Made by a program: the position numbers and the translations under genes. From positions 14,260,001 through 14,324,000 of the forward strand of contig OU015567.1 in the NCBI GenBank assembly GCA_907165135.1: a stretch of DNA of 64,000 nucleotides, in the 5' to 3' direction. The notes below the pieces were generated by a model, which made no database searches, was not told where the DNA came from, and saw only the letters and a program-made list of their open reading frames with translations. Source of the DNA: Oikopleura dioica. Lineage: Eukaryota > Animalia > Chordata. Positions 1-64,000 of this stretch are shown one piece after another; positions within the stretch are counted from its first letter, which is position 1; each line of letters opens with the position of its first letter.

Positions 1-1300
1 TGTTGCCTTCCCCACCCAGGCCAACGTCAACCACTGCATTTGCCACTACGCTCCTCTCTCTTCCGTTCAGAAGGACGTCATCATGAAGGACGGCGATGTC
101 GTCAAGCTCGATCTTGGTGTCCACGTCGACGGATACATCGCTGTCGTCGCCCACACCGTTATCCTCGGTGACGCTAAGAAGGGACGAGCTGTTGATGCTC
201 TTCTTGCTGCCCACTACTGCGCTGAAGCCGCTCTCCGACTCGTTCGACCAGGCAAAGAAGTGAGTATTCAAATTTCGAAAGGAGCCTATTAACTTTTCTT
301 CAAGAACAACGAAGTCACCGATGTTGTCTCCAAAATCTCCGAATCATACAACTGCCGCGCCGTCGAAGGTATGCTCTCGTACCAGATGGAGAAGGACACC
401 ATCGACGGAAAGAAGACCATCATCCAGAACCCAACTGAGAAGCAGCGACTTGAACACGAAAAGGTAAGTCTTCAAAATTCCTTCCTCACAAAATACACAA
501 AAAATTTTGAAGCATCCACTCCGATTTCCAATTTTTAAAAGCTCATCAGAGGTAAACATGCGCGATTTTGTCGCATGTTTATGTTGCTCGCGTAAATGTC
601 AAAATCGATGTCGATAAGGTTCTGTTTCCTCCTATCTAAAAGTGAATTCTAGTGCGAGTTCGCCGTCAACGAAGTTTACGCTATCGATATGTTGATTTCC
701 ACTGGTGACGGTAAATCCCGTGATATGGATGTCCGAACTACTATCTACAAGCGAGAACCAGACCAGGTTTACCAGCTCAAAATGAAGGCTTCTCGAGGTG
801 AGTAAAGGCTCCAAAAGCCGAATTTATCATGTTCTTCAGCTATCTTCTCCGAGGTCGAAAAGAAGTTCGACGCTATGTGCTTTAACCTCCGAGCTCTCGA
901 CGACGAGAAGAAGGCCAAGATGGGCATCAACGAGTGCGTCAACCACGGTCTCATCACTCCCTTCCCCGTCCTCGTAAGTTCATTATTATCACACCACCAA
1001 CTCACAATCTCTCTTAGTTCGAGCAAGAAAAGGACGTCGTCACTCAATTCAAATTCACGACGCTTCTCATGCCCAACGGTCCATTGAAGATCACTGGCCT
1101 TCCCTTCGATCCTTCCCAGTACGAATCTGAGTTCAAGATCGAGTGCGAAGAAATCAAGGTAACAACTTTGCTTCCATAGAAGTTTCTAAATTTGCCTCCT
1201 TCAGACTCTCTTGGCATCGTCAGTGAGCCGAAAGAGCAACAAAAAGAAGAAGAAGAAGGCTGCCAAGAAAGCCGCTGCTGATGCTGGCGTCACTGCTTAG
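1..1300 (+). CDS. PA2G4: Proliferation-associated protein 2G4 (EBP1), 5'-truncated by the window edge; 6 visible exons (1-259, 305-463, 653-797, 840-973, 1018-1158, 1205-1300)
   Basis: Spliced translation gives [81 protein letters not shown] and a Lys-rich tail [14 protein letters not shown], matching EBP1. All introns are GT-AG; stop TAG at 1298-1300. Confidence 0.95.
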
Positions 1301-2055
1301 ATGATCTAGGCTAGAATGTAACCGTCCTCGACCTGAAATTATCACTCCTATCTCGACAATTCTGTTTGCTCTCTACTACCACCACGTGTACCAAATGTGT
1401 ACCGCTCTCCTAGCTCATCATTAGTCCATTTTCGAATTCTGAATTTGTTCAATCTCTCCCTCTCTCTTTTATCCATTCTTCCCCTCGACCAGCACGTCTA
1501 ATGAGCCTCGCAACAACTGAACGGCCCTGGAAAGAAGCATCGAGCGCCGGATTCTAGTGATTCTAGGTGCTCGCCGTGCGATCCAGTCGAGCCTTGGTCG
1601 AGTACTCAAATTGTCGGGCCGCAAACCTCATTACGCCCTCTCTCGTGCACCGCCGCTCAAATGCACCACAATTATCAAAGTAAAGAAATAAACTCAGTAA
1701 GGAGTGTGCGAGCGAGGTAGGGATGGGTTTTGCGTCGGCTAGCCGTGCTGGTGTTGACCATCTTGCTTGAGTCCGGCTTCTTGAGCTCCCTCGCCGGTAA
1801 GAACCGTCCGGGCAGTACCTTCGCGCGAATAAAAAAACCTGCTCGGGAGGTTAATCCGCAGAGGGATCTCAACAGTCTGAAACCGGACTCTTGCCCCTTT
1901 TCTTTTAATTATACTTATGGGTGCTCACTGTATTTGACCTGTCCGCTGTTCTGCTTGAGCTGAAGTCGGCTAATGCAAGTGACTAATAAATTAGGCTTAA
2001 TAATTATCGAACGTTGCATTATTTATAGAAAAAGAAGAAGGCTGTGAAAGATTTT

Positions 2056-3548
2056 TTACAGGCGGTCGCTTTTTTGACCGAGAAGAGGTTCTTTTTGAGA
2101 TGAGTCCTTTGAGTCGCTGCACCAAAAACCGGGCCCAGCAAGTCCCAGTAGAATCGGATTTATGGCTGTCCCAAAGGCGCAGAAATAATATCTCATGTCA
2201 GCAAAGATTCTTAAGAAGCTGCCGAGTATACCGCGGCCCTGGTCAGTTCCAAACTCGCGTATTAGCTAATTCACTCATAAATAAGAAATCAAGGAAGAGT
2301 TCACTTTGTACCTCGTAGCAGTAGTGCGGTATCCAGCATAAAATGAAGCCGACGTAGATGGCAATGACTAGCGCATTCATGCGTCGCTCGTCTCTGGCCT
2401 TGAGCCGGCCAGCTGGCCCGTGATATTTGTACTGTGCACTTTTCAGTGCAATCACAACTGCTCCAAGAGCGGTGAAAATAACTGGCATTAGGAAGAAAAA
2501 GGTCATCATCCACAGTAATCTACTGCTTTTGTACAGGGCAGTGAATTTGTAGAGCCACGGCAAGGAGGTGCTCAGCTCTGGGTTCGCGAAAAGTTTGTCC
2601 GCACATCGAATCGAGGGTACTTTTGAGTCTTGCTTTTTCAGGGCTTGCATATTATTTCTAGCGAGTTACTTATTTTGTAAGTAAACGCCGTTCATTTCTA
2701 TTAAAAATAAGATCAATTAAGCGTTAATTTGCGCACCCCTAACAGAAGTATATCAGGCGTCGCCAGTAGAATGGAGGAGAGCCAAATGACCAGCAGCCTT
2801 CCAATAACATGACTGGGGACCGACGAATAGGGTTTATTAATTCTTGAGGCCGAGTTGAACCGTTCAATGCCAAGAGCGTAGAAGGACAGCACCACTACCG
2901 AAACCGTGAGCGTCTTAATAATCAATTTATTGCATCTGTCCGCTGCATAATTAATTTCCAATAAAACAAGTCCAATCATCATGATTTTGAGAACGATGAT
3001 GATTATTATGATCGTCATTTTTTAACCTTTATTTGATCAGAATCAGCGTTGGATTCAACCTCTCCTCGTTGAATTTAATTTTAAATGAGCTGGATGGCTT
3101 TAAATTTTAAATAGTTAGACTTACCTCAACTGGAGCTACGTAATCACACGGGGAAAAAGGAAGTTCCACATCTGCTTTTGGAAAAACAACTGTGAACATC
3201 TTCCAGTTTCGTAACGTTGGCACACATAGCAAATATATTAGATGCGCACATGCTACATTTCCCAACAGGTGTTTTGTAAGAGTCTTAATTGTTTTATCAA
3301 GGGGGATTCAATTTGATTCTCCTTCAAACCTTTTTTGAGCCAACTAAGCTCCAAATAATCACATAAAGGTTGCCAATAATTCCGACCAGCTCGATAATTG
3401 AATAAACCACGAGGATAAGCTTCTCTGTCTGTAAATCTTTGGTCATTAGATTTGAATCCAAGCTCTGGCTCAAATCCCCGGATGCTTCTGTAATCTCTCT
3501 CTGTACGAGCAGCGGGGTGCTACTGCTTCTATCTGTAACGGTGCTCAT
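2056..3548 (-). CDS. Class A (rhodopsin-like) GPCR, probably a peptide receptor; 4-5 exons
   Basis: Minus-strand exons give TM1 (VYSIIELVGIIGNLYVI), TM2 (LLGNVACAHLIYLLCVP), TM3 ending ALGIERF (DRY-equivalent), TM4 (IWLSSILLATP), TM5, TM6 (GFILCWIPHY) and TM7 (FGTAINPILL). Stop at 2056-2058; the ATG at 3548 (MSTVTDR) is inferred. Confidence 0.8.
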
Positions 3549-4784
3549 CGACAAAAAAATTATCCGGCCCGAGCGGGGTCGATCGATCGGTGCTCGCGCT
3601 TTTGGCAAAAAATATGTCCGACAGTTCTTCCAGGCGCACTACGTTCTACGCCTCCGCGAGCGCTGAACTCCCCTGGGCACCAGCCCCGGAGCAAAATTAT
3701 TTCCTCCGAACGAGACGTACCATATGATCACTAGGCTTAGCATACAAGTATGTCTAATCGAACAATATTGACAAAAATGCCCAACGCCGCCTTTTAACAA
3801 GAATGGCTTTTAATTATCCAAAAATGAGCTGATAAAAGGTGAATCCAGAAATAATTAAGGCTCTCTCATCAATAATCTACTCAACATTAGATTAAAAACC
3901 GCGAACTTAGAAATTACTTTCCGTTTCTTTTTTTTTCTTTAAATTTAGAATTTTGCTATCCTGAAATCAAATTTTAAAACCTATCTTTTACAAATAAAAT
4001 TTTTGAATTAAAAAATGCTGAGGTTGTTGGTCGTTTATTAGAACTTTGGTACTGAGGATGTATTTTTGCGAACGGAATCAAAATCAAAACACCCGTTCTA
4101 AGTTCAATATTTACGAAGAGCTCACGAGCTTCTTTCTTTTTTATGTTCACGTAAATGGAACTTTGCGATTTATTTGAACAAGCATCGCTTGAAGACATTC
4201 TGAACGGGTCCAAAAACTGCTCAACGAAACAAGTTAATAATACCATCAGATTCAAAGTTACCACGTTTTTCTAGATTCGTAAATCTTTATCGTTTTCGTA
4301 AAGTGCCAACAGAGATTTTCTTCAGTTAGCTTCATCAACTTACCTGGTTTTCATTTACCAAATTCAATTGTAAGTCATTTCTTTTTTACGATTTTGTAAT
4401 TCTGAAACTTTTTTGTTGTTTTTGAATTCTTGAGTCTGAAATTGGTAGCTTTGTTCTTGTGGCAATAAGCCAAAAATTCTTGAAACAAAGCGCGTTGAGT
4501 TTGAGCTGTAGAAATCTATAAAACTTTCGGAGTCGTAAAGCATCATTTTTTGGGCAAGGAATCAGTCAGCTTTTTCATCGTTTTTATTCCAACCCAGGTT
4601 ATTTTTGGCTGTAATTTTAATTGCAGGTGAATGCACCAAAGAACGCTGAGATAATTGAGTTGTCAGCCTTTTGTTTTTAACCGGAGGCGAAGTCGGAATT
4701 TCGCCGAAACGCCGTCTGAACGTGAAGAAATTTTGAAGACAAAAGAGTTTTTTCAGATAAAATAAAAGTAATCGCCGGGCCAGG

Positions 4785-7932
<3,148 letters not shown>

Positions 7933-9031
7933 AACTCAAAACCCTAAAAAATCAGTCTGCAAAACCGTCTTCTGCAATTCAAAAATTCCTGTTCTGTCTT
8001 CCACCTTCTGTGGCCTTATTATTCTAGCTTCGGAATCAAACAAAAAATAGAAAACAACTGACCAATTCATAAAGATTCCTGGCTTATCACGTGTATTCGT
8101 AATAATTTTATTTTTCATTTTTAAATGGTTTCAATAAAACATCTTTCATCCAGTTGCCTATTTATTTTTAAATAATATACCGATCGATGGTAAACTTCTG
8201 GTCCAAAATGAGCCTTAGATACTATGGACCAATAACAGTTATCCGTCAGAGACCTTATTTCTGATCTCCTCGGTATACCTGAATTTTTGAGGCTGAAAGC
8301 GATGTTGTTATAATAATTATTTAATAAATAATTGATTAATATGGTGCAATATATTTTTAACAGCTTTACTAACTTACCTATTTTCGAGCTGATAACCTGA
8401 TAATGCAATTTTACCTTCATTATTAACAAAAAATTACCTACGTGCAATCCTTATATTTAACAGTTAACTATTTATTTATCTGTAAATATTTATATTTCAA
8501 ACTTACTTGCTCCGCTCCTTTTCAAGATCAACTTACCCTTTCTTCTTTCTGCTATCTTTTTTGTTCTATCGAAGTTAGAATAGCTGACTAATGCATGTTA
8601 TGTAACCCTACTGTAGCGTGTTTATCTTCCCTCCCAAAATATCTCTGTCAAACTATATTTTACCTAAACAGTTATTTTCCCGAATGGAGGTAGAGAAATA
8701 TAGATTTTCACTTTCAATGACCGAAAGTTTGGATGAGCGGCCTCAGATGAGTTAAATTGTTGCGTTCAGAGAGCACTAGAATCATCCTATGATGCTAGGA
8801 TGAACTTGGACTGTTTCAGTTTGAATCTTTTCCAGTTGAAAAAGTTCGTCGAAAGTAAACATCAGAAAAAGGTACGCAAAGAATCACTAGAACAGGTCAC
8901 ATGTTGAATTGCAAATCTTAAAAATACCCACCGCTCAACTGAACTTGCGTCCGGGATCTCTCTAGAAGACCCCCGCGGCCGGCTCTTTTCGAGAGTTGTT
9001 GGTTTCACTCTTTTTGGGTGACAGAGAAAAA

Positions 9032-12000
9032 ATGCCCACCGAGACCAAAAAGAGCAATCAGCGGCAGCGATTTCCCCGTCGCCGCCAACTTACGAGGAAA
9101 AATTTTGAAAAATTGAAAAAAAAGACAAACAGGCCTCAGAGAAAGCAGCTTTTGACAAAGATGTTCAGAGTCCACAAAGACTAGAAGAAGAGATACGCTC
9201 ACTCTGTAGATCGTTAGGGCAGGAGGCGACCGTTCATTTGCTCAAAGTTCTTCTCCAGTTCCAGGAGAAGTCTGCTCACCCGGTAAGATAGCAGCCACCG
9301 GTCGGCTCAAAGTCTATTTGTTTTTAGGTCGAGCCAGCAGTCCTCTCTGAACTTGCATCGCTATTAAGCTCAGAGTCCGGCCGCGCTGCTTTCGTCACCG
9401 CAGGTACTTCCCCACCTAGAGAACCTCTTATCCACACTCATCCCTTTTTCAGCGGACCAAACTGCTGCGAAAGACCTACTCCCGCTCATCACCGACGGTC
9501 TAGGCCTATCATCCGCTCAGGTGCGTGTCTCTCAGACAACGAAAATCTAGCTATTGATTCTAGAGTCTTGCCCTTGCGCTAAGCCTCACGAAAGCGAAAT
9601 CGCCCGAAGTACGAGCCGCTGGAATAGAGTTCATTCAAAAAACTCTCCCGCAAGTCTTGGAAGACGTTTGTGCCACAGACAACCTCCAAGTAATATTCGT
9701 ACAGTTGATAAAGCCCCTAAAATCGTTTATCCTAGGGCCTAGATCTCATCGTACACGGATTACTGCTATATCTTTGGAATAATCCATCAGTAGTCGACGA
9801 AGAAACAAAGGTGAGAAAAAATTGCTTCTTCTCACGTGTGCAACTGCTCTTTAGGACAAGTTCTACCAGCACCTGGTGAATCAATTCACCTTTGTTCCGA
9901 CTATCTATCGACCTCTCATTCCCAACTTGTAAGTCGCCCACTTAAAAAACCGATGTTAGTTAAATCTTTTCAAGCGAACAATACAAAACCGAACAAGACG
10001 AAACCGACGATCTCCTGAAGCTCATCCAGCCAATGGACGCAAATCAACTTCCTGATCTGTTCCGTGAAGTCGGTTATGGCTCCACATCGACAGTCGCCGA
10101 TTGCAAGAAGGTTCTCTCCAAAGTATGGACGAAGGAAGGCGACAAGATCTCGCCCTCGGCAATCGCAAAGACCCTTTTTGTGATGGGAAAGACTGTTGTT
10201 GGACTAACTTCTGAGCCTGCAATTACCTCCAGTTTCTTGGAAAGGGACTTTTCTGCCAATGACATCCCAAAGGTAAATAACCATAAGATTTTTACGGCCT
10301 TTACCGTCCGGTATTAATTCTAACCCTTCCTTGACCACGGAAGGAGGACTTTAATTACCGTGTGAAGCAGCAGGCTACTTACCGGTTGCGCACAATGAAC
10401 GTACCAATGGCTGTTTATTCCTGACCGTAAAATCTCTCAACTTTTTAACTCAATTTCTCAAATCTAGGGCTGGAATCCCGAAGTTCTCGCGGAGGCCGTC
10501 TACCAAAGCGATCCCCACTTCAACTGGCACGATGTCGTCCAGTCCTTCGACTTCCCTGGTTTCAAAGTTGACAACGAACCCGCGCTCAATCTACTGGTGA
10601 GCTGTATCAAGTACGGGCTGCACTTACGGGACAAAAGTGTGCCTTATGACAAGATACCCTTTCCAGTAGATCGCATTCTTCAGCGATGGAACAACCGCGA
10701 AGGCCAGTTCTCCTTCCTCAAGCAAGCTCTCTTATCACCAGATATTATCCCCTTCGGAATCTACGAATGCAACAAGGCGCAGCTATCTGCGCTGAAGACC
10801 CTTCCAGACGCCAATGATCCAAAAGTCAAGTGCTGGCAGAGCATTGATCTGATGCAGGCACTGCTCAACCTTGGCGACGACGCGAGTGTACGAGAACGCG
10901 TCAAGGAACTGATCCACGACGGAATCAACTACTGCCCAGATGTGATCGTCCTCGCTCTTGCGCAAGCCCAGGTGCATTGGTCTGCGCTGCGGCGGGATTT
11001 GCTCGAGCTCTTGCTGGATAAATACGTCGTTAATCAACACCCGAATTCTCTCTCCATTATCACTTTCATCTGGACCAACTGCGAGCAGGTTCCTCAGATT
11101 AGAGACCTTCTCGTGCACTCGCTCAAGAAGTACTACCGGGAGAACCAAAGTGATGCGGCACTAATACGCGTCTGCGACATTGCCAAGGAGATCAAAGCGC
11201 TCCAGGTTCTGCTCAAAGTCCAGTCCGAAGCCGATTTCGCCTTTGCCATTAAACTCGCCATTCAAGCATCGCGGCATAATTACCTGAACTTCAAAAAGTG
11301 GCTCGAGGACTACTCCTCAAACGTAACCTTCCTGCGCGAGCTCAATCAATACCGACTCATGGTCAGCGCGCATACGATGTCGCCAATGGAGCAGCCGAAA
11401 GAAATCGAAATCATTCGCGAATTTCTTTCGCAACTGAGCTCAATGAGCAGCAAGCCACCCGGCGTCTCGCAGGGCATGGAGCCGAGAATGATTTCGCCAA
11501 GTGTGCCCTTCTCTGAAGCCAATCTTCGCGTAATGGGTCAGACCTCGCCTCCCAACATCGGCGGCTACAACCCAGCTGAAATGAACATCGGACTGCCTCA
11601 TCTCAATCGACCCAATGTTTCTGGAGTGCCACCCTCGTCAGTTCCCGGTTTGAGCTTCATTCAAGGATTACCACAAGATCCAACGGGCTTGATGACACCA
11701 GCAAGTTTTGGCGCTCTTCCTGGAATGCCAAAGCCGCCAGTTAGCAACGCAGGATTCAACTTTCAACCAGCTCCGAATCTCGGCCAGCCTCTTGCGAACC
11801 CGATGCAGCGACCAATGCAAATGCCTGAAGAAGAAGCAGAAGTCATGGATCCTTTGATGAGATCTGTGGACAACCTCTATCGCGAATTATTCAGCGGAAA
11901 GATCACCGAAGAGTACCTCGTTGGACAGATCCAACAAATGAAGACGAACCCGAATCAGCAAAAAGAATTCAAAATGATCCTCAGCCAGCTGATCAAAGAA

Positions 12001-15000
12001 TTTCGACACTACTCGCAGTTCCCGACGGATAAAGTCGAATGCATCGCGAAAGTTTGGGGAAAGATTCTCTCCGACGAGATCTTGGACGATGCGCGAGACC
12101 TCAAGCAATTCTTGGATCATGTTTATCACGCGCTAAAAGAAGGCCTCAAAGGAAATGACAAGATGCTGCTCTTTGGTGAAACTGCACTTCAGATTTTCAT
12201 CCTCAAATCGAGCAATGCACAGGAGATGCTTGCCAAGAAAGCGATTTATCAGCAGTTCTGTGCCCGCGTCGTCCGTGAAATATTTGCTAATGGCGGGGAA
12301 AACGCATCACGCCGCCGTCTATGATCGCAAGAATCAAGGTCAGTAATCCATTATGAAACAATTGTTACGCTATCCTTAAGTTTTAACCGACCGGTTCGTA
12401 AGTTAGTTTTCGCGCACCTTCTATTTTGAGTCCGTAATTGGCCGCGCCCGCCCACGCCGTCGGTCCTCCGAGTCGAGTCGATGATCGAAATCGTATCCCC
12501 TTTAGCCCAGCCCCCGCTGAACACTCCCAGATTTACAGTCAAAAAATAGAACGCGCGCAACAGTTTTTTTAAATCACGGAAAATTTAATATTTTATGAAG
12601 GAATGCGCTGCCTTGGCAGATGTGCGCCATCCACCCAACGATGTGTCCGACAAGATCAAGTTTATCATCAACAACATGAGCCCAAACAATGTCAAAGAAA
12701 AGGCGAATGAGGTGCGTCGTCTGCTCGACGATAATCCAGGCTTCTACAGATGGTTTGGAACTTATATGATCAAGGAGCGAATCCTCAAGGAGGAGAATTT
12801 CCTTGGACTCTATGCCGAGCTCACCGAAGCGCTTTCGGAAAAGACTGCTATCGATCCTCCGTTCACGCAGACTGTTCGAACTGATTTAGTTGCCGGAATC
12901 AAGGCTTTGCTTCAACAGGAGAAGCAATCCGGAGACATGGACTCAAGAAAACGACTGAAATACATGGGTCGCTTCTTAGGCCTAATAACCATCGAAAGAA
13001 ACCGTCCCATTATTGCCGATGAGATCGACTTCAAGCTACTTCTGCTCGAAGCTCACCTTCGAAAACGTCGAGGAAGTCCAAACTCAAATGTCGAGCTCAA
13101 GTTTGTCGTCCCTTTCGTCGCCAAAGTGATTGAATCGACGAAAAAGTCGGAAGTCTTCGCCCTTCGCGTCGAAACCGTCCAAGAGCATCGTCAAGAGCCG
13201 AAACTCATCGCCACCGGTAACGCTTGGACCCGAGGTGTCATGTGCACCCTTATCGAGCTCTGCAAGGACCCTGATGCCATGGAAATGGTCAAATTCGAGG
13301 TCGAGCTGTTGTTGAAAGAGCAGAAATTGTCGATGGAGCACTTTGAAATACTAGCGCACGAAAGCGTCCTCCAGAGCAAAGAAATGATGGAGACAATCAT
13401 GTCTCCTCGTTACAAGTCTCAGTTGAGCGTGAACAAAGACGCTGGTCTCCAGGTTCCGATTGCTACGACCCCTGTCGATCCACGCAGTATCCCTAGCAGC
13501 ATGGGTAACATCCATCCTCCCCAGCCGCAGCGAATGCCCTCGCAAACATCAATGGAGCAGCCTCCTTTGCCATCTTACACGCCACAGTTCTATTACGACA
13601 AGATTGACGTGTCGACAGACGATATGAACACTCTTCTTCCTTACCTCAAGGTCAGAGAAAACTTGCCAATCGTCCAGGCTCTCGGCGGCTCTCAACAAGT
13701 CAAGCTCTTCCTTCTCGCCAAAGCGTTCTCGCAGTGTTTCCTCGAGCAACAGCCCTTGTGTGATCTTATCGAACGTCAAATCGACAGGAATTCGCAAATC
13801 GCTGCCATTGCTACTGAGGCTCTTATCAAGAAGGACTTTGCTCTTGAAATCGATGATCACTTGATGTCCTCGTGCGCGAATTACTTGAGCAGATACCTGG
13901 CTGCTGGTATGTCTATGAACTCGCTTGCGAATAAAGAAATCGGCTTCGCCCGTAACATCCAAGACAGACTACAGGAGCTGATCAAGCAGAAGCTTGTCTC
14001 GACGCCAGATGAAATCATCAATGAAAACGCAAAGATCCTCGTTGAGGACAACATCGAGCTGTTTATCTGTTTCATTCAAAAACGCACCTCGCACCAAGCT
14101 ATAAGAAAAGTAGAACAACGACTTTTGCCTGAAATCCGAACGCGTCAACGATGTCGTACTGATCCAGGCCTAGAGCGGCAATTTGTCCAGAGTTTGTCGA
14201 ACATTCGACAGTATCACCTCGCCGTTATGCCCGAGCAGATCCGTCTCACTCCTCAAGGCGTTAAGCAAGAGCAACTTCGTGTGTATGAAGAATTCGCCGT
14301 CAACGTTCCAGGCTTTATCCCCAGCCCGCCGATGTCGATCAACCAGCGACAGCCAGCTCAACCGCAGCTGAATCCTTCAGGACCAACGAGTCAAGCCTGG
14401 CTCAGCAGCAATCTTGTGCCTTTATACAAGAAGCATTTTGAAACTTTCAAAAGCAAAATGGCCGAAATCCCGCGTCAGGACGTTGCGATCCCGGCTGCCG
14501 ACATTCGCGGAATGATGCAAGTGCTCCAAACCCTCACCGATGGTCTTCAAACTGCCGCTACCACGAGAGACTTAGAGTCGACTACGAAATTCATCAAAAA
14601 TCTTCATTATTGTTTCATCGTTGCGTTCCGAAAGTCACATGATCCCCATGCGGGCAGTGACGAGGATAGATACTGGAAGAGTTTTGCTTCGCTATTTGCG
14701 CTCTGTCTTAGGGAAATGCAATCAAGCTTCGACCAAGAAGTCTCTCCCAACTGGTTCGCTAACAGAGTTCTTTACTCCATGGATATTCAGGCTTCTTCTT
14801 CCCAAACGACTGGAATTATCGGTAAAAGGAGTACACGAGTTCTGTTTATTCAACACTTTTTAGATCCATTTTACCTTGACCCTCGATACACCGAAGAAAT
14901 GAAGCTTCTTTTATTAAACAAAATCGTCCTACCTGACCAATACGACAAGTTTCTTCAACACTCTATTATTCAAGTCGCCAAATGTACCCTTGATCAGCAC

Positions 15001-17451
15001 GCCACGATGTTCAAGCTTGGAGCCCTTTCGCCAAGACAGTATTTGGACCGAATCATTCAATTTTGCATAGACTTGTGGGTATCACTACTGGCCAATCCAG
15101 CCCAAACTGGGCCGAACAAGGGCGACGAGCTAGTTCAGGAATTCGCGGAAACGATTCCAATCATCGTTAATAACTTCAACAGCCACCCGTTCAACTCCCT
15201 TTCTGAAGAAACTCGTTCTAAAGTTCACGGTAAAGACTTATTTTCAAAGGCCATTTTTAATCACTCTTTTCAAGAGTTCAAAACGAGATATCTCGACGCT
15301 GAAAACACTCGCTTCAAAATCCAAATGTCCAACGGCAATACTGCCCAACAAATGATGCAATCTGGCATGTCCGAAGCCAAGAAAGACCTTCGCCAAGCAG
15401 GCGCTGAATTCAAAAATAATACTGCTCGACAACTGCTGGAACAGTGGGTCAAAATTTTCTCAGGAAGAGATGCCGGCCGAGACTCGACCAGAGGCTTCTC
15501 GGCTTATGTTGCGATTCTCAACGAAGCGCACATTTTGAAGACCGACGAGTGCATCAAAAGGTACGTCTTGCCATTAAAAAGCTTTTCTAATCCGATATTT
15601 TTATAGATTTATCCGCTGCTGTACAGAAATTTGTGTTGATGTCCCCTCTAACCTCGACGATATGAAAATGCGACTCAATGTCTATCAACAAATTGATGCA
15701 TTTGTTAGGCTCGTTTGCCTTCTTATCAAGCATTCCGGCGATACAACTAACCCTGGTAACACTGCGCTTCCCTTGTTCCGGCTTTGATTTTTTCGTTCAG
15801 GCACGAAAGTTAATTTGTTGAACCAGGTTCTTGGAATTGTTATCGGTGTTTGCCTCGAGCATCAGCAGCAGCGTGGAAAGGACTTTGATCAGATGCCCTT
15901 CCAGCGTATTTTCATCATGCTCTTCTACGAGCTCTGTGCTCCTGAGGAAGTTCTTGTCTCTATCAACTGGCACACTCTTCAAGCCTTCACCCAAGCTTAC
16001 CATCACCTTCGACCAGCGAAAGGTAAAAAGTGAACCCGATTACCAGCTCTATACTTTACCATTAGCGCCTGGTTTCGTTTTCGCTTGGATCGAGCTCATC
16101 GGATACCGAACATATGTCAGCAGAATGATGAGCCACACGCCAGAGAAGAAGGGATGGCCCATGTACGCCCAGGTAATACCAAAAACTCTTAATGACTCTT
16201 CTATTCAACCGCTTCTTTAGCTTCTGTCTGACATGATCAAGTTCATGGCGCCTCATCTTAGAAATCCAAGCACGATGAGCCCCGCCTTCAAGCAGCTCTA
16301 CGACGGCATGCTCCGCCTCCTCTTGGTGCTCTTCCATGATTATCCACAGTTCCTTCTTTCTTATCATTACGGTAAGATCGTAGAATTACTTCTGTAATTG
16401 ACCCAAACTTGTTCAGCTTTCTGTGATATTGTGCCGCCAAACTGCATCCAGCTTAGGAACCTTATCTTATCGGCGTATCCCAAACATATTGCTGATGATC
16501 CGCAGTACAATACTCAGAAGCTTATCTTGGATAATGATGTTCACGAGAAGCTCAAGCTCATGGGAGACATGTACCGAGCTCCATCAATTCTTACGAAATA
16601 CGAGGTTCGTAAGAAAATCAAAAGGCCCTTCTTAATTTCCTTAGAACTCGATCAAACCAGACGACTTCAAGCAGAAACTCGAGAGCTATCTCAAGGACCG
16701 CCAAAACACCGAGTTCCTCACTCTTGATCTCGTCAACTACCTGATGAAGACCAAGGAAGACCAAAGAACAACTGGCACCAAGTGGAACACCCTGGTCATC
16801 AACGCCGTTGTCATCTTTGTTGGTGAGCAAGCGATCGCTCAAATACTCGGAAAGGTACAATAAATTGCATTAAAACTGACTATCAATGTTCTTCTTTAGC
16901 AACAAGCGCCAAATCCGGACACTGTTGCCCACAACTCATTCATGGATATCTACCAGGTATTGCATCAATTCGTTTGGCTTGGGATCTAAAGCAATATTCT
17001 AGAGCCTCGCAGTCAGCTTGGACACCGAAGGTCGATACATGTTCCTGAACGCGATCGCTAACCAGCTTCGATACCCCAACGTTCATACATGGTACTTTAT
17101 GGAAGTTATTCTCCATCTTTTCGCTGAGTCTGGCGCTACCGTTCGCGAGCAGATATCTCGGTAAGATCAATCAGCTTGATAGTCGTCTAATTCAATTTAG
17201 TGTTATGCTTGAGCGAGTGCTGCTACAGGCCCCTCATCCGTGGGGTACGCTTGTCACGTGCCTTTTGATGATGAAGAGAAAGGACTTCTGGGAGGCCGAG
17301 TTTGTCAACTCTCATCCAAACGTAAGGCGAAGAATATTAGCCTTTTTTGACCTGATAAATTCAGATTCGAAAGCAACTGGAACTTTTCTACGAAAAAGCT
17401 CTCCGCCAGGGTGTTGCCTACCAAAAAGCCCCGCCACTTTCGGAAGCTTAA
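9032..17451 (+). CDS. CNOT1: CCR4-NOT transcription complex subunit 1 (scaffold), multi-exon; 5' end and the 12.3-12.6 kb junction uncertain
   Basis: [26 protein letters not shown] (N-term), [26 protein letters not shown]4G ([41 protein letters not shown]), DUF3819 ([13 protein letters not shown]) and NOT1 C-terminus ([49 protein letters not shown]). Stop TAA at 17449-17451. Confidence 0.93.
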
Positions 17452-17976
17452 GAGAATCATCCTGCCAGAGTTCGACTTTCTGAATGAAAGATCAACTTCC
17501 CCTTTTCTATAAATATATTTCGCCCCTTTTTCGTTACCTAAATGTGAAAAAACCCCACCTAGAACAAATTTATAAATTTATTTTTCAATTCAATAGTCAT
17601 TTATTAAGTAAATATACAACATATAAAAATAGTAACTACTGCTTCAAGCTCAAGCCTTTTTTGCTTAATCGAGGTGTAAAGTGCATTTTCCGCAATTATT
17701 GCTTTCTTTTCAAAAACCAACTCCCAGGCGCCGTGGTGGTAGTAGTTATGTACAGAAATCGTCCCTCTCTGTACCTTTGCGATTACCAAACTGCCCTTAA
17801 ATCTCTACACTGATATCTGCCACAAATTTTCTTTCTCTCTACTGTTCTCTACATGTCCATTTGAAGTTCACCTGCGGTGCACTGCCCGCACAACTCAATA
17901 CATGAATCAAAAAACATAAAAAACGCGCACCTTGTAAAATTGTCTCCTCTTTACATGTCAGTTTAGCCGGACTCGG

Positions 17977-20900
17977 ATGGGCTTCCGAGAGTTACTCGGT
18001 AATGAGGAGCGAGAGATCTCACATTTGAAAGGCATCGGCATTTTAGCAGGGCAGGGTGGTTATTTCTATAGCGAAAAGTTTAAAATAAATTGCATCAAGA
18101 GAAAGATAAAACGTAATTTCTCTGGAGTCGGACCATTTACGAAAACGGACCAAATTGTAGCAGTCATAATTCTGGCAGTCGACTGTAAGCATTTTTCATT
18201 TGAAAGAATGATGATGGAAATGCTATGAGGGAAACTTCCTCTCTGAATATCAGTTTTCCTTGTGTCTTAATTTCAGCCAAGGTTCCAGTGTTGTTTTTTT
18301 AACGAAAGAAAATTCCCTTTGGCTAGCAAACTCAGTTTTATTCTATATCGTGTCAAGTAAGAATATTCGATGACTTTTTAAATGAATAATTGTCGAAAAT
18401 TGAGGTCTAGTTAGAATGATTTCTTACCACCCTGTCAACAGAGCAGGCACTTACAGCTAAACAAATTGATGCGGCACCGGCTTCCACCTTCGTCCAGCTG
18501 GCGGCTTCCTCGAGCAGGTGCGTTCAACTCTGGAGGAGTCGCAATGAGAGCAAAGTTGGAATTGAGCTACTGAAAGTTAGTAACCCAACGTTGGTCGTTG
18601 ATTTATTCATTTGGAATTGGTAGATTTGCGAGCAGTTCGCGGATTTCAGTGTTGGTGACAACCAAATGATCGACTGTGTCCTTTCCGCATGCATAAACAG
18701 CCGAAGTAGGAAGTGCTACCTTTGCAGAATGAAAGACAAACGAAATCGAAAGCACAACTCGCCTTGGAACTCGCGATTTGATCATTCCCCTCAATGTCAG
18801 GTGAGCAATCGCTCAGGCTATCAAGACTTTTTCCCCAAAAATTGAAAGAATCGCAGAAGAAGCTAGTCAAACGATTTAGAGCTGGGCATCATCGATAATC
18901 GCACACCGAGCCCTGTCGCGTGTCCATAGTCCTGATTACTTGGATTCGTGTCGCCGGTAACAATCACAGTCACAATTACCAAACAAAAATGTTCTCGTGA
19001 AAAAATTTCAAATTGAAACTTTTCATGGCATGAAAAATTATCCTCCTTCATTTACCATTCAAATCACTTCGAAAAGAATGTATTTTATTGCTTTCTGTTA
19101 TTTGGACTTATCTTGCTTCAAGAGCTCTCAAGTTGGCGGCGGAAATTTTTGCAGATCAATCACGCGAATGTCTTTCAATAATAGGTAGTTTAGTTCACTT
19201 TGTTGCCAAACTTTTAAATTATGATCAGGCGGAGATGTGTTGCCAGAAGAAATTTGCCAAAAAATCGTTCGCATGGCAATCTTCAGCGATAAAGAAACCC
19301 TTCGAAATGAGCAGTTGAAAAAGCTCGGAGTAGCAGTTTACTTGATCTACGAATCCCTTCTTCGAATGCTTGCTGGTGATATCTCCGAAGCATCCTGCTG
19401 GTCGCCGCTTTCCTTCATCTCCCGTCTTCACTTGCTGAACGAGGCGATTGACGAGTATTGCTTTACGAGAAATGAAAAGCCGTCTTATAAGCTTCTTCAT
19501 CCGTTGCCGGGGTCGTACTTGATCACTTGTCCTTATGCGTGGCCTTGGGTTCCGCTCAGAAGAGGTACTCTTTGAAAACCTTCATGTTGCTTCTTTTTAC
19601 GTTTTTATAAAGGAAAAGAGCTGGTGCTCCAAAATGTAGAAACAATGAACTCAATCCTGCTCCAGACATCTTCCACTGGCTTCGTATCATTCTGCGTCAC
19701 CGACAATTTCGTCGTGACGATCGAGACGCAAAGTAGGCGGCTTACTAAATATTTCGAGACGCTGTCTGTCTCTGACTCAGGAAAAGTTAACAAATGCCAG
19801 ACAAAATTAATGATTTTCTCCTTCATTTGCTAATTTTGGGAAGGATTGAATGATACAGATGGAAATTCGACGTCATCAAGCGACGTCGCGGAGAGAGTTT
19901 CCCTTCTCAACGTTTTCTCCATTTCTACTGGACAGTTTCTTTATCCGATTGCCTTGAATGAGCTCGATTACGATTATGACTCAGGCGAGATTTCTGAAAA
20001 AGTCGATTCGTTTTGAGTATTTCAAATTCAGATGACGAGCCTGTCCGTCTATTCCACAATCAAAAGAACGAAATCCTCGTCGTCATCGAGCGAGAAAACA
20101 GTCTCATACCGGTAACTACCGATTCTCTCTTGATCAGCCCTTCTGATAAAAATGTTTCTTTAGTCCATTCATCAAGAAAAAGGCGTAATTTCTCTCGTAA
20201 TCCGCGACGAAAAAAGCAAATCAAAGGCTTCATTGCTCGACAAGGAGTTTGGACAAGGAAGCTTGCTGGAATTCCTGAACAACGAGAAAGCCAGCTTGTC
20301 CATTTGGCATCCAGTTTGTACGCAAGGCGGTCCCTTGAGAAGGAAAGAGGTGAGTAGAGTGGAAAGTAAAAAGTATTGATCGGTGCTAGGAGTGTCACGA
20401 TTTCAGCACGTTGAAGGATAAACCGACTAGTGTAGTTTCACCCATCGACTCTGAGACGGTACAAATCAAGTGCAAGACCGGTTACGTAACGCGGGCCGTC
20501 TCTCCGCGAATCAAGCCCAGGTCTTACCGACAGTACCGCTCATCCCTCTCCACTTCTCGCTTCTACACCATCAACGAGCTTGTTTCGCATTTCTGTGAAA
20601 TCTCTCATGCAGGAAGACTTCTAAGAGTGAGGTTAGCAAGTTTGTCTTCCAAAAGAAAAACAACCGTTTTTAGCTTGGCTGACGGAACGTTACTACTAGA
20701 GCTAAATGCTGACGCCCTACTGTACTGGGAAAAGCATGACTCGAGAATTTTAGCAGCAGATTGCTGCTGGCCAAAGATTTTAATCGTCATCGAGTATGAA
20801 GAGAGCATTTGGGTACGTAAATTGACAAATGTGTTATTGGGAAAATTCTTATGATAATTCAAATTTGGCCATCCTTTGTTTTAATAATCAGAAATAATCT

Positions 20901-21690
20901 GAAATCATTATCAGACTCTGACATCAACCAGCACTGAGGCACCTTATACATCATTGTTGGAATTTTTTATAGGAAAAAATAGAATTTTGGTTTAAAAAGA
21001 AGCAATTATAGCACTGATCTCCAAAATCCTGTTTTACGACGGCTTCTCCAAAGATTTTTTTAATAATTTTCTTTTTAGGCTATCGATACAGAAGAAACTA
21101 TCGCCTTCCAAACAGTTCTTATAGCATCCATCGAGTCCGGCTCCTTGTGCGATATCAAAGGTAAGACTTAAAAACAGCAATATTTTTAATGAGGCCATTT
21201 GTCATTTTTCATATAGAATCAGTGTAGACCGCCAAATAATTACTTTCGGTTTCGAAGTGACAAAAGTATTCGCTTGTTTGGCATGGCGGATTTCTTGTTT
21301 AGATTGAAATTGTTTGAAGGAAAGTGTGAACTCAGGATCGCCGCATTGTAAGAGCCGAATGTTCGGAAAAATTGGCCCAGCCCATTTTTTTCTGAAAAAC
21401 GAACCTATGAAAATGAACCTGTGAAAGACCGTTTTTTGAAGAGAACCTATCATTTTTCTAGTGTTGGAAGTGAGCCGAAGCGACCCGCAGGAAGTCTGCA
21501 AAGAATGCGAAAGTCTGGACAAGCTTGTGCCCAACCGTGTGCCTGAAAGTGGCCCGCTTGTTTCTCAACTTCCAATTCGATTAAGGTACCTCTCTTATTT
21601 ATTTTCTCAAGGTAAAAATAATCGACTTTTAGTAATGATCGTGCTACAGTTGTATACTCGGACAATACGATTTCGATTCATCGGCTATGA
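17977..21690 (+). CDS. Diverged multi-exon gene, NWD1/NWD2-like helical region followed by beta-propeller-like repeats; boundaries approximate
   Basis: A chain of ORFs bounded by GT/AG sites. LASRALKLAAEIFADQSRECLSIIGSL and LLHPLPGSYL resemble the post-NACHT segment of NWD proteins; later exons are beta-strand rich (SFCVTDNFVVTIE, TVVYSDNTISIHRL*). The exon chain was not fully resolved. Confidence 0.35.
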
Positions 21691-21973
21691 ATCATCAAAT
21701 TGCAAATTTCATTTTCCATTTTTCAGTTTCAAATTTTGTTCAGTCAAATTTTTGTCATGAGTAAATCCGTTTCGTGTTTGTTTTGTTATTTTTTTATGTT
21801 TTATTCTCTAAAACCTCAAAAATGTCCCGAAATCTCAAGCTTCTTTCTTATTTTCTTGTTTTCTGTTTATTTATTTCTTGCTTGCGCATTTTACACCAAT
21901 TCTATTCTATATTTTTCTTTTTACAAAAAAAAAAGTTCTACCGGTATTTTATGTTTTCTTAGAAACAGATAGA

Positions 21974-24045
21974 ATGGCGGATTTATTAGGTGGTGATGTT
22001 TTCGGTGACCCGAATAAGGTTCAACCCGCTGCTAGCTCGACCGAGTCTTCTGATGTCTTTGCCTCGGCTGTTTCTACCCAAGAGGCAGCCTCTGCACCCG
22101 TTCCTGTCCCTGTCCCAGGTAAGCCGTTCAGAACCAGTTAGGAGGCTATTTTACTTTTTAAGTGGTGACCCCCGTCCCCTCCGCAGTAACCCCCGCCGCC
22201 CCAGTGCCAAAATCCCCTCCCAAACAATCCATCGACCTTTTCGCCGACGAGTCTCCAGCCAAAGCTCCCGCCCCAACGATTCAACCCTCGAACGGTGTCG
22301 CCAGCGCCCCGTCCGGCACCGTCAACGACATCAAGATCATCATCAGCGATCCTCGAAAAGCGGGCGATGGAATTGGCGCCTTCATCGTTTTTACCGTCAA
22401 AACTGAGACGAGCCGAAGTGGCTGGGGAGGAAAAGTGTTTGAAGTTAACAGAAGATTTTCCGACTTTCTCGGCTTGTATGAAAAGCTAGCTGGGCGATAT
22501 CAACACAAGGGATACTTCATCTTCCCAGCGCCTGAGAAATCGATCTCCTCATTCACTAAAGGTTCATTTTCTTGCTGAAAATTTGTTGCTAAAGCTATTC
22601 TAGTGAAAATCGGAAATGAAGACGACATGTTTGTCCAGCGCAGGCAGCAGCAGCTCCAACGATGGATCAACAACATCGCCAAACACGCAGCGCTGACGAG
22701 AGATATCGACTTCCAGGGATTCCTCACTCAGGATACCATCGCGCCATCAACTAGGTAAACAAATAAAAATGCCTGTTAAAATAGAAGTTTCCTTTTTTAA
22801 ATCCTTGTTTCTATAATTTTGCTTCTAGCACTCGGGCTTTGAGTGCCGCTGGAATGCTCCGTCTTGTCGGAAAAGTCGAGAATGTGATTACAAAGCAGGT
22901 CACTCAGAAGATGCCAGAAACTGACTCTTGGTTCGAAGATCGATCTGCTTCCGTTGAAAACCTTCAGGTACCCCCTTACTTGTTATCGTTGTCAAACACT
23001 TTTGCAGGCGCAGCTGAAGCGATTGTCGATGGCTTCCGGCAATCTGTCGGTTCACAGGCGCGAGCTTGGCCTGTCATCAGGCAACCTTGCTCGAGCTAGC
23101 AACATGCTCGCCAATGCAGAAGACAAACAAGACCTTTCAAGGAGGCTCGCAAATGTAGGAACGATCTACGAAAACCTGGGAGAAATCTACACCGACTTGT
23201 CGGACAAAGACCTCTACGACTTTAGCGAGCTTCTCTCCGACCAGGTCATTACTTTTTCTATTTTTGGTGTTTTACGCCGAACTTAGGTACGCGGCCTCGA
23301 TGGAATTAAAAATATCCTCGAAGCGCGCCAGAAAATGTGGCAAAATTGGCAATCGTCTGAGCAGGGTCTCATGAAGAAGCGCGACGCGGTCACAAGGGTA
23401 ATCCAACGGATTTGCGTTCGTTCTCAAACAAGTTCTTAATTCAGCTCCAAGCTACTGGCAGGACGGAGAAGATCCCCGGCGCAGAGCTCGAAATTAAAGG
23501 TAGACAAGCTTGATTAGAGCATTTAAATTTAATATAGTGCTCAAAAACCTGTGTAAAAACCTGAGTCAGGAATCCGGAAGAACCTCAATCGGGTTCTTTT
23601 AGGACCCTGACTCAGGTTTTATTCACAGGTTACTGGGCCAGAGTTAAAGACAATAGATTCATAATAATATACATTCAAAATTGAATAAAAATAATTAATC
23701 GTTTTGACTAACGATTAAATAAAGAGTGGGAAACAAAAGCAGCAACGGCGAAAAAGGGCTTTGAAGACATGAGCGCCGTGGCGAAGAAGGAAATAAATAC
23801 GTGGGAAACGCAGCGTGTAGCGGTAAGTAAAATGCACAGCTTTCCTGTTGGATTTGTTTCAACACTCGTAATAATTATTGACTATAAATTTCGATCCGTG
23901 GTCCACAACATGCGGAAACCTCAATCGCGCTTTTCAGGAAACAAAGATGTTCATTCTCAAATGGATGAAGCACATGCTCGAGGCAGAAAAGAAAGTCGTC
24001 GCAATGTGGGAAAAATACCTGCCGAAGACCCAGAATGTCAAATAA
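21974..24045 (+). CDS. SNX1: Sorting nexin 1/2 (PX + BAR, retromer-associated)
   Basis: PX domain IIISDPRKAGDGIGAFIVFTV..VNRRFSDFLGLYEKL..PAPEKS; BAR domain RALSAAGMLRLV..WFEDRS..ELLSDQVRGLDGIKNIL; end MWEKYLPKTQNVK*. SNX1 versus SNX2 cannot be resolved. Confidence 0.92.
23535..23641. mobile_element. MITE copy inside an SNX intron
   Basis: Left AAACCTGTGTAAAAACCTGAGTCAGG and right CCTGACTCAGGTTTTATTCACAGGTT form inverted repeats matching the 24598 element; termini are degenerate. Confidence 0.75.
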
Positions 24046-24597
24046 TTCTAGCTCCTCCGGCCTCTCCTTTCGTCCCCTTCGTTAAAATTAAAAATCAAAA
24101 TGCCAATCCTTAAAAACCCTTCTTTTCACTCATCATCCCTTCCTAAAAACTCAATATTTTTTCTCAAAATATTTAACGAAAAAAGTATCTAACATCATAA
24201 TCAAGTTCACTGTAAAAATGACCAAACTCGTACTTTTATTTTCTTCTGTAAATAGACCAACATTATTATTTTGATATTACGGAAATAAATTTATCAACAC
24301 TGCTATTCTATCAATTCAAAAACGAAACAACAAGCCTTAGCTACGATTGTAACAATTGTTAATAGGCGCATTTTTTTTTATTTCAATTCAATTTTTCAAG
24401 TTTTCAAACTTTCAAGTCCTACTTTCTTCTTATACAGAAAATAACTGCTTCCAGTTCATCGATATAAAATATTCCTACTATACTATTATTAACAATTAGT
24501 TCTTCGCCCAATTTACACTAGTTCAAAAGTTAATCTAAGGTGCAATAAACTTATTATTCATCAAACAAACAATGATATGAAAAAGTCCCTTTGGAGG

Positions 24598-24706
24598 CTG
24601 GGCTCGGAAACCTGTGTAGAAAACCTGAGTCAGGGCCTGATTGATCTTTTCATTAAAGATCCTTCAGCCCCTGACACAGGTTTTTAACACAGGTTGCCGA
24701 GCCCAG
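24598..24706. mobile_element. MITE, best-preserved copy: 38-nt terminal inverted repeats and 8-bp TSD TTTGGAGG
   Basis: Left CTGGGCTCGGAAACCTGTGTAGAAAACCTGAGTCAGGG matches the reverse complement of the right end at 34/38 positions. TTTGGAGG is present at both 24590-24597 and 24707-24714. Confidence 0.9.
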
Positions 24707-25790
24707 TTTGGAGGGTCTTCTTTATATCTCTGAGTTCCAAGGCTAAGGGCGCAAATTTTCAGAAAAAGTGCTGTATAAAATTGTTTATGGTAATGATAAG
24801 AAAATGCGGAAGCTCCGCTGCAGGGCACAATATCCAAAAAAAATGAATCGAGCAGGGCAATTTTTGGTTGTAGTTTCTAATTAAGGTTTTACTGTATTTA
24901 TTCATATGGCAATCTGAAAGTCATGTGGATAGCACGATGCATCTAAAATTCCTGATAAACAGGCGCAATTCTAATTGTCACGCGCCTGGGCTAGTGTTTC
25001 CGGTCAGGTGCGTCTAGTAAGAAAAGGGATGAAGGCCGGCAGGTGGAGTCCTCCGCTGGAAAAAAAGGAGAGCGCGGGGTAGCGCGCGATCAACCCGGCG
25101 CGGGATAGGCTCTCTCCTGAATTTATTGGACGCCGACCAAAAAAAGTGCTCCTGATGCCGGTCGGTGTTGGCACCAGTGGCGGCGACTTGTAGTGTTCCA
25201 CCAACTTTGACACTGATACCGTTATCAATCGCTCAAAGCTAGAAATTGAAAATGTGTATCTGCAATTGCTCTTTTTCTATTTTCATGTTTGTTTTTGGCA
25301 TTACATTCAAATGGCGCCGGGTACCTTCCATTTTACGACTTGCCCAAACACTTCTTGGTAATCAAACTTCTTTGAAATTATAACAATTAAATTGTTACTT
25401 ATATTATCGATTTATTTATAACTAAAACTTGATATATTTATGTTTGAAAGTGCTCTCATGTGGAAAAATTCAATAAGATTACAGACCTTTACATAAACTG
25501 CTGTAAAGTTGTCAAGTTTATAGTAAAGCCTCTATATTTCTTTAAAATCATTATTCACTCAGAATAACGATAATATTTGCTTGCCGCAGTAGTAAATTCA
25601 CTACAAGCACTTATCTAGCGTGTATAAATCTACTTTTCAATTGCTTAATTCTTTCGAAATAGACATAAAATAAATCGAACCCAGAAGCTACGTGATTTTC
25701 TTTTTCAGCAGCATCTTACTACAACTACTATCAAAACGTACTACAACTAAAATTGTATTCCAAATCGATTATAAAGCACCGCATAAGAGT

Positions 25791-25908
25791 CTAGGCTCGG
25801 CGATCTGTGTAGAAAATCTGAGTTAGGGTCGGCAGAGCCCTACGCAGCTTCTCATTTAATCTGTTTCAGACCCTGACTCAGGTTTTCTAGACATGTTTCC
25901 GAGCCCAT
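25791..25908. mobile_element. MITE copy
   Basis: CTAGGCTCGGCGATCTGTGTAGAAAATCTGAGTTAGGG ... CCCTGACTCAGGTTTTCTAGACATGTTTCCGAGCCCA; flanks ATAAGAGT/ATAATGAG look like a decayed TSD. Confidence 0.82.
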
Positions 25909-26680
25909 ATAATGAGCAAGTAGAGTCGTGAAGGCGGATTATTTATCAATCCTAAATGTGGCTCAATTTGTCCAGGCCGGTGCCAATGCGCAGTACAAAT
26001 TTGCAGAGACCTGCAGCTCCAGTGACACCACAACGCCACTACTCCCGCTGCCCCCAGTTACGATCCCGACCTCTAACAACGATCCAACAACTGCTGGCCA
26101 AATAGACAATAAATTACTGGTGGAATTATTGGCGCTCACACTTTCCTCTCGAGTGCACATTTCATTTCCCCTGCAATTACGCATATCAATAAGATAACTA
26201 AAGAAATATCAAAGGCCATTTCAATTCAAGAGGATATCCTCATTCTTAGTAACAAATGTTCGATAAGAAACAATTTTCTTATCGAAGACTTTCTAATAAA
26301 GAAAATTGAGTTTCGGACAGACCAGTCCTGTACTCACCAAGAAAGGCTATTGAACGAACTTACCCTCTATCTATTCTGACTTCAGCCAAGTCTTGTCACT
26401 TTCAGGTTATCTTCTGCTTGGTTGAATCTAAGACACCCTTATCTAACTAGTCCGTCCTTGGACATGTTAATTTGAGGGTTTGAAATCAAGAGTCCTTCGT
26501 TTCGATTTTACATTTGGACTTGTCCATAGATAACACCAGCAAAAAAGCCGCTTGGACTTGGTCAGTATTGACTTGTGTATGCATAAACATGTAATTTATT
26601 CATTCAATGATTTTAATTATCAATTAGCAGCCAATACAAGAAGAACAGTCAGTTCTTTCTCTGAGCGTAAAAGTTCGAAC

Positions 26681-26810
26681 CCGGGCTCGGAAACCAGTCT
26701 AGAAAACTGAGTAAGGAATACAAAAGTGCTTTCATAAAAGCAGCGAGGCTACGCGGCTTTTATGGAAGCACCTCATCCTGGCTCAGGTTTTATAGACAAA
26801 TGCTGAACGG
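26681..26810. mobile_element. MITE copy with internal palindromic core
   Basis: CCGGGCTCGGAAACCAGTCTAGAAAACTGAGTAAGG ... CCTGGCTCAGGTTTTATAGACA; inner inverted repeat ATAAAAGC..CGCGGCTTTTAT. Confidence 0.75.
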
Positions 26811-27269
26811 AGGCTCGAGGGGAGACTAAGGTTATTACCGGTCAATTCAATTACCACCGGTTCAATCCGGGCGAGAAAAGGGTTGACATTTACGCCCGTG
26901 AAATTAATTAGTAAAAACAAATTAAAGCTCTTGGATTTGCAGAACTGTTAATATCGGAAGTCGGATTTTGAACGACCGGGCGGGCGATTGACAGAAAACT
27001 GGGTACATGTGCAATATATCGCACAAGCTCTATAAAAAACTGGTGCTACTCTTTCTGGTGGTGTTAGTGTGGTGAAGTGCGCATGGTGCGCGCATTCTAA
27101 ATCAGCAGCTTAGAAAGACGAGGCCCGCGCGAAATTACTCATCATGACTCATCAAGAATGAATGCCAGTTAGGGTTCGAAAATGGTTCGGGTTAGGGACG
27201 AGTTCGAAAAAGAGGACGATTCGTCTGCAGAATTGGATCTTCGAATCGTCGAAGTAAAAATTAAAGCAC

Positions 27270-27811
27270 CGCCGCTGCGCTAGTGCAGTATTTCGAGTGT
27301 GGTGGTCCATCGCGGGCGCTGATTGGCCCTCGCGCGCCCAAGTGCGGTGCATGTTTGTGTACGCGCTCGCCGGTGTAGTAGGTGTAGTGCGGAGCGGCCT
27401 GAGTGCGTTAGGCGCCTCGCGTGGCCGAAGCCTGGCCTGGGGCAGTGTCTCGCGTTACTCGGTTTTGTTTTTTGCAGTTTTCGAGACTTGTCCGTCGCTG
27501 CTGGCCCCAGCTCTCTTCCCGCCCCAGCTCTCGGTCTCAGCACCCGCGCGTGCCGCCGTCCCGAGCATTATTATTTCTCGTCCGAGGCCGAATTGACACG
27601 TGCGATCGACCTTACCGACGCGCAAAAAAAAAAACTACAACGAAAAATAAAATTTCAAACAAACAAAAATTGAGAGAAAAAAAGAAGAAAGAGATTTTTC
27701 AGAAGAAAAGAAAACTGAGAAAAATGGGAAATAGAGAGAAAGTCGAACGGGAGAAGAGCGATGCAGATTGAGAAGAATTCGCGCTAGAATTCCTACACAA
27801 CCTACTGACAG
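27270..27811 (+). promoter_or_regulatory. CpG-rich island and putative non-coding first exon of the BCL9-like gene
   Basis: GC/CpG-rich 27270-27610 with an inverted CCAAT (GATTGG), followed by a purine-rich stretch ending at a strong donor CAG|GTAAGG (27811/27812); no convincing ORF. Confidence 0.4.
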
Positions 27812-28011
27812 GTAAAGGGCACTCGCCTCGGGGCAAGTTGTATTTCCGCTTTTTCTATTTACGCGCCCGGACGTTCCTTCTCATTGGCTGAGCTTGCTGA
27901 AAAATTCGATAAATTCAGAATCCAATCCTCGACTTTTTCTTTATTTTATTCTTTTCAATTATTGTAATCTCAAATTTTATTGTTCATAATTGTAAATTGA
28001 AGAAATAGTTT

Positions 28012-28090
28012 TGGGCTCAGCAACCTGTATAAAACTCCTGAATCAGGATTCGAAAATGCAAAATAAAAAGCCGCGGAGCGGCTTCGCCAA
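28012..28090. mobile_element. MITE left half with internal core
   Basis: TTGGGCTCAGCAACCTGTATAAAACTCCTGAATCAGG followed by ATAAAAAGCCGCGGAGCGGCTT. Confidence 0.65.
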
Positions 28091-28580
28091 AATTTTAAAT
28101 TAAATTTAGTATAAAAGTAGGTATTAAATTAAAAATAGTAATATTGCGGAACCCAGAAACAGCTGTTCAGCGAATGAGAGAAACAAGAGAGTGAAAACTC
28201 TGGTCGGTTACGCTTAGTTGCGTTTTAGGGTTAACCGAATCTGGAGCAAAAAGGTCTCTGAAGGCGGCGTAAACAGATCGAGGCCTCGATTTTTTGTTTT
28301 TCTATTTTTCGAAAGAGAGAAAATATGGAACAACTTGGCGAATTAGGCGTTTAGTTATTACGAACCCAAATGTCCGAAATGGTCTCCGCGGCGGTCGAAT
28401 CAGAAAAGAAAGACGAGCCGATGAACCTCTCCCAGGTTTCTCCCAAGGCACAACAAGGTTGGGCTCACAATTAATATCTTTATAAATTTATAATTTAACA
28501 AAATTTGATGATTTGTGAATTAAAATTAAACAAAAGTTACGTCAATTTCATAGATTTTTTCAATTGATACTCCGAAGCGT

Positions 28581-28677
28581 CACTCTAAAAACCTGTGTAG
28601 AAATCCTGCGGGTGGGCTTTTCAGTACAGATCTTTCAGATCATGACTTAGGTTTTTTACACAGATTGCCAAGTCTAG
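28581..28677. mobile_element. MITE copy about 80 nt upstream of the BCL9-like ATG
   Basis: AAAACCTGTGTAGAAATCCTG ... CATGACTTAGGTTTTTTACACAGATTGCCAAGTCTAG. Confidence 0.72.
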
Positions 28678-28757
28678 TAATTTCGAGGCATTATTTTTTT
28701 TGTAATTTTTTTTGAAAATCATTCTGAGCTCTTGAAAAAGAAGCGTTTGGATTCGCC

Positions 28758-31700
28758 ATGGCTAACAATCCAAATCCGACGCCTCCACCATCGAGCGGCG
28801 CAGGAGAAATCCCAGGCGAGCTCGGCGCTCTGAATGAAACTATCGGCGTTAGCGCGAGTAGTATCGCCCCAGGCGAGCCAGGGAGCAACCCACACCCGCA
28901 AAGGAAAGGTTGAGATTGGCTGCCCAGTTGTGCGCGCCCTAATCCCTCCCCAGGGCATTGGGGCCCAATGATTGGGCACGCGCGAGTGTGTTGATTTAAT
29001 TCGTCGATTATTGGCCTCTATCCAACCCTTTATCAGTCCAGTGTCGATGGCACCACCGACGATGCCGATGGGGGGAATGGCCCCGACGCCAGCTGGCCTC
29101 CCCGGCCAAGCGCCCAAGCAGACCTCCGAGCTCGCAAAAATCCTCGGCAACAAGGAAATGTCCCAGCTGGAGAAGATGTCCCGCCTCCACTCCAACAACC
29201 CAACGCCCTATTCCAACAGTGGCAACATACCAATGAGTCACTCTCAGAGTCCGGGAATGAGTCCCCAAATCTCCGGAAGCCCCCAAATTCCCAATTCTAC
29301 CATGTCCCCCACCCCTGGAAACCCAGGAATGACCAGAGCAAATGGACCCGCCGGTGAGTAGAAATGAATAAAATGATTGTCCTGGCTTTGTGCCAGAGTA
29401 TGATCGATTGTTCGTAGAACAAGAACTGACCGGTTTTTGTTTTTAGGCATGATGCCACAGGGAATGCATGGCATGCACCCAGGCGGACCAGGCTTCGGCC
29501 AGCAGTTTGGAAACTTTCCTCCTAATCATCCTGGCATGATGGGCCAGGGAACCAATTTCAGGTGAGACAAAAAGAATGAAACACCTATTTTTAACCTTTT
29601 TTTATTATTTTATTTTGTCTAATTTTGAAATAAAGTTCTCTTTGAACAATGAACTAAAGAATGAAGGAAACTCTTGTCCGATAATTAGGGGGTGCAGTTA
29701 TACTATGAAAATCAACAAGGACTCGGTTTGAAGATGTGCACGAAACCTGAGTTGGAGCCTACAAGAGGTTGCCGAGCCCAAAACAAGGAAAAATCTATTC
29801 TGCACCCCTCCTTTTTATGCTTTTATCGGATAATTTGAAAAGTTCAATCTGACCTTTTTTCTTTTAATAATTTCCTTATCTTTTAAATGGCTTGCATAAA
29901 TACGGCCTAATATAGAATATAGACTAAAATGAATTCAGGTTCCCTCCTGGTCCAATGCGCCACCCTGGTCCGGGCTTTGGCGGCCCGGATCAGTCCCACA
30001 TTACAAGGAACGGATTTAATCGGTCTATTTTATCTGTTACTATTTAGTTGAACTTGGGGGAAGTCGTGTCTGTCGGAGAGAGCAGATTGCGTCATTACCT
30101 GACGCAGATTGCCCCTTCATGTTCCCCCTATTTCGTGCTCTATTTTGAACGTTCATTTCATTAAATCCCCGTGTCAGCCCCGCGTCAACCCCGCCGGTAG
30201 TTGAACCAACGAAGCCCTCCGCCAAGAGAAATCGAAGACCTTCGCGGAAGAATTCTAGAGATGGAGCAGAAGAAGAAGGCCGCGCTAAGAAACGAGGAAA
30301 GAAGGATCCCAGCGAAGGTAATTACTGTCAATTAATGAGGATTAAATAGTAGTGATTTGTACTTTTTGGTTTTTAAATCGGCTCGGAAAGGATAATACGG
30401 GCGATTGATGATGATATAGTCTGGAATGAATTGTGGCGCTATACTTTGAGCGGGCTTCAAGCTTTCCCTCTAAAATGGGCGCCAAAATGCAGAGCCCCGC
30501 TGTACTCGGCCAGGCCCGCGGCGCATCAAATCGAGTAGGCGTTACTGATTTTATTGAAACGGCAGTTATAGAACCATCTACACCTCCACCATAGAACTCC
30601 AATATTTCAATTAGAATATCCCGAACCGTTTTGTTGCAAAATAAAAATCCACACACGTAGTAGCACTATTCTAGCAAGCAAAGCTTCGAAATACTCGAGC
30701 CATTCTTTCTTGTGGGGCTTAGCACTCGTTTAAATTTAGACGCAATGATAAATAACTTGAGGGAGATTGGACTGGACCCATCTGACTGTAACCTCGGGTC
30801 ATGTGATGAGTCTTGCAGACACTTGAGTTTATTACACTAACTAGAGTTCTTCTAGTCATTCTTTATTTTTCGTATTCGTGTTAATCTTTGACCCATCATT
30901 TTTAACTCAGTAAACATTTGTGTAATTATATAATCGGATTAGTCGCGTTTTCACCCCTTGAGTTGATTTTTGAGCTCTAGGCCTTCCGCCTGCTGGACCT
31001 TCCTTCCTGTGAATTATTTCTGCTTAATCCAAACTGCTTTTATCTAGGGCATTATTTTATTTGTCTCGCAGGGCGATAATAATTATTTCATGCCACCAAG
31101 TCGCTGTTTGCAAAACAGGATCAGTGATAAGTAACGGAAATGTTCTGACGCTCGCTTGATGCAGTTTCTACTGTAGAAAGAAAGAAAACTGACAGTGAAT
31201 GACTGCTCGCATTTGTTTCATTGTCAAATTCATCCAGGAACGATGACCCCTTTTTTATAAAAGAAGCATTAAAAGGACTGTTTTTTTCAAGTGGGCTTGG
31301 CACTCAGTGTAGACAACCTGAGTCAGGATTTCGAAAAATGGTTAAAAAGTTATTTTGGCGAAGCCTCTATGCCGATTTATATAAGGGAAAACCCTCTACG
31401 CGGCTTTTTATCCAAGCTCGTAAAGATTTCTTATGAATAAGGAGGTACAGGGCGATAGGGAAAAGAAGTGGCCCCAAAATTCCAAAGAATGTGAGCTCGA
31501 AATGCTTATTTTATTTCATCTTGTTGTCACTTAGTAAGTTACTATGCCAACTGGTGTATGGTAAGCTGTTTATTTAGTTCCGACTAGACTGGGGTTTGGC
31601 GACAATTCTTTCAATTTCGGAAATCTCATGAGCTGGTCGCGCGAGGCGATAAATCGCCTTAGTACCTCCTCAGTGCCACCTTGAGCATAACTTCCGGGCT

Positions 31701-34700
31701 ATAACTCACTTTTCCAAGTGCTGCTTATTAGTTATTGGAAGAAGCACGAGTAGATTTGGGGCTCGGCAAATAAACAATTTTGTCTTTCTTCCGAATACAG
31801 CTTTGATTTGCAAAACAAGGACTACTACTACAAGCTAGCGTGGCCACTTAGCCAGTAGATACGTGGAAGGCCCAGTAAGAAAAGCCCTCCAAGCAGAATG
31901 ATAACCCCTGGGGAATGCATTAATTATTCATAATTCACGTTTTTGTCGCCGTAGTAGGTATTATTTAATAATAGCTTGATGTGGTCCACCCACGTTTCGC
32001 CATGTTTGTTCCGCATTCTGGACTAATTCTGAGGGTTATCACTACCAGATATAGTAAAAATTATTCAGCCATGGTGCTGCTAATAGTAGATATCCACATT
32101 TATATCCAGACTATTCCCTATTGGGCCGTAGACCACACAAAAGTGACAAACAATAGTTTATGATCGTTAACTTTCCAATTGAGCCGGTATAATTATCACT
32201 CGAATAAGGAGCTTGAGGCGCTATTTCATCAATAATTATGTCTGTTTTTAGGACCTCCGAAGCGCAAGCGTCCGCCAAAGAAGACCGCTGTTGGAGGTGT
32301 CATTGAAGGGCACATGTATATGTTCTCTACTGAAATGCTAAACGACGCTGCCAAGGGGCTCGACTCGCCGAAGATGGCCAATCTAGTGCAATATCACCAG
32401 TCAAAGTACACAGGAAATCAGCCTCAACGAATCCAGCCGAAGATGACGCCCAACACAACTCCTCCTGTTCCGTCAGCCTCGCAACTGGGCCACATGCCCG
32501 GGCACCAGAGGCCAATGCCTCATCACAGGATGTCGCCAGGTATGAACCCGCACATGGCGAATCCGATGTCGCCGATGAATCCTGGTGGAATGTCTCCTGG
32601 TATGGGCAATCACGTGATGTCGCCACTTGGGCCACATCGAGTTCCAACTCCGCAACAAGATGGTCGTCCAATAACGCCCGGCTCGACCTCGTCGCGCATG
32701 GGGATAGGTCCGAATCCACCTGCGTCGCCTGCACTCTCGCAGGATGCCAGGATACCACAGTCCCCAGCGCCAGTGCCTTCACCGATGGCGGCGCAATCGA
32801 CGACCCCGACGCCGGCGACACCTACTCCCGGCGACACTCAGCAACCGCCACCGCCAGCGTTAACTCCTCAAATGACTCCTACAACCGAAGAAGTAAAACT
32901 AAAAGATCAATCAGCAACAATGAACAATCAGAGCAATTCAACGCCGAACTCAACAGCGAATCCGACCTCACAGAATGCGAATCCAGAGCCGAATACGATG
33001 GATACTCTGAGAGAGGTAGCTTGAAATATCTTTTGCCGTCTTTAAACAAAATATTTTCAGATTCAATCCGAAAAGAAGGACCCAAGCCAAGAAACACCGG
33101 CGAACAATCAAATGACGCCGGGAAATCCTTCTACTCCAACAAGTGTTAATCAAGTACGACCGAATAGCTTTCCTGAAAATCACGACATGATTCAGAATAT
33201 GATCGATGTAAGTTTCTGCTTGAACAATTTTGCTTTGAATAAACACAATCTTTAGCAACAGAAAATGAACCCTCTGCAACAACCACCAGCGTCAATGCAC
33301 CAACCAATGCATCCTCAACAACCTCAACATCCTGGGCACCATCAGCAGCCTGGACATCATCCAGGAATGCATCCCGGCATGCATCCAAACATGCAACGCT
33401 TTCCCTACAACGGTCACGGTCCACCCGGTTATCATCCAGGGATGCCACGAGGTCCTGCCGGCCAAATGCCTTACAATGCTCACATGATGCACCAGATGCG
33501 CCACAGAATGCCTCCTGGAGCATATGAGCAAATGGCGCAAATGCGTCTCCCTTACGGCCAGAATCCAATGATGAGACCGCACATGATGCGCTTCCCTAAC
33601 CGAGGAATGATGCCGAACTCGAACCAAATGCCCTACTCAGAACAGTTGCGACAGCAGGCGGCGATGTACTCGAATCCTCAGCAGGGACCTCCAGGAATGA
33701 ACTTTCCAAACGGACCCCAGAGTGACAACAGACACCCTTACAGTGCTCCACAAGAGAATGGCGGATTCGGAAACCATCCGCAAGGAATGCCGAATCATCC
33801 AGGTCAAGCGATGCCAAATGGAATGGGAATGAACAACTATCCATCTTCGTACAGCCCCAGTGCGCAGCATCAAGGGCAACCCCGAGGTAAAACCATTATT
33901 ACTCTTCAAGCGCGTAACTATCAACAATTAGGAATGATGTCCCCAAGTCCTATCACGCAAAATCCTCACATGGGTCAAAGCGGTCCGCAGACGACCCCGA
34001 TGAACGTACCTGGTCCACCTGGAACTCCATCGGCGCCACAAAATCCTGCCATCGGTATTGAAAATCACAACTATTATGATTTTAATTGCAATATAGATTC
34101 GCCTTATCCCAATCAAGCTAAAAGTCCTGCCAATTCGCTCGTCAACGGACCAATTCATTCGCCTTCGCCAAGCCAGGTAGAGCTGATAATGTATGAAACT
34201 GATATTGATCGATATTATTTAGGGTGGAACACCATCGATCCCCCCGTCAGTCCCCGAAATGCACCCTTCGACACCACAAGGCATGCCTCTTTCGCCAGCC
34301 CATACCAACCCTATGACTCCGGTTTCCGTCCCGCCGCAGGCTCCGCATACACCCGGCGCTCCGATGACTCCTGGTGATCCGAATAGCTTCGCTGGAACTC
34401 CCAATCAAGCGCCACAGACGCCAGGCGGTACTGCTATCCCGCATGGTCAACCAATGACGCCAGGAAATCCGACAACACCGGGAATGCCAGTAGAGAACAT
34501 GGACAACAACAGCACACCCGTCGTTTCTCAAGTGATGCCATGTTCGCCGATGACTCCACAGGGGCAGCAGGGTCCGTTTTCGCCGCATAATCATCCGCAA
34601 AATAGACTCTTGCCCGACTCGTCGGATATTTCATCCTTCCTTCAAGAGCCTCAAAAGAATCCATCGATTCCGCCCATGTCAATGGGAATGTCGATGCCGC

Positions 34701-34942
34701 CACAACAACACGGCTATCATGGATTCCCTGGTCCTAGACAAATGCACCCTGGGTGAGTTTTTGAATTGAATGAATTTTACTAACTAATGAACTTTAGTAT
34801 GGGAGGAATGAATCACCCCGGAATGTCAATGGGCAACCGAATGATGGGCATGAATCCACCGATGATGACCAATCAAGGGATGAGTGGCCACCACGGCTAT
34901 GGCCAGGGTGGCTATCCAAGTTGGCGACAACCATACCATTGA
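28758..34942 (+). CDS. BCL9: BCL9/legless-like Wnt/beta-catenin co-activator; long M/P/G/Q low-complexity protein, multi-exon
   Basis: MYMFSTEMLNDAAKGLDSPKMANLVQYHQS (32314-32403) matches the BCL9 HD1 pattern VYVFSTEMANKAAEAV..IVSFH. NTMDTLRE|IQ resembles the HD2 core SLQTLRDIQ. The rest is Met/Pro/Gly/His-rich. Stop TGA at 34940-34942. Confidence 0.6.
29719..29780. mobile_element. Internally deleted MITE in a BCL9 intron
   Basis: GGACTCGG..AAACCTGAGTTGG..AGGTTGCCGAGCCCA: both termini are recognisable, the middle is lost. Confidence 0.55.
31293..31420. mobile_element. MITE left end plus core in the long BCL9 intron
   Basis: TGGGCTTGGCACTCAGTGTAGACAACCTGAGTCAGGATTTCGAAAA ... CTACGCGGCTTTTTAT, shared with the 28012 and 26681 copies. 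A further terminus GGGGCTCGGCAA lies at 31758-31769. Confidence 0.68.
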
Positions 34943-35890
34943 GATCCTTCTGCCGCGCTCCCATCTCTCTCACAAAAACAATCAGATTCTTCTGTTTCAC
35001 AAAAAAGTAATATTTCATTGTGGCTGCATCATGAAAAGACTGAGCAGCGTAACTCACCACTATAATCGTCATCGTCGTCAAAAACGGAACGATGCTTATC
35101 CAAAATTACTTTCACCAGAAATGTCAAAGTTCACGAATATTCCTTTCCGGCGCAAATTTCTAGTGATACGTCAATTTCCGTCAGTTACACTCTTTTCACG
35201 AGTATTTCATTTCGGAGTAAAATGAGCCAGTTCATAAATGCTGACACACACCACCAAAAATGCTTCTGTTACACCGACCTGTTTCGACGGAAACAACTTT
35301 AAAAAAGGAACCGACTAGTCTTTAATTATTGAACCCGTTTAAACTTTTCTTTATTGCTACCAGTACCCGTTGTTTCGCGCGCCACGACAATCTTTACAAA
35401 AAATAACTTGGCGACTGTTAAAACTCCCAACTTTCAACTTCGAAACTGCCACTGACTGTATTGTTTATATTTATTAATTTTATATATTTTGACTGTCAAA
35501 CTGAACATAGTCATGGTACCAAACGGGTGGTATCCTGATGCTGCGCTGAATATTTAAGGTTTGGGCTGACCAACCACTCAAGAAAAAGAAAACTCTAAGT
35601 CCCTTATTTCGTTATTGTGATTGGTCTCTGTTCATCAATTCTGCCAATTTTTCAAAAACGAATGAAAACCAGCACAACCTAAATTGACTACTCGACCATT
35701 TTGATTTATTCCACGCAGTTTATTGTTATCGCAAATAGCATGAAATCCCGACCATTTTCGATCGAACCACACATGGGAACCGGCAAGCAGGAGAATAAAA
35801 CGAAAAAGTAGGCCATCTGGTTATCTGATTCGCTCGCTCGCTCCTCCCTTTTTGGGGCGAACTTCACTCAGATCCCGCCGATAAGGCACA

Positions 35891-35897
35891 TATAAAG
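35891..35897 (+). promoter_or_regulatory. Candidate TATA box of the orphan TM gene
   Basis: TATAAAG 56 nt upstream of ATG 35947. Confidence 0.35.
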
Positions 35898-35946
35898 CGC
35901 CTGCTTTTCATTTCTCGATTTCCAAATATTCAAAAAAACGCAAAAA

Positions 35947-36357
35947 ATGACGATGGATTTTCTCTTCCAGAGCACGCACGATTTCACCAACGAGATTTTC
36001 GCCAGCCTCAATGCTGCTTTCCTCAAAGTTCTTTCAGCGACAATTCAGCAAATCAAGCAACGAGATACGCAGACAATCATTCTTTCCGCATCCATATTCG
36101 GCGTTGTGACACTCATTCTTTTCACGCTCATCGTTGCTTGCTTTTTCTACGGAACACGATGGTGCTGCTGCTGCTGCAAGAGCAAGATTCCTTATCGTAC
36201 GGCAAAGGCTTCGAGAATTCCAACTGCTCCGGCGAGAAATATCTTCCGACGAGGATCGATTCAAGTTTCCGATTCTGACGAAGAAGCTGGCTTCACTCGC
36301 GAATACATTTCTACCACTAGACTTTTGCAACAATCTTCTGAAAATGTTTCTGATTGA
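35947..36357 (+). CDS. Intronless 136-aa single-pass membrane protein with juxtamembrane CCCCC
   Basis: Hydrophobic IILSASIFGVVTLILFTLIVACFFY followed by RWCCCCCKSK and a basic/acidic tail; upstream TATA. Confidence 0.6.
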   Translation: MTMDFLFQSTHDFTNEIFASLNAAFLKVLSATIQQIKQRDTQTIILSASIFGVVTLILFTLIVACFFYGTRWCCCCCKSKIPYRTAKASRIPTAPARNIFRRGSIQVSDSDEEAGFTREYISTTRLLQQSSENVSD

Positions 36358-36477
36358 GTTTATGATTGTATACGTATCATCGCGTCTTTAAAATGAATAA
36401 ATACTTCAGCAATGTTCCCAATAAAATTTGTACTGGATATACCGATTGTTTGAAATTACCAATTGACATTTTTCAGA

Positions 36478-38372
36478 ATGGCTTCACCAAGAACGAGACG
36501 CGTTCTCAAGGACTTGAAGGGATGCGATGGAAATAACTGTTGTGCAGGTGAAAAAAGCTCTATCTAGCGGTTTTATTTTTCATAAAATCGTTTTCAAATT
36601 CTACCTGATATCGGAGAATGCCTTGTTTTGAATTCTTCTCATATTTATCTTTTCCGCTAGATTGTGAAGCACTCAATCCGCAGTGGGTTTCCGTCTCGTA
36701 CGGAATATGGATCTGCTTACAATGTTCTGGCCGCCACAGATCCCTCGGCGTCCACCTGAGTTTCGTCAGATCAGTTTCCATGGACAAGTGGAAAACAATC
36801 GAGTTGGAAAAAATGAAGTGCGGAGGAAATCGCAAATGGAACGATTTTCTCGAAGAACACGACGACTACAATCCTGGCTGGACGATAGAAGAGAAGTATA
36901 ATTCCAAATCTGCGGCGCTTTACAGAGACAAAATTGCAACTGAAGCTCAAGGACAGGTAAACTTACGGAATGTTTCTTCGAAATAAAATGTTACTTTGAT
37001 CTTTCTCTTTGATTGAGCACTTTGCTGATTCCCCCGAAAATCGTAAACTACTCGTATTAAAGAATGTTCAAGCCACGCTTTGATTAAGCCGTCCATTTTT
37101 GTAAAAACCAAGTGGTGAATTTATCAATTTTGAAAGTACTCAAGATAGCCTTTTCTGATTACGTCTTTTAGACCTGGGACGAAGCTTCATCGCCAGCACA
37201 GAATTACGTCGTGAGAAAGAAAGAACCAATTATCGCCGCAAGTTCAAGCTCGTACGATTCTGTCTCCTCAACATTCGCGTAAGTTTTCCGGATTCTGAAG
37301 ATGTTCGTAATAATATTTTCAGCCCAAAACCCCAAGAAGACCCCCTCGCTTCGCTTTCAAAAGGCTTCGGCTCAGGAATGTGATCAAAGATTGTTCGGCG
37401 ATTCGGAAGAAAAAAAACGCTTGTTTGCGTCATTAGATTTTCCCTTTTTTTCATGTTTACCTTTTTCGAAACTTTGAAATCACCACCAGCGCTGTCATTT
37501 GGCTCGAGCTTCGTTTCAAAAGCAGCCACTTTCACGAAAGAGAGCGCGTCTAAAATTGGCGAAGCAGCGGCCCATGCTGGTACCCAGATTTCAAACAAAG
37601 CACAAGATGGATCTTTGGGTAAGTTTGAATGAAATATTTCAACAAGAGAGTCGTTTCTTCAGCGAACCAGGGAAGCCAAGCGTTAGGATCAGCCGTTGGG
37701 GCTCTTTCGAATATTACGAAAACTGGATGGGGCTTTGCGACAAAGGCAACTTCTGACTTACTCGGGGTATTGATGTTAACGCTATCTGAGTATATATAAA
37801 GATAGTTAAATGATATGTCCGTATGTTCTTCGTTTCATTGTCCAATCGAGCAAAACGCCTTGCTTAACTGATTTTTAGACCCAGGGAAATACCCAAAAAG
37901 CGGATGTCCAGTCCAACGACTTTTGGGACAATTTTGGGCAGAAAGCTCCCTCGAGGTCGGGGAGCTCGCTGTTCGCAAAGGTAAGCGTGGGTGGTCGCTG
38001 TTTATTTATTTCCATGTAGGCGTAAATCTTATAAACTCTGATTGGATAAGAAAACGACGTAACTTTTCGAATTAAGGAATCGCCCGCTCCTGCGCAAGAG
38101 AAGAAACCTTCCGCCGAATGGAATGAAGATTGGGGCGATGACTGGGGTAATAAAGAGAGTAAACCAGCGGCGAAAAAGGGAGAGGGTTGAAACTCACAGT
38201 TTCTCTAGAATTTTCAGAGTCTTTTTATAATGTGACATATTTATGTCCCATAATTTATGGGAGAATAGTGGTAAGAGTCTTGTAAAACCCTAAAAAGGCC
38301 GAGAAAGCTGATTCCTGGGGCGAGTTCGAGGACTGGCTGAAAGAAGAGAAAACCGTGGCGAAGAAAGACTGA
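36478..38372 (+). CDS. ARFGAP1: ADP-ribosylation factor GTPase-activating protein 1
   Basis: [70 protein letters not shown] is the ArfGAP zinc finger; ALPS-like aromatic/Ser-rich C-terminal half. Confidence 0.95.
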
Positions 38373-38816
38373 AAGTCGGAGAAACAAAACTAGAGTATTC
38401 AGAATTACAACAAACTTGCAGCTTTCAAAGTATTTAAAGTTAATCCCTTCATAACTTAATAATCACGTATCTTTTTCTTCAAAATGTCTCATCTGTTCAC
38501 ACATGGCTAAGTTCGATATACCAAAGTCTCCGTAAATGCCATTTTCTCTTTTTCATATATTAATGAAACGCCATCTCTTTCACATCAATTCTATCATTTT
38601 TGACGTTTCCGAAATACTTTGTAAACCATATTTTTGTTCGCAATAACCTCTTATGTAGCCAACCCCTGCAAATATCTCGTAACACTACTACTTATAGCGC
38701 CCTGGTGAATGCTAAATTGGGGTTTTCCGAGTCTCACAGACGTGCAATATAAATTAAAAAGCTGTCATATTTTTCTAACTTTTTTACTTTTAGAAACAAT
38801 TGACGTCTTTTGAATC

Positions 38817-41281
38817 ATGTCGTACTCCGACATGCAGGATCTCCACCGACTGGTTGATGACGTGATCGCAAAGAGCGAGGATGCCAATCTGTTGAACTTC
38901 CAGGAGTCTGCTTTTCATTTTCTGGCGCTGAAGGAAAACAAGCTGAACCATCCTGGAATTTACCGTGACAAGAACAAAAGGGAGCTCTACATGAAAATCA
39001 CTCCAGAGTTGATGCAAAACTTCCTTATCGCCCAGAAATCCGACTGGGCTAATCCGCAAATTGCTCGAGGAATCGCTTCTATGGTCGACGACTTTGAGGA
39101 AAGTGGCTTGACGCAAGCACGTTCTGCAATGCGTGCTTCGTTGATTGCCCCTTCCTCGAAAAAATCACCTAACAGCTCTCCGAATACAAGCGACGCTCCG
39201 TCCTCCCCAGCCTCTTCGTCCGATAATGGTGCGACTGTGATCAATCCATCTGCCGCGCTGAAAAAATTCTCCAACCCTGGCTCCAAGTCCTCATCCCATG
39301 TCTCAAATCCTGTTCTCGACTACGAAGACCAGATCGCGGATTATAATTCTGAACAGGACCTTGAATTAGACGATGCTGATCTTCACATCGAGGAATTGGC
39401 CGAGCAGGTTCAAAAGCGGATGAAAATCAAAAGCTGGCTTTTCTCACTTGCCCGTCTGTACAAGAATCATAAGGATGGAGGTATCCGTTTCCAGGAGTTG
39501 AACGATCAGTGCTATAAAGTTTACGGGATCGCCACTTTCGACGAGCTTGTTCAAAATCTCGGATATCGGAATGGAGAAGACGCGATGCTGCACATTGGCC
39601 ATCCCCAGCTCAAGATCTGTAAACATAAAACGACGGGCAAGGTAATTTTTCTACATTTTTTTTAAATTTCTAATATCCTTTTTCAGGGCGTCACGAAAGA
39701 TGGCGAATGGGTCATCATGGAGGAAGAAAAGTACCCCGGCAAAAATTTGGACGTCGACACTCTCCCAGAAGAAGAGCTGCTCTCAGACCTTGGCAAGAAC
39801 GATCGTCTCGAGATTTGCTGGACATCCTCTCGATTCAGGAAGCCGGATAACTGGACTCCGAACCTCGCCAAAAAGAAAGCGACCCTTCCTGGAGTGGCGA
39901 TGTCTGTAATGGCCGATAGTTTTTGTTGTCTTAGATGAAGATCAACCTCTTTTGGACTCCCTTCGCCATGAACTTTCGGAATTCTACGGACCGAACGGTT
40001 CACAAGATCCTTCTGAGTAAGTAAATCTATCATTTTCTTTGCTTAAATTTCTCATAAGGAATGGAAGCTACTACCGACTGCAGCCTGGATGTTTGAGGAT
40101 GGGACTTCCAATTGTCGTCTGGAACAAGAACTACAACGAATGGTGCCGTGCACACTGCGTCACCCCGACTGCCAACGACAAGGACCTTACCATTTGTAAG
40201 TAATTCATAAAGATTCTTATTGAAAAATTATTAAGGCTACACCGATTACGGCGAAAGCGATCAAGTGAAGGTCCACGACTGCTTTTTCCTCCATGAATCT
40301 TTCACGAAGTATCCCGAGCTGTCAAGAACCTGCAAGTTATATGGAGAAAAGCAGAATTACTTTTCCCAGACTCAGCTAAAGGAAAAGACCTCCTGGGAAT
40401 TCTTCCATTGCAAGAATGATGGAGCGACTCAAGCTACTTTCGACGGCGACAAGAAAGCCCTTACATTCTCACAATTCAGTAAGTGTTCTTTTAGTTTGAT
40501 GAATTACAATTTTTTTTTGTAGAAATCAACTTCAGCTTTGTTGAAATGGGCGACAAAGATGCCATCGCCTTCGTCATTCCTTACCATCCGGTCCTCAAAA
40601 GTCAGTGGGACTCTCGGAATTTCCTCACTCTACAAGAGGAAATGATCCATAAGAAGCTAATCAAGGCCAATGTTGTCCAGCTTCAGCTAGCGATTCGTGG
40701 AAATCTCCAGGACAGTGTTTCAAATCTTCCTGGTACCAAACCTCCGACGCGAAGACAACGAGGAACACGACCAAAGATCACTGGACCTAATATGACGGCT
40801 CCTAGAGCAAATCAGGCGACAGTCAGAGCCGAAGGAGGTAAGGAAACGCTGGACACTTCAATCTTGGTAACTTTTGATTTTAGAGCCGATTACGTCTAAA
40901 AATGGGGTCTCAAATTTCACTCCAGCCACATCTGCTAAAGAAAAAACCGGCGCCGACCCTTTGGCGCAATCGACCATCCCACTCGACAGCGTCAAAGATG
41001 CTGAAGAGCTCCCAATTATGGGCTTCGACGAAAACGTTCCCAGAGCGCGTAACCCAAAAATGAACTGGACCGCTGCTCAACGGGAACGGTCAAAGAGTAA
41101 GCTCAAGTCAACATTAACCACTTCCTGATATACATTTCTAGCTGCCGGACCAGCTGAAGCGCTGACTAGAGGAACTCTTCAACCTCCAAGCCAGAACGCA
41201 CCGGCTAACATCAAACATCCAGCACAACGACTGGCTGAGTCGACTAACGGGTCCTTCCCCAACCCATTTATGTTCGACTAA
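38817..41281 (+). CDS. LOTUS + extended Tudor domain protein (TDRD5/TDRD7-like, germ-granule/piRNA type)
   Basis: LOTUS-like IKSWLFSLARLYKNHKDGGIRFQELNDQCYKVYG..LGYRNGEDAML; eTudor LDSLRHELSEFY..RMGLPIVVWNKNYNEWCRAH..YTDYGESDQV..FFLHESFTKYPELSRTCKLYG. An in-frame TGA at 39936 needs explanation (see findings). Confidence 0.65.
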
Positions 41282-41572
41282 AATATTTTTCTGTTCAAAG
41301 CTATCAATTTCAAATTGTCTTTGTATTCTCAATACGTGCTGTAATAGAAAAAATACATTTGCACAAACATTTGTGTGTCGCTCTTTTCGCTCTTGAATGT
41401 CAACACCTTCATTTCTCAATACTTGAATCATTTCCGAATACATCTTCAAAATAGCCCCACAAAAAGGGCTTGAATTAATATAGCAGCTGGAAAACGTTTA
41501 TTTTCAGACATTAGTCTTCGGCTTATTTCTTCAACCCCGCATACCCTCCAACACTCACCAAAACACTCAAAA

Positions 41573-42621
41573 ATGAATAGTTTTTCTGGCAATAAATTCG
41601 CACTCTTGCGTTCGGACGATGACGAACCGCAAAGCTTTGATGATCCGGCAATCATCAGCAACTCTTACGGCAGGTACGGCAGCCGTTTTAACTGTGAGTC
41701 GAGTTGGCTTCATTTCGCGCATTTGAAATTCTCGAGGCGTTTTCTGAAATGATTTTTAGCCCAGATGCTGGGTATATTATGAGCGATCATAATCCTCTGG
41801 AGCATCCTTACACCTTCTGGATTTCGAAACGGAAGTCAGTTCTCAAAGGCAAGAACTACAACGATTGTATGAAAGATATTGGCACGGTCTACACCGTCCA
41901 AGAATTCTGGAAACTTTACAGCTTTATGAAACGACCGAGTAAGATTGACGATTCGTGTGATCTTATGTTGGTAAGTTCTTCGTCCCTTTTGACAGGATGA
42001 TTAAATTGACTTTAGTTTAAACGAGGCATTCGCCCTCTTTGGGAAGAAAGTGCTAACAAAGATGGCGGACGATGGACTCTTCGTGTCCGACGTCACAGTA
42101 CCGATAGGTAAGTCTTTCCTTCACCTTTCAAAGAACTCGATTCATCAATTTAGATATTGGGAGAACTCCATCATGGCAATGGTTGGAGAGCAATTTCTCG
42201 TCGGCGACGAACTCTGTGGAATCGTTCTTTCGCTCCGCAATCCTTGGGATCAGGTATTAATTCATCAGATGTCTCAAGAGTTTGATCAAATTGATAGCTT
42301 TCTATCTGGCACCGAAATGCTGCAGACAAATCTGCTGTCAAGAAGATTTCGGACTCGCTTAGAAGAATTTTGAATTTCGGGAATGGCGCCAACGGCCCAC
42401 AGATGGACTACAGGTAGTCAGACTTTGTTACATCCATTCTCAAGCTTGATCACTTCAGACCGCACAACGAAACTTTGAATAAGGCAGAACAGAGAAGAAC
42501 AAGTCGCGATGAACGACGCCGAAATACCTCAAGCGACCAAGTAAGCTCAATTTTTGCAATCAAGGAAGACTAACTTTTATCTCTCTTTTTTCAGGACAGT
42601 GAAGACAAATCTTCAAGTTAA
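41573..42621 (+). CDS. EIF4E2: Class II eIF4E (4EHP)
   Basis: MNSFSGNKFALLRSDDD; HPYTFW with Tyr at the W43 position and NYND at the W56 position (class II signature); FKRGIRPLWEESANKDGGRW; WENSIMAMVGEQFLVGDELCGIV. Confidence 0.9.
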
Positions 42622-42807
42622 CACGAATGTAAAACGTTGAAAGATTACACTGTGCGACACAATATATTCTGTTCACTGAGGCTCTGTGCGAAGAGAGTAC
42701 TCAAACAATGATATAAATGATACGCACTTAAACATGTTAGAATAAGTCTCAATCTCCTCTCTTTCATTTCTTTCAAAAGCGAAGCAATTTACTTTCAAAA
42801 GGAAAAA

Positions 42808-45305
42808 ATGACTTCTTTTATGGCCATTTCGGTAACTCTCGAATTTAATTTACGATTGTTTGATCATTATTCAAAACGGGAGCGCCGGCGCTAGAGCGGG
42901 ATCAACTCAAAATCTAACGGAAGATATCAACGATCTCAATGATCAATTTAATTTTTTACCTTTAATAGAGAGCTTTTTTGGTTCTGATGAAATTTAAGTT
43001 TTTTGAGAGAAATTCAATCCTTCCGAATATAATAGAGGTACCGTTATATTTATTGAGAATTTGAAATAGAAACGAGCCTTGATTATTTATTAACTAAATT
43101 ATCGTGACATGAATAAAGTCTTCAGGATTTTAGTATATTTAGATTTAGTTCATTTAGTTTAATCTTTTAATTCAAACAGGCGAGTTAAAAAGTTCAATCT
43201 TTGCTCGATATTATGGCACGCCGTAAAGTTGTCTAATGTCCACTTTGTGTTTTTACGAGACCATTTACGGAGAACAAAATAACCCGATGATTTGCCCCTT
43301 TTGTTACGTTTTCTTCCGGTGATTCAAGGAAGATGACGATAATCTCTACCGCAGTCAATATTTTTCGAACTTTGCTCGATTTTCCGATTTTGACAAAATT
43401 TGCGCTGCGGTCGCTACCAATAAAAAGCTCTCTTTTAGATTTTATGGCATGCTGCGAACATATTCATCTTTGTCTGGTTTTTCCTCAAGTATCATCACGG
43501 AGACGAGTGGTTTTACTTGCGGAAGATTGTCGGTCCTTACTTGGCTTTAGCAAGAGCACCGGCTGCCGTTTTAAATTTTAATTGCTGTCTCGTTCTTCTT
43601 CCAGTTTGTCGGAATCTGCTCGTTTTCCTACGATATGTTTTCGGCTGTTCCAGGCAACGATGTTATCTCTTTAAAAAAGCGTATCTTCAAATACCTAGCT
43701 GTATTTGAGCAGCCATAAATTAACACCGAAACCAAGACGTATCAAAGCGCTTTTCGATCATAATATCAAAATGCACAAGAAGTGTGCATACATGATCGCT
43801 TTAATGACCTTCGTACACCTCCTCGCTCATCTCTTCAACGTCAAACTGCTAACAGAAAGTCACGAATCAACGGATCCACTGATTCAAGCGCTGAACAAGT
43901 TGGAAGACCCGTACCTGAATCCAATCCGATCCTCAGACGTCGACCTGATAATTTCAGTCTTTGTCCTTTTTGGCGGATGGACGGGAGTCATCATCACAAT
44001 TGCTCTGATTGTAATTATAACAGCAGCAACAGAAACGATCAGGCGCTCGTTCTTCGAAATATTCTGGTACTGCCACCACCTCTTCGTTATTTTCTACGCA
44101 TTCTTACTCATTCATGGACTGAAGAAGCAAATACGCGGGCAAACAAATATCGACGAGCATAATCCGCAAAACTGTTCGCTTGTGCCAGAAGAGTGGAGCG
44201 ACAATTCTGTTGAGTGTCCAACGCCATTATTTGCCGGAAGTGATCCTGGAACATGGAAGTGGGTGATTGGACCTGTTCTGCTTTATTTCTTCGAAAGAAT
44301 TATCCGATTGTCCCGTTCTCTCAATCCAGCGCAAGTTGTAAAAGTTATCTTCCATCCTTCAAGAGTCATTGAAATCCAAATGCATCGACAACGGTGAGTT
44401 CATCAAAAACTGCTTTCGTTATTAACCTTTTTAGTTGGTGCTTTGGAAAGAATAAAAATGAAGTCGGAGAGTACGTTTTCCTCAACTGCCGGGAACTCGC
44501 CTTCTTGGAGTGGCATCCATTCACTCTCACGTCTGCTCCAGAGGAAGACTTCCTTTCCGTTCACATTCGATCCGCTGGAGACTGGACAAACAATCTCTAT
44601 GATTTGTTCTCCAAGCGACTTGAATCTGGGGATATAACGAATGCACCGAGAATCGCTATCGATGGTCCTTTCGGAGCTGCTAGTCAGGTTTTTCAGCTCA
44701 CTGAGGATAACGGTTTAATCTTGCTTGACTTAGGATGTCTTTGATTATGAGATATCTATTTGTGTTGGCGCTGGAATAGGCATTACTCCTTTTGGAAGCC
44801 TTCTGAAGTCCGTGTATTACAAAAAGGCGAATGGGATTCCGATGAAGTTGGAAAAAATCTACTTGATTTGGATCTGCCCGACTTACAACTCGTTCGAATG
44901 GTTCTCTGATCTCGTCTCAAAGCTGACTGAAAAACTCGAGTCTATCGACCAACTTGATGTTCTCGACTTGAGGATCTATCTGAGCCGCGGCTGGGACGAT
45001 AAATTCGCAAGAGTAAGGATAATTTTCTTTTTCTATTGGCTGTTTCTAGATGCTTTGTTTAGAAAATACTGATAGAACAAGAAGAAGAGTCTGAATTTGA
45101 TCCGGTCACAGGCCTGAGGCAAAAGACCAATTACGGTCGGCCTGATTGGTCGAAGCTGTTTTCTGAATTCAGCAAAAAGCATCACGGAAGAACTAACGGA
45201 GTCTTCGTTTGTGGCCCGAAGGTCATCTCTACGCAGCTGAGAGAGAACTGTATAAAATACACTGACGGCAGCACAAAATTTGTATTCAATAAAGAAAACT
45301 TCTGA
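42808..45305 (+). CDS. NADPH oxidase NOX-A (NOX1-4 type, no EF hands)
   Basis: ARAPAAVLNFNCCLVLLPVCRNLL; heme His pairs (MHK..VHLLAH; YCHH..LIHG); FAD HPFTLTS; NADPH VGAGIGITPF, CGP, FNKENF*. First exon MTSFMAIS (42808-42831) is inferred from phase match; one GC-AG intron. Confidence 0.93.
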
Positions 45306-45352
45306 ATCGCAAAAATTTATTTTTCAATTCAAACATGAATTTCGGGGATTAA

Positions 45353-45371
45353 ACTTTTCGTCTTTTTATAG
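45353..45371 (+). promoter_or_regulatory. Outron/trans-splice acceptor immediately before the PSMA7 ATG
   Basis: CTTTTCGTCTTTTTATAG|AATG lies in a 67-nt spacer after the NOX-A stop, with no upstream donor available. Confidence 0.6.
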
Positions 45372-45372
45372 A

Positions 45373-46369
45373 ATGCCAGCATACGATAGAGCTATTACTA
45401 TTTTCTCCCCCGACGGGCATCTTTTCCAGGCAACGAGTTTACATTTTCGCGTTATTTGAAGCGCTAAATCTTTTGTTTTCATATGTGATTAGTAAAAACT
45501 CCTCGATCAGGTCGAATACGCTCAGGAAGCCGTCGAAAAGGGTGCCACTGCCGTCGCCGTTCGTGGCGATGATGTGGTCGTTCTCGGAGTTGAGAAAAAG
45601 GCCACCCAGAAGCTTCAGGAAGACCGAACAGTCAGAAAAATCTGCTCCATCGGTAAAATGATCGCTTTTTAGTTCGCTTTTCATAGGAAAATTTGTTTAG
45701 ATAACCACATCGCGCTTGCTTTCGCTGGTCTGACCGCGGATGCGCGAGTTATGATTGATCGAGCTCGAACGGAATGCCAGCAGCATCGACTTACTGTTGA
45801 GGATGCTGTCACAGTTGAATACATTACCCGATCACTGGGTAAGTTCTTTTCAAGTTGCATTATTTAAATTATATTTTAGCAAATTTAAAGCAGAAATACA
45901 CCCAGTCCAATGGCCGACGTCCCTTCGGCCTTTCCTCCCTTATCGTTGGCTTTGACCCCCACACTAACGCCGCCAAGCTCTTCACAACCGATCCCTCTGG
46001 TACTTATTCCGAATGGAAAGCCAACGCCATCGGCCGAAGCTCCAAGACTGTACGAGAGTTTCTCGAAAAGAATTACAACGAAGAAGGTGTCCCAGGTAAT
46101 GATCTACAGCGCACATAAAGTTGAGCCTATTTTAATCAACGTTTTCAGAAAACGACGCGCTTAAATTAGTCTGCCAGGCTCTTTTGGAAGTCGTCCAGAG
46201 CTCGTCTAAAAATATTGAACTCGCGATCATGCGACCAAACTCGCCCCTCGAAGTCGTTCCACTCGAGAAAGTCACCAAGTTGGTCGAAGAGATCGAAAAA
46301 GAAAAGGCCGAAGAAGCTGAGAAGAAGAAGCAGCAACGAGCTGCGTCCAAGGCCGCCCGCGACTCCTAA
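45373..46369 (+). CDS. PSMA7: Proteasome subunit alpha type-7
   Basis: [16 protein letters not shown]|[61 protein letters not shown] and a charged tail. Confidence 0.96.
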
Positions 46370-46602
46370 ATTGAGAATAGAATTTTTCACGACTCGCCCC
46401 TTTCTTTGATCCACTTTACATGTATTTTCGTGGCAATGTACTTTTGATACTGTTGTCAAGTTCAACCTTACAGATACACCAACCGCTCTTATACAGAATA
46501 AAGAGTTTTAGCTGAAGTTTTAACATGTCCCTCGTTGTTGTGATGAATCATATTTAGAAATCGCATCAATTTCCATTCGAATGGGAATCGTAAGAAAAGA
46601 CA

Positions 46603-48628
46603 ATGGGACTTGAAAGAGAGAGGCGTTTTCAGCTATCGTTTTTGATAACTGGCGGCTGGATTCTAGCAAACATTGCATGCTTTACTTTTGAGTATTTCAA
46701 GCTCAAGCAAAGGTTAATTTTTCAATCTTGAATGAATGTTCAACCTTTTTCTTCAGAGAAGAGTATTTCTACACACGAGAGCTTTTCGGACAATCAATTT
46801 TATTCTCCCGCGGAGCTGCTCAAGCAATTAACTTCAACGTCTCCATTCTTTTATTCACAGTATGCCGAAACCTAATCGCCTTTCTCCGCGGGATTCTTCC
46901 ACAAGGCTTCGGTTTTCTGTTCGACAACGCAATTTATGTTCACAAACGCCTTTCTTACGCCATTATTCTTTGGTCCCTCGCTCACATCGGTGCGCATTAC
47001 TACAACTTTTTACACAACTATGCCGCTTTTACCGCTCCAGATTCGCTTATTTCTCATCAACTTGTCATTCATGGAAATCTTTCATTGTTCAAAACTAATC
47101 CTGCCGAGCTTGCGATGGAGATTTTCTTCCTTCAAGCCGGGACAAGTGGAATTTTACTGACCTTGGTATTCTTCGTTGTCTTCACTTCTTCCGCCGAGCC
47201 AATTCGCCGCTCGTTTTTCAACTTGTTCTACTACCTTCATCACTTCACTTTTCTCATCTTTCCACTTCTTTACTGGCATGGAAACGGGCGCGCTGTCAAA
47301 AGTCAAATTAACATGCAATTTCACGACCCAGAAGTTTGTTCCTTGCCAATCAACTCCGACAATTGGAATCAACCAGGCTCGCTTTGCCCAGAGCCGGCCT
47401 TTCAGGGCTTCTCTTCGCAATCATGGAAATGGTTCATCGCTAGTGTCGCTTTTTATACGATCGAGTTGATCATCCGCTTCTTTCACTTTCTATGGCCAGT
47501 CGATTACGTCTCCCACGAAATTCTACCCTCAGATGTTCTACAACTAAAAGTTCGAAAGTCGACGCTTTCTTTGCGAAAAAATGCTCATTTCATCGGCCAG
47601 TACGTTTACGTAAAACTCCCTAGCATTTCCATCTTTGAATGGCATCCATTCACCCTGACCTCTGCACCCGAAGATGATTTCCTCCAAGTCCACATTCGTT
47701 CCGTTGGCGACTGGACGCAAAATGCCATCCGACTGTTCAAGGAAAACCAGGCAATACCGAAAATAATCATAGATGGTCCCTATGGAGCGCCAGCGCAGGG
47801 CCTGGACGAATTCCAAACGATCATTTGCGCAGGCACGGGCATTGGTACGTATAATCAATCGGCAAACTGCCCCATTGAAGATGCACCTCCCTGACTTTTC
47901 CGAGCCGTGTCGTTTTCACCGTTGTTTTTGAGATTTCGAATCTCCAACGGTCACTGCTCGAGGAGAAAGCTCGCTACGTGGCACTGTCTAACAGAGCAGA
48001 TTTTTTCCTCCCGGGAGACAAGCAGAAAATTTATTTTATTTTTAAGGCATCACACCCTTCGCCTCTTATGTGCGCTCAGCGATGATCAGGAAGCTAGAGA
48101 GCCGGATATATTTCGTCTGGATTGCGCCTAAGATGGATTGCTTTGAATGGTTTGATGAGCTTTTGAGCCAAGCTGAGGGCAAAGTCCCTTTTTTACGGGT
48201 GATGATATTTCTAACACTCTCGAATATGGACCCTGCAACTGCACAGGTACATAAAGAAGAGATAAAGTTTTAGCCACAGACAGTGAGTGCGTTTATAGCT
48301 AGTTTGAGTTACGCATGAGTACTTACGTAACAGTCAGTGTCCTCGTATTTCCTAACCTTGAATCATGGTTAAATTTCTGACGTTTTAGGACGTGATTTAC
48401 GCCGACCTCAACTCCTCAGGGGGCAACAACAATAAGTCACCGTTGCGCAAAAACTATGGCCGTCCCAACTGGGATAAGATTTTCGACGAGGTCGCCTCCA
48501 CCAACCAGAACGCCAACGTCGGCGTTTTCACATGTGGACCGAAGCCGTTTACCAACGAGCTGAGAGAGATTTCAAGGAAAAAGTCGACTGACCACATCGA
48601 GTTTACCTTTTTCAAAGAGAACTTCTAG
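46603..48628 (+). CDS. NADPH oxidase NOX-B (NOX1-4 type, no EF hands)
   Basis: SRGAAQAINFN..VCRNLI; His pairs (VHK..AHIGAH; YLHH..YWHG); HPFTLTSAPE; GTGIGITPF; CGP; FFKENF*. Three introns. Confidence 0.93.
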
Positions 48629-48967
48629 CGCTTTCAAAATGTATTATTTCTGTATTTAAGTTATGCCTTTTATGAGTATTTACCTATCAGTTCAATCGAT
48701 TCCGCCTAATCAATACGAACTCTCCCGCGAGAGCCATAAATTAACCGCAATTTACTTTCAGAATTGTTAATGAGCGGCGACGGACAAGGGTCGGGTCAAA
48801 TCCAGAGTACAGAATCTTCGGCTAGATTTTCTCTCGCTTAAATACCAGAAGTGTCAACCTCGGACATAGCCGTGCCCCGAGGATAGCGTTATTGTTTTGT
48901 AGAATAAGCAGATATAGTCCTCAGTCGGTTAGAGAGATATTTTGAGACCTGAGGAACAGTTAAAAAC

Positions 48968-49699
48968 ATGAACACAATGACCGAACTCGAAAAATCATGG
49001 AGTGAGTACAAATATGTCGTCGTCCACGCCGACGCGCTCATCAACACGCCCGATGTGATCAAGACCACTGGCACCCACGCCGCTATCTATTCGGTTATCT
49101 ACGCCATCTTACTCCTCTGCAAGGTAAAATCAAAGTTCACCAAACCTCTCCCTAACTGATTTCTCTTTCTAGCCATCTGTCTTGACGCTTGTATCAATCT
49201 TTTTGGCCTTTGGTCTCGTCATTGATACCTTTATCAGCACTTTCAACCAAAAGGTAACGAATATCTCCGAACCAAGATTTATTGTTTCTTTAGGTTTTTG
49301 CTGGAAAGCCTTTGAGCGAAAATCAGGAAGGTCGATTCAGCGAAATCTGTTCCAACTTGAGCGGTTGCACATCATGCCTCTCTTCCACCATTCAATGTCT
49401 TCAGAAACAACGAGTAAGATCGAAATACACTTTCGTATTTTATCATCCAATTCAGGCTGATACTCCCATCAAATTCCTCTCGTACGCTCTTCCTATCCTC
49501 GCCGCGACCGCTTACCTCGGCAGAAAGTGCTCCATCATCTCCTTGATCTGGATTGCTCTCATGATCAAATGCACTCTCAGAATCCCCGAAGTTCAGCAAA
49601 AGGTAAACAACTCTCCTCGCTCCCCTTGTTAGTCCGTTTATTTAGGTCAACATGGTCAAGGACAAAGTCTCTGGTATGTTGCAGAAGAAGCAGAAGTAA
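48968..49699 (+). CDS. ARL6IP1: ARL6IP1-like ER-shaping (reticulon-like) protein
   Basis: ELEKSWSEYKYVVVHADAL, PSVLTLVSIFLAFGLVID, QEGRFSEICSNL and a C-terminal QKKQK* match the ARL6IP1 pattern. Confidence 0.85.
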
Positions 49700-50223
49700 A
49701 TGACAAAAAAATCAACTTTGCACTCCTTCACACGCGTCTACCAGACTTGCCACTTGATTCGATAATAAAAATAAAATTTTATACTTCCTGAACTGTTCAA
49801 TCGTACACATGTTCCTTGCATTTTATCCGAGCAAAACATCTTCGTTAATAAATTTGTCACAAGTTTATAATAGACACCGTAGTACCTAAAATCACTGATA
49901 GAAAACAGCAAAAATATTATGTTCGAAACGCGTTCTCCTTGTTGTCTCCAGGCTGGGACGGCAGCTCACTCACCCACCCACTACCCATAATAGCGTGTAT
50001 TTGCCTAGCGTTATTTTTCATGAATTTTGACAGCACACAGCGAATTTCCTAAATCATAAATTCTTCAGTCACAAACTCACTGCGTATTTAATCCATCTGT
50101 CTTTCAAATGTTCTACAAGTTTCAGCTGAAATATCAAAAATATACTGTTGATAGGAAAATCATGAAATGACGAGACTGATTTTAAGAATAAAAGTTCGCC
50201 CCAATCGTGATTGAAAGCAAAGT

Positions 50224-50599
50224 ATGAACAGCATCGACGTGAAGTGTAATAAGGCAAAGGTGAGAGAAGAGCCCTTGCGTGAATTATTGACGACCGTAAA
50301 ATTCTAGTGGGCTTACGACGAGTGCTTCAACGAGTGGTTTCGAAAAGAGTTCATTGCTGACAAGCAGAAGAAATTCCCAGAAGGTTACGTTCCGTGCGAG
50401 AAATTGCTTGAAACTTATCAGGCGTGTACTAAGGACGAGCTTGCCAAGTTTGGTGCTGATCTGAGGTAGAGAATAATTAACGTCGAAAAGTTTTCACGCT
50501 TTTTTCAGCGAAACGCGAGAAGCAGTGCTAGAAGCGCGAGCAGCGGACGTCAAAGAAGCAGAAGAGCGCCGCGCCAAGTTCTTTCAAAAGAAGGAATAA
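50224..50599 (+). CDS. TRIAP1: TRIAP1/Mdm35 twin CX9C mitochondrial IMS protein
   Basis: MNSIDVKCNKAK|WAYDECFNEWFRKEF..PCEKLLETYQACTK. Confidence 0.85.
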
Positions 50600-50624
50600 A
50601 CGTACACTAGAAAGCACAGTTCTT

Positions 50625-52045
50625 ATGCCAGTCCTATCGAGCTTGAACCTGATCCTCATCGGGATCTTCGTTCGGCTCAGTTGTCTGTGTTTGCTTGAAT
50701 ACTCGGAGAGACTTTTTCAAATACCGCTCACCGATGTCGACTATTATGTATTTTCTGACGCATCCGCATTTGTTAGCAAGGGTCAATCGCCATACAAGAG
50801 GTTCATTTCCAAGATCAATTAATCCAAGCAATAACTCTTCTTGTTTTCAGGCATACCTATCGTTACACGCCATTGCTAGCCTACGCTCTCTTACCAGGAT
50901 AGGTTTCAGATTCAGTTCTTTCAGCAAATATTCAGTCAGGAATTGATCAAAAACCGGCAAAAAGTTACCTCGTTTCCGCCCTTCGGCAAACTGCTCTTTA
51001 TTCTATTTGACCTGATTTCCGCTGGTCTTATCCTCAAAATATCCGGACAAACTGCAGCTCTTCTCTATTTATTTAACCCCCTGACGATTGGCATCGCCGT
51101 CCGTGGAAATGCTGAACCTATCATGTACTGGTCATTTTGTAAAGTAGAAGCTTTTATTTTCGTTTTTAGCGGGGCATTTACGATTCTTTCGATAGCGATG
51201 CTTGAAAATATCCCAATAAGTGCCATTCTTCAAGCTATTAGGTAAAACATTCTTGGGAACCATTTTTCTTCAGTGTTCTAGTGTACATTTAAAAACATAT
51301 CCCGCTCCTTGGGCACTGACAGTTTGGCTCTACTACGCCGACAAGAAACTCTTCGGCTTTCTTCCTTACAGCAAAAAGGGAATTCTTTATGGAATCATCT
51401 CAGCTTGTACATTTGTATCTTTATCCTGGCTGAGCTACTCCCTTTATCAAGAAGAATTTCTGGAGCATGCTCATCTTCACCACCTATCTAGACAAGACAC
51501 TAGACATAATTTTTCAGTAAGAGCCAATCCCTTTACAAGAGAATAACATCTCTCTCTCTTAGATTTGGTTTCTGTCCTTTTATCTGATGGACGGAAACTC
51601 GCCATATGGATTTCTGTGCTTTCTCCTCCAACTCGCTCTATGCCTTCTCATTTCGTTCAAGTTTTCCAGCGACCCCTTCTTCGCCTCATTCTTACAGACG
51701 TTTGTGTTCGTTACATTCAACAAAGTAATTACGTCCCAATACTTCATTTGGTACTTATCGCTGCTACCTCTCGTTATCAAGAACTTGAAAATGTCCTCTT
51801 TACGAGTGATGTCCTTATCAGGTATTTCGTGCTAAATCTGCCCTCTCTTAATTTATTTTCTAGCTCTCTGGTTCGGAAGCCAGGGCCTTTGGCTGCTCCC
51901 AGCGTATTTCTTTGAGATGGAAGGGCGCGATTCTTTCCTCTGGATGCATTCTTCAAGCATTGTGCATTTTGCCACCAATATCTTCATAGCCTGTCAAATT
52001 ATAACTCACTATCAACCTAAACATGCAAAAATAAAAGTCAACTAA
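50625..52045 (+). CDS. PIGM: GPI mannosyltransferase 1
   Basis: [98 protein letters not shown]. Confidence 0.93.
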
Positions 52046-52230
52046 TCAAAAGAAACGAAGCGCGGTACTCATCATCTGTCTGAGCGCCCCAGCGGTTTAT
52101 ATTTACAAATTTTATTATATTTTCATTTGTAGCGTCTGGTAAGATTATGAACTGTTGCAAGTTTTTCTTTTATCGTTTTGACTAGCTGTACAAAAGACGC
52201 AATATTTTAATGTTTTATAAATAGATTTCG

Positions 52231-55200
52231 TCATTGCATAGTTGGTTCTTTGAGGCGTTGGATAAGGTTGAGTAAAGTTTTGCGATGTCCGATCTTGGTT
52301 ACGCCCATTTCGGTGAGCTCTTCTTTCGTAAGATCCAGCAGGTTTTCGCCGGAAATGTCGTTCTCCTGGAACTCGGAAGAGTACTGCTCGAAGTTGTTAG
52401 CTTCTAGCCACGTGACGACCTCCTTTGTCGTCCAGCAAGAAGCCTGGCGAGTGGAGAGATAAGATGTTTCTTCTGGAAGCGCGTCTCGCTGAAATCGCAT
52501 TTGCAGCTGCAAGAATTGCTAAAAGACAAAAGTCAGGCAAAAGAAGCTTTTATCTTCAATCCATCTATCTGGGGTCAGTCACTCCGGCGCGTCAATTATT
52601 CACAACGCTGGCTAATTAAATCCTCCAACTTGCCTGATGTTTTTCTGCAGTGCCAGATGAGCCAGTCGAGCTGCTGCCGTATGTTTCAGTGCCAGAGTCC
52701 GGCACGTCGAAACGCGGCTCGGGAATTTCGAAGGGGTACTTCGTCTGCGTCTTGCTAACCTGGCTGTCTAATTGAATAAACTCAGGAAGTGGCTACTTAT
52801 GAAGTGAGTTTACCTTGCGGACAGAGATCAAAACGGCGAAGCACTTCTCCTTTGTCAGCCGCTTGCTCGGACAATAACGAGTCGGGACTTTGAGGAGCGA
52901 CTTCTGGCGCTTTTTCGGATTTGGCTTCCTTTTGTGGTTGAAGCGGGGGAGGCGGAAGCGAGCAGTCAGATGGATTCCTGTTTTTGTTGCTGCCATTTTC
53001 TGCGTTTGCGAAGCGCTCGGCGATATCCTCAGCCGTTGGCAAACTCTGCAGCCTTTCTTTTCTAAAACACGATATCAACTTATAAATGTCTTATTTCTCA
53101 ATTAACCTTTTTGTTAACGTTCTGTACTTGGCACTGAGTGCAATCGCGAATGGCGCTGTAGGGTCGAGCGTTTCCTTCTTTTTCGCGATGGCGGAGAGTT
53201 CTCGATCGACTTCTTCGACCGTGTCGTAATTTACAGTTTTAGTCTCGACTTTTGTCAATGAGTCCGATGAATTGAGCCGGCGGATTGACTCTGGTCGTTT
53301 TGGTTTTTCTGGTTTTGGTAGCGTTTTCGATTGGACTGGAATCGTTGGAGGTATTATGGTGGTAGTCGCTGATGATGACGTAGAGCCGGCGAGGGATGCT
53401 GGGGGCTTTGATACAGGGAGGGGAGGAGCTTTTGGGATTTCTACAACGGAAGGTCGCCTGCTGCTATCCTTGCTCGGGTTTGATTGCTGAGGAGAGCCGA
53501 AGGTGCTCAAAGATGGACTAAAGGAATGTTTATATTTCACGTACGCATGTTTGTTGACCCAATTCGAAGATTAAGCCCTACAGTACCTTGAAGGCGGCGT
53601 CTCATTCAGACGCTGGACGTATTGAGAAGCCTGAGTAGAAGTCAATGTTGAATTCAATCTAACCGGGGGCGGCGGCTTAGTCCGTTTTCCTGAAACACAC
53701 AAGCTCGATTTTGGTGTTTTAATTATGGCTTCAGCTGTGCGCTGCCCATTTTGGTAATCAGACTAACCTCCGCTTTGTGTTGACGAGCCAGATTGATCTG
53801 ACGGCGCAGGCGAGGTTGATCGGCTCCCCATCTGAAAATAAGAATTTAATTACGTCTCAATCTTGTCTGGCGATTATTCTCTTCCATGATGTCAGAAAGC
53901 TTACTAGAACTGGTTTACTCGATTTTGGAATTTTTGCCAGCAGCATGTGGTCTCCGCTCTTTTGATTTACGAATAAGGACAATGCGACCAGAAGCGCTCG
54001 ATTTACCACTCATTACGTTACCGCTCTGACTTATACATACAAAAGCGAGAAGATTTATTCATGCACCTGGGTAGCTCGCTTGCTTCCCACAATTATCTTT
54101 GTAAAAAGCGGCTTATCCCTTCCAAATTGGGCTTGAGAACTTACCGTGGTTATGATTGACGAGACGCCTCTTGAGGACGATGAAGTCCTCTCTGGGCGAG
54201 TTCTAGTGTTTGAGGTAGCCGATCGGCCTACCGAACGTTGACCGTGATGTCTTTCGTCCATTTCCTGAAAGTAAAGAATCTATTCCTGCGCTTCTAAGTG
54301 ATAGAGCGAAGCAACTGTGACAGTCAAATGTCAAAAGAGATATTTGACTATTCTCCTAGCATTTTCGAAGACTAAATCAAGGTCAAATAATGACAAAAAC
54401 TTTGAGGTCAACGAACTCAGCTTAATCCTAAGTTAATAGATGCAGCCCTTCGTGAAATCTCCCTAAGTAAATCTATCAAGAAAGCGTTACCTGTATGTCT
54501 TGGGCTGACATTTGTCTTCGTGGTGTGCGAATAATTGTTGCAGTGCCGGTGCCGGAGTCTGAAAAGCATACTCTTGGACGTCGATTCATTTAGCTTTTAT
54601 GCGGTTCGGGGGCGAAAAGGGGAAAAATATAACTGACGAAAGAAAAATGATCTAGGTGTCTTCTGATGATCGATCGAATTGATTCTGGTCACTGTCAATT
54701 TGCTAATTCGGGAGAGCTAAATCCGTACAGAAGCTGGAAACAATCAGATGCGTTTCAATGATCACAGGTATATTACCCCAAGGGGCAATTAAAATAAAAC
54801 TCTCGTTCGAAATGTAAGTCTGAAGCTTTGTTTTACAAAGAGCTCAAGACACCTTTGGGAATAAGGATTTAATTGCAATGCGAATGACTCGTCTTATTCT
54901 CATTATTTCGCGCGCTGTAATAATTCCTTACCGATATTTGTGATTACGCTAGTGGCAGTGATGCGAAGTACTCCGATGGCACCGCGAATGAGATCGACTG
55001 CTTGCCGGTGTCCAGCTCGAATAATTGAGATTCCATTGATCTGAAGCACATTTTCAGCAAAACTATCTTTTGCGTATTGCTGTATTTGAACTTGACAAGC
55101 AAGGCTGAGCAAATTTGGGCAGAGAGCGGCACGTTGAACTTTAATCGTGCCAGATAACTGTCCAGTTTGGAACGCCCCACAAAAGACTGTAAGTAAATTT

Positions 55201-55890
55201 ACCTCGATGATGAAATCTCCATCTCTCAGGCCAGCTTCGTAGGCTGGACCCTTGGGGTCAACAGACTCCAAGTACTGAACAGCAGGAAAGGCAGGAGAAG
55301 GGGTAAATTCGGCAATCGGCCCGTCATTTTTTGCTCCGCGTAGCACGAACCCAAATCCATTCGGCCCACGTTCTACAAAGCAAATTGACAACTGATACAG
55401 TAAAAACTCTCCTAGACTTGTAGTCTCATTACAACCATGATAGAGTCAAATAAAGCATGTTCTCAAAACATGATCGGCTAGCAGAAATAACGTAATTACA
55501 TGTCGCCCAAATTTGCGCAAGTAACTCCAGTTCAAACTCGATAAAAGTATCAGATACTTGAAGTGTTTGCTGTTCAGATAGACAGGATTTTCGAAAATCT
55601 GGAACTCAACTTCCTCCGGATGAAATGGAGTGATAAAATGGAAGTTTAAATTCCTATTTACTCATCGTAAACTTGAACATTCTTCTACGCTAAGAGGATA
55701 TACAGGAACACTGTAAATTCTTATGCTAATCCTAACCCTAACCCTAATACAGTAACAATGAAATAATGCTTACCAATCTCGACCCGACGAGTATGACTCC
55801 TGATATTTTCGTCTCTCATCGATCACTTTTCCATTTCGAGCATTTGAGCAGGAATGAGCGAGTTCTCGTTTTACTCGGGCTAAACGTAAA
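52231..55890 (-). CDS. SHANK: SHANK-like scaffold (PDZ, Pro-rich region, C-terminal SAM); 5' end uncertain, possibly up to about 57370
   Basis: PDZ GFGFVLRGAKNDGPIAEFTPSPAFPAVQYLESVD..GHRQAV is the SHANK-specific PDZ; Pro-rich exons; SAM WTTKEVVTWLEANNFEQYSSEFQENDISGENLLDLTKEELTEMGVTKIGHR. Confidence 0.78.
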
Positions 55891-58800
55891 TTTTTAATTT
55901 CATAATGTTATCTGCTTATACAATGTCGCTTAATCTGTCGCAAAATGTCTACGACTGGCACTCAATTCGTCAAGCCGCTTTTCTACGCAAGTGTCATCGG
56001 AATGCCAGATGGAGCAGAACTTCATCTGACATTTACCCATTCAAAACAGGGCTCAGTTTTATTCTATTTCTCAGATTTCGAAGAACAGGGCATCAACAGT
56101 CTTTCCTTCATGTTTCCTAGGCCGGAAATACCGCCATGGTCAATTTTTTAACGCCTGTAAATGAAATTGAAACAAGAACTCTATTACGTTTTATTTGAGC
56201 TCGTGAAATCATTGTCTGATCTCCGTGTGAATATTTTCAGTCTACTTATTCTTTCTTTACTTAGGCAAATATCGCCACACGCACTATTGGAATTCTCGCA
56301 ATACTGTATTCATATTTTATCATTTTCCATTAATTTTTTGAACTTCAAGCAAAAAGGCAAATACCCAGCTGGGTCATTTGGCATGTTCAACTTTTATCAT
56401 TATTTATGGCCTCGATTCCGCTAAGTGGTTACTGCTCTGAATTCTCAAAAATGTCACAAAAAAAGTCAAGCTGAGCAAATGTTCCCTGTATTCCTCCAAA
56501 ACTCTCTGTCTTTTTTTCTTCCGTGGCTAATATTTGAGGCGCAGGAATCGTGTGTCCGAAAAAGATAGAGCTTCCTCATCAGATTAAGATGATCCTTTAT
56601 CGAATTGATGCCAAACTTACGCCTGTGATTCTAATTAAGTTACTGTATGAGTCGAAAAGAGAGTGCCAAAAGGGAATATCTTTCTTGACGAAAATAATTC
56701 AAAATGAATGAGCTTGGGAATGGCTTTAATCTTTCTGCTGAGCCCGAAGACAAATTATTTGCCCTTCGACTCGGCATCTGTCAAGAAGGAGAAAACGTAC
56801 AGTCCTCTCCCCTCAAGAAAATCTCAAAATCAATTGACGCATTCTGAGCAGATACAGTAAGATCTAGAGTGGATCAAAGTCAAGTCCGAGGGCGCATAAA
56901 ACATTCATCTTTAAAAAAATTATGAACTATTATTCTAAACATTGTTCTCCTTGATTTCGACCTGAATTATTCGTCTGAAATCAAGGAGGAGAGACTCGAA
57001 TGAATTAATTCTGATGGACAAAGACTTTTACACAAACACTCAACTTTGATGTATCAAAAATTCAAGATGTTAGAGGTCTGGCTTAGCGATTAACCCTTAC
57101 TCTTTTTGGCATATTTATCGTTCCGCAAGAAAGTCGTTAAATTAAAAATAAACGTAAAATTAACAAAATCTTGTGAAATTTTTAATGACTTACGTATATT
57201 TCCCAACGACTTTCTCTTTCAAAATAGCTCTTGAACCTAGCCCTTTACCAAATCGGGCGAATGCATTTTCTTATTATAGCCAACGCATGCGTTATTTCTC
57301 ATAAAAATTTCCCGGGCTCGTTGACGCAAACTTTGCGCTATGACTTACCTCTGGAATGTCGTTATGGGAACAGATTTTCTTTTATATTCTTCAAGTGTTA
57401 AGAGGCTCCTTCTCGAAAGAGGGTGAAAGTGAACTTTTACAATCGTCGGTATTTCGGTAAGTAGCGCGTTTTTTTTTCTTTCTCGTGAAAATCTCTTCTA
57501 AATATGGTTTTGCAAAGTCGATAATTGTGAAAATAAAATGTAAAACATTCGATCGGCGCCGAAGCTCTACGATCAGCGCAGCGCCTCCGGCGCGTGACGT
57601 GAAAGTCCCACGAGGCTGCGCCTGAGATGTCTTCAAGCCAACTAAATTCTTTCTTCCAGCGAAATTGAGTTACATTATTACATAAAATATTCGAAAAGTG
57701 ACAGGAACGATCCGGGAATAAAGAGCTGTTTTTTCGTTATTTACCGATATTACAGTCGTCAATTGGACAAGCGCCAAGGCCTCATTTTGAGACTGTCTCT
57801 CTTTTGAATATTCCTTGTCTATCTACTAAAACTGCATGAAAGATCGATGCGTCAAGATTTTATTCGTACATATATCTTTGATTAATTCTAAAGCTTTTAA
57901 TCAACTTAAAAACGCGAGGTGTAAGCCTCAGCCGCGCATCATTAAATTCAGTATTGAAGCTATAAAATTGACGACACGGGCGGCAAGCTAATAGAACCCG
58001 CTGAGTTCAACCTTTTCATCTGGACGAGGCTATAATTTACCAGGGCTTGGGAATTATGGTGCGAGTGGGCTATGATTTCCGAACTGTAGGTCAAGGAAGT
58101 AAAACGACCGAAAGAAAAACATTAGAGTTTTTTAACGGGGTCAAAAGTCAAGAACCCGGATCTTCAATATGCATAGAAAACATAATTCCCTGAAGAGTTT
58201 CTTCCGGCGTTTTAGTCGATTTTCTTTGAGTACTGTTTAACCACCTGTCACAGAGCTGAGATAGAAAAGAAATAATCTTGAACTCTATTTCTGTACTCTT
58301 TTTGCCCTTTGAGATTACAGTGAGAAATGATTTGATGCACAGTAATTTCCATATTTTGAGTCTACTTTAGAGCCACTCACTTCCGCAATGTCAAAAATTA
58401 AGCTCAACAAATAATGATAGCAAAAGAACTTCACCCTCAGAAGCCGCCAACGATGCAACAAAATTTCTACTTACTGCTTCTTATATAAGAGTTACAAGAA
58501 GTTTGAGAGCGATAGAAATGTTTTGCTTCTATCAAATTTCAATCCTGACGTCGACTTCTGCTGTCGATCGAATGTTGATTATTTCCGCGACGGTCGGCAC
58601 GTTCAAACTTGCCATTAACAGACGGTCATGGAAGTGATTAATATTTTTTTGTTTTTAGAAAAAGAAAGAGCTCCCGCAATGTCTTGGCTTTATAATAATA
58701 ACCTGTGGATTGGCATTGTAGTAACCTTGTAATCTGAGTTTTGTCAAAAGGAATTAAAAGTGACGTGAACTTTCTTTTGTCCAAAATTCCGGAGAATTTG

Positions 58801-59307
58801 CCTTGATTCAGTTCTCAGAAAAAAAAATGATTTGAAAGCCATCGGAAGCCACGAGCAAGACTAGTGGAAGTTTCTAGTATCCCAAATGTTGACAAAACGC
58901 GGCGAATCGAGCTGTCAGTTTCCGACCCCCGACAGCAGCCTCGCTACAGGTCAAGGATGAAAAATGTGATCTCGGATTACTAAATTGAATTCCATCCAAT
59001 TCCATGCTCGATTGCCAGGAGCACGCACCCTTATTAGTCTTAAGTCCAGTGCTTAAAACCCAACAGTTCAATAGTTTTCATCTGAATCAATTGAACTCCC
59101 TTGGGACAAGAAAAAAGAGACGTGAAATCATCCTTTTAAAAGCTATCAAGTTCAAGCTCTAAATCTTCAAGGATCGGGCTCTTCTTTTTCAGATTATGGG
59201 AATGGTTTTTGATACAAAGCTATAAATTCCAAAAATAATCTTATGCAAAGTTTTTCGCTGTTTTATGAGCCCAAGAATGAGGTCACGAAAAATCTCCTGT
59301 CAAGAAA

Positions 59308-60336
59308 ATGTCGAGACGAACTGAAATGCCGCCTGACCAAAGGTGGGAAACTCTGAGCATGTTCATATTTGTCCGTTGATAAAGTCACTTATTGCAAAGT
59401 TAAATACCGTGTCAGATAAAGAAACAGCTGCTGTTGACTTGGAAAAAATGTCTGACCAGTGACTAGTGCTTCAAATGTAAAAGACGATCCTGTGACAGGA
59501 GTACTTAAATATTTTTGTCGGATCTATTTTGTTAGCTCTTCTGAATTTTCTTTTTTGGATGGCTTCCAAGTAAACATGAAAAAATCCTTAAAAATTCGAA
59601 AATTTGAAATTCCAATTGAAAAAATCACCCGCGACAATTTCGAGTTGGAAATTTGACATATGTTTGTGATGCTGACAAAACTCATTCCGGCCTGACTGTA
59701 GCTTTCGCATGGTCTCAGGGTTAGACTCATTGACGTTATTCAATTTGTCCAGGGGATTACAGTCTGACATAACAACATACTCCAATTTATCAAAATAATC
59801 ATGTTCTTTCTCTTGAGCACCTGTTACAGTAATTTTCTTTAGCCGATACTCGAAGAAGACATTGATCGGCAATTGGAACGAGGAAAGACAGGAGATCTAC
59901 GCAAAAGACATGCCAAAGGAAGGGTTTTTTTTGGACAAGCAATTCAATTTGCGCAAATAAAAAAATAATCCTCTGAAGGTTTCGACGAACAAAGATGATT
60001 TTTCCCAGCACGAGCCTGAAAGATATCACCAATCTTACAGGTAATCAAAACATATTACTTATCTCCAACATTGCTAGAACGAAGTATGGACACCACCTCG
60101 CGTACCAAAAAATGACCGCTTCAACTGGAAACATGTTCATTTCCGGTTTCCCTGCCCGAAAGCCTGACTACCTAGTAACCACTGGCACAGATCAACCGAC
60201 GACTGACTACAGAGAGAAGAAAAAGACGGGACTCACTGAAGATTTCGGAATCAAGCCTGAACGATTCAGTCACAAGAGAATGAATATAGCAGCGAGGAAC
60301 AAGTCGACAGCCATTTATCCATATGATAAACAATAA
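59308..60336 (+). CDS. Ciliary microtubule-inner-protein-like gene (CFAP107/CFAP68 family); first exon uncertain
   Basis: Exon 59843-59918 encodes RYSKKTLIGNWNEER (GNW..ER motif of CFAP68/107), then VSTNKDDFSQH and a final exon ending TAIYPYDKQ*. Confidence 0.5.
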
Positions 60337-60494
60337 ATTCTATTTTTATGCTTCGCAAAGTCATTTTCTACCAATCGTGAGATCTTTTTCTGTCAAATAT
60401 TTTATTGAAAGGTGTGATTAGCAAATATAATTTGCATTCCAACATAACGCCGAAGACGTCAAAGCTGTCGGGAGGAAAAATTGGTAGAGAAAAG

Positions 60495-61254
60495 ATGTCT
60501 CAATCTCCGACCAAATTTGTAGATATAGCGTACCTCACATCTCCGTTTGGAATTGTCACTTGCTCGTTGTGGTTTTCTTTGACTGTGGCGTTTTCATGTG
60601 TTGCGGCGCAGGGTGTGGGAGCAAGACATGGCCATGAATTTGAATTCTGCTTTATTGTCCAGGTCAGTTGATTTATTAAACTCAAACATCTGAAGATTTC
60701 AGAGTGAAACATCTTTGAATTTAGGTCACTGGATGGGTGATGGTCACTTTGATGATGATCATAATCATGTTCAGCGTAAAGGACGTTCTCTCCGGGCACT
60801 TGGGAATTCGCCCAAGATGGCATCAAGTTGACTTTTGGATAAACCTATTCCTCTCAATTTGCCTTTTTATTGCTGCTTGCTTAGCCTCATCTTCAGACGA
60901 ATTGAAATTTCCGTTTATCGGGCCTGGATTGAAAGCTTCTTGTGCTTTTACTTGGTTTTGTAAGTTTCCGTCTCGGATCAATTACAATTTTTATTTTAAT
61001 AATTCTAGCATTTTTCCTCTCAACCGCCAAGTGGATCATGCTTTTAGAACAAGTTGACGAACTTCCCTGCCCAGACTGGTGGCCCGCAAAGGTATCTTGA
61101 AATAACTCTCTTCCTTGATTTCAACAATTCTTATTAGGGACTCATTATCCCAAGTGACGCTCACAACCCTAAGCCAGAACCTGAGCCAACGCCAAATGAA
61201 GAATCCTACCAAAATAGAGTGATCGAGAATGAAAACTACATTGGCGACGCTTAG
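60495..61254 (+). CDS. Four-TM MARVEL/CMTM-like membrane protein, 4 exons
   Basis: VDIAYLTSPFGIV..F..FEFCFIVQV..WHQVDFWINLFLSICLFIAACL..KASCAFTWF: four hydrophobic helices with MARVEL-like spacing. Confidence 0.6.
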
Positions 61255-61313
61255 CTTTCTTTATTATCGTGTTATCTTTATTGCTTTTAGGAAATAAAAG
61301 TGCTTTTAGACAT

Positions 61314-64000
61314 TTATATGTACAGAAGTATTGTTAGAATTAATATGCTTGTTGTATTGATGATTGGAATCATCGAGGAAGAGTCGGCATCATCGTCTTT
61401 CTTATTCTAAAAAGAGATAAATATAGAAAGTTTTTATTTAACCATACTTTGGCAAATTCCGCTGCGGATAGAGCAGCGGTAAAACACGCATTTCTGTCCA
61501 AGTTGACCGCAGTGTACTTGGTCGCTAGTCGTTTATCGCTGAAATGGCCATCTTCGTCTGGGCCAGAGACAAGTGCACCATTAAGGATCTAAATTTTTGA
61601 TGTTACTTTTTTGCCTGGGTTTTTCATTTCTGAAATCAAACCTGCATGTTTGGGGCGTCGCGATCTTTATAGCCCTCGGAGGTACACTGCAAAGGTCTAT
61701 TCGGACAACTTGCGCCTCGATGGAAAGCTTGGAAGGGATAGCTATCGCCGTAGCCGACAAGGTACGATCTACCAGAGGAGCCAAGAAGATAATCCATCTG
61801 TTTGAAGCCGAATGTTTTCCAAGAAGTTCGAATTCCAGGCTCAATCTTCGCGCTGAGTTTTTCTGCCGCCAGGAAGCATAAGAAAGAAGCGGAGCTTGCG
61901 TATCCAGTTGCCGCGTATTTCGAGGGGAAGGCAAGACCATACACGGTTTTTTGAACATCTTCGGAGTAAAAATCGCAGAAGCCCTTGATTTCGTCCAAAT
62001 GAGTTGTTGTTTCTTCATCTTCCTCAAGCGCCAGCATGAGTTGAACGGCCGCGACTTTTGTATCGACATCAAAAATTTTCGGGTTGCTTTGGAGAGTTTC
62101 TTCGGAGTCAGCAATATTTCGTGCTGTTTCGAGGTAGGTTGTGGCGGAGTCTTCATTTTTCAGCGCTTGATACATCCAAATATTCGCCCAGGCAAGTTCG
62201 TCCTTGAAATTGCTCGTTTGATACATTCCTGCTTCAGGAACATGTTCGGCAAAAAAACCTTCATTATTCTCTGCGAATTGCATGACACTTTCTGCTTTTG
62301 AGATGAGTTTCTGGGAGTATTCTGTGTCGTCAGCAAAGACAATACTGGTCGATGCAAGTGCACAGACTATTTGCGCAGCTAAATCGGTTCCTTCTTGATT
62401 GTCTGTAACTGAGTAAATTGGCCGATTCGCTTTCATATCTTCGGCGCGACCCCAAAACTCATTCTCGTACGTCTGGTTTCCGATAGAGGCGACGATTTTG
62501 GTAGAACGAGCTGCATTGTGAAGCCAGTCAGCACCATGCTTGATGATGTCTTTTACTTCTTCCAAATGTTCCCCGTAAGAATCAGGGTACTCGATGACGC
62601 TCCAAGCAAGCATGGTGATGGAATAAGCCATTGGGAAGGTGTACTTCATGGTTCCTCCGCCGTCAAAGTAACCACCTGTTAAATCTGTATCGTCTCCATC
62701 AATGTCTTTTGAAAATTTTAATCAGGATCTTTATGAAGTACTATACCTTGGATTGTAGCAGTCTTTCTCCATCCTATCGGAAAGTCTTCTGGAATTTCAC
62801 CTGCTCTTTGAGCGTGATAAAACAGGAGCGTTTTCTGAAGCGCATGGAAGTAATCGATTCTATTTCCACTGTCTGGTCTGTCCGGATCGTAACCTTCAGG
62901 ATCAGCTTGACTTCTAGCACCAGATTGACTCATGTCGCCCACTTTAAGACCTTTTCCTGGAGCTAACCGAGGTGGAGGCTTAGCGCCGTATGTCTCGTGG
63001 TCAATCTTGCCAAGAAGCGAGAATAAAAACATCGCATTGTAGTCCATAGCGACAGATGACTGCTGTTGCTTCCAGGGATCATCGTCATATCTATCAAATT
63101 CATCGGGACCACCAACCAATGCTCCATCAAGCTGATGTCGATTTGGAATTCCTGTAAACGAACCGCAGGGCTCTGGCTGCTCGGGACAGAAGGATTCTTT
63201 GTGATAGTAGCGCGTCGGATAGTCGTTTCCGTATCCAACAACATATGATCTTCCATTGTCCCCAAGAATGTAATCAAGCTGACTTTGTCCGAGAACAAAG
63301 TTCGCATCAGGATCAATTTTCATTTGAGCAGCCATGAAGCATAAACCAGCAGCTGCAGCAGCATGTCGAAGAGGTCCCCAATCGTTGAGATAGAGTAAAC
63401 CAAGGGGAGTTCGCTTAGCTTTGCCACCGTAACCTTTATCTCGGCAGAAAAGACGGAAAGTATTCTTATATCTGGCTGCTTGTGCTTGCTTTGAAATCTC
63501 CGCCATCAAGTAGTGAACAGCTGGTGTCTTGTTTTCCCAAGAAAAGGAAGAAATGTCTTTCTCAAGATGTTGATTTTTGTAGACTCCGACGGCATTGATG
63601 AGATATCTCTGCTTTCCAGTTGCTTTATAAAGCCAAATAGCAGCCCAAGCAAGCTCGTCATAAAATCCCTTGAAGGATTTGTACGCTTTTGCTGCCTCTA
63701 ATCAATAATTATAAATTCGATTATTTGAATTAAGCAAAGTACCTTTGAAAGTCTGGTCATACTTTCGCCGCTGATCAGGTTTCCACGCCATCTCAAACAG
63801 CTCCATAGCATGTCTTCGACAATCATCAGCGTAATAAGCATCGATTTCAGCAAAAACAATTGACGTGGCGGCCAAAGCAGCGGCAGCCTCAGCAACTGGC
63901 TCAGTTCCTTTGTGATTTACATCAACTTTGTAGCTCTTTCTTTGGGATACCCTCCGTGTGCCGGGAAAACCTCCGTGTGCCGGGATTCTCGGTCAAAATC
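61314..64000 (-). CDS. Tandem GH9 (endo-1,4-beta-glucanase family) domain protein with GPI-like C-terminus; 5'-truncated by the window
   Basis: Two successive GH9 (alpha/alpha)6 repeats (DELAWAAIWLYKATG..SWENK..QLDYILGDNGRSYVVGYG..GALVGGPD..DYNA; then YFHALQKTLLFYHAQRAG..DLTGGYFD..KYTFPMA..DELAWANIWMY..DYLLGSSGRSYLVGYG..HRGASCP..GALVSGPD). Last exon DDDADSSSMIPIINTTSILILTILLYI*. Confidence 0.88.

What the first reader, a model, noticed from the sequence alone, without database searches (positions are those of the whole stretch)
61314..64000. Tandem GH9 pseudo-cellulase with a GPI-anchor-like tail: candidate cellulose-binding surface scaffold
GH9 catalysis needs the DAGD base Asp and the Glu of the NEVAxDYNA motif. 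The upstream domain has QSSVAMDYNA (Glu to Ser, about 63053). The downstream domain has GGYFDGGG (base Asp to Gly, about 62653) and YTAVNLDRNA (Glu to Ala, about 61508). The fold motifs and many aromatics are retained. The protein ends in a small-residue omega region plus a hydrophobic tail (SSSMIPIINTTSILILTILLYI). In a cellulose-secreting tunicate this suggests a non-catalytic, membrane-tethered, multivalent cellulose binder that might guide microfibril deposition, analogous in role to plant COBRA/KORRIGAN (inference).
Basis: partly seen in the sequence, partly recalled or inferred. Interest (0 to 1): 0.7.

Follow-up and report, generated by a model that had tools for sequence, protein, structure and literature searches.

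The report
Dead double cellulase with lipid-anchor tail
This larvacean (Oikopleura-type) gene encodes a secreted protein made of two cellulase-like domains that have both lost their cutting residues and that ends in a lipid-anchor-type tail. It is kept intact across several related plankton lineages, so it is a good but untested candidate for a cell-surface protein that holds cellulose rather than cutting it.

Summary
On the minus strand lies a 9-exon gene of about 1,007 codons. It runs from window 61314 to about 65334, past the window edge. The layout is signal peptide, GH9 domain D1, Pro/Gly linker, GH9 domain D2, then a polar stretch and a hydrophobic C-terminus.

Aligned to termite NtEgl (1KS8), both domains read DGGG where active enzymes have DAGD. 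The acid Glu412 is Ser in D1 and Ala in D2. The conserved His is Glu in D1 and Asn in D2.

It is not a decaying pseudogene. Collinear orthologues sit on marine-metagenome contigs at 88 to 46% identity. For D2 against the closest one, pN is 0.08 while pS is saturated at 0.74. All orthologues keep D1's exact dead-site pattern and its cleft Trp/Arg residues, and all end in a GPI-signal-like tail. Diverged-lineage RNA reads show spliced transcripts.

D2 has also lost two cleft Trp and an Arg and evolves about twice as fast, so the "multivalent binder" idea is doubtful. D2 may serve as a pedestal for D1.

A 2026 preprint lists the orthologue as "GH9-16" among cellulases. I found no remark there on the dead sites in the passages and supplements I read. 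Cellulose binding, GPI anchoring and the expression site remain untested. The scan noted this same stretch once before (s1-378177).

The parts
61277..61282 (-). AATAAA, putative poly(A) signal about 32 nt after the stop codon
   Evidence: Read directly from the sequence. Its function is an inference.
61314..61406 (-). Exon 9: 30 codons plus the stop (61314-61316). It encodes an acidic/Ser-rich stretch (DSSS), a polar spacer and a hydrophobic C-terminus, i.e. a GPI-attachment-signal-like tail.
   Evidence: All five orthologous lineages end the same way in character but not in sequence (mean Kyte-Doolittle of the last 12 residues is 2.2-3.6, of the previous 12 is -1.2 to 0.5).
61407..61447 (-). 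Intron 8 (41 nt, GT-AG)
   Evidence: Frame change plus splice sites. Intron identity to the L039 orthologue is about 0.5, against 0.78 for exons.
61448..61588 (-). Exon 8: last helices of D2. It carries YTAVNLDRNA (61487-61516), with Ala (61508-61510) at the position of the catalytic acid Glu.
   Evidence: Pfam positions 405-444. Alignment to 1KS8 and 1IA6. Family profile column 414.
61589..61641 (-). Intron 7 (53 nt, GT-AG)
   Evidence: A spliced contig in metatranscriptome run X1 skips exactly these 53 bases (joint 588/642 in L024 coordinates).
61642..62705 (-). Exon 7: core of GH9 domain D2. DGGG is at 62653-62664 (base Asp to Gly). A conserved NQT sequon is at 62470-62478. Asn replaces the conserved His (within 62446-62466). 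Val and Tyr replace the two cleft Trp, and Gly replaces the cleft Arg.
   Evidence: Pfam E 4.8e-75. 1KS8 alignment. Profile columns. RNA read depth at L024 1293-1590.
62706..62746 (-). Intron 6 (41 nt, GT-AG), inside the N-terminal part of D2
   Evidence: There is a stop and a frame change between the flanks. Splicing restores a stretch of exactly the same length as in D1 (WR...GGY). No spliced read covers it, and one X1 contig carries it unspliced.
62747..63697 (-). Exon 6: C-terminal two thirds of D1, including FSWENK, DWGPLRH, YHKESF and QSSVAMDYNA (63033-63062). It also holds the Pro/Gly-rich linker (about 62859-62996) and the first helix of D2 (from 62858).
   Evidence: Pfam E 1.8e-59, two stretches. 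1KS8 alignment. Coordinates.
63698..63742 (-). Intron 5 (45 nt, GT-AG)
   Evidence: Splice sites and frame. The Bergen orthologue protein reads straight across this junction.
63743..63935 (-). Exon 5: middle part of D1 (SYKVDVNHKGTEP...)
   Evidence: Pfam positions 136-198. Model.
63936..64000 (-). Start of a 519-nt insertion that runs to window-equivalent 64454. It has 25-nt terminal inverted repeats and a 10-nt target duplication (CCAAAGAAAG). It can be removed as a GT-AG intron, leaving one extra Arg codon.
   Evidence: TIRs 92% complementary, direct repeat 522 nt apart. (at least 8 long copies in the genome at 81-90%). It is absent at this site in all four orthologous contigs and in the diverged-lineage mRNA (joint 2936/3459).

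Best explanation
This is a real, conserved, expressed gene for a protein of about 1,007 residues. The order is cleavable signal peptide, GH9 domain D1, flexible Pro/Gly linker, GH9 domain D2, short acidic/Ser spacer, then a hydrophobic C-terminal GPI-attachment-type signal. Both GH9 domains are pseudoenzymes. The base Asp, the acid Glu and the conserved His are all replaced, so it should not hydrolyse beta-1,4-glucan.

Inferred mechanism: the protein is displayed on the outer face of the plasma membrane through a GPI anchor. The distal domain D1 keeps its substrate cleft (both Trp, the Arg, the DYNA motif) and its altered centre (DGGG, Glu, Ser) unchanged across all lineages. D1 therefore binds a single beta-1,4-glucan chain or a fibril surface without cutting it. 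The membrane-proximal D2 has a degenerate cleft and evolves about twice as fast, so it mainly acts as a rigid pedestal or a second interaction surface.

The most likely biological setting is the handling or tethering of nascent cellulose at the house-secreting epithelium. That would match the GPI-anchored scaffolding proteins postulated by Sagane et al. 2010.

Shown here: gene structure, loss of catalytic residues, conservation, purifying selection, and transcription and splicing in a sister lineage. Inferred: the GPI anchor, glucan binding, the tissue and the role.
For: Gene model: single ORF of 1,007 codons over 9 exons, with 7 GT-AG introns and 1 GA-AG intron.

GH9 identity: Pfam PF00759 at E 4.8e-75 and 1.8e-59. 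The best solved relatives are 1KS8, 4ZG8 and 3WC3.

Dead sites: against 1KS8, Asp57 is Gly in D2 and Glu412 is Ser in D1 and Ala in D2. D1's DAGD motif lies outside the exons compared with 1KS8, so its DGGG rests on the family profile. In that profile, built from intact paralogues, 14 paralogues plus outgroups from animals, plants, an amoeba and a cyanobacterium read DAGD/H/E. D1 reads DGGG/E/S and D2 reads DGGG/N/A.

Selection: for D2 against the orthologue L039, pN is 0.079 and pS is 0.742 (saturated). Exons are 78% identical and introns 39-51%.

Orthologues: collinear tandem genes lie on Tara and other ENA contigs L039, L041, L042, L043 and L047. In the four orthologous contigs that carry D1 (L042 lacks the DAGD stretch), D1 keeps DGGG, Glu for His, Ser for Glu, W256, W303 and R307. 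49% of D1 columns are invariant against 33% of D2 columns.

Targeting signals: signal peptides are present in ours and in the three orthologues whose 5' exon is on the contig. A hydrophobic extreme C-terminus preceded by a polar, small-residue stretch is present in all six.

RNA: reads of 85-95% identity from three bulk RNA-seq runs cover D1 and D2 exons. Joints or read breaks fall at four intron positions, two with canonical ends. One further intron is skipped exactly by a metatranscriptome contig.

Literature: filipin, monensin and neomycin experiments led to a model with GPI-anchored scaffolding proteins for house cellulose microfibrils, and to a call for in-silico candidates (PMC3071929). 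The GH9 family expansion and epithelial expression of some members are reported (preprint 10.64898/2026.03.31.715263).
Against: No binding, anchoring or localisation data exist for this protein. No GPI or signal-peptide predictor was available, so both signals rest on inspection and on conservation.

The RNA runs are from a diverged lineage. Expression in this genome's lineage, and splicing of the 519-nt inserted element, are therefore not shown.

The expression site is unknown. The preprint text I read says nothing specific on gh9-16. The house proteome supplements hold no hit for this gene id or for hydrolase terms.

GH9 clefts bind single chains, so binding to crystalline fibrils is not a given. 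GH9 also includes enzymes for other beta-glycans, so the ligand may not be cellulose.

D2 regained or kept the Glu in the two most distant orthologues. The history of the active site is therefore not uniform.
Confidence: 0.5

Rival explanations
1. The protein is a surface or secreted pseudoenzyme, but its ligand or partner is not cellulose. It might bind another beta-glycan such as chitin/chitosan or algal glucans in the gut. Or it might bind proteins, for example regulating or positioning the active GH9 paralogues or oikosins.
For: D2 has lost the cleft Trp/Trp/Arg yet is under strong purifying selection, so it must do something other than classical chain binding. D2 also carries an NQT sequon conserved in all six lineages, next to the former active-site loop. 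Chitin synthase genes are expressed in parts of the epithelium. The expression site of this gene is unknown.
Against: D1 keeps the GH9 cleft residues that are invariant in 14 intact paralogues. The animal makes cellulose at the surface where a GPI protein would sit.
Confidence: 0.22
2. One or both domains still catalyse a reaction using relocated residues. An example is the Glu that replaces the conserved His in D1, or the Glu present in D2 of distant orthologues. The reaction could be hydrolysis or transglycosylation.
For: The His-to-Glu change in D1 is invariant across lineages. D2 of L043 and L047 carries Glu at the acid position. Migrated catalytic residues are known in some pseudoenzymes (PMC10211241 abstract).
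Against: In every lineage the second Asp of DAGD is Gly in both domains. In this genome both the base and the acid are missing from both domains. In L039 even the first Asp of D2 is Asn. From established knowledge of Cel9A, mutants of Asp55, Asp58 or Glu424 are nearly inactive.
Confidence: 0.07
3. In this particular genome the gene is a null allele. The 519-nt transposon-like insertion in a D1 exon would truncate the protein after about 190 residues if it is not spliced out.
For: The insertion is specific to this genome. It belongs to a family with copies up to 90% identical. Read through, it meets a stop within 10 codons. No same-lineage RNA was available.
Against: A canonical GT (inside the inverted repeat) and an AG (end of the target duplication) remove it in frame, leaving one extra codon. 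All downstream exons remain open (327 and 361 codons without a stop).
Confidence: 0.08
4. The C-terminal hydrophobic stretch is not a GPI signal. It would instead be a short transmembrane anchor or a retention or cleaved peptide, so the protein is anchored differently or released into the house matrix.
For: The hydrophobic run is short (10-15 residues). No predictor or experiment was available.
Against: The run ends the protein, with no cytoplasmic residues after it, in all six lineages. It is preceded by small residues (Ser, Asn, Gly, Ala) and a polar spacer, which is the classical GPI signal layout. The gene was not found in the house proteome supplements.
Confidence: 0.1

Closest known systems
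Oikopleura dioica 'GH9-16' (GSOIDG00017527001), listed in SI2 of bioRxiv 10.64898/2026.03.31.715263
   Same: It is the orthologue in the Norwegian lineage. It has the same signal peptide type and the same D1 with DGGG. The metagenome protein P0031 appears, by eye, to carry the same sequence as the overlapping part of the SI2 text, and it keeps the Ser-for-Glu motif.
   Different: That paper files it with the GH9 cellulases of an expanded family. In the passages and supplements I read it does not remark on the lost catalytic residues, the tandem architecture or the C-terminal tail. Our copy is about 85% identical over exon 6 (P0031) and carries an extra 519-nt insertion.
Animal GH9 endoglucanases, e.g. 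Nasutitermes NtEgl (PDB 1KS8), and Thermobifida fusca Cel9A/E4 (1JS4)
   Same: Same fold family by sequence (E 6.7e-58 and 1.3e-51 to 1KS8). The overall set of family-conserved positions is similar: D1 keeps 48 of 62 and D2 keeps 49 of 68 near-invariant columns.
   Different: The base Asp (Asp57 in 1KS8 numbering), Glu412 and the conserved His are replaced in both domains. There are two domains in tandem. A lipid-anchor-type tail takes the place of a free C-terminus or a CBM.
Chitinase-like lectins (GH18 pseudoenzymes such as YKL-40 or imaginal disc growth factors); from established knowledge
   Same: A glycoside hydrolase fold that has lost its catalytic acid while keeping the sugar-binding cleft, so that it binds rather than cuts. 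D1 fits this pattern.
   Different: A different fold family (GH18 TIM barrel against the GH9 (alpha/alpha)6 barrel). Those proteins are soluble, not tandem and not anchored. Binding is shown for them and not for this protein.
Plant COBRA / BC1 (GPI-anchored cellulose-binding proteins) and KORRIGAN (membrane-bound GH9)
   Same: The proposed role is the same: an extracellular, membrane-tethered protein acting on nascent cellulose next to the synthase. KORRIGAN shares the GH9 fold.
   Different: There is no COBRA homology (only PF00759 is found). From established knowledge, KORRIGAN is catalytically active and anchored by an N-terminal type II transmembrane helix. This protein has a cleavable signal peptide, dead sites and a C-terminal signal.
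Other degenerate GH9 paralogues in the same genome (C4:1.398 Mb 'GH9-1-like', C4:14.32-14.33 Mb, C4:13.33 Mb)
   Same: They have lost part of the catalytic set (VDHD/N/T, HDGG/D/D and TGGD respectively). In the tree, the GH9-1-like gene is sister to D1 with support 0.89.
   Different: They are single domains with other partners or tails. None has the DGGG/E/S pattern of D1.

Membership tests
Glycoside hydrolase family 9 (Pfam PF00759) | Sequence signature of the GH9 catalytic domain above the curated cut-off | tested here: met
   Exon pieces score 254, 202.7 and 55.5 bits against a cut-off of 27.7. The best PDB relatives are all GH9.
Glycoside hydrolase family 9 (as an enzyme) | Asp pair of the DAGD motif (catalytic base) | tested here: not met
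   DGGG in D1 and D2. The second Asp is Gly in every orthologue, and L039 D2 reads NGGG.
Glycoside hydrolase family 9 (as an enzyme) | Catalytic acid Glu of the NEVAxDYNA motif (Glu412 of 1KS8) | tested here: not met
   Ser in D1 (all lineages). Ala in D2 (ours, L039) and Ser in D2 (L041, L042). Glu is present only in D2 of L043 and L047.
Glycoside hydrolase family 9 (as an enzyme) | Hydrolysis of beta-1,4-glucan | not testable with these tools
   Needs a recombinant protein assay.
GPI-anchored proteins | N-terminal cleavable signal peptide | tested here: met
   By inspection only: Met, a hydrophobic core of 13 residues, then small residues before Gln-Glu. Equivalent peptides are present in L041, L043, L047 and the Bergen protein. 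No predictor was available.
GPI-anchored proteins | C-terminal signal: small-residue omega region, polar spacer, and a hydrophobic stretch that ends the protein | tested here: met
   DSSS plus an 8-9 residue spacer plus a 10-residue hydrophobic end. The same layout is seen in all six lineages despite sequence turnover (pN 0.26 in this exon). The omega site itself could not be assigned.
GPI-anchored proteins | Covalent GPI attachment / PI-PLC release | not testable with these tools
   Experiment needed.
COBRA family | COBRA domain homology | tested here: not met
   A Pfam scan of all exon pieces at E up to 1 finds only PF00759 and two chance-level hits.
Plant class A GH9 (KORRIGAN type) | N-terminal cytosolic tail plus type II transmembrane helix, with intact catalytic residues | tested here: not met
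   The N-terminus is a short signal peptide followed directly by an acidic stretch and D1. The catalytic residues are lost.
Oikosins (house structural proteins) | Detected in the house proteome | tested here: inconclusive
   No occurrence of the gene ids or of hydrolase/cellulase terms in the 11 supplementary files of PMC3390340. Absence from that list is weak evidence.

The most novel reading that the evidence does not exclude
This conserved, larvacean-specific, GPI-anchored double pseudo-cellulase is the raft-anchored scaffolding protein postulated in 2010. Its distal dead GH9 domain grips nascent glucan chains or fibrils emerging from CesA2 complexes, standing on a second dead GH9 domain as pedestal. 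It thereby controls fibril elongation or orientation in the house meshes, and its release by phospholipase helps free the house rudiment.
Probability: 0.25. Interest if true: 0.8.

Novelty: new variant of a known kind. Interest (0 to 1): 0.6.

Why it matters
Tunicates are the only animals that make cellulose, and the larvacean house is woven from precisely ordered cellulose fibrils. Drug experiments pointed to GPI-anchored proteins as the scaffold for fibril elongation and for house release (PMC3071929), but no such protein has been named. This gene gives a concrete and testable candidate: a cellulase fold turned into a probable binder and tied to the membrane. It is conserved across lineages that differ at up to half of their residues.

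It also changes how the reported GH9 'cellulase' expansion in Oikopleura should be read. About 5 of roughly 20 domains have lost part or all of the catalytic set, so gene counts overstate hydrolytic capacity. More generally, it would be a GH9 counterpart of the chitinase-like lectins.

Tried and rejected
1. dN/dS as a ratio. Synonymous sites between our copy and L039 are saturated (pS 0.74-0.76; the Jukes-Cantor correction fails for exon 7). Only pN against pS is reported.

2. Origin of the tandem. Two trees (IQ-TREE LG+G4; FastTree with orthologues) do not resolve whether D1 and D2 are sisters (support 0.19-0.5). D1 and D2 are 34% identical. A recent internal duplication is rejected; an old one is neither shown nor excluded.

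3. Same-lineage RNA. None of the listed runs held the stretch. The three bulk RNA runs are under 95% identical (mostly under 90%), so depth is biased and the inserted element could not be tested. The joint 4100/4212 is an alignment break at a diverged segment, not an intron boundary.

4. Expression site. The passages of the scRNA preprint that I read name gh9-10, gh9-15 and gh9-expansin only. A search of the paper library for the gene ids found nothing useful.

5. Literature on GH9 pseudoenzymes. None of the 12 listed papers combined GH9 with any pseudoenzyme term.

6. Synteny, to identify the organisms behind the metagenome contigs. There were no credible neighbour matches. Their assignment to other larvaceans is an inference.

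7. Structure prediction, fold search, complex prediction and the large representative protein search were not run. No whole domain exists as an uninterrupted reference. The joined spliced model was used only inside a local script to check frame, length and positions, and it was never sent to a search or fold tool. All searches were made exon by exon, by reference.

Full report
LOCATION AND GENE MODEL

The window is G000:C5:14260001-14324000 of a 64.3-Mb, 19-contig genome. Tiny introns and the match to a published gene list identify it as an Oikopleura dioica-type larvacean. From memory, the size and contig number fit the Okinawa assembly; this was not tested.

The finding lies on the minus strand and runs off the window. 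I fetched the neighbouring DNA as L024, where L024 position equals window position minus 61000.

Stop-to-stop frames, splice sites and homology give a 9-exon model of 1,007 codons with a single terminal stop. It has seven GT-AG introns of 41-519 nt and one GA-AG first intron whose donor is uncertain by one codon. The joined model was used only inside a local script to check frame and positions. Every database search was made exon by exon, by reference.

The protein order is:
- signal peptide (Met at L024 4334)
- short acidic stretch
- GH9 domain D1
- Pro/Gly-rich linker (window 62859-62996)
- GH9 domain D2
- an acidic and Ser-rich stretch
- a hydrophobic C-terminus, with the stop at 61314-61316

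An AATAAA lies at 61277-61282.

Pfam finds only PF00759 in the exon pieces, at E 4.8e-75, 1.8e-59, 7.8e-15 and 2.9e-5. The best solved relatives are animal GH9 endoglucanases: 1KS8 at E 6.7e-58 and 1.3e-51, then 4ZG8 and 3WC3.

In the printed alignments to 1KS8:
- D2 has D-G-G-G opposite D54-A-G-D57.
- D1 has Ser opposite Glu412.
- D2 has Ala opposite Glu412.

Its conserved His is Glu.

From established knowledge of Cel9A and NtEgl, the two Asp hold the nucleophilic water and the Glu is the proton donor. On that basis neither domain should hydrolyse.

FAMILY CONTEXT

The genome holds about 20 GH9 domains. I built a profile from five uninterrupted paralogues and read the key columns in every exon piece.

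Fourteen paralogues, and outgroups from animals, plants, an amoeba and a cyanobacterium, read DAGD / His / Trp / Trp / Arg / HHR / Glu. The degenerate domains are:
- our D1: DGGG / E / W / W / R / YHK / S
- our D2: DGGG / N / V / Y / G / FHR / A
- a GH9-1-like gene at C4:1.398 Mb: VDHD / N / YHK / T
- a gene at C4:14.32-14.33 Mb: HDGG / D / D
- one gene at C4:13.33 Mb (TGGD, Glu kept), and a fragment

Of 69 columns that are near-invariant in the intact paralogues, D1 keeps 48 of the 62 observed and D2 keeps 49 of 68. The losses cluster at the active site. D1 keeps the cleft Trp/Trp/Arg and D2 does not.

IT IS NOT A DECAYING PSEUDOGENE

Two word searches with single exons found prokaryote-style gene calls on unspliced marine-metagenome contigs, many from Tara Oceans. 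Fetching the contigs showed collinear orthologues of the whole tandem gene in five further lineages:

| Contig | Identity to our copy |
|---|---|
| L039 | D2 only, 87-88% |
| L041 and L042 | D1 70%, D2 about 51% |
| L043 | D1 64%, D2 46% |
| L047 | D1 60%, D2 47% |

P0031 appears, by eye, to match the overlapping part of the Norwegian O. dioica protein text.

Against L039, over the D2 and tail exons (7-9), pN is 0.079 while pS is 0.742, which is saturated. Exons are 78% identical and introns only 39-51%.

In the four contigs that carry D1 (L042 lacks the DAGD stretch), D1 keeps DGGG, Glu for His, Ser for Glu, both Trp and the Arg. The motif around the lost Glu is letter-for-letter conserved. 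D2 always has Gly for the second Asp, but its other cleft positions vary. L039 even has Asn for the first Asp. The two most distant orthologues have Glu at the acid position.

D2 evolves about twice as fast as D1. Tree path lengths are about 1.06 against 0.57, and 33% of D2 columns are invariant against 49% of D1 columns.

TARGETING SIGNALS

All orthologues whose 5' exon is on the contig start with a typical signal peptide.

All six lineages end with a polar stretch rich in Ser, Asn, Asp and Glu, followed by 10-15 hydrophobic residues and the stop. Mean hydropathy of the last 12 residues is 2.2-3.6, against -1.2 to 0.5 for the 12 before.

The sequence of this last exon turns over quickly (pN 0.26) while its character is kept. 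That is what one expects of a GPI attachment signal. No predictor was available, so the omega site is not assigned.

TRANSCRIPTION

No RNA run of the same lineage was on offer. Three bulk RNA-seq runs labelled with the same species are from a diverged lineage, with reads mostly 85-90% identical. They still cover exons of both domains.

Among the joints, 3896/4025 has canonical ends (CT..AC on the plus strand). 3621/3716 lies at the predicted intron 3 with two extra letters. 2936/3459 is the precise junction across the site where our genome carries an insertion. The joint at 4100/4212 is an alignment break at a diverged segment, not an intron boundary.

A seawater metatranscriptome contig, about 93% identical, skips intron 7 exactly. 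One contig of that run carries intron 6 unspliced, and no spliced read covers intron 6.

THE INSERTION

A 519-nt element interrupts a D1 exon at window 63936-64454. It has 25-nt terminal inverted repeats and a 10-nt target duplication. It belongs to a family with at least eight long copies at 81-90% identity. It is absent at this site from all orthologues.

A GT inside the repeat and the AG at the end of the duplication would remove it in frame, leaving one extra Arg codon. Whether this happens is not shown. If it does not, this allele is null.

MECHANISM (INFERENCE)

The protein is secreted and probably GPI-anchored. D2 sits next to the membrane and D1 is distal. D1's strictly conserved cleft, together with a conserved non-catalytic centre, is the pattern of a hydrolase turned lectin. 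It should hold a beta-1,4-glucan chain without cutting it.

D2's cleft is degenerate, and it carries an NQT sequon conserved in all lineages near the former active-site loop. It more likely serves as a pedestal or a second interface.

The setting that fits best is the apical surface of the house-secreting epithelium. Sagane et al. 2010 inferred from filipin, monensin and neomycin effects that GPI-anchored proteins scaffold microfibril elongation and house release, and they asked for in-silico candidates (PMC3071929).

WHAT IS KNOWN

A 2026 preprint reports the GH9 expansion and lists the orthologue as GH9-16 among 'cellulases'. It discusses only gh9-expansin, GH9-10 and GH9-15.

I found no description of the lost catalytic residues, the tandem architecture or the tail. 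I also found no paper on GH9 pseudoenzymes in the held library. The house proteome supplements do not mention the gene.

The scan itself noted this stretch once before (s1-378177) and noted other GH9 genes with degenerate heads or anchor-like tails in the same genome. Those are leads, not evidence.

VERDICT

This is a new variant of a known kind: a pseudoenzyme derived from a glycoside hydrolase, here GH9, doubled and lipid-anchor-tailed. The structural statements are secure. Glucan binding, anchoring, tissue and role are inferences that ordinary experiments can settle.

Noticed in passing
window 63936-64000, continuing to L024 3454 (window-equivalent 64454): A 519-nt MITE-like element lies inside a coding exon of D1. 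It has 25-nt terminal inverted repeats and a 10-nt target duplication. It is lineage-specific and has at least 8 long copies elsewhere (81-90% identity). A GT in the repeat and an AG in the duplication would let it be spliced as a new intron, leaving one extra codon.
   Followed up: partly
L008 / L005 (G000:C4:1396005-1399226, minus strand): A catalytically degenerate GH9 gene (VDHD, His to Asn, Glu to Thr) lies 0.5 kb upstream of an intact GH9 on the same strand. The intact one ends in a Thr-rich stalk plus a short hydrophobic tail. The intact one has no evident signal peptide of its own. One tandem gene, an operon pair, or two genes: not resolved.
   Followed up: partly
L032 (G000:C4:13329500-13334500) and L026/L038 (G000:C4:14317500-14334000): Two further GH9 domains have part of the catalytic set lost. 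One reads TGGD and is followed by EGF-like Cys-rich sequence. The other reads HDGG, with His to Asp and Glu to Asp, and its pieces are spread over more than 10 kb.
   Followed up: partly
L036 and L025 (G000:C2:1.25 Mb and C2:12.43 Mb): Two GH9 copies on the same contig are almost identical in protein (tree branch lengths 0 and 0.06). This suggests a recent segmental duplication or an assembly duplicate.
   Followed up: no
P0056 / P0066 (ENA contig of 8,067 nt): A metagenome protein carries the end of one GH9 domain, a Thr-rich linker and the start of a second GH9 domain, with the catalytic motifs intact (Glu kept, DAGD kept). Tandem GH9 proteins that look active therefore also exist in marine eukaryotes.
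   Followed up: no
window 62470-62478: An N-glycosylation sequon (NQT) is conserved in D2 of all six lineages. It sits five residues before the position of the lost active-site His.
   Followed up: partly
L024 4134-4211 (window-equivalent 65134-65211): The first intron has no GT donor in frame. The best reading is a GA-AG intron. The sequence after it differs strongly between lineages.
   Followed up: no
L024 1678-1916 (window 62678-62916): A contig of the seawater metatranscriptome run X1 spans intron 6 unspliced, with 4 extra letters. It could be pre-mRNA, DNA carry-over or intron retention in that lineage.
   Followed up: no
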